Shown piece by piece: positions 1 to 43,972 of a stretch of 43,972 bases of DNA. Source of the DNA: Atractiella rhizophila. Taxonomy: Eukaryota. The notes beneath the pieces are model-generated. The model was not told the origin of the DNA, made no database searches, and was given only the letters and a program-made list of their open reading frames with translations. The translations under genes and the position numbers were made by a program. The stretch is from the NCBI GenBank assembly GCA_021432655.1, contig MU271188.1:177683-221654 (forward strand), in the 5' to 3' direction. Position 1 is the first letter of the stretch. Every line of letters begins with the position of its first letter.

Positions 1-749
1 CCGGTGCGATGGTCAAGCCGATGATTCCAGGTATCCAGAGCAGACCAGCGATGGGAATGATGTAAATGGTCCAACGGATGAGCATCGAAGAATTTAGTAA
101 GGCGAGCCACCACCTGGCGAGTTTATTGTTTGGCAAATAATCGCCTGCACACGAAAAATCACCATTCCCTTCTTATCAACAATAACAGGGAGAAATACAC
201 ACCTTCAGCAAACTCCAACTTGGGTGCTCCAGCCTGAAAATCTCCAGTTCCCAAAGTGTCGGACTGGAAATACGACGGTCTAGGACGATGACCTCTATCT
301 CTATCCCTTCCATTCCCGCTCGCATTTCCACCCATCCCATGAGCCGTAACTCGATCAAGGGAGGGAGAAACATCATTAACATTCCAACCCTTCTCAATCA
401 AAATACTCTCATGTCTTCCCTTCTTCTCCTCCACCTCGTTCGCGAAGCGGGGGTGAGGCATAGGCATGGGAACCGATCCCATGGGGATGGAAGTTTCTTT
501 TGCGCTCGACGAATGAGCCATTGAGGCGGAAGTGTGCAAGGGAGACTTGCTGGCGTAAGTGGATGTCGAATCTGAGGATTTTGAGCGACCACTCGGGGAG
601 AAGGAGAGGGAGATGGACTCCTTGTCTTTGGAGTGGGAGTGGGAGTGGGAGAGAGGGGAGGGGAGGAGGGGAGGACGTCTAGGAAAGTCGGACAGGATGA
701 GATGTTCTTCTGATGGATTGGGATGGTTGTTGGTGGGATTCTTCGACAT
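1..749 (-). CDS. MscS-like mechanosensitive channel (fungal Msy1/Msy2 type), 5' part; runs off the window start
   Basis: ATG at 749 and a disordered N-terminus. Intron 145-202 (GT..AG) joins KLEFAEG to DYLPNNKLARWWLALLNSSMLIRWTIYIIPIAGLLWIPGIIGLTIAP, which resembles the first TM segment of fungal MscS-like proteins. The channel domain lies outside the window. Confidence 0.65.
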
Positions 750-1438
750 CCCTGGCGGCAGGAGGGAGTATTAAAGAGCGTGGCTTTTGGGTGATGGTGT
801 GATGGACGGATGGTTTTATAGAGGGTTGGCTCCGTTGCTTTAGACGCTGATGTCACGTCCCTTTCATGAAAATGAAACGGCATTAATATTGTTGGAACTC
901 ACCCTTTTTCTGCCGCCTTCCCTACTCGTTATATCGCTGCTGATACACTCCTCTGCCGCTTGCTATCCTCAATATCCTGCCTGATACCTCCTTCCCGTAT
1001 ATACCTGATGATGCTGGTTTCAGGAGCTCAGAGCGATGCTGCGGTTGTTGTCCGCATTCCCTAATGGTGCTTTGCCGCACTCGCATGACAACTTGCACTC
1101 TTACGATCACAAACAGATTGAGATTGTGAGATTGGATGACTGGGATAGGATGGGGTGGGATGAGATGGTTAAGGATAAGGATATGATGGGGAGAGGAAGG
1201 AAATAAGAAATAAGGTGAGCAAAACGAGGGTGCTACTAGACGAGAGCCCGAGATCTGCGTCACAGACACTTCGCTATGTTTATCACACAATTCACACTTT
1301 TGGCAAGCAATGAAGCCCAATATAGCCTCCTCAGCAGCAGTTCGCAGCCGCGCCTCTTTACATTTCTTATATATTCTCCATCCCTTCCTCTAAGTATCTC
1401 TCTCTCCCAACCCCAACATTATCAACAAGAAAGCAGTG

Positions 1439-3325
1439 ATGACATCCAAACGACTGCTCCCCCTCCTCCTGCCTATCCTCCTCTTCTCCGCCTCCCTCCT
1501 CTTCCTATCTCCACGCTCCATCCACCTCCCCCTCTCATCACCCCTCTCCTCCCGTCCGTTCTCAACAGAAACCACTCTTTCAAGTTCACTTTCGCCTTCA
1601 GATTTACGCTCAGAGCTCTGGCAGTCTCCTACACCCCCTCTACCCCTTCATGCTACCTTAGACGAGCGACTGCAGAGCTGGATAGACGCTCCCCTCGCCG
1701 AACCGAGCGACATGGTCGCCTGGCATGCTCAGGTGTGTCTCTCCAGTACGACAGGTTACAAGCCAGAGTTAACAATAACAATGTGAAACAGACATGCTCC
1801 TCCAAGCTGCTACACAAAAACATGAACAAGGTCCAACTCGAAAACTCCCACATTCTCTGGTCGGCCCTCAACCGATCCACCCTCCTTTCTCTCCGGTACG
1901 AGTTGGCGGACCACCTGCGGTCCGAGCGCAAGCGCATTGAGGGGGAAGAGTATCACGGGCAGGGACGCGGCCTGGTGTTCACCGCTGGGAACGCAGACAC
2001 CTTCAGTCGCGTCCTCTTGACCCTTCGGATCCTCAACGACACCGCGAAGGAGGGCCAGTCGCTTCCTCCCGCCGAAATCTTCAGTTTTCCGAACGAGGTT
2101 CCCTCGGAAGACGTCGCACTCTCTCTTTCCGAGATGGGCGCCACACTGCGGACCCTTCCGTTGGTTAAGGATAAGAAGAAGAGGAAGAATTATCACATGA
2201 AAGCTTCTTCCATTCTCCATTCTTCCTTCCGTCAAGTTCTCTACCTCGACTCCGATAATCCTCCTGCTGACCTTTCTGCGCTGTTGGATTTGTGGGATTC
2301 GAAGGCGTATAAGAGACTCGGTGCCTTGTTTTGGCCCGATTACTGGAAGACGGGAGCCGATAATCCCATTTGGTCCATCATCGGTACCCAATGTAGAGAC
2401 GAGTGGGAAATGGAGGCAGGTCAAATCCTAATCGACAAAGGACAGCACTACGACGCGTTCGTCCTCCCCTCCTCATCTCCAAACCATCCTTTCTTGCAAA
2501 CTGACAGACGACGGAACAGCCTCGTTTTGACAGAATACATGCTCGTCAATCACGAGTTTTGGTACAACTTCACGGATGGAGATAAGGACGCCTTCAGATA
2601 CGCGTTCCTCGCTCTACGAAAGAGGTGGGCGGTACCGGGACGTTACGTCGCTGCTGGTGCGTTGCCTTTTGACGCCATGAGCGGGTTCTGTGGACACACC
2701 ATGCTCCAACACGACCATGTTAGTACCTCCCTCTCCTCCCTCCCTATAAAACAGTTCGTGACATGTTATGAATTTCCAGTTCGGAAAACCACTCTTCGTC
2801 CACCAAAATCTCTTGAAACAGATTCCCTCTGGTGTCGGTCGAGGAGCAGCATGGGGACGCTCACGATCACTCAAGACGTTCTCATCCAACACCACCCTGC
2901 TCTTCGCTCCCTCTCCATCCTCTTCCTTTCCCTCATCCTCTTCCCTCCTCGACGTATCAGAGACCTTGGAGGAGGACGAAGACATGGACGTGGACGCCGA
3001 CCACCTCGCCAATGCCGACGGAGACGGACGAGGAATTGTGAGACATAAGAGGTTGGGAGTGAGGAGACGAGCGGCGGGCGAGAGGGGTGTTAAGAACTTT
3101 TTTCATGGTGGATGGATTTCGGCACTTTGTATAGATATCGAGTGGAAGGATCCGGAGCTCCTGATACGGGGGGAGGACGAGGGAGATGTTGGGGAGGAGG
3201 AGAAGAAGAGGAGAAAGGAGAGAAGCCCGATTGAGGTTAGGATGTGGAAGGACGATCGACGGTTGGAAGGTTTTGAGGAGAGATTCTTCAGGCTGGGCGG
3301 GAGCGTGAATGGCAAAGGGTTTTGA
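1439..3325 (+). CDS. Alpha-mannosyltransferase, GT71 (Mnn2/Mnn5-like), type II membrane protein
   Basis: Signal anchor MTSKRLLPLLLPILLFSASLLFL. Motifs GRGLVFTAG, SSFRQVLYLDSDN (DxD), GALFWPDYW, EMEAGQILIDK, GDKDAFRYAF, FCGHTMLQHD, PLFVHQNLLK. Introns near 1733-1790, 2457-2519 and 2719-2780; stop at 3325. Confidence 0.9.
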
Positions 3326-3642
3326 GACGTTTCACTCCTTTTTGCTGGTCTTCAGGGAGCTTGAGAGAAAGTGGACTCTCAGTAGATATTCTTTGATGGT
3401 TCTGTCTTTAATTCGTTGACATGTTCAAAAGCTGTTGAAGTTGGGTAGACAACTTCGGCGTTCGAGATTACTGTATTTAGATACCTTGTACACTGCTTAG
3501 ATAAATTCAATTCCTAAGATGACAAGTGCATGCGATTCCATTCCATTAGGTATCAAAACGATCGTAACTGCGAGCGATCGACAAGGTGAACTGTAAGGTC
3601 AGACAAGTTCCTCAGATAGAGGAGAAGAAAAGGAAGGGAGGA

Positions 3643-5963
3643 TCAAAAGCGATGAATCTTCTTGTGCGACTTCGCGCCTGGTTCCTGCAATACTCCATGG
3701 GAAGTGACCTCAAGCAACTGGTTAACCGTGTTCTCCAACACCTCCACATCCACGGGCAACAGCGCTGGAATACCAGAAGGAGCTGGTACGGGTGCAACTT
3801 CGAAAGTAGTGAGCGTTCCCGGATGGGCGACCTTGGACCCAGCCGACGTGACGTTGGAGGCTACGTCGAGGTTGAATTCAACGTCCACGTCGAGGACAGC
3901 GACGTGGGAGGAGGTGCGGAAGGTGGAAGCCTTTTTCTGGATAGGGAACGGATGTCCCTCTGTCGAGATCACGTAGTCGTCCAAGGAGATGGTGCTGCCG
4001 GGGGTGAAGGTGAGCCAGAGGAACTTGAGAGTTTCTGAGTACCAGAAGGTTTCGGTGTTGTCCCAATGAGGCGCTGGAGTCGCGTTCACATCCGAAACGG
4101 AGGCGTAGGCGTTGTTAACCAATCCGGCAGCGAGGAGGTGCTGGAAGGCTTCCCAAGCCCATTCTTGGTATTTCTATCCATCCGTCCATCCGTTAACCAT
4201 GAGAAAAGATATAAAGGTGAGAAGAAGCGAGCAACGCACGGTGTCGCCAGTGATACGCCAGGCGTAAAAGTAGCTATTTCATCCATTTCAGCATCACCAT
4301 CAAGAGGAAGAAGGAAGAGTTGACTAACCTCTCCACGACCTCAGGACGCAAGAGATGGTATCCTCGACCACTGACGGTGGCGAATCCGTTGGCATTATAG
4401 AAAGTGGTATCCGACGCGGAAGGGGTCCAGCCATTGTTTGATCCTGTGGCCTTATCCACGAAGCCAAACACCTCTGGAGATCTCCGTCAGCCTCTACTCT
4501 CATGGGAGAAGCGGAAGAATCGTACCGGGTCCAATTCCCGTCCTATACGTTCAATAACTTCAACATGATTTTGAGGAGTCAAAGGAAAGAAAGAGGCGCA
4601 CACTGTTTTGTTGTAAGTGTTGTGGCAGGCGTCGATGAGGGAGAGGCCATAATTGATGATCGTTTGGTTCGCCAACATCTTTCCCTATTTCAATTGATCA
4701 AGACATTATTTCCACATGAGGAAAGGAAGACACACGCCAAGGACCCAGTTCCCACCAGCATAGCACGCTAAGTGAGAAGAGATGTACAGGTTTCCACCGT
4801 TGCTAGCAGAGTAATCGGTCAGGTAAAGGTGGTCCCCAACGCTCGACGTCTTCAATAATTTAGTGATAGAGCTCGATACGGCTTGTTGCCAGAAGGCGAG
4901 ATACGAAGTATCCGTATTTCCAGTATAGAGAGCGTATTTAACCAGATACCTATCAATTGCGTCACATCGTATCAACACTGACGATCTGAAATGAGGGCGA
5001 ACTTAGACGTACTCGTAGAAAGAATCACAAGCAGGTCCCCAGCTAACGAGGTCTCCGACGACAGCGTTATTGGCTGGATTGACGGCTGAAGCGAGCAGTC
5101 CTGGGAAGACTGCAGGATTCGCCCTGAGCTTGGCGTTTGTTGCCTCCGCCAAAGCTCGATAGGTTGCATTGCCTCCATAGGTCGAGAGCGCATTGAATTC
5201 GAGCAGGAGGGTTCCAGCCTCAGCGATGTTGTTCTGTCCACATTATCCTCGTCAGATGGTTGGCTTTCTTTACCAAGGACAGAGCAGGGACTGACGGATT
5301 GGATGAACGGTTGCTTCGTAGTCAGGTTCACGAAGCCGTAAGGGATCACCGTGCCCTTGCTCCAACCTAAGCTGAGCGTGGTACCGAGTTGTTGTGCCTT
5401 TTGGAGAAGGATGGGTTCGTGAGCGGTGGAGATGTTGTAGGTGCTCAGGAGCCCGCCAAGGTATCGGATGGTGGTCTCGAAGATGGAGACGGCTTGGTCG
5501 TTAACAGATTTTGTGAAGTCAACCGTTCCGACAAAAGTTATCGCCTTCGTTTCCATTTAGAGATATTGTCCACAGTGCGTGGGAGGAGGAAGAAAGACCG
5601 ACCTCCTTGTACCAGTTGGGGAAGTTCATCATGGCAGGGGAGAGCACGTCTAGACTGTCGATGATAGTCGCTCCCTAAAAGCCCTGAGTAAGCAAAGAAT
5701 GCTCAGCTTCTGCGAAGCAGACTTACCCAACCATTCCTGGACTGGCCACCGGTCTGAGAAACGGGCTTCAAATTGTCGAAACCGAAAGCATGCCTCCTGT
5801 AAGCGGTATAAGACTGCTGCCACGCATCCCTGACGGCCTGTGCTCTTGTGGCAGAAAGATTGGTTTGGGCGAGGGAAGCGGCTGGTGCCTGGATGGTTAC
5901 CGCGCTAGCAGGGGATGGGAGCTGGAGGATAGAAAGGATTGGGAGGAGCGAAAGAAGGTGCAT
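3643..5963 (-). CDS. Secreted class I alpha-1,2-mannosidase, GH47
   Basis: Signal peptide MHLLSLLPILSILQLPSPASA. Motifs YRRHAFGFDNLKPVS, SIFETTIRYLGGLLS, GPACDSFYE, SHLACYAGGNW, LRPEVVE, ETFWYSETLK, STEGHPF across multiple exons. Confidence 0.93.
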
Positions 5964-6669
5964 GTTCGTCGAGCAGAAATTTCAAGCAAACCACCCACAC
6001 CAAGACCTGAGATACTTAAGAGATGGGTGGAGATGGTGTGAGTAAAAGAACGGAGTGGCTTTTATGTCCGGACAACTTCGCAGAAACAGGCCGCGTCCAC
6101 ACCGCACGCCAGAGTTCCTCAAAGTTCCACCATCGCAGTCTTGGTGCTTTCAAGAATACGAAATGTTGATCCTTCATCCGGTCACCGAAGGGTGCTACTA
6201 GCACCTGTCAGACAAGGTCAAAAGTCACGACAGCATAATTATCAAGCGCAATTCGACCCCAGAACATCTCCCTTTCGTTGTCGCAGGCTGTCTCTGGCGG
6301 TCTTTGCACGCGTCCTTCCAAGTCTTTCCTGAAGGTACCAATTCTTAGAACTTCTATGCTGCGTTGACCTTCCCGAGTTGCCAGAAAGGCAACCAATGGC
6401 GACATCCGTTGCTTCCTTCAACTCCTTCCAATTGCGCTTGAACTTGAAACAAAACAATATTGCAGGATGAACAACCTGGAACTTCTTCGCAGAGTATCAA
6501 GTTGTGCATATTTTTATACCTTTCTGAAATGAAATAACACAATACAGTAGTCATGAAGTGTTGCCATCTCGCAACTTCGGATCAGCAACTGAGCTGATGA
6601 CCCTGACGACCAAGTGGCTGATCCGCCTCTAGACGTCCTACCTCCCAACATGATTTATCTCTACCTCCA

Positions 6670-6676
6670 TATAAAA
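6670..6676 (+). promoter_or_regulatory. TATA box (TATAAAA) followed by a pyrimidine-rich leader upstream of the secreted repeat protein
   Basis: TATAAAAG lies ~265 nt upstream of ATG 6935 and is followed by CT-rich tracts, as in strongly expressed fungal genes. Confidence 0.55.
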
Positions 6677-6934
6677 GGGTCGCCCCACAAGATGAAGAAA
6701 GCAGCTTTTGCTCCCCCATCCTTCCTCCAAAAGCCACTTCCTTCGCTTCCCCTCTTACACCTTAGACCAGGCGTCTTGTCCTTTTCTTCTTTTTCAGTTC
6801 TTTAAACCGCAGAGCGAGTTCTCCAAACCGTAGAGCGGTCTTCTGTATCCCCTCCTTCATCGTTCACCTTCTCTTACGTTTCCATTCGTAACTTCCAGCG
6901 TATCGTCCATCAAGCAGGTCAACTTGAAGTCAAA

Positions 6935-9734
6935 ATGAAGTCGGACATCTTCTTCCTCGCCTCTCTGGTCCTCAGCGCTCTCGCCCTGCCCATCCCGCAT
7001 ACAGGGGCCAAAGTCACCGTTGCCGCCATAGGCACCAATGCCGTCTTACCTCCACAAGTCAAGCGCCAAGGAGGTGGTTTCATCGACCTCTCCAACGCTG
7101 CAGCTGCAGCCGGAGCTGGAAACGCTGGTAATGGTCCGTCTCTTGCGTGTTGTAAAGAGACAGAGCTAACTGAAAGGTGGAATAGCTGCCAATGGCACTG
7201 CCGTTGACAACACTGGAGTTGGTGCGTTCTCCCTCTGCATGTTGTAAAGAGGCAGCTGACTGAAACATGGAATAGCTGCCAATAGCACTGTCGTCGACAA
7301 CACTGGAGCAGGTGCGCTCTCCCTCCTTTCCCACGTTCAAAGTTAATTCGTCATGAGCAGCTGCCGCAACGGACTCATCTTCAGATTCTGGTACGTCTCT
7401 CTGACATGGAACTCCCAAAAACTCACTAACATATCCACCTTCGCGCGCTAGCCTTAGCTACCTCAAATTCTACCGAAGTGTCCATCCAGACGCCGCCGAT
7501 ACAGGTCTGTCTTCCTCTCTTCTCTTCTCCTTGCTTATATTGACATTTTGTGGGCACCGCAGCTGCAACAGATCTTGCAACCGCAACCGATAGCGCAGCC
7601 GCCGCCGTGGAAACTGCAGCGGACACTGGGAGAGGCAATGGCAAGAAAGCTCAGAAGGCTGCTGAAAAAGCTGCTGCTGCCGCCGCCGCTGCTCAGGCTG
7701 GAGACGCTGCGAACGCAGGCAACGGGGATAACGCCGCCGCTGCTGCTGCCAACGACGGTCAAGGTAACGGCAGGAAAGCACAGAAGGCTGCTGAGAAAGC
7801 TGCTGCTGCCGCCGCCGCTGCCCAGGCTGGAGACGCTGCGAACGCAGCCAACGGGGATAACACTGCTGCTGCCACCAACGACGGTCAAGCCGCTGCTCAG
7901 GCTCAGTCTGGAGATGCTGCTGCTGCTGCTGCGAACAATGGTCAAGCCAATGGCAAGAAGGCACAGAAGGCCGCCGAGAAAGCTGCTGCCGCCGCCGCTG
8001 CTGCCCAGGCTGGAGACGCCGCGAACGCAGCCAACGGGGATAACGCTGCTGCTGCTACCAACGATCAAGCCAACGGCGCCGCTGCTCAAGCTCAGACTGG
8101 AGATGCCGCTGCGGCTGCTGCCAACGACGATCAAGCCAATGGTAAGAAAGGTCAAAAGGCTGCTGAGAAAGCTGCCGCCGCCGCCGCTGCTGCTCAAGCT
8201 GGAACTGCTGCAGACGGAGCCAATGGAGGTGCTGCTGCCGCCGCTGACTGCAATGGAGGCAATGGCAAGAAAGCACAGAAGGCTGCTGAGAAGGCTGCTG
8301 CCGCCGCCGCCGCTGCACAGGCTGGAGACGCTGCCAACGCAGGAAATGGAGATAACGCTGCTGCTGCTGCTACCAACGACGGCCAAGCTAACGGCAAGAA
8401 AGCACAGAAGGCTGCTGAGAAAGCTGCCGCCGCCGCCGCTGCTGCTCAGGCTGGAGATGTTGCAAACGCAGGCAATGCCACTGCTGTCAACGACGGTCAA
8501 GCCAACTCGGGGAATGTTACTGCTGCTGTCACCGACAACGGGGCTGGTGCGCTTCCTTCTTTTTTTGACCCACCTCGTTAGTCTTACGCTCACGCGATGT
8601 GTGTAACAGCAGCGACCCAAACTGTGACTGATGCTGCCGATGCTACTGCTACCGATGCCTCTTCTGCTGACGCGGCCGCTGCCTCTGCCACCGATGCCTC
8701 TTCTGCTGATTCTGGTGCTGCTGGCAAACTTGGCGACTTGCTTGGCAACCTCGTCAGTTTTTCCTCCTTTCTTTCGTCCGATCTTTGTTTAACTGGTGAT
8801 CCCATACGCAAAATAGGGAAGCTTGCTGTCTGGCGGAGGGAACCTCAAGGACCAGTTCGCAGGCTTATTGGACCAGCTATCCGGAACAAAACTCGTCAGT
8901 ATTTGCCCTCATCTTTCCCTTCTTACAATCAGCCTCCACATCACGGCTGACGTCTCTCATGTGGCTACAATGACAGGGCAATCTCTTGGGCCAATTACAG
9001 GGAAACGCTAGCCTTTCCGACCTCTTGGGCAACTTGAAGGGAGCGGCGAAGGGAGGCAACGCCAACGCCAACGCTAATGATGGAGCTGCCGCCGCTGCTG
9101 CCACTGAGACTGCAGCTGCCGATGCTGCCGCTGCCGCTGAGACTGGAGCTGCTGCTGGTGGTGCCGCCATTAAGACTGGAGCTGCAAGGAAAAGGCAGGT
9201 CACTGGTGTGTTCAAATTCACCGGCCTAAAGACCAAGAAGAATGATCGACGCAGCCTCGTGAGTTTTCTGCTTTGTTTTGTTCAGCCAGGTCCTAATATC
9301 AAAGGGAAATAGGGAGACCTCCTCTCCGGGAATGGCGCAGGAGGTGCCGATTTGGCGAGCACTCTTAGTGACCAACTTGGCCAGTTGACAAGCGCTCTGG
9401 ACGGAACCCCTCTCGTCAGTCTCTTTCCTTCCTCTCATCCCATCTCCCTCGCACGAACTAACTGTGGCTGAATGTTACATCGTTTAGGGTGACCTCATCT
9501 CTCAGTTGTCGGCTGGTGCAAGTCTTCAAGATATCCTTGGTGGAGGAGCGGACGCCAATGGTTCCGCCGCCAATGGAGCGAACGCAGCCGCTGCTGATAC
9601 CAGTGCGTCCTTTCCTCTGATCTCTCCATAGTCCCAAAGTCTCAATTGTGATTCAAGCTGCCTCCAATGCGTCTTCGGTCGGAGCCGTCAGGATCAAGAG
9701 GGTGGTGCGCAAGCGACAGTGTGAAGAGAACTAA
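6935..9734 (+). CDS. Secreted Ala/Gly/Asn/Asp-rich repetitive protein with Kex2-type dibasic sites (multi-exon)
   Basis: Signal peptide MKSDIFFLASLVLSALALP and a VKR|Q site. Several mini-exons at 7185-7504, a large repeat exon at ~7563-8546, Leu/Gly amphipathic exons at 8608-9603, and the end RIKRVVRKRQCEEN* (TAA 9732-9734). Phase of the exon near 7452-7504 is unresolved. Confidence 0.8.
7625..8480 (+). repeat. Coding tandem repeat: six copies of NG(K/R)K(A/G)QKAAEK-A8-QAG... (~41-62 aa units)
   Basis: Read directly from the 7550..8581 translation; GCT/GCC codon runs. Confidence 0.95.
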
Positions 9735-9989
9735 AGAAAAACCGATGGACTTTGAGAGTCTCAAAGAAAGCTCGGATCGGGACAAATGGTTGTTACACGT
9801 GTAAATAGTTGGAAGGAATTGTCAATCGTTCTTATCAGATCTCACGCTGTCCAGTGCCCTCCTTCATCGTCTCCTCCCACGGTCATGAACAAAGGCTGAG
9901 GAGAACGCCTCATTCGTAAAATAAGAGACCTTGAGCAGAGATTGACTATGAGAACAAATGTAACAGAAGTATAACGAGGCGTGAACGAT

Positions 9990-11330
9990 TCAGGAACGAT
10001 TGCGAAACAGTCCTAGCAATTTGAGGATGGGGCTTCTCGTCTTGCCTTCCCGATGGTAGTCATCTATCCTCCAGCTCAGTCCTCCAGAGAGCCAAACTTT
10101 CGAGTGAACATACCTTCATTGGAGCACAAAATACAACTTCTCTCCTCGATCCTATCCAAAGCGTAACCAAACTCTTCTGCGGCTGGGAGCGTGGCCAAGG
10201 ATTCGCTGCTTCCGAGCACTTTGGATGCATTCTCACCGCTGATAGATCCTGAGAGCGAGTGACCTAAGTCCTCTCTGGACGCATCGAATGATTGGGAAAG
10301 AGATACAGGGCCGTGGTCGACTGCATAACAGTCATGATCTTCTGACAAACCGCTTGAGGGAACAACTCACCTGGGACGGTCATGTTGGTCAACATCTCCA
10401 ACCTCACTGAATATAACGCTTCTGGGTTCTCTTGGAACTCTTCTAGCGGGCGAGATGGTTGAGGTGTTGTGTAAGAAAAGTAATGCTGTCCCCGTTCTGC
10501 AAAAAGAAGGAAACTGACTGTAATCTTGAAGGAATTGCGGGAAAGCATGTTTGTGGCTAGCTCTGTGGCTTACTTCAACACTGGTCAACGAGTACAGGAT
10601 GGATGAAAAGCAGGGGAAAGCATAAATATATTCGGAGCAGGGTCGGGAATGGCAGCTGGGAAAAGCGGGAAGGATACCGCAAATTCGGATGGACCAATGC
10701 GATAGTGCAGATGCCAACTGAACGTTATTTATCCGAACCCTATCCCAGCTGCTCGACCTTGTGAACCTGGGAACGCAGCAGAACCAACCCAAATGTCATC
10801 TGCCTCCACTTCGACACTTCCGAGCACTTTGGATGCATTCTCCCAGCTGATCGATCCTGAGGGCGAGTGGCCTAAATCCTCTCTAGACGAATCGAATGAT
10901 TGGGAAAGAGATACAGCCGTGGTCGACTGCATAACAGTCATGATCTTCTGACAAACCGCTTGAGGGAACAACGCACCTGGGACGGTCATGTTGGTCAACA
11001 TCTCCAACCGCACTGAATATAACGCTTCTGGGTTCTCTTGGAACTCTTCCAGCGGGTGAGATGGTTGAGGTGTTGTGTAAGAAAAGTAATTCTGATAAAG
11101 GATATAAGTATTGCTGTCCCCGTTCTGCAAAAAGAAGGAAACTGACTGTAATCTTGAAGGAATTGCGTGAAAGCATGTTTGTGGCTAGCTCTGTGGCTTA
11201 CTTCAACACTGGTCAATGAGTACAGGTTGGATGAACAGCAGGGGAAAGCATAAATATATTCGGAGCAAGGTCGGGAATAGCAGTTGGGAAAAGCGGGAAG
11301 GATACCGCAAATTCGGATGAACCAATGCGA
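9990..11330 (-). pseudogene. Degenerate or lineage-specific intron-containing gene, partly duplicated; product unknown
   Basis: Intron-like segments on the minus strand (gtgagt/gtgcgt...atgcag; gtcagt...atcag; gtatgt) separate short open frames such as LEEFQENPEALYSVRLEMLTNMTVP. Each copy carries a different disrupting indel. No family recognised. Confidence 0.35.
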
Positions 11331-11444
11331 TAGTGCAGATGCCAACTGAACGTTATTTATCCGAACTCTATCCCAGCTGCTCCACCTTGTTAACCTGGGA
11401 ACGCAGCAGAACCAAGCCAAAATGTCCTCTGCCTCCACTTCGAC
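10209..11444. repeat. Diverged tandem duplication: copy 1 10209-10815 (607 bp), copy 2 10817-11444 (628 bp)
   Basis: Both copies start cttccgagcactttggatgcattctc and end ctgcctccacttcgac. They differ by substitutions and by 22-, 2- and 1-nt indels. Confidence 0.95.
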
Positions 11445-13221
11445 CGCAAACCATCCACCAAAGGCGAGGCGCGACTCCGGGTTCCTGCTCGTGCTCCCCA
11501 ACGCTCCTTCCCACTCCGATTGCCAGTCTCCCCAAGAAACAGCGCCGTCCGATTCCTCCCGTCCCTTCAGGCGTCGCTCTGCCTCCAGCGGTTCTCTTAG
11601 AAAGCTGAAAAAGAGAGATCTATTACGCGTTTGTCCCCTTTCTTGATTACCAACTCAACAGGAGTTAACCGCATGGTTATGGTCAAGACAGCTTCCTAGG
11701 CCAAAGTTCTACTTTCTACTCGTCGTTTCAGCAGTTCTAGACCTCGCCGTACAACTCGGATGCTTAATTTATTTTGCCACGAAAGGCGTGCCTGGAGACA
11801 GGAGAGAAGTAGGCTGGGGATTGGTGGGCTGGGGGATCGGGAGAGCGATATTGGTGGGACACACGGGTGCTTCGAGGAGGATTAGGGAGAGGGGTTGGGT
11901 GTTAGCAGGATGTGGACTGGTGAGTGCTCTTTTTCTCGTGAAATTATCGGCGCGCTGGAGAGGTACACCTGATGCTTCTGCATATCGCTGCGTTGAATAT
12001 TTGAACAAGGTGAAGTGGAGAGAATGCTCCTGGCGACTGTGTATCGGAAGACACAGTCTTCGAAGAGTGTGCTCTGCATGAGCAATGACCCCTACGGTCT
12101 GATGGAACAGTAGCAGACAGAATGGCAGAGAACTTTGGAGGCAAGCCTATCATTGCTCCTGGCTCGAAAGGGTTGATATAGCGAGCGGCTATTTTTTCTC
12201 TGCGTCGCGTCGCTGCAACACTCACTTGCTCCGATTATCAAGATGAACGTATTAACGAGCTAAAGCAAAAAGATATTAAATACAGAGCGTTGCCTGCGTC
12301 CCTCTCAAACTGCTTGTTTAAATGTTTGTCCGAACGCTGGCTCATAGATCGAAGTGACCGTGCAAGGCAGTTCCCTTTCTGTTTGAACTTGGTGTTCAAC
12401 TGTGCCTGAAATAATGTCAATATTATGGGTTCCCACACCCACAAGAGTGCCGTTCTTGGAAGGAGAGTTGACACCACCTTCGTGAAACCCAAAGGCGCTC
12501 GCAGGTGTTGTAGCTTGTACTCACGATTTCATCACAGGTCACCATTTTCCTCTCTCTTTACTTCTTCAACGTCCTTGTCCAAACACACCCTTCCCACCGT
12601 TCGCCCCTCCTCCTCCTCCTCCTTTTCTCCCTCCTCCTCTCCTTCATGCACTATCTCACATTCGCCATCTTCGTCGGCGTCTCTCGCGACCGGAATCCAT
12701 TCGCTGGACCGACGCTCGGACTTGATCCTAAAGCGTGGAAGAGGGGACATTGGAGGGAGGAAGACGTCAGGGGAGGGTGGGAGGTGCGAAACGTGAGGGA
12801 GAGAAGGATAGGGGATACTGTCGTCATTGAAGAAGAGGAAGAAGATGAGGATGGAGAACTATTCGACGAGCCAGTCGATGACGATGAGAGGGAAGATGAA
12901 ACCGGAGCTACCGAACGTTCCCCTCTGCTAGAAGGAGGACTGGGACATATGAGAGACATCTCGACGGAAGAGAGCGATAGCGAATCGGACCCTGATGAAA
13001 TCGTAGACATTCCAGAGCCATCGCCGATCAGCATCAAGCCTGCGAGAGAGGGAACGAGCACTTCTGCCGTTGGTAGTTTGGGGGAGAGCTTACGCAGTAA
13101 AAGGAGTCGGATCTCGCTGAGAGGTACTGGGAGGACGAGGGAAGAATCTAGAGAACGTACGACTAGTATTGTTGGGAGTCCGAAGAGGGAGAGAGGGTAT
13201 GGAAGCTTTGTTGGGATATGA
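11422..13221 (+). CDS. Hypothetical membrane protein (~4 TM segments, acidic/Ser-rich C-terminal tail)
   Basis: Exon 1 11422-11628; exon 2 ~11692-11919 (KFYFLLVVSAVLDLAVQLGCLIYF...GWVLAGCGL); 618-nt intron 11920-12537; exon 3 12538-13221 (VTIFLSLYFFNVLV...LLLLLLFSLLLSFMHYLTFAIFVGV...RGYGSFVGI*). Phases are consistent. Confidence 0.7.
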
Positions 13222-13476
13222 TCAATGGGAGTCTTCTGCACTACAATATTTTATGATGCACAGTTCCATATTGTAACCTAAGCCGCTCCAACCTCACCGA
13301 GGTCCCACGAGCCTCAGCTTCGTAAATCTTTCAAGATGAGAAGATGAGTTGCAGTGCAATTGCAGACAGTGATATTGTACAGCGTATGTGCTCTCTCTAA
13401 TTAGTGATACACACGGTGGACGGATCGAAGCACAGTGGAAGTTCCATGAAACAATAGCCCAAATATTGGGCCCTTA

Positions 13477-15797
13477 TTACTCCTTCTTTTCATCCTCCTT
13501 CACCTGACCCTTCTCCGGTGCGACTTCTTTAGCTTCCCCATCTTCGTAAGAAGGTAAAGCCTCATCGCTCTCTTCCTTCTCCTTGACATCCTTTGTGGTT
13601 GGAGTCGAGGGACCGCCCAAATCAGCACTGTTTCTAGTGGCGCTTCTTCCAGGCAGAGGAGGGGGGACGCTTCTCCTTTTTGGGACTGGTGGAGCAGCCG
13701 TGGTTGGAGTCTGCTCGAAAGTGGCCGAAGCAGGGCTTGCTGGAGGCATCTCAGGCTCCTGATCGAAAGCTTTGAGGTAATGCATCTGTTCCGACCCAGA
13801 GTCCTCAACGATGCTCCCGAATCGCTCGCGGCTGCTCTCAGAAGGCGGATAATCGCTTTCCGGCGTCTGGAGAGTGCTATCTTTCCGGAAAATCACCTCC
13901 ACATCTTCCGGGATCTTTTCTTGTTGTGAATAGAGAGAAGGCGAATGATTGCTCGAACCGCCCGAACGCTCCATGTTTACGTCCAACGATTGACGCGTCC
14001 GGTTGATCTCTGCTCCGTTCTCGATCCCAAATTCTCTCATCTTCTCCTCCATTTCCTGCCTAGCACGCCTATCATCTTCGTCCTCGTCTTCCTGAGGCAG
14101 TTTGCGTGGTGGACCATAAACCTGCTCCAGCATTTCTGCTGTAGAAACAGCTGCCGGTATGAGGTTTGTTGCCGTAGGTTTACCCTCGGAGAACAGGATG
14201 GTCTGGATGAGTGGTTCTGCCCAATATGGGGTGGGGACTTTGCCAGTCAGAATCTCTTCAGCTGTGACTGTACGGTTGTACGACCGGCTAGTCACTTGTT
14301 CAGTGTGATAAATGGAAGAAAGAGGAGGACGGACGCGTTTTCGTCGTTGCGCTCTATCATGATGTTTCCATCCATTTGAACTCCACCGTAGAGTCCCTTT
14401 GACTTGACGTAGCTCCATCTAAAGCATGTTAGACGGATCTCCGGTTCGAGGAGCAACATACACAGGACTTCGCTCGATACCACTCTCCAACATAGCACCC
14501 TGTCCCACTGGACCAGCACTGACACTTACTTCCCCTCCGATGGTTACTCGAGGCTTGATAAAGGTTTCCAAAGCCTTTTTCGTCCGAAGAATCAGGACAA
14601 CATCATACACCTGTTGACGGTTTCAAAACTACTCTTGCTGAAGAAAATGAGCACCCACATCGACACCAAAAATAAATCCAAAGCCAACGGTATGGAGTAA
14701 AATTCCAGATGGACCTCCCCAACTTCCATCCTCCCTCCTTGCGATGACAATACCCGCTCCTCCAGCTCCGGAGAGAACGAATCCTGAACGAAAGACAGTG
14801 AAAATGGCGAGACCTTGGGCATTTGCAATGGCGGACTGGGGTATGCGCTTTAACACCTTTTGCGTCTTCTTCTCGTCGGCTAGCGCTTGGGGACCGATTC
14901 CACCTGGATCTGCAAGAAATGTGAGCGCAGGTCAACAAGTGCAGGGCATCGTTTATTGCTAGAGAAAAATAAATAACCCTGGGCTACCGTGATCACAGTA
15001 TGTATCACAGGAGAGAAGTCGGTGAGTCAGGTGCAGTTATCTCTTAAGGTATTGCACTAGATTCAGAGGAATCTGGACAGTTACCTGTCGACGACAAGGG
15101 GAGCAGTATGCCAGATGTTAAATGCGAAACACTTCAACACCCAGTTGATAGACACGCAAACCGTCAATAGGATGACAGTAAGGTGTTAGCTATGGCGCAT
15201 GGGCTGCCAACTGCTTCCGACTTTTCTCTCCAGTAGAAGATCATCGAAATGACAGTGCAACCACACAACCACTTCTGGGAGCTGCGGTATGCGGCCGTCT
15301 CGGTCCTAGTCTAGAGCTCATCTTAATGCGAGCTGCAGTGCCGGTCTAGTTCATCTAAAAACACTTCGGCAACAAATGAAGGTCGTGCCTTTGCAAAATG
15401 GGGAGAGCACCATGACTGCTCAACGGATGACAGTGATGAATAACCATAAAGTAATATAGCACACTCATTGCGCATAGTTGCAACGGAAGAACGAATACGG
15501 CCACCAGCGTATCCGAGTCGCCAACAAACACATACCTGTAAATGTCCTCAAAATCCTGGCAGCCTTCTTTGATTCCTCCTCTAGATTAGTCGGATAGAAT
15601 GCCTCCATTCCGAGCTTCGCCGCTTGCTTATTTGACCAGAAGCCTACTTTATCAGACACCTTGTAAAGGCCATCCCAAGCAGACTTCCCGCCCGCCTTCG
15701 TTCTCTCCCAAAAGCTCTGGCCCGGCGTTGTTGTGAGGGAGCTCGTGGACTGACCTCGACTGTGAGAGACGTGTTTAGGAGGTGGTGGGAGTGCCAT
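13477..15797 (-). CDS. SYLF (Ysc84 actin-binding / DUF500) domain protein; no C-terminal SH3 seen
   Basis: YPTNLEEESKKAARILRTFT | KRIPQSAIANAQGLAIFTVFRSGFVLSGAGGAGIVIARREDGSWGGPSGI | YDVVLILRT..VTIGGEVSVSAGPVG | SYVKSKGLYGGVQMDGNIMIERNDEN. First intron is 14910-15535 (626 nt). The tail is Pro-rich. Confidence 0.88.
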
Positions 15798-16297
15798 TTG
15801 ATGATTTCAGGGTAAATGAAGGAAGTCTCGTTTTGGTTGTTTTTATGCAGTCGGGGATGACAGACCGAGCGCGGCTGTTTGCGGCGGTCGGTTATACCAA
15901 AGTTTGAAACAAACGCAATGCAACAAAGATACCCGCAGCACTGTCAATCGCTGAAGCTGCAAGGCAAAAAGGTTGCTTTCCTTAGAGCGAGCAGACTCCC
16001 CTTCTCTCTCGCCGCTCTGACCTTCTCTTCTACTCTCCTTCTCTCTTTTCCCTTCTTGCTGCCTGGGTCTCTTTTTGGATCTTTGTTCTAGACCACTGTC
16101 TTTATGGGTGTCTTGCTTATGACAAGACATCTGCGTGTATTGCAGAGAGTAATTTTAGCCATTCCAAAGCAAATTACAAAGAGTTTCCGCTGAAAAGCGA
16201 CGAGAAGAAGACCACTACGTGTTACGATGGTTTAGACAAAATGGTGATTAATCGCATTGAAATAATTTATAGTCTATCACCATACAGTACTCCTTTC

Positions 16298-19200
16298 TCA
16301 GAGCTCTCCAGATTCCTTCCAGAGCTTGTAGAAATATCCGTCCTCGTTCTCCAAAAGCTCTTTAGGAGCTCCAAATTCTACTAGCATTCCATTGTCCATC
16401 ACCGCGATTTTATCGTAGTCTATGATTGTGCGAATTCTGCAGAAAATGAGCTCAGAAAAATTGCAGGATCAAGATGACGAGCACAGACCTATGGGCAATT
16501 GTGAGCAAGGTGCAAGCACTGAAGTGCTTCCTGATCGCATGTTGTATATGGTCGTCGCTAACCCGGTCCAAGTTCGAAGTGGCCTATGCGCTACAGTGAA
16601 TAAATGCGCGATAAGGAGGATTAGAGACGAACCTCATCCAGCACCAGAATCTTGGCCTGTTGCAGGGAAGCACGGGCGAGACCAATCTGCTGTAATTGAC
16701 CAGCAGAAAAATTCTTCCCTCCGATATGCAACTCCTCGTCCAATTTATTTTCCAACTTTGAAACATATTCCTTGAGCCCAGCTAGCTCAAGAGCATTCCA
16801 AAGCTCCTCGTCCGTTCGATCTTCTACTGGCGAGAGGTTGCTACGAATCGTCCCTCCAAAGAGAGTAGCCGTCTGAGGAATAATACCAATGGTCGACCGC
16901 AGTTTGGCGAGGCCCAGTTCAGATATGTCCACATCATCGATCGTGATTTTACCAAATGTGGCTTCCATTAGTCGAAAGAGAGCCAGTGTCATCGTGGATT
17001 TACCTGAGCCGCTGTTCCAGCAGCCGTCAGTCCCTTGACACAGCCCATAAGAGACAACAGAGGTAGCTCACCTGCGTCCAACAATGGCAACACGTTCTCC
17101 ACCTTGAATAGTCATCGAAACATCCTTTAGCGCAAGTGGGAGGGTAGGTCGGTACTTGGTACAATATCCCTCGAATCGAACTTCTCCTCTCTGTGGCCAT
17201 TCTTTGGGAAGTTTCTTATCCAGATCCCTATCGAATGGCGGTTCTGCAGGTAGTTCTAGTTGTTCAAACTGTAGAAGGAGTGAGGAAGCTATAAAGGAGA
17301 GATAGAAAGAGAAGCCGCCTGAAAACTAACCACGCGTTCCACATGCACAGCATCGTTCTCGAGCGTCACGAACATGCCCGCTAAAGTCGCTAAAAGACGG
17401 GATGTACCAGATAAAGATGACATGGTGATACCTTGTCAAGCCTTTGAGTGGCAGTTGATCACTCAAAGATGGAAGGCACATACCGGCGAATGTCAACGAT
17501 ATGCTCTTGTGCAGGAGAACAATGAAAGCGGCTCCGCAAAAGACTGCCACAGCGCTCAAAACGTCCTTTCGATACACGATGCCGTCAGTGAGAGTTCCAA
17601 TGACCGCTTAAGGTAAAGTGCTCACCAGTCGATAGACCATATAGTAGCTCGAAGCAGTCTGCGCGTATTTCGCTCTCGCATTTCGATTGACACGGCGGTG
17701 AAACTCTTCCATGTAGCGATCTTCCAATTTCAATGCATGGATGCTACTTGTTCCCTGGAATGTTTCTGAGCAAATCGCATATAGAGGAGCGCGAGTGCGG
17801 CCAGCGTCTAATCGTCGTATCGACCTGAAAGTTCGAGTGAGCAAGCAAAATGGCTGTAACAATGTACTCACCGAGCGCTTGCCTGGATGTAGATAATGAT
17901 GAAAATATATATGGGAACCAGAACGACAAGAACCGCGAAGAAAAGGCCATGAGTTGAGATACCGGTGGAGCTAGAAAAGGATTAGCACTTGGCACCATTT
18001 GAGGAGCGTGAGCAAAAGCGTACCAAAACGTTACAATCGTGTTCGAAAGTACCATGCATAAAGCTGCCCAGAAGATACTGAATTGCTGGTCGCTGTGGTA
18101 ACAGTATCATCCCACGTATCAACTTTAGCAGAAAGAACATACACTTGTTTCTGATCAGAACCTAGCCGATTGATGAATCGAGAACTCGGAGTTGTATCGA
18201 AGAGCCATTGAGGACAGTGGAAGACTTTGGGTAAAACTTCTTCGAACATGCGCTGGACAGCCGTCTTCGCAAAGTAATTGACGACAATAATCCATCCCGG
18301 AGGACTACCAAGTGTGTTACGGAGGTAGCAAATATGCTAAAGCAACCATACCTCATTAATACTCCAAGAGCATAAAGCAGTCCCAGGATCCCCAAATAGT
18401 AGCTGATAGGATGTGGTGCCCCATCCACGTCATTCAGATAACCAGATAACCAAAACTGACCACCTAGTACCAATCATTACCAGGATCATGCGCCCTGAGT
18501 AAGCGACATACCTGACACAAATGCTGCTGAACCCACAAAGAAAAAGATCGCAAAAGTAAGCTGCCAGACCCCACTGCTTTCTAGTCAGCAACTGTGAAGG
18601 TTGCATATATGTTGGAGCTCACCCGTAAATCATGAATCGCTTGTAGGTACGCCATCCCACTCGTCCTAGCGTCAACGCCTCGTTCTCCGTCAGTATACCG
18701 GCAGCATCGGCATCTTGCTTCATCACCTAAGAAGCAGGCATGATGACATGTATGTCTGGGAGCGCTTAGTTCCATACCTCTCGATCTTCGGCCGCAAATC
18801 GTGCCTCCTTCTCATTTTTTTCTGCGGTATTTTGAGCGAACAGCTCTTTATATTCCTCAACAGATTGGAGCTGCTCATGACAGCCTGTTGAAAGCACAGT
18901 TCCTGCTTTTAAAACAACAGCACGATCGAGTTCGTGGAAGTGGTGTGCCGCATGGGTGACCAATATGCGTGTACATCCTAGCTTTTCCAGGAGTGCATCT
19001 GGACCCTTGATTACTCTTTCGAAAAGGCGCGCGTCCGTATCGGCATCCACCGCACCTTTGTCGTACGGGTCAGTGGGCATAGGTAGGAATGAGTGCTCTC
19101 ACTCAAAATATCATCCATGATAACCAAATTGAATGATCCCATGCATGCTGCATAGCACATTCTTGCCAAACCCAGCCTCGCTTTTTGGCCGCCGCTGAGA

Positions 19201-22200
19201 TTCAGACCTAAGTCATTGCGAATTGTCATCACCCATCGCCCTCCCGCAAGAATGTTGACGCACCTTTCTCTCCCACTTCTGCGCTCAGTCCTCCTGGTAT
19301 CATCGCGAGGTCCATCTCTAAGCAGCAAGCCCTAATGACTTGGTCGAGAATGGCTTGATCGTGTTGAAGCCCAAATGTAATGTTCGATTGAATGGAGGCA
19401 GAAATGATGAACGGAGTCTGAGGGCAGTATCCAATTGGCATTCTCGAGCGCCAGAATAATCCATCTTCAGGGAACATGTTCCCAAGAAGAGCAGCAACGA
19501 AGGAAGATTTACCTGCCCATTTGTTCTCATCATTCAGTCGTGACTTATAGCGAATAAATGGAGCACACGCACCGCTTCCGGTCCTGCCCAGAACACCTAG
19601 CAGCTCTCCTTCCTGGAGATGGAGCGAGACATCTTTCAGCTTGAATACGCTGCCGCTGGTCGATCGATCAGTCTCATTTTCACTCTTATCAGCGTCGGTG
19701 TTGACTTCTCCTGGCTTAACCCAAGCAAAAGTGGCATGTTCAAAACCCGGCAACCTAGCGTGCCCTTGTTTCTCATCCGATCGGCGAGAGCTCGAACCAT
19801 CAAAAGTCGTGGTTGAGGACGCTGTCATGTTGGTTAAAGGGTTGACGAGCTCTTCCGCAGCTAAATAAGCAGCGATTCGACGGACGGCGACAACTCCTCC
19901 TGACACCCACTGCGGCGCGTGAGCCGACGAAGCAGAGGAGGATGAGGACGAACATCGATTTGAATGCCCAGCTCGTCTGCGTTTTCTATTAACTTAGTCG
20001 AGAGATAGAAGAAAGGCGCACCAATAGAAGCCTGGATAAGTTGGATTGCGTTTAGGGAGACGAAAACTATAACATGCATGAGCTGCTGTCGCGAAACTGA
20101 GCAGCTCACCTTTTTGAGCGTCAAGCCCGCCTTGAGTTGCGGCATAGACAGAGAACATGATAATCTGACCAAATGAACTCGATGCTTCGCTGGTTGTGAA
20201 CATGATAGACGCTCCTGCTGCAAGGAGGGGAAAGGCGTCTATCTGTTTCTTCCTCCAGTCCATAATTTTGGCCATCATTGGTCGCTCCCATGCGTTGAAC
20301 TAATGGACCGTTAGTTAACAATCTACACGACAGAGATAATATCGGCTTACCTTGATGGACTGAATTCCGTGTATGCACTCCTCAATGACAGAATTCATCT
20401 TGTCAGAGGATTTCAGCATCTGATTGAAGCTTCTCATGAAAAAAAATGCAGCCGGGGGCGTCTAGCCGTCACTGTGAGACCTGACGGGAGGGAACCACCA
20501 GAAAGCCGTACGAATATACAAAAGTTGAGAACGACCCATCCGCAACCTTCAAAAGCTGAGCTTTGGAACTACAGGTAAATAACAAACTCACCCAAGAAAG
20601 TCACCCATCCGAGTTGCTACAATCAGCGCGTCAATGCTGTCAGTTTCTTTACTTCAGGTGGAATTTACCTGATAGATGATGTAGTATCCAAGGGCAAGCT
20701 GAGGAATTACTGAGAGCAAAATCGGCAGATTGTTTCCCCATTCTGACATGTCCTAGTAAATATCTTGTGACCATCAACGAAGAGTTCTTACCATCGATGA
20801 AGCGTTCAGCATCGACGATGATATGGTTACACAAATCTCCCACAGACCTCTTCCCGAACTCCGCTGGTGACAGTCTGAAGCTCTTGCGATAAACGGCGCC
20901 CATAATCCCGATGCGCATTTGCATGAGCGTTGGCAACATGTACGATATGCTCGCACTGGACAAATATAAATCCTCATGTTATGCCTCTCAACGGGGAAAC
21001 GTACTGGAGAATCGATGTTTGCACGATCAAAACGCCGAGATATCCAACGGCAAGCTCCCATCCCACCAACTTGTATCAGCTGAACGATGGGAAATCTGAG
21101 CAGAGAACATACCTCTGCTCTGCTCTCCGCCGTCAAGTCCTAGCTTCGACTTTGCTAAATAGTCCAAGAGGGAATTCAGAATTTCAGGAGTAGCCCAAAT
21201 CAACAGCGAGGACGAGGTGCCAATGACCACAGGGGGAAAGAGCTCCCACCCATGTAACCTCAGCAAATGACGGACCAAAGAAGGTTTGACGCCCTTTTTC
21301 TCTGCCCTCCTCAATTCCTTGGCCCAGAATCTCTCCCACCTCTCTGTTACCCTTTCGGAAGCGAGTGAGACGGGCACATCATCCAAGTCACTTTCCGAAA
21401 ACTCGACCTTCTGACGGTGAAGTCGCCATCCTCGAGTGAAAGTCGGTTGGAGGTAATGGAACGTGAGACGGGAAAGCAGGGGAGCGAGATCCAGTGTAGA
21501 GAGACCCAACTGCTTGGCTTTCGCATGCGAGAGGCGGGGAAAACCTTCAAAGAAAGCGTAAAGGACAACGAGGCAAGTGAGGAGGATAGCCAAAGCTGCC
21601 TGTGCACTTGACGGATGGATGGTGGACAAGGTACGTGCTGAGATGGCTAAAACAAAGGCGGAGGTATACGCATACACCTTTAGAGTATTATCAGAGACAC
21701 TCTAAGTTGTAGAAAATCAAAGGTACCTGTAGTGTAGCACAAGGGACGAAAGTCCAGTAATGCATCTTTGTCATAGGCCAACATGAAGCAAAGAGTCCGA
21801 AAGCAGTGATGGCATAGCCTGCACTAGTTGCAGCCTCGACAGGTCCATCGAATGGCGTTGCCAGGATGACGGCGACAATCCCACTGGTGAGGAGAAGCCC
21901 CAGTTTCGCAATAAAGAGGAAATGGTTCCTCCAGCCTTGCACCCGAACCAACTGCACCTCCTTCTCTTCGTCCCGCTTTAAACCAGCCGAATTCCCTCCC
22001 AAATATGAGACTGCTTGTTTATCGGCCAGATGGGTGGAGAGCTGATGGTTGTAGAGTGTGTGGTAGGCATTTTGGGAGGAGGTACGAAAGAGTGGAAGAT
22101 ATGAAAGACCAATGAGCAGGAGAATGGGAGGTATTGGCAGCAGGACGCTCCCTTCGAAGATGAGAGTAAAATCTGTTCGGCGAGTTGACGATATTGGTCC

Positions 22201-22296
22201 GAATCCATCATCACCAATGGAGCTTGCAATGTTCGAAAGTCTAAATGATGCGGCCGAAGAGAGCAAGGCGTCCCAGATGGAAGGCAGCCCTAACAT
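16298..22296 (-). CDS. ABCC/MRP-type ABC transporter (TMD0-TMD1-NBD1-TMD2-NBD2)
   Basis: N-terminal DDGFGP...DFTLIFE; LLSRLTFHYL; NBD1 GRTGS|GKSS, LSGGQKARL, MDDILS|AVD; FDTTPSSRFINR; NBD2 GRSGSGKST, IIPQ, NFSAGQ, ILVLDE; stop TGA 16298-16300. Many introns; not every junction in TMD1 was resolved. Confidence 0.92.
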
Positions 22297-23045
22297 CGTG
22301 ATCTGTTTCTGAGGAACCCCAGGAACTTGAAGGCGATCAGCAGGTACTCAGCCGTGTTATATGTTCGGATTGAAAGTCCGTCGGAGGATGACGCGCCATT
22401 TCACGGCTCACCTCTCCCAGTCCTCCTCCGCAAAGCCGTCAAATTGCTACAAATGCTCCAATGCCTTTCAACAATAGCACTGACGTGGACATGGGGATTA
22501 CTCGAGGATTGCTGCGCTCTGTCACTCTGTGACCACTGTGCCGCAGATCGAGAAGCAGCACAATCTAACTGAGCCGCGAGTGTTGCGACTGGGAAGGCGG
22601 AAGGAACACTCAGATACTCACAAATTGCTGCCTTTAAGCCTCTTTCTTGCCTTTTCCCCTCCTTCTAAATCAGAAAACTGTGCAAGCACTTTCAGTGTTC
22701 TTTCCAAGTTGTTTAATATGTGCAAGCGAGGTCAAGCAAAAGTTGTTGTCGGATTCTCGCAAGTGTGATTCATGGTGAGGGTCCCGATTCCTGTGAGAGT
22801 GGTACCGCCCGCTGGGAAGCTAACACTTCAACCCAGAGAGAGGGGAACGTCAGATCGCGCGGTCAGACTTGGTCAGATAGACTATAACATGCAGAGATGT
22901 GTAGTAACGAAATGATGCAAAGCTTGCAAATCCCATGCACTATTACGCCGTTCCCTCAAAGTCCAAAATGTGTTTGTAATCCATTATCCCTAATATAACT
23001 CTCATATCCCTTTCCCCCAAACCCGATGGTGTCTAGGCAGATAAT

Positions 23046-23505
23046 TCAAGGATCATGACAGAGCACAGCTTGTCCAGCCTATTGTTATTCCACGTCAACT
23101 CATCCATCAGCCAAAGAGCAGAAAATAAGACATACGACAGGCAAAGTACAGCACTTAGCTTGCTGCCCAACCTTACTGCACGTCTGCTGGAAGTTGGCTT
23201 TCGAAGTGGGTGAATCATGAGCTAGAAATCCGCGCAATCGTCAATGCTCATTTTGATCGTGAAAGATGTAGAAGACGAACGGCTATGGCAGTCCAGATCG
23301 GCCACTCCCAAAACGTCGACAGCACAGCATTGGGGGACACCATGTGCACACTCGTAGTGCGGCGCTCCATCGCAATCCTTCTTGTCAAGGCGGCTAGGAG
23401 AAGCAGCCACTAATATCCAACTTGGTAAGTGATTAATGGCTGGAGGTGATAAAACGTACCCAGCGTGGCGACGAGAAAGCTCGAGACGAGAACGAGGAGT
23501 TGCAT
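23046..23505 (-). CDS. Class II hydrophobin (cerato-ulmin/HFB-like), 97 aa, 4 exons
   Basis: Exons 23505-23460, 23409-23281, 23221-23136 and 23078-23046 (GT-AG introns of 50, 59 and 57 nt) give MQLLVLVSSFLVATLVAASPSRLDKKDCDGAPHYECAHGVPQCCAVDVLGVADLDCHSPHDSPTSKANFQQTCSKVGQQAKCCTLPVAGQAVLCHDP*. Spacing is C-x6-CC-x11-C-x16-C-x8-CC-x10-C. Confidence 0.93.
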
Positions 23506-24395
23506 GTCGATAACTTACTACAGAAAGCGAGCGATAAAAATGAAGGCTAAGCCTGAATGTGAACCGCTGGAAACCTCTGAAGAGCTTGACTTTTGCTGAT
23601 GAGTTTGATCAAATATCCCAAATCTTTTATAACTTTCGAAAGTGCAGTTGAAGAAATCTCAGTAAAACTCAAGTTGCTTCAGAATCTACTTGGAAGCCAT
23701 AAACCAGTAACGTATGTTGATCCCACTAAGAATGGAAGAGGGGTCTACAGAACTAGAAAGTGTAGCGTAACCGGTTTAACAACTGCACAAGACACTTGAT
23801 GAGGACTAGCAAGTGCTGGGACGTGAAAATGTTCCCGTTTCTCGTTCTGATTGACCTAACTCCTAGGATAGTGTGGGAGACCTAGAATTCAGAGCTTGAG
23901 ATATGAGGCTAATATCCCATACCAAAGGCTTCAGCTATGGCATGGACCTTTCTAGGTCAGTCTCAAGTTCCCAAATTAGTTTAGGACCTTGATGGCATTG
24001 GGAAATCCGAAAACGAGAACGTCCGTGCTCCCTTCGAGAAGAGAGCCCCTGCGCTAGGCAATAGTTCCTCGATCAAAGGTCGCAATGCAGATCTCCCAAG
24101 ACACCTTCTTTCAAACTTGAAAGCAAGTCTAAAATATCGTTACGGCAGGTAAATAATGAGGGCATGAACCACCAACATATCCAACTTTCGGTATCGTTTG
24201 TTATGCGCAATGCGCTGCACACAAAGATATCTTCGAAATAGTATAGGACGAGAATTTGAACATAGACTGTCTTCCCAGGGAAGAGAACAAGAGGTTGCGA
24301 GGTGGTATGTCCTTCCCGTGACGTGACTCTCAGCGGTCGGAAACGAAGAACTCACTTGGCGCAACTGCAAGAATTTCCTAGTCGAATTGAGAGCA

Positions 24396-25296
24396 ATGCC
24401 ACCGAAAGTAGCGGCAGGAGGTGAGAGAGTGGCAAAGAGAAAGCGTCAACGGAAGCGACGGCGAAGGGATAGCATATCTTCCCACGATTTTGATACATCC
24501 AGTTCATCCTCTGAAGCCTCATCAGCGCTCTCGGACAATCAGGACAAACGGAAGGAAGCAGTACGTTCCTCATATTCTCAGGGTTTAGAGGGAATGTAAT
24601 GGCTTTAAAGTAGAACTCATCAGAGTCAGAAGAGGAATCCGACTCTTCCAGCTCTTCCAGTTCGAGTTCAAGTTCAAGTTCCTCGGCTTCCTCGACTAAA
24701 CATCCAGCTAAGAAACCCGCTCCTGTCCCTTCATCTGCATCAAAAGCGACTGCTCTCCCCATTGAAGAAGAGGATGACGACCTTCTCCCCGAAGAATCTG
24801 AGTCTGTCCCTTACATAGGCTTCAGTCTTCCTTCCCGCCTACGGTCACGGATACCAAAAGAATCTGACGGCCGGCCAATTCTCTGGGGGTTTGTGAACGG
24901 AGACACCGACGTAGGTGCTGATGCAGGAAAGGATCAGAAAGGGAAGGAAAAGGAGAATGAAGAAGCTTTCAAGAAGTGGTATCTTGACGCTGTCGTTTCT
25001 GCCTTTTCAGATGAAATTGCGACATTACAAGAGGTTTGTGCTCTATTTTCCTCAAGAGCTAAGATTTTTATTTTTGTAATGAGTAGGAGAAGAACCTGTC
25101 ATCTCAAAAACTTAACCATGTGGTGGACGCTCTCGCAAGTGGAGCAGCACTGTGGACGCACAATGATGAAGATGACAAAAAGAGTTCCCTGTTTAAGAAA
25201 AAAGAAGAAGGAAGGGGCGATCGCGAAATTGTGTTGGAGGGGATCGGAAGTTCAAGGAATGGAAATGCTGATGGTGATGTTGAGATGGCAGTTTGA
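24396..25296 (+). CDS. Rsa3-like ribosome assembly protein (basic N-terminus, Ser/acidic tract, C-terminal Rsa3-type domain)
   Basis: MPPK...KRKRQRKRRRR, a Ser/acidic tract, then EEAFKKWYLDAVVSAFSDEIATLQE|EKNLSSQKLNHVVDALASGAALW, which resembles the Rsa3 domain pattern. Stop at 25294-25296. Confidence 0.65.
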
Positions 25297-25551
25297 GGCT
25301 GAACCATTATCACCTTCTTCTGTTTGCCCTCTTCAAATGCTTGCCGTGATCATCTCGATTACAGTGTTTACTACACGACCCAATGTGAAAAGCCTGTTCC
25401 ATGTTCTAACACAAGTAGGGGCTGTCGATAGGTACGTAAGACCAGGCAATGTTGTTAGGTTTGTTTGGTGAGAAGACGTCAATTTTTTCTCGATCATTTT
25501 CCTCGATCTTGTATTCAGCGCAAAAAAGCAGCTTCTGATAGTTAAATAAAT

Positions 25552-27761
25552 ATGGGAGAAGCAGTTACCAGCATTCACAGTGCATATGACACTATGTTCG
25601 TGCTTCTCTACCCTGTTGAGCGATGCTGAACCCCTTGGTAGCCTTATCCTAGATTTTGGCAGCCAGTATTGTGTGTTACCATGTTGCAACTATCCATCTC
25701 AATGCACATGTTGAGGCTCTCATAGCACACTTAATTACGAGGCGGTGCCGAGAACACAACGTTTACGCTGAGCTTCTACCCTGCACTCAGAAGATATCTG
25801 AACTTAATTGGAAACCGAAAGGTTCATATACCTCTCACTCTTCTGAAATTCATTGTCTCAACTAACTGTGTGGAGTCAGGCATAATCCTTTCCGGTTCTC
25901 CTTACTCTGTCTACGACGAAGATGCACCTCGTGTCGATCCTGCAGTTTTCGAAGCTGGCGTTCCCATCTTAGGCATTTGTTACGGTCTCCAAGTGGATCT
26001 ACCCTTATCATCACCGTCACACATATTAAGTTGCGCACATAGGAAATTGCATGGCACCTAGGCGGAAAGGTTGCGGCAGGTGATAATCGAGAGTATGGGC
26101 ACGCCACCATCAGCACATTGACCTCAACCCAAACCAACGCTGGTGATCATGTCAATGCTCTGTTTGGCGGCCTGGGTGGAGATATGAATGTTCGTTCTTT
26201 CGTACCATTATTGGTAATAGTCAAAAACCTTTCGGACAGGTCTGGATGTCACACGGCGACAAAGTCACAGGACTGCCGCCTTCGTTCACCACGATCGCAA
26301 CCACCGCTTCCTGCCCGCACGCTGGGATTGCACATCTTCATAAACCAATTTATGGCATACAGTTCCATCCTGAAGTCACCCACTCACAGCGTGGAAAGGA
26401 ACTCATCGGACAGTTCATCAAGGAAATCTGCAAGTGCAAAGCGGACTGGACAATGGTTCGTCGCTACGCCTTCAGTACACATCCAAAACTCAATCATTTT
26501 TGGACATAGGAAAGCTTTATTGATAAAGAAATCGCTAGGATTCGAGAGCTCGTTGGACCCGAAGAACAGGTTATTGGTGCTGTCAGTGGAGGAGTGGATT
26601 CGAGCGTCGCTGCGAGATTGATGCATGAGGCAATAGGGGAACGGTATCCTATTTCACCTTAGCAATATTTTATTCCTCAATCACTGTCATTTTAGATTTC
26701 ATGCCATCATGGTCGACAATGGCGTCTTACGGATGAACGAGTCTGCGCAGGTGCAGCAAATGCTGTCTCGCGATCTAGGAGTCAACCTGACGGTTTTGGA
26801 TGAGTCTGCCCTCTTCTTATCCAAACTCGAAGGCGTCACGGATCCAGAGAAAAAGCGGAAAATAATCGGAAACACTTTCATCGAGTGTTTCGAGGCAGAA
26901 GCTGAAAGGATTGAGAAGGATGTGGAAAGCAGTGGGAAGGGGAAGATCAATTGGTTGCTCCAAGGAACCCTCTATCCAGATGTTATCGAAAGCATCTCTT
27001 TTAAAGGTCCGTCAGCGACCATCAAAACACATCACAATGTCGGCGGGTTGCTGGAGAACATGAAGCTGAAGCTCATCGAGCCTTTACGCGAACTCTTTAA
27101 AGGTTAGTTTATCTGAGCCTTCGCACAAAACAATTGTGCTCACGCAATGGGAATATATCGCGAACAGACGAAGTACGAGCTCTGGGACGTCTGCTCAAAA
27201 TTCCTGAGAGTCTCATCACACGTCATCCCTTCCCCGGCCCAGGTTTAGCAATTCGGATTCTAGGCGAAGTGACACGCTCACAGGTACAAATCCTTCAACA
27301 TGCTGACTCTATCTACCTCGAAGAGATTCGAAAGGCAGGCCTTTACGAACAAATCTCGCAAGCTTTCGCTGTCCTCCTCCCCGTTCGGGCTGTAGGTGTC
27401 CAAGGAGACAAGAGAACGTATGACCAAGTCATTACCCTGAGAGCCGTCCAGACGGAGGATTTTATGACCGCTGATTGGTACAAATTCTTCGCCATTGTGG
27501 AATACTTGACCTAACGTCTGACGTCCACGTGTAGGTTCAACTTCCCTCCTGCTGTTTTGAGGAAGATCAGCTCCAGGATAACAAATGAGGTTCAGGGAGT
27601 AAATCGCGTCACGTACGTTCTACCTCGTGAGCTGGAGTATTGCGTTGGTTAAAGGGTAGTCTAGGTACGATATCAGTTCCAAGCCACCCGGAACAGTCGG
27701 TAAGTGTCACTGTCTTTTGTTCATCGGTTTAATCTTATTTTTTCTTCCAGAATGGCTCTAG
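25552..27761 (+). CDS. GUA1: GMP synthase (glutamine-hydrolysing)
   Basis: [97 protein letters not shown]. Confidence 0.97.
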
Positions 27762-27854
27762 ATTGTACTTGTGGTCCAAGTTTACATGTATGGAATATAG
27801 AACCTTTCTGTGAAAATCCTACGCAATAGAGTATTGATTCCTTGTATCGCACAT

Positions 27855-29140
27855 CTAGATGTTACAAACGGCAGTAGGGTTCCCGTTGCACTGCCTCTTG
27901 AACGCAGCCTCATCCATGGTGGTGCTGTTGAAGTACATCTACAATTGAGGTCAAATTTTGTCTGTTTGAGTTAGGGCCAGAACTCACATTAACATATTCG
28001 ACCACTGCAATTGCGTCGGCAGTAGGTGGACCCTGAGTCCATCCTTCGCCTCCATCACTCCATAAGTTCATGAGGATTTCTGGATCGACGATTGATCAGC
28101 TTTCCGTACTTGCTCTTTGTTATTGAAGGAGAGGGTACTAACGAGATGCGACAGTGGGAGTATTCTTTGCAATGTTCTGTGTTGCGAACCATCTATTCGA
28201 TTCCTGGAAGGTATAAAGAGCGGAACATACAGTAGTTTGAGCTCCGTTCACGTAAAACTTCACGTTTCCAGGGATCCAGTCAAATCGATGATCCGTCATT
28301 GTGCTGCATGGCTCTTAGGTGACAACAGCAGGGCAACTTCAAAGCATACCTGAAGTCTGCGCCGGAAACCGTCACTTCCCTATACGCGTCGGGGTCAGTG
28401 TCCCCGTTGACGAGACCTGGTTGATTGGTGTAATGCACGGTCTGTTTAAAATTCTTCTGCAGAGTTAGCATGCTTGGCGTAACTACTAATATAGAGACCT
28501 ACCCCATCGGAAGTCAGAAGCTCGATGTCGCTCTCATAGACCTTTACTCTTCTCAGCGCAAACAAAATGTTTAGACACTCGCTCACTTTCAAGTCGTCTG
28601 TTTGTCTGTAAGTGAAGAAGCCGAAACACACTCCCGGAACCTGGGTACATTTGTCACTGTCATGCTACAACAAATTTGGAGAAGCAATCTACAGTTGGAA
28701 CCCGAGCGCGAACTCTGAAGGTTCCATAAAGGAAGTCCCCCCTGATAGAATCAAGTTCAGCGCTGTGCACTACTCCCGTTGTTCCTTGAGACTGATCATA
28801 GGCGTTTGTTTTCAGGGCCAGACCACCTGACGTTTTGTACGCGTTTGCTGAGTCGTATTTCAGCAGGTACGTCGTATTATCGTGAGCCACAGGTCCCCAG
28901 TCTTGTGCGCCAAAGAAAGACATAGCAGCGTTGAAGTTGTTAGCAAAGTTGGCCTCGATGGCTTCTCTCTAACGATCGACGGAAAGCCACAAGCGTCAGA
29001 AGCTTGCATTAGAGAAGACGAAATAAAGAACTGACCCAAACTGCACCATTGGAATCTCTGTATCCACAGGTGCAGGCAGCAGAGGCGACCTCTAAGTAAG
29101 AAAGGAGAGAAAGAAGGTAAAGAGACTTCGGGACAACCAT
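27855..29140 (-). CDS. Secreted glycoside hydrolase family 16 protein
   Basis: Signal peptide followed by ACTCGY; FLYGTFRVRARVP, GVCFGFFTY, catalytic ESDIE (ExDxE), VHYTNQPG, NLWSDGGEGWTQGPP, MYFNST; ends CNGNPTAVCNI*. Confidence 0.9.
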
Positions 29141-29680
29141 GACGATTACGCTGATGCTCACAATATTGTTGGAAAAGCTAATGATGGACACCAAAGTTCC
29201 CCAGCTTTTTAACTTGTGACATCCTCACACATCCTAGTGTTGCCCCTTGCCCACTGCCCACGAGCGCTTCCACTTGTCGTGAAACAACAACGAGTCCGGT
29301 TGCCTTCACCACACGTCGCGCGCTCCACTACGCCCACAAACGTCGATCATGATGGAAGGTATTTTCACGTCGCTCCGTTACCTGCGAGCCCGCCAGGACG
29401 GGAAAACTCATGTTCATGCCCGTGATGCACTCAAAGCTCAAATCCATCGCTAACGCCGTGTCGTTTGCTTACCGCTTCTTGTTTAACATTCAGGTTTCGC
29501 TTTTTGCGTGCCGCTGAACAAATCCTAGGGTGTAAGCATAGGGAAAGAAAGAAGGCAGATAAAACACAACAAGGTGCAATGACGGTCGTACCAACTGACA
29601 GAGGATATTAATATATTGTCGAGGCAGATGAATCAGCTCCTCAAGTAATCCCAACCCTTGTACACATACATGACATGCCT

Positions 29681-31856
29681 TTAATCGGAATCCACCACAA
29701 TCGCATTTGAATCCATAGCATATGTCTTTCCACTCCTCCCTTTCACGGTTGCAATAATCAGTTCCTCTTGCTCCTCCCTCTTGACATTCATTGTCTCGCT
29801 GCGCCGTTTTTTCCTAGACTTTTGCCCCTCATCTATTTCGGGAGTCCAATGCCGTTTGAGGTCAGATCGTGGTGCAGATGAGGCAGTCCCGAGCGTGGAC
29901 AACGGCGCTGATGTCGGGGGCTGCTTTAGACTCAGGTGTGGATTCTGCTTTGGGTCCCTCTCAAGCTTTTCTGGGATCATCATGGCGGTTATAACTGTTT
30001 CCTCCACGCTTGATCTTGATGTAGATATCGAGTCTAGCCTCAATTTAGATGAACTGCCGGTTGACGAGTGGCTACCCATATCATTCAATTTATAGTGTCC
30101 CATTTCTGAGGAGGAAGAAGGAATCAAGGCCCAATTCTTCTTCGTAGGGAAAGGCGTAGATGAAGAAGAGAATGTTGTGTTTTGTCGATTGCTAACTGCG
30201 ACTGACTTCACCTTCTTGGTTGGCACAGCTTTTAGTGAACCGTCGTTTTTGTAGATCTTTTTCAGAGATATTTTCTGGAATGACCTGATTATAGAACCGT
30301 CAAGAGATCATGCTAACAGAGGAATAGATCCAGTAGAGGCTCACTTAACGTAAGCGTGTATCTCCTTTGTCACGTTGCTGTTCTTGCGTACAGATTCGTA
30401 GGTATCGTTTATATGGTTCCTGAAAAGCTGGATCGCTTCAAGCAGCTCTCCGTCAGAGTAAGACGCCCATCTTGAGACCTGTCAACAAATTAGTAGGAAA
30501 GCGGAATATAACACTGCGGCTCACAATCCAGGGCAACCAGACGAGCTCGATTGGAGCCTGGAGAGCCGTCAACACTTAATGGGTGATAGAACGGACACAC
30601 TAGAGACTTAGGCTCTAAGAATGCTTTATGCGTTTCACCTCTCTCACCCAATCCAACTAGCGCATCCAGTCGGTCTAAGCTCTTCGCTACTGACTCCCTG
30701 ACCTTCTTTGTCGGATTCTCGCTTCGGAACAAAACATCAATTTTCAACCTCTGAATTGATATATGCCTGACGTTATTCAGGAGTGGAAGGAGGGTGTAGA
30801 CTATCTCGGCGAAGATTTGAAACTCGTTAGCTCTGTGAAAATCCAGGTTGAGACGTTCTTTCCATCGACGCTCGACATAGTATGCTTTGACAAGTGACTT
30901 GATAAAATCAACATAAGGACCAGCGAGCGCCGATAACTTTTCTGCTGTCGAAAGTGGGCACCCATTCTGTAATTCACCAGGTCGAGTCAAGCTTTCAGTA
31001 ATTGGGCAGGGAAATTGTACCTGGATCCTTTGAAAAATATCGCGCTCCTGTTGTGCATCGAGATGGTCGTAAAACATCATTCCAAGTCTGCGAGACTTGA
31101 AACTAGTCCAAATATTGTAAGCTTGAATGTGGAAGAAGGGACAGCTTGGAATTTGTACATGTTCCGTTCAGCTTCGGGTAGGAGTTGAAGCCTTTTATCC
31201 ACTGTCTTCGGGTTTGCAGGCATCTTGTAGTACCAGTGATGGTTGTCGTTACTTCAGTGATTCTATGATTAAATCAAAGTGCCTTGAAGTGGCTACTTAC
31301 CCTGTTCTCAAGTAGATCTCCCCTTTTAGAAATCTATCATGATATCGTCTCAGACTTCAGGATTTTAAGGGAAATGATCTTACCGGCAAATACTTGTTAG
31401 GCGCTGCTTCCCATCAATACAGCGATAATGATGACGCCCACCCTTGAATGTTCTCGAGAACAAAACAGGCGGCACTGGGGCAGAAATGAAGAGCGATTGG
31501 ACTATACATGTGTTAGATAAGAGCCTAGTTGCACTGAGAAACAGCACGGCATACTTAAAGCAATCTGCTTATTGTCATCCCAAACCACAGCTCGCTGATA
31601 ATCAGCGTCTAAGTCTATTCTTCCTTCCTCAACGAGCACTGCGTACTCTACGATGTATGCATGGGTTCACAACCTCAAACACAGCAAAGTACGGACCAGT
31701 CACCCTGATCGAATCTGTCACATTATCGGGTAGAAACTCTAGCTTTACTTGAGGGCCACGCTCCTTCAAGCTCAGCCTACCCTTCATTTGTCTCTCAGTG
31801 AGATCCTGATCACTAAGCTCTTCGTCGTCGGGTTCTGATGCTCCTCTGGTAGTCAT
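29681..31856 (-). CDS. DUF262 (GmrSD N-terminal / ParB-Srx fold) domain protein
   Basis: Spliced motifs IDLDADYQRAVVWD, SAPVPPVLF, YRCIDGKQRLTSI, QERDIFQRIQ|NGCPLSTAEKL; disordered C-terminus. Confidence 0.85.
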
Positions 31857-32217
31857 TCTGAACCCTGATGCGTCAATGGCAGAGAAAGGGCATGGTTTCC
31901 TCGACGTCTACTCGAGCTCGGCAGGATCGATCGATCTGAGTTGTCCGTTTGGATCAGTTTGGAGTTGAATGAAAGGAGGGAAACACGACCCCAGCCTACC
32001 CCTGTAGCAATTCTGGCTGGAGCTGTTATCGAGGCTCGTATTTAGCTTCAGAAGCTTGCTGAAAGTGCGAATAGAATATCTGTCGGCTTTATATATACAC
32101 TACGGCAACAAAGAAGGCATGTTGCTTTTCTGTCATTGGATACATAGGACGAGGAGGAAACCAGGGAATAGTCGAGGAAGCAGGAACATAACTTAAAGGG
32201 AGATGAATGAGAGACCT

Positions 32218-32702
32218 TCAGTTGTCATCTTCGTCTCCTAGGAGGTTGAAATTCGCTATGCCAGATATCAAATCATCGTCCAGGATCCCGTCTTCCATGT
32301 CAGCATGGAAAATACCCAGACTCTTCTCTGCTCCTGTGTATCAGCTCTCTGTAATGAATTGGGGCGAGCAAAAGTCTCACCGAACTTCGCCACAGCCCGG
32401 TGCATATATTGAACTCGTTCGTGCTCCTCCTCGCAGCCCAGATCATTTTTAAGCAGCTCAAGGCACTCTTCTGCGAGTTTTAAGCAATCGTAATAATTCT
32501 CCTTCCGCCGTGTCGAGACTGCGATAATAATGGTGGCGAATCTGACAATGTAACGAGGGGGAAGGGAATGACGATAAGCTTGGAGGATGTTGACGCTTTT
32601 GTGAAAAGCAGCGTCATAATCCCTGTGCTCGAAAAGCTTCTTCGCCTCCCGATAGCTGGGGCGAATGAAGGAATGTAACCTGGTACTCCTCGAAGTCGTC
32701 AT
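32218..32702 (-). CDS. Small hypothetical helical protein
   Basis: ORF from ATG 32702 (YREAKKLFEHRDYDAAF...CLKLAEECLELL). A gtgaga..acacag intron leads to the acidic tail AEKSLGIFHADMEDGILDDDLISGIANFNLLGDEDDN*. Confidence 0.55.
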
Positions 32703-33046
32703 ACGTGGATGCGTTTTGATTTGTTTGAATCTACCTGGGGAGGAAGTTGTTGTTTTGGGCCAAGTTTGGGGCAGCTTTTGAAGCGCGACTTCGCCGGTTT
32801 TACGTGTGTCACTCGCACTTGCGTTCGACTTTGCTTCCGTGCGTCCGCCATCTCAGCATTTTCTTAGACCGGTTTCTCGAACAGCAAAGTATATACTATC
32901 AGTTTACAACCGTGGCCGGCGCCTTTACTGGAGGTTGTTTTAAATACGAAGCGAAAGCGTTTCTCAACTGTCAATATGTCAATGCATACATGCTCTATGG
33001 TTACAATGTCGCCTCATCCCCATCCTCAGCACTAATGGACTGATTA

Positions 33047-35055
33047 CTAGTATGCAAACCAGTTCCAAATGAGAACGTAAAGAATAGCCGCTGGCCATGT
33101 CACAGAAAGAAAGTCACCAATGGACTCTTCGAAAACACCCTTCACTCTTTTCCCTCGACCATTCGACGTCCGTCCTGCAAAGAAATAGATGACAGACCTA
33201 AGTACTGGCAGTTTGTCTAAAATGCGAGCGAGGAGGGCTTGAGTTGGTGGATCAAAATTTTGGAAGACTCTGCTCTGCCGCCGCGAATGTGTCCGGCTGT
33301 GAGCCTCATAAGTTGTGCCGTAGAAGTCATCTGACGGTTCAATAGGCGAGTGGTAAGAGTACCCATCAAAACTGCTAATTATTGGGGAGGAGACAGACGA
33401 AGGGTAGGTGAGCGGATCATCGAGGGGATCAAGATCTTCCACATCACCATCGGTGGAGGAAAACTCTCCTCTGCGACGTCCAAGCAGGCTTCGCGAAAGA
33501 CCTTTGCGATGCTTCGTCCCGTAAATTGGTAAACCGTTGGCGAGCGCTCTCGCTGATCGTTTTGAGGCATTATTGTATTTCTGGCGTATCCAAACGATAG
33601 AAATGATGGTGAAGAGGAGAAAGAATAAATACTGATGCGTGAAAATGCGGATTTGATCTGGGAGAAGGCACAATGTCTCGCCGTGAGTCTGCGGAGGATG
33701 AAAAGTGGAAGGAGCTTTCGATACTCCTCCTCCTTCCAGGCTTGTCGACGGCGCGGACGGTAATGGAGTCGCAAGAGTGAGGAGTAGGAATCCGGGTCGC
33801 TTGATTCCCATAACCATTGAGAACGACTTCAAGGAAGTCTCTGGAATAGCCAAGTCCCGAGTTTGGTGAACTATTTGACAATGGTCATGATCGTCCCCAC
33901 TGTGATGGAGTTTAGTACATCGAAAGGACAACGAAGTTAACAGACCTGTAAATTGCTGCCGGTTGTAGGGTGTCAATAATATAATTTGTAACTTCTTCGT
34001 CCATCAGGTTTTGATAATTTAGGCCACGCCCTTGGTAGATAGGTCGCGGATGTTCTCGAAGTGGCCCACACGTCGTTCCTTCGGGTCGAAAGAGGGGAAT
34101 ATGGCTTAGAAGAATACGAGGAAGATCCGAGTGTCCTACAATCACATCATTGATGGTCACACTTTTGGAGTAAGGGGAAGCAATTACGTCGAGCGACCTT
34201 GTTGATAAAGTCAATCGCCCCACCAGGTGGTGGAGTCCAGTCTTTAAGTCGCGAGCTCCCTTTGTAACGTCGTTCCTCCAGAATGCCCATGCTGTCTATC
34301 GCGACAATGGAATGGTTACCTGCTTCGGGTTAGACGATTCTCTGTATCTCACGCCCAACCGCACCTAACACAATCTCCCAGTTGATTTCTCCAAAGTTGG
34401 CTCTAAACCTATCCCGAGAATATGGCTCTATTGACGTGTACAATCCAAGATCATGGTTTCCTACAGTAGCTTAGCAGAGGTCGCAAAGTCAAAGCAGATT
34501 AGATACCAGGCATGTAATGGACTGGCACATTATGTGGTGGCCAAACATGTCCTTAAAGCGTCCCACGTACGACGAGTGCTCCTCTCGCTCAGTAGTTAAG
34601 ACCCCACTGTCTACCAAGTCGCGTTCGGACCCGTTTGTCAACCAAAACAACCATGTACTCACCTAAAAGATCCCCTAAGAATATAATTGTTTTGGGATCT
34701 GTCCTTAAAGCTAACCTCCAACTCTTTCGAGCAAAGTTGTCGGTAATTTTCTCCCCAAGCCACTTTAGCAGCGGATTCCGCCCAGGGTAGCTGCGTTGGT
34801 CGAGTATTTGAGGATCTGCGAGAAGCAGAAGATGGAATGGTTCAACACCGCGCTGCTTCCTTGAATAAATACAGCGCAATAGGAAGAACTGTTACACACC
34901 TGTGGAGCAATGGGCCAGTTGCAGCCATGCAGGCTCCATGTAAATGCAAAATATTCACCATAAAGAATAAGGCACAGCCATCCTGCTCTTAAAACCCAAA
35001 GTGCTCTCCTCCTCGGGTACCTTTTCACTACTTTCTTGCGACGGAGAGGCGCCAT
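33047..35055 (-). CDS. CDC1: Cdc1/MPPE1-like metallophosphoesterase (GPI-anchor remodelling)
   Basis: N-terminal TM; LLADPQILD..SYPGR, IFLGDLL, YMPG|NHDLG, ILLSHIPLFR, SGDDHDHC, KSFSMVMGIKRPGFLLL, CLLPDQ; C-terminal TMs. Confidence 0.88.
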
Positions 35056-35165
35056 AATGCCATCCCCAGACGTTTGGAGGAGGTTTGGAAAGAAGGCGCA
35101 GGCGCCAATTTGGAACTTTAACCCTCTATGACTCCAGCACGTGACTGTTGGAAACCTAAGAAGCG
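35056..35165. promoter_or_regulatory. 110-bp bidirectional promoter between CDC1 and ERG8, containing an E-box CACGTGAC (35138-35145)
   Basis: Head-to-head ATGs at 35055 and 35166; bHLH-type site read directly from the sequence. Confidence 0.55.
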
Positions 35166-36946
35166 ATGGCCACGATTTCTTGCCCTGGAAAGGTGTTCTT
35201 TGCTGGTGGTTATCTAGTGTTAGATAGGGAATATGAAGGGTTTATACTGTCTACCTCTTCGCGCTTCTATTCTCATCTTCGACACGATCCCGATTCTCCT
35301 CCTGGAACAATCACGATCAAGTCTCCCCAATTTCTGCAGGCAGAATGGACATTCAAGGTTGTATTTGACGGCTCTAAACAACATGTAAAAATAGTGGATG
35401 GGTCTGTCAACCATGACGATTTTCGTAGTAATCTGATTCTTGCTCCATCAGAGCAGGAGCGACAGCGAAAGGATTTATTGGACTCGCACTCTCTGAGAGT
35501 GTCAAATTATCTGTTGCGATGTACGGAAAGGAAAAAACGGAAGGGAATCTGAGAACTGCACTCGAAATATTTGTTGTCGGGGACAACGAATTCTATACCC
35601 AACCTGTGCGTTTTGTACCCATGTTCAGTGACATGTCGGCTAATCTTTCTTCGATGCAGCCAAGCGCTACCCCTATTCCTCCTTTCAACCGCCTTAATGT
35701 TACTTTGAACGACGTGCACAAAACTGGACTCGGATCAAGTGCTGCCATGGTCTCTTCTCTCGTTGGTGTCCTCTGTGTCCACTTCGGATTGGTAGAAACC
35801 GCTTCCGTGGAAGAGAAAAAGATAATAATTCACAATCTTTCGCAATATGTCCATTCACTTGCTCAAGGGAAACTTGGGAGTGGATTTGACGTCAGCACGG
35901 CGATTTGGGGAAGTCAGGTCTATAGAAAGTTTGATCAAGGATGTCTGGCAGGCTTGATGGAGGCCGAAGGAGAGGTGAGCGTTACCTCTCGCTTATACGT
36001 CAATCTGATAAGTCCTAGATTGATCCAGAAGACCTTTATCTCACAATCATGCCATCGAAGAATCTCGCATGGTTAGCGAAGGATACCGCTCCAGAGGTAC
36101 AACCATTCAATCTCCCTAAAGGATTGACTCTTCTCCTTGCGGACGTTGATGGAGGAAGTAACACACCTTCAATGGTTGGAAAGGTCCTGGCATGGAGGTC
36201 AAAGAACGAAAAACAAGGTGAGCATGTTCCACTGATGCAGGGTGATCCTCAAGACCAGTGACAGCCCACGAGCTTTGGCAGGAAATTTCCAAAGGGAACT
36301 CGAGGCTTGCCACACTTTTTGGCTCTCTCAATCAATCACATGAAGTTCATCCTACACTTTGTGACAGTGCTTTCGGTAATCTTGCTGACAAGCAGTTGAA
36401 TGCACAGGTTTGTCACAGATTTCGATACTGCCAAACCTCTTCATGTTTGCCTTTAGATCGCGACAAAGTCAACAGTCGAAGAGACATTACTTGATGTTGC
36501 GAGAGTCATCAAAGTGCGTCTGTTGTTTTTTTCAGGCGAAGCTGAAGTTTAATAGTCAATTCGATCGGGAATGCGCAAAATGGGAGAACTTGCTGGTGTC
36601 CCCATCGAACCTCCTGAGCAACAGAAGCTCATCGACGCTTGTTGCGAACTTCCCGGTGTACTAGGAGGAGGGGTCCCAGGCGGTACGTCTTTCTTCCATT
36701 TCCCAACGCTACGAAGACGAGCCAAATTTCTTCACAGCTGGTGGCTATGATGCGATTTGGATCTTAATCATTGCGTCTGAAGAAACCGAAAAGAAAGTCT
36801 CTTCTTTCTTTGAGGGGTGGAAAGAAAATCAGACAAAAGTCAAACTTTTATCCAAGATTCCGGGGAGTATGGAAGCGCGGGAGGGACTGAAGGAACTTTC
36901 GTTGGGCAATGTCCCGGGTTTAAAAGAACTTATAAATGGTCAATGA
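35166..36946 (+). CDS. ERG8: Phosphomevalonate kinase
   Basis: SCPGKVFFAGGYLVLD, KTGLGSSAAMV, AQGKLGSGFDVSTA, GGSNTPSMV, VPIEPPEQ, GGVPG|AGGYDAI; stop at 36944-36946. Confidence 0.96.
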
Positions 36947-37287
36947 AGAAACACCTGCTATCTGTCATCCTCCACCGATAACCCTGAAGTTAAGCAGGGA
37001 TAAGTTTGCTGAGTGCCTTTGAGTTGAACTGTTGAGCCGGAGGGTGAGAATATTCGCTACTTCACGTTGCACTTCTTCATTCATTATGAGATATTCCTAC
37101 TTCCTCCTAAAGGTGTCGGGACGTGATCTCGAAGGGCTGCGAAGTGGTCACGGTGTGGGGATAGCTGGGTCAATGAATCCCCCGGCAGGAGAAGCGGTAA
37201 CTTTAGACGCCTAGAGCGGATGTCATAAGGAGGCAGGAGTTCAGCTTAGCGGACCCATCTGCTTCAAGTTGCAAGTTCAGTTGCAGG

Positions 37288-38869
37288 ATGGAAGTACTAC
37301 CAAACTTTCAGTTTCCAGAGAAGTCAAAGGCAGCAATCCTCAATGCCAGGGATAAGCCCTACACAATCATCCATGACCATCCAGTGGGCAAGCCTGGAAA
37401 AGGAGAAGTACTTGTCAAGTTGAAGGTGACTGGATTGTGTCATAGCGACACCATGCCTAGACACGTTGATGGCGCAGCTGGTTCCATTATTCCTATCATC
37501 GGTGTGTTTACTTCGCATCCACTCAGGGTCCTCTTCTCTGACGACATTACAGGAGGTCATGAAGGTATCGGGATAGTCGTTGCCCGTGGAGAAGGTGTTG
37601 AGGCGCCCGAACTTGGGAGCAGAGGTCAGTTCACTCGATTATACTAGAGCTACGCCCAGCTCAACAAGTAGTCGCTACGCCTTGTCAGTGGGAATACGCT
37701 GGGACGCCAATGCCTGTGGCGGGTGCGATGTCTGCTTGAGCGGATACGAGACGTCTTGCAAGCAGAACATGGCTGAGTATAATGGATATCGACAGTGAGT
37801 GTTTGTTGTCATCAATTTCCAATCAATTAACTAACATTCAAATGTAAGGCACGGCACATTTCAAGAATACAGGATTGCGAAAGCTCGTAGATCGATTTTT
37901 CTAAAGATTTTGAAAAAAACTGATCTGTATTCCCTTAAGCATTTGTAGTTCCCATACCTGACGCCATCGACGACCTTCAGGCAGCGCCATTAATGTGAGT
38001 CAGTCTTCGATGGCCGTACGCACCCTGACGACAAGTAGGTGCGCTGGGGTAACTGTATACAAAGGTTTAAAGTTGTCCAATCCTCTCGCTGGAACATGGG
38101 TGCGTCTTTTTATTTACCACGGTGATCAAGCTCAGAATTGTCCAGGTTTGTTTTCCAGGTGTGTATTCACGTTCTCATCACATCATTGCACTGAAGTGGG
38201 TGTAGGCGGAGGAGGAGGACTGGGCCATCTTGGAATCCAGTTTAGCAAGGCATTTGGCTGCAAGGTCATAGCTATTGATGCTCCAGACAAAGAAGAGCTT
38301 TGCAAGAAATGTGGAGCCGACGTGTTCATCGACTTTACCAAGTCTAAGGACGTCGTCGCGGATGTGATAGCAGCAACTGATGGCGGACCTCATACGTAAG
38401 TTCCACTTGGTACTGTATCCAGAGGACCAACTGAAAGTCTGCACAAAACAGGACCCTTGTCACTACAGCTGTTCCATCAGCATACACACAAGGTAAGTTG
38501 CCGGGTTGTGAACGAGAAACGAGTCGCTGAAACTGGAGGATAGCAATTCTCTATGCCCGGCCACTTGGGACGGTTGTTTTCATTGGTTTGACCATGGCCT
38601 CGTGTGTCTTCTTCTCTTCTCTTCACTCCACCATTTATTCTGACTTCTCGTAAGATTTCCAACTGGACCAATGATCGGAAAACATCTGAAACTCATCGGT
38701 TCTGCCACCGGAACACGTCTTGATGCCTCTGGAGACCATTCAATTTGCCCAGCTACATAACATCAAGGTAAATGTGGAAGAGAGGAAGTTGGAAGATATC
38801 GAGACTTCCATGCAGGAATTGGAGAAGGGCAAAATTTCTGGACGAATTGTGCTCAGGATTGCTGATTGA
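37288..38869 (+). CDS. Zinc-dependent alcohol dehydrogenase (MDR superfamily) with an apparent +1 frameshift at ~38728
   Basis: [54 protein letters not shown]. The C-terminal GKISGRIVL is out of frame relative to [12 protein letters not shown]. Confidence 0.88.
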
Positions 38870-39342
38870 AGGAAGGGAGTTGAGTGTGTATCCGTGTAAT
38901 TCGCTGAAGAGGTCATCAAATAAAATCGGAAGTCACAAGTTTGTATCGACTTATCTCGTCCTGCTATTTCCCACACTAGCACTTTGGTTCACGGAACAAA
39001 GAATCCATTTTTATAGGTCCAAACGGGGCCCAAAGGAGGTAAACTGAAGTAGCGAAAACCGATAATGGAAGAGTTAAGACGTAAAGCGACCATCGCAGCT
39101 CTGGTCGCAATTCTAAGTTTGCAGGTCGTAGAGTCTTATTTAAGGGGACGTCTACAGATCATTTGAAGTTCTAGAGGGATAGAAGAATTCCTTCAATATC
39201 ACTAAGTGAATACAGAGAAAATCTCAGTCAAATGACAACTCTCGTTCCGTGTCAAAATGAATTCGAGTAGCTCTGTTCGGCTCAATTACTCGCGACTTCT
39301 AAAAGAGCATGACGACGCACCTTTGTTTCCATCTCAAAGTCT

Positions 39343-39774
39343 TTACTTGGATGTCTTCGTGCCGTTGCTGGTCTGTGTAAATCCTCCACCAGAAGAGGTG
39401 GTGTAGTTCGCGTTTCCCTTCCCGTCATTATAGTAGGTAGACCCATTCTGACACCAATGCATAATCAACATAACTCATGCCGTAGATCAAGTAAATACTT
39501 ACCGGGTTGGAGTAATAGTAAGACCCGTTGCTGTTCGAATGCTAAATGATTAATAAGAAGCGACTCAGAAGAAAGACGGACGTGTTGGAATAATGGTAGC
39601 TGTTGCTATTAGAAGCAGAAGACCCATAGTCCCTCGAGCAATAGTGATTCCCCTTCAACCATAAACCATCCTTCATACCCTTGAACGTGGCAGAGGTGGA
39701 CGAACCTGAGAATTAGTGCCTGAGGAAGTATAGGTGTAACCAGTACCTGTAGTGTTGCTGCCTTTGGAGGACAT
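39343..39774 (-). CDS. Small Ser/Asn/Gly/Tyr-rich conserved fungal protein of unknown function (4 exons)
   Basis: MSSKGSNTTGTGYTYTSSGTNSQ|GNHYCSRDYGSSASNSNSYHYSNT|NGSYYYSNP|NGSTYYNDGKGNANYTTSSGGGFTQTSNGTKTSK*. Canonical introns; TATAAAA on the minus strand at 39868-39874. Absent from the ORF track. Confidence 0.85.
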
Positions 39775-40146
39775 GATTGATTGACTTTTTCTGAGTGGAG
39801 ATGCTAGATGCAGGGATGTTCGGAGTTGGAGAACGGGGGAAGCAGGAAGGGAAAGGCAGAAGAAGCCTTTTATAGGGTGGCATTAACAATCAATCGGTAC
39901 CGCTGCAACGGTCGCAAACTTCGCGACGCGCTCATTTGGTCGCGGTTGGTTTTGTTTGTTGGAAGATAAGGCGATCATATCTGAACCTAACCAACCAGCA
40001 GCTGGGAGCAACAAAGAGTTCACATGCAGACACAGGTAGCGAGCGCTGAAAGGCTGAGCAGTTGTAGATGGGTATATCAAAATGAAGTGCAATGAAAGCG
40101 ATACAGTTGTCAAACAGCAAAGCAGAAACACAGTGAATGAAAGGAC

Positions 40147-41587
40147 TCAAGGAGCAGTCGATTTCCTCTTGAGTTTCTTCTTCACCTCCGCCTTCGGTGC
40201 CTTTACTGCCTTTCCCTCTTTCTCTTCATCCATGCCAGCATCTAAAGACTTCCGCTTCTTCCTGACCACCTCTCCCGCCTCCTTTTCCTTTCTTTTCTCT
40301 CCAACATTGCCCTTGTTTGTCTCCAGCTTCTCCACTACGGCACCAGTCGCCGCAAGATCGACAGACTTCCGTTTCTTCTTCGGTGGCTCTCCCTTTTCTT
40401 TCACCACTCTTTCTTCCGGATGCTCCTTCAACCACTCCTCAACCTCGTCCACTAACTCTCCTCCTTCAGCTTCGACCTCCTCTATCCTCTTCCGCTTCTT
40501 CTCTCCCCCTTCCTGCCAGTCCCAGAACCTCCCTCCGCTCCCTCCTATCTCGCAGTTCCACACGGGCAAACTGGTCGACTTGTCTGTCTTGATTTGCAAG
40601 GCCTGGACGTTATCCCAGCCGCCCGGTATGCGGACTGTAAGGTGAGGCAGAACAGACAGAAGGTTTTCGGTCAATTGAGCAGGATTGTGTAGGGAAATGG
40701 AGCCGAGACGAATCGTGTGACATGTTCCTCGAGAGAGGGAGAGGTAGGTAGATGCAATGCTGCGCTCGAGAGTTGCTTTAAGGGTAGAGGGATTAGTGAT
40801 CCGTACAGGGATAGGACGCCTATTCAGACAACATTAACTGAGCTTTGTGGTGGTGGAGCCGCAAACATACTTGTTACTCTCCATCCAGTTTTTCCCCAAT
40901 AATTTGGGCATCATCTCCACCACCCTATCATCCACTAAGAATCGGTCGTATTCCTTCATTAGTTCACGTCGAGCTTCAAAAGCCTTGAATTTTCCTGTCC
41001 AATCACATTCGTTAAGCCTTAATCACTGCTGATATGCAAGGCGTACAAACCTTTCAACTTGGAGATCCCAACCACACGACCAATAAAGCCAATTTCCTTC
41101 TCTCGTAATAGATCTTTATATTCCCTTTGTGGGTCTTTGACGATCAAACAGACAGCATGAGTCTTCGGCGGCTTCATGACAGGATGTTTGAGTGGTCTTT
41201 CAGAACAAACACAGAAAGAACAATAAACACAGTCTGACCATAATGGTTGGATGAAAAGACATACATCTCGTAAGGCAAATGCCTCTCCTTCTTCAACATA
41301 TTCTTCACTCCCACAACAAGCCAAACCCACTGATCCTCTCCGGTCTGAAGCATATCCTCCTTTTCTTTCTCCTTATTGTGTTTCTGCACATGCTTTACAA
41401 GAGCCTCTATAGCTTTTGAGGATTGGGAGGGTATGGAAGCTGGCAAGGAAGAAATCGGAGGAAGTGGTGGAGGAGAAGGAGCTGGTGCAACGGGCTTTCG
41501 CACGTAGAGCAGAGGGTCGAGAGCTGGCGCCTGTTCTCCGGTCAAGCCATAAACATATGCTCAGCGCTGAGGAAAATGCCTTACCAT
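40147..41587 (-). CDS. Ribosomal L1 domain-containing protein (Cic1/Utp30/RSL1D1 family)
   Basis: ATG-only first exon (41585-41587, then gtaagg). KAIEALVKH, PLKHP, VCLIVKDPQREYK, RVVGISKLKG|KFKAFEARREL..YDRFLVDDRV..MPKLLGK, GGWDNVQALQIKTDKSTSLPVW; Lys/Glu-rich tail. Confidence 0.92.
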
Positions 41588-41756
41588 ATCTACTACCCAA
41601 GCTCGAACTTGAAGTAAGGCTGCTGGTGGAAATTTTTTGGTTGATCGGAAGAGAGCTTCGTGTCACACTTCCGAAAGGTTGATTTCACTGCCGTCACAGT
41701 CCGCATTGCAGCGAGGGCAGCGTGCAACAAAACGACGACTGCAGAGCCTCATCGAT

Positions 41757-42336
41757 ATGGAGTCAGAGGAATTCGAAGAACCCCCTCTTCCTGAAGTCGA
41801 GTCTGAGCCTCTTGGACTTGAAGATTTGGAGCTGGTCGACGCAGTGGGTATTGACGCCGAGCCTGGCCTCGACGCGGCCTTGGGGGACCCACTCACTGGA
41901 CCAGGGGATGTGATTGTAGACGAGGAAGAAGGAAGTGCCATGGTGCTATTGAAGAGCTATACCACGCTCGACTTCCTTATTGGCCTTTTTATTACGCTTG
42001 GAGGTAGATCCTTTCTTGTCTAACGTGGAAGAGACCTGAGTTTGTTTTTACAGCCTCCATCCTTAATGCTTTAGGTGCGTGTCTCTCTCTATCTTGAAAG
42101 CTACCTTGAACTCATGAGTGCCTGTAGGATTAAACCTTGTTAAACTCTCACACAAGCAAAGCGAGTCCTCTCGAAACCGGTCCTCCTTCCGTCCACTGGC
42201 GTTTGTCGCTCCCCTCCAACGTGCAAAGAAGCGAGCTAACGAAGCCAAACCCACTGATCCTCTCCGGTCTGAAGCATATCCTCCTTTTCTTTCTCCTTAT
42301 TGTGTTTCTGCACATGCTTTACAAGAGCCTCTATAG
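41757..42336 (+). pseudogene. Truncated 5' copy of the NIPA-type transporter gene
   Basis: Same first exons as the gene at 42681, but it runs into the duplication junction at 42241/42242 and stops at 42336. Confidence 0.75.
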
Positions 42337-42511
42337 CTTTTGAGGATTGGGAGGGTATGGAAGCTGGCAAGGAAGAAATCGGAGGAAGTGGTGGAGGAGA
42401 AGGAGCTGGTGCAACGGGCTTTCGCACGTAGAGCAGAGGGTCGAGAGCTGGCGCCTGTTCTCCGGTCAAGCCATAAACATATGCTCAGCGCTGAGGAAAA
42501 TGCCTTACCAT
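42236..42511 (-). pseudogene. Truncated 5' copy of the ribosomal L1-domain gene
   Basis: Identical start; ends ..DQWVWLR* immediately across the junction. Confidence 0.75.
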
Positions 42512-42680
42512 ATCTACTACCCAAGCTCGAACTTGAAGTAAGGCTGCTGGTGGAAATTTTTTGGTTGATCGGAAGAGAGCTTCGTGTCACACTTCCGAAA
42601 GGTTGATTTCACTGCCGTCACAGTCCGCATTGCAGCGAGGGCAGCGTGCAACAAAACGACGACTGCAGAGCCTCATCGAT

Positions 42681-43972
42681 ATGGAGTCAGAGGAATTCGA
42701 AGAACCCCCTCTTCCTGAAGTCGAGTCTGAGCCTCTTGGACTTGAAGATTTGGAGCCGGTCGACGCAGTGGGTATTGACGCCGAGCCTGGCCTCGATGCG
42801 GCCTTGGGGGACCCACTCACTGGACCAGGGGATGTGATTGTAGACGAGGAAGAAGGAAGTGCCATGGTGCTATTGAAGAGCTATACCACGCTCGACTTCC
42901 TTATTGGCCTTTTTATTACGCTTGGAGGTAGATCCTTTCCTGTCTAACGTGGAAGAGACCTGATTTTGTTTTTACAGCCTCCATCCTTAATGCTTTAGGT
43001 GCGTGTCTCTCTCTATCTTGAAAGCTACCTTGAACTCATGAGTGGTTGTAGGATTAAACCTTGTTAAACTCTCACACAAGCAAAGCGAGTCCTCTCGAAA
43101 CCGGTCCTCCTTCCGTCCACTGGCGTTTGTCGCTCCCCTCCAACGTGCAAAGAAGCGAGCTAACGGTTGGGTTGCAGAATCCTCGGTCTGCTCCTCTACA
43201 TTCTCTCTCAACTTGTAGGAAGTACATTAGCGCTTTCCTACCTTCGCGCGGAATGGGTTGCGCCGTTAGGATCCACTTCGCTCATATTCAACTTCATCTT
43301 TGCCAATCTGCTGGTAGGGACTAAAATTACAAGAACTGATATTGTTGGCACTCTCACGATTGTAGTTGGAGTTGTCGGTGTACGTCCCTTCCCCTCTTAC
43401 CCCCCTCTTATCCATAAAATGCCTACCATGGTTTGTGGTGACCAGGTCGTCCTGTTCTCTCAAATGCGACGCGGTGCAATCGACGTCGAATCAAACCTCT
43501 CGCTCTCCACTCTCAAGGATTTATGGGCGCGAAGCGGATGGATAACGTACCTAATCTTCCTTGAAAGTGCCACCATCACGCTCTTCTGGCTCGCAACAAT
43601 AGGAGACGAAGTCCTGTTCGAGTCCCAGCGAATGGAGACACTACCCACCATAGTCGAGTCGGACAGCGAGACCGAGACGCAGACGAATGGAGGGAGGAGA
43701 CGGCTGGATGTAGCGATGGAGAAGAAGAGTCTTGCGGATCGGGCAAAGATGGTTCTGGAGTGGGGTAAGAAGGGGAAGAAGAGGGCGAGGAGGGTGAGGA
43801 GAAACGTCAAGGCGAGGTTTGAAGGGTGGAGCATGAGACAACAGGAGATAACGGTGAAGAAGACAGTTGGTTTCTTGTGGGCTGCAACTGGTGGATTGCT
43901 CGCTGGCCAGAGTTTGGTCTTTGCTAAGTCGGCTGTCAAACTCGTTTCGGCTAGTTTCAGTGGGAAAGAGGG
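42681..43972 (+). CDS. NIPA/DUF803-type Mg2+ transporter (DMT superfamily), 5' part; runs off the window end
   Basis: FLIGLFITLG|ASILNAL|GLNLVKLSH..RPL|ILGLLLYILSQLVGSTLALSYLRAEWVAPLGSTSLIFNFIFANLLVGTKITRTDIVGT ... LWAATGGLLAGQSLVFAKSAVKL. Confidence 0.88.

Follow-up and report, generated by a model that had tools for sequence, protein, structure and literature searches.

The window examined here is a stretch of 43,972 nucleotides from contig MU271188.1 of the Atractiella rhizophila assembly GCA_021432655.1. On its minus strand lies a four-exon hydrophobin gene (Table 1), with exons of an ABC transporter on one side and an exon of the GMP synthase gene (GUA1) on the other. The gene model was obtained by splicing the minus strand of positions 22980-23620 by coordinates. 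Its product is identical, letter for letter, to the NCBI protein 'hydrophobin [Atractiella rhizophila]' (P0001), and the four exons, the length of 97 amino acids and the donor sites gtacgt, gttcgt and gtatgt that a first-pass annotation had read from the DNA were all exact. Runs X3 (depth 112) and X4 (depth 8.6) have contigs in which introns 1-3 are spliced out exactly at the modelled joints, and a contig of the soil metatranscriptome run X6 carries the spliced joint of intron 3. The X4 contig gives the mRNA a 5' UTR of at least 82 nt and a 3' UTR of about 57 nt, the 3' end being deduced from the length of the contig. A non-synonymous variant, T72M at position 23182, is common to X3 and X4. 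The gene is intact, spliced and transcribed. A six-frame scan of the window with the family profile found no second hydrophobin copy there.

Table 1. Features of the class II hydrophobin locus (positions in the window).
Feature	Position	Strand	Description
Class II hydrophobin gene, whole CDS	23046..23505	-	4 exons, 294 nt, 97 aa
Exon 1	23460..23505	-	Residues 1-15 + one base; bulk of hydrophobic N-terminus (putative signal peptide)
Intron 1	23410..23459	-	50 nt, phase 1, GTACGT..TTAG; joint 23409>23460 in X3, X4
Exon 2	23281..23409	-	Residues 16-58 + one base; putative dibasic KK, Cys28, C1-C4 including PQCCAVDVLGVADLDC
Intron 2	23222..23280	-	59 nt, phase 1, GTTCGT..AG, after residue 58; joint 23221>23281
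Exon 3	23136..23221	-	86 nt, residues 59-87; C5, C6, C7; predicted helix 66-75, third strand 79-84
Intron 3	23079..23135	-	57 nt, phase 0, GTATGT..AG, between V87 and A88; joint 23077>23135
Exon 4	23046..23078	-	AGQAVLCHDP + stop codon; C8
mRNA, minimum extent	22989..23587	-	One 433-nt spliced X4 contig

On the Pfam family PF06766 (Hydrophobin_2), for which the cut-off is 24 bits, the whole protein scores 88.8 bits (E 2.2e-25), and the alignment pairs residues 36-97 with profile positions 1-65 of 65. Exon 2 (29.3 bits) and exon 3 (35.7 bits) each exceed the same cut-off when taken alone, so the match is not due to chance. In the whole-protein profile search the class I hydrophobin family (PF01185) gave no match at E <= 1.

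The protein contains nine cysteines, at residues 28, 36, 43, 44, 56, 73, 82, 83 and 94, which gives the pattern C-7-C-6-CC-11-C-16-C-8-CC-10-C. The spacing CC-x11-C-x16-C-x8-CC-x10-C and the two sequence motifs noted in the first-pass annotation are exact, but the ninth cysteine (C28) and the 6-residue C1-C2 loop had gone unmentioned there. With adjacent C2C3 and C6C7 pairs and C3-C4, C4-C5, C5-C6 and C7-C8 spacings of 11, 16, 8 and 10, the protein fits the class II consensus, which is given as 11, 15-16, 8 and 10 in the accessible part of PMC3879219. The C1-C2 spacing of 6 is outside the range of 9-10 tabulated for class II in the same part of that source, and the extra Cys28 lies 7 residues upstream of C1. 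Among 62 distinct environmental class II peptides, however, this spacing is 6 in 16, 8 in 25, 9 in 7 and 7 in 1 (C1 is unreadable in the other 13). The tabulated range is therefore too narrow, and a short loop is compatible with class II. Few domains have an extra cysteine upstream (3 of the 139 that are complete), among them that of P0162, a protein of 112 aa which also has the second-closest core (62.5% identity).

Class I is the hydrophobin kind expected of a basidiomycete. Its basidiomycete representatives (SC3 and SC16 of Schizophyllum; PF01185) are likewise small, secreted and surface-active and have eight cysteines. The loop between C3 and C4 separates them from the Atractiella protein: it is 11 residues long here, against the 26-39 expected of class I in general and the 26-33 of basidiomycete class I (PMC3879219, accessible part).

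Sequence matches among solved structures are to NC2 (E 1.8e-18), an NC2 chimera, HFBI and HFBII. An AlphaFold2 model, built on a 73-row alignment, has a mean pLDDT of 70.9; the N-terminal 30 residues are poor and the core blocks reach 71-93. In the model, residues 40-44, 79-84 and 93-95 form strands and residues 66-75 the one helix. When it was compared with the PDB using Foldseek, each of the best ten matches was a class II hydrophobin, with E-values from 2.4e-6 to 2.5e-4 and TM by target of 0.50-0.71, and class I structures (MPG1, SC16/HYD1) reached an E-value of about 7 at best. The predicted fold shares its compact beta-barrel and lone helix with HFBI, HFBII and NC2. The nearest clusters in the ESM Atlas all carry PF06766, and Ascomycota is the commonest phylum in each of them.

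The best solved relative, NC2 of Neurospora crassa (PDB 4AOG), aligns with residues 32-97 and was also found by Foldseek at E 2.4e-6 with 42% identity. It shares the CC-11-C-16-C-8-CC-10-C spacing and the motifs CCA.DVLGVADLDC and CC.LP..GQ..LC. The two differ in the loop from the first cysteine to the CC pair (8 residues in NC2, 6 in Atractiella), in the ninth cysteine 7 residues upstream and in the basidiomycete host. HFBI and HFBII of Trichoderma reesei (PDB 2FZ6, 1R2M) have the same predicted fold, with TM by target of 0.62-0.71, rmsd of 2.1-3.4 A and 38-48% identity. Film formation has been measured for these two proteins, whereas for the Atractiella protein it would be expected from its family.

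The N-terminus is hydrophobic over about 19 residues and, by its alignment with the N-termini of relatives, is a putative signal peptide. In a 9-row alignment with Xylariales homologues M1, Q2, A18 and P20 are invariant, and the dibasic KK at residues 25-26 is aligned with KR of the relatives. The single-domain Xylariales proteins include P0009, P0006 and the 'hydrophobin precursor' of Camillea tinctor (P0004), the top full-length relative, whose identity is the highest (BLASTP gives 53% over the full length; the figure is 61% over the columns of the 9-row alignment and 65.6% over the core). P0004 is 96 aa long, and its signal peptide (MQ...AT.V.A.P) and dibasic site align with those of the 97-aa Atractiella protein. 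In contrast to the latter, the Xylariales proteins have a 9-residue C1-C2 loop (CxxGLYSxPQCC), eight cysteines and ascomycete hosts. Tri- and tetra-domain class II proteins of Clavicipitaceae and Cordycipitaceae (Beauveria P0002, E 9e-67; Akanthomyces P0153, E 3e-61) came out on top of the exhaustive search because each of their domains matches. Taken singly, these domains share 57-59% identity with the Atractiella core. They consist of 3-4 domains joined by Gly/Pro/Thr-rich linkers, whereas the Atractiella protein has one domain.

The gene structure was compared with that of environmental relatives. A metagenome scan with the 9-row alignment yielded 80 loci encoding relatives; for each of them GT..AG introns were enumerated, the spliced peptide scoring best against the family profile was kept and the junctions were mapped to Atractiella residues (16 modelled introns beyond residue 96 were set aside as probable enumeration artefacts). 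A phase 1 intron follows residue 58 in 63 of the 80 loci and a phase 0 intron follows residue 87 in 38. The 32 loci with both introns all have a middle exon of 86 nt. Eight loci have no intron and may be transcript-derived. Introns 2 and 3 and the 86-nt exon 3 of Atractiella match these positions, phases and middle-exon length exactly, all of which are conserved in class II genes. The accessible text of PMC2253510 describes the same plan for the Trichoderma hfb genes, with two positionally conserved introns and a length-conserved middle exon encoding the helix and the third strand; in the Atractiella model, too, the predicted helix and third strand fall within exon 3. Vertical descent would lead one to expect shared intron positions just as much.

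In comparison with the HFBI and HFBII genes, Atractiella has an additional intron in the signal-peptide region. None of the 30 environmental models starting with Met has an intron there, and intron 1 is therefore regarded as extra. None of the 80 loci is >=90% identical to any named protein. The closest named ones are Biscogniauxia (86%, L007) and Camillea (76%, L042 and L043, both with both introns); four further loci (L018, L019, L052, L079) are 78-83% identical to Dendryphion and have the first conserved intron only. From these identities the environmental loci are likely of ascomycete origin. By its Pfam match, its predicted fold and its gene structure, the Atractiella protein is a class II hydrophobin, as first annotated.

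Atractiella rhizophila is a root-associated basidiomycete which lives as a root endophyte. It belongs to Basidiomycota, Pucciniomycotina, Atractiellomycetes. The GUA1 exon at 26703-27104, 3 kb from the hydrophobin gene, is 100% identical to 'GMP synthase [Atractiella rhizophila]' (P0034). Among named matches the next best, with 79-81%, are in Pucciniomycotina (Sporobolomyces, Rhodosporidiobolus, Mixia, Leucosporidium, Microbotryum) and Agaricomycotina come after them; the matches also include Hyaloraphidium, a chytrid-grade fungus, and no ascomycete names were recognised among the 120 listed. The basidiomycete host suspected in the first-pass annotation is thus borne out by two proteins of the locus, the hydrophobin and the GMP synthase, which are both Atractiella rhizophila entries, each on a contig of 221,654 nt.

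The same annotation had noted that class II is held to be confined to filamentous ascomycetes, and four sources agree with this in their accessible parts. Class II hydrophobins are stated to be 'produced exclusively by filamentous ascomycetes' (PMC13621225, September 2026) and are placed in a single Ascomycota clade (PMC12375992). They are treated as ascomycete-confined in PMC3879219, where hydrophobins are also reported absent from the Pucciniomycotina sampled. In a survey of 52 proteomes, one Sphaerobolus protein was the only hint of a basidiomycete class II member (bioRxiv 10.1101/2022.08.19.504535). Beyond this hint, the papers found on PF06766 in Basidiomycota report no member in their accessible text. 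A literature search found no report of an Atractiella hydrophobin (supplementary taxon tables of the surveys might list such matches) and nothing relevant on a class II hydrophobin in Mycena; an Armillaria transfer preprint and the Rigidoporus genome paper are silent on class II hydrophobins. The Atractiella host falsifies the statement on the ascomycete-only range, not the class II membership of the protein. The mechanism of the protein itself is ordinary. The family is well known, and this one small gene of it carries the label 'hydrophobin' at NCBI already, so the surprise lies in its distribution.

An exhaustive search over 1.84 billion cluster representatives returned 325 at E <= 1e-3, of which 89 reach E <= 1e-10. 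The 150 top-ranking of the 325 were examined; about one third of these are named, and 5 of 30 that were looked up had no name. Pooled over the searches, 50 of 54 named relatives are from Pezizomycotina. Most of these belong to Xylariales and Hypocreales, and Colletotrichum, Cryphonectria, Neurospora, Apiospora, Aspergillus, Dendryphion and Orbilia are also represented. The other four are basidiomycete: one protein of Mycena leptocephala (on a 197-kb contig), two of Roridomyces roridus (neighbouring genes on a 3.6-Mb contig) and one of Paxillus ammoniavirescens. All four pass PF06766. In the Paxillus model the two halves of the domain have changed places, which points to a multi-domain gene that was modelled wrongly. 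Judging from these Pfam matches, Atractiella is not the sole basidiomycete with a class II gene, since at least three further species have one in public records. Its absence from other Pucciniomycotina is judged from the named matches and from one paper (PMC3879219, accessible part).

Two trees were built from 68-69 columns, a quick one of 171 rows and a careful one of 54 rows with named sequences. Both are unrooted, and the careful tree omits Paxillus and Neurospora, which failed the full-core filter, along with nine redundant Xylariales rows. Both have little resolution and place the Atractiella row in no well-supported clade, so that no donor can be named. Nesting inside Pezizomycotina, which the first-pass annotation had put forward as a sign of transfer, was not seen in these poorly resolved trees. 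The four basidiomycete rows formed a single clade in 0 of 200 bootstrap trees, yet an AU test did not reject such a clade (p = 0.43); topology therefore decides nothing on origin.

Identities are more informative, with the caveat that the comparison set consists of the best matches to the Atractiella protein and the figures are biased towards closeness. The Atractiella core is identical to 50 Pezizomycotina rows at a median of 56.2% and a maximum of 65.6% (Camillea, Xylariales), a level comparable to the median of 55.2% within the Pezizomycotina rows themselves (n = 1203). Against the other basidiomycete rows it reaches 45-54%. Xylariales rows have a median identity of 65.7% to their best Hypocreales row, and the Dothideomycete and Eurotiomycete rows reach at best 53.1% and 61.5%, respectively, to any Sordariomycete row. 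Within this set of best matches, the Atractiella protein falls within the variation of the Pezizomycotina family and is closer to Sordariomycetes than to the other basidiomycetes.

These identities, together with the patchy distribution, favour a transfer from a Pezizomycotina donor, and the gene probably arrived in this way. Also in its favour are the Ascomycota-dominated Atlas clusters, the signal peptide that aligns with those of Xylariales, the family positions of introns 2 and 3 with the 86-nt exon between them, and the reported lack of hydrophobins in sampled Pucciniomycotina (PMC3879219, accessible part). The first-pass annotation had left the choice between a transfer and an unrecognised basidiomycete lineage; of its two options transfer is now preferred, and the lineage keeps a smaller but real share of the probability. 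The composition of the gene matches the host, it has an extra intron and its C1-C2 loop carries a deletion, which suggests that the transfer was not recent. For a transfer between fungal phyla in which introns were retained, the gene makes a good candidate.

Under the strongest alternative, class II would be an old vertical lineage that predates the split of the phyla, was lost in most basidiomycetes and survives in Atractiella, Mycenaceae and perhaps Paxillus. It would account for PF06766 proteins in four basidiomycete species of three distant lineages, two of them on long contigs, and for the native look of the base composition, intron sizes and extra intron; the shared intron positions also fit common descent, and the AU test leaves a single basidiomycete clade standing. 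However, it requires very many losses, with the great majority of named relatives in Pezizomycotina and the sampled Pucciniomycotina reported to be without hydrophobins (PMC3879219, accessible part), and a basidiomycete clade was never recovered in the bootstrap trees. The Atractiella core is also closer to Sordariomycetes than to the other basidiomycete rows. It is as close to Pezizomycotina sequences as these are to each other, which would be odd for a split older than the classes in a fast-evolving small secreted protein. Vertical descent is rather unlikely.

A reverse or third-party transfer, with the family arising outside Pezizomycotina and Atractiella near the source, would agree with trees that are unrooted and give no direction by their topology. 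Family diversity is found in Pezizomycotina, however, with 325 cluster representatives and multi-domain forms, and members are named from Orbiliomycetes, Eurotiomycetes, Dothideomycetes and Sordariomycetes, whereas Atractiella gives one sequence and has one copy in the window. This direction of transfer is very improbable.

Residence of the gene in the Atractiella genome was assessed by placing contigs of four public runs on positions 21000-26500. DNA run X1 covers 30 of 30 bins evenly, with a depth of 220.6 over the hydrophobin gene and 220-232 beside it, and from this even depth the gene is resident and not a contaminant. In run X3, which has its own sequence variants, one 2,075-nt contig spans from the ABC-transporter exons (21725) through the hydrophobin gene to 24128. 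Neighbouring genes have introns of 48-62 nt, comparable to the 50-59 nt of the hydrophobin introns, and GC3 is 0.551 in the hydrophobin gene and 0.48-0.62 in eight neighbouring coding pieces. Neither base composition nor intron size gives a foreign-DNA signal relative to the neighbouring genes. No repeats or remains of mobile elements flank the gene, and one 14-nt inverted pair looks like chance.

An ascomycete contaminant joined into a basidiomycete scaffold might be suspected, since class II genes are otherwise nearly all ascomycete and among the listed X1 contigs there are breaks some 60 nt away on both sides of the one that carries the gene (22782-22838 is unbridged by the listed pieces), but even depth, the X3 bridging contig, spliced mRNA in three other runs, matching GC3 and intron sizes and an intron absent from all 30 Met-start environmental models make contamination or a chimeric join the least probable explanation of all, and a very unlikely one. 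The first-pass claim of a resident gene holds on depth, the bridging contig, introns and GC3. Its resident-style introns are no argument against transfer, however, because two of the three are the conserved introns of the family itself. It is almost certain that the gene encodes a class II hydrophobin and that it is resident and expressed in a basidiomycete.

Taken as a whole, the likely explanation is a resident, expressed and secreted class II hydrophobin that originated by transfer. By family resemblance, the hydrophobic N-terminus of about 19 residues would direct secretion, and a Kex2-type protease may cut after the KK at residues 25-26. For the core of about 62 residues the predicted fold is that of HFBI, HFBII and NC2, a small beta-barrel with four disulfides and one helix; the disulfides would presumably follow the canonical pattern, with Cys36 acting as C1. 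As in other family members, one face of the fold would carry a flat hydrophobic patch, through which the protein would gather as a monolayer film at air-water, cell-wall-to-air and root surfaces. Films of class II hydrophobins are non-rodlet, form at interfaces and are soluble in ethanol or SDS, according to the accessible text of bioRxiv 10.1101/2022.08.19.504535. The Atractiella film would likewise dissolve in ethanol or SDS; it may lower surface tension and change the wettability of hyphae, spores or colonised surfaces.

As for origin, a donor in Pezizomycotina, probably a Sordariomycete, would have supplied the genomic DNA that entered the Atractiella lineage, where the two conserved introns and the 86-nt middle exon were kept. 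Since entry, the gene would have come to match the base composition of the host, gained a third intron in the signal-peptide region and lost three residues of the C1-C2 loop, and it carries a ninth cysteine. A broader reading has about an even chance of being right. In it, an intron-bearing class II gene crossed from a Sordariomycete to Atractiellomycetes and was domesticated (host-like composition, an intron gained, the loop shortened, transcription in soil), giving a surface-active coat protein to Pucciniomycotina, which are otherwise reported without hydrophobins. The event may also have had counterparts, the gene having passed from ascomycetes to basidiomycetes several times, by separate transfers, in root-, litter- and wood-associated fungi (Mycenaceae, Paxillus).

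The presence of the gene breaks two statements, that class II is ascomycete-only and that the sampled Pucciniomycotina are without hydrophobins. If the transfer is true, it would be a clean eukaryote-to-eukaryote transfer with introns kept and a route by which a root endophyte gained a new surface property. If several such transfers took place, the divide that separates class I from class II would be a trait that is ecological and can be transferred, rather than a phylum marker. Class II hydrophobins are used for coatings and emulsions, and the Atractiella protein adds to the class a natural variant whose C1-C2 loop is short and which has a ninth cysteine.

Class II hydrophobins matching PF06766 (Hydrophobin_2) also occur among Mycenaceae records: one in Mycena leptocephala (P0230) and two in Roridomyces roridus (P0170 and P0176), with scores of 73.8-89 bits. 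The contigs that carry these genes are long, at 197 kb and 3.6 Mb. Identity among the three proteins, and between each of them and the Atractiella core, is just 38-54%. The two Roridomyces genes are probably near neighbours, since their accessions differ by four.

The Paxillus ammoniavirescens record (P0031; 87 aa, on a 43,158-nt contig) has the C-terminal half of one class II domain followed by the N-terminal half of another. This arrangement suggests a multi-domain gene whose model was wrongly spliced. Motifs in the record are similar to those of the multi-domain class II forms of Hypocreales. Hypocrealean fungi that parasitise boletes exist, and contamination from such a fungus is a possible source of the record.

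By core identity to the Atractiella protein, P0162 ranks second at 62.5%; it is a 112-aa database protein encoded on a 1,445-nt contig. An additional cysteine a short way upstream of C1 is found in only 3 of the 139 complete domains, that of P0162 among them. P0162 could mark the donor lineage or, alternatively, a relative of Atractiella.

Multi-domain class II hydrophobins, namely those of Orbilia (P0154), Epichloe (P0155), Lecanicillium (P0156), and Claviceps (P0164), are labeled 'beta ketoadipyl CoA thiolase, th1' in both NCBI and UniRef, apparently a naming error that has spread between records; our guess is that 'th1' is linked to a trihydrophobin gene symbol TH1. In the three-domain protein of Orbilia ellipsospora (P0154), domain 1 is 76.7% identical to a domain from Akanthomyces (Hypocreales), a value higher than in most comparisons between Xylariales and Hypocreales. 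Domain 1 may represent another transfer, between classes.

In the window, the immediate neighbours of the hydrophobin gene are GUA1 and an ABC-transporter gene; the distance from the hydrophobin stop codon to the 5' end of the transporter gene is ~700 nt. A gene for a serine- and acid-rich protein with no Pfam match is situated between the hydrophobin gene and GUA1.

Features of the window around the hydrophobin gene and beyond it
Feature	Position	Strand	Remark
ABC transporter	18766-22347	-	immediate neighbour of hydrophobin
Gene for serine- and acid-rich protein	about 24327-25400	+	between hydrophobin and GUA1
GUA1 (GMP synthase)	25735-27600	+	immediate neighbour on the other side
Tandem duplication, 924-bp unit	41318-42241 vs 42242-43165		runs of identity between copies

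One contig from sequencing run X3 joins the ABC transporter and the hydrophobin. Two introns are spliced out of it, one of 296 nt on the minus strand (22325>22622) and one of 62 nt on the plus strand (22773>22836), and therefore transcripts of opposite strands overlap between the two genes (window 22325-22836). The overlapping set includes a transcript from the plus strand, convergent on the hydrophobin 3' end.

Runs X3 and X4 share a G>A change at window 23182 (plus strand), which produces T72M in the residue directly preceding C5, and two further variants in the hydrophobin 3' UTR (23013 and 23018). All three are a strain or allele difference. Elsewhere in the window, the two copies of the tandem duplication are almost identical, with a few mismatches.
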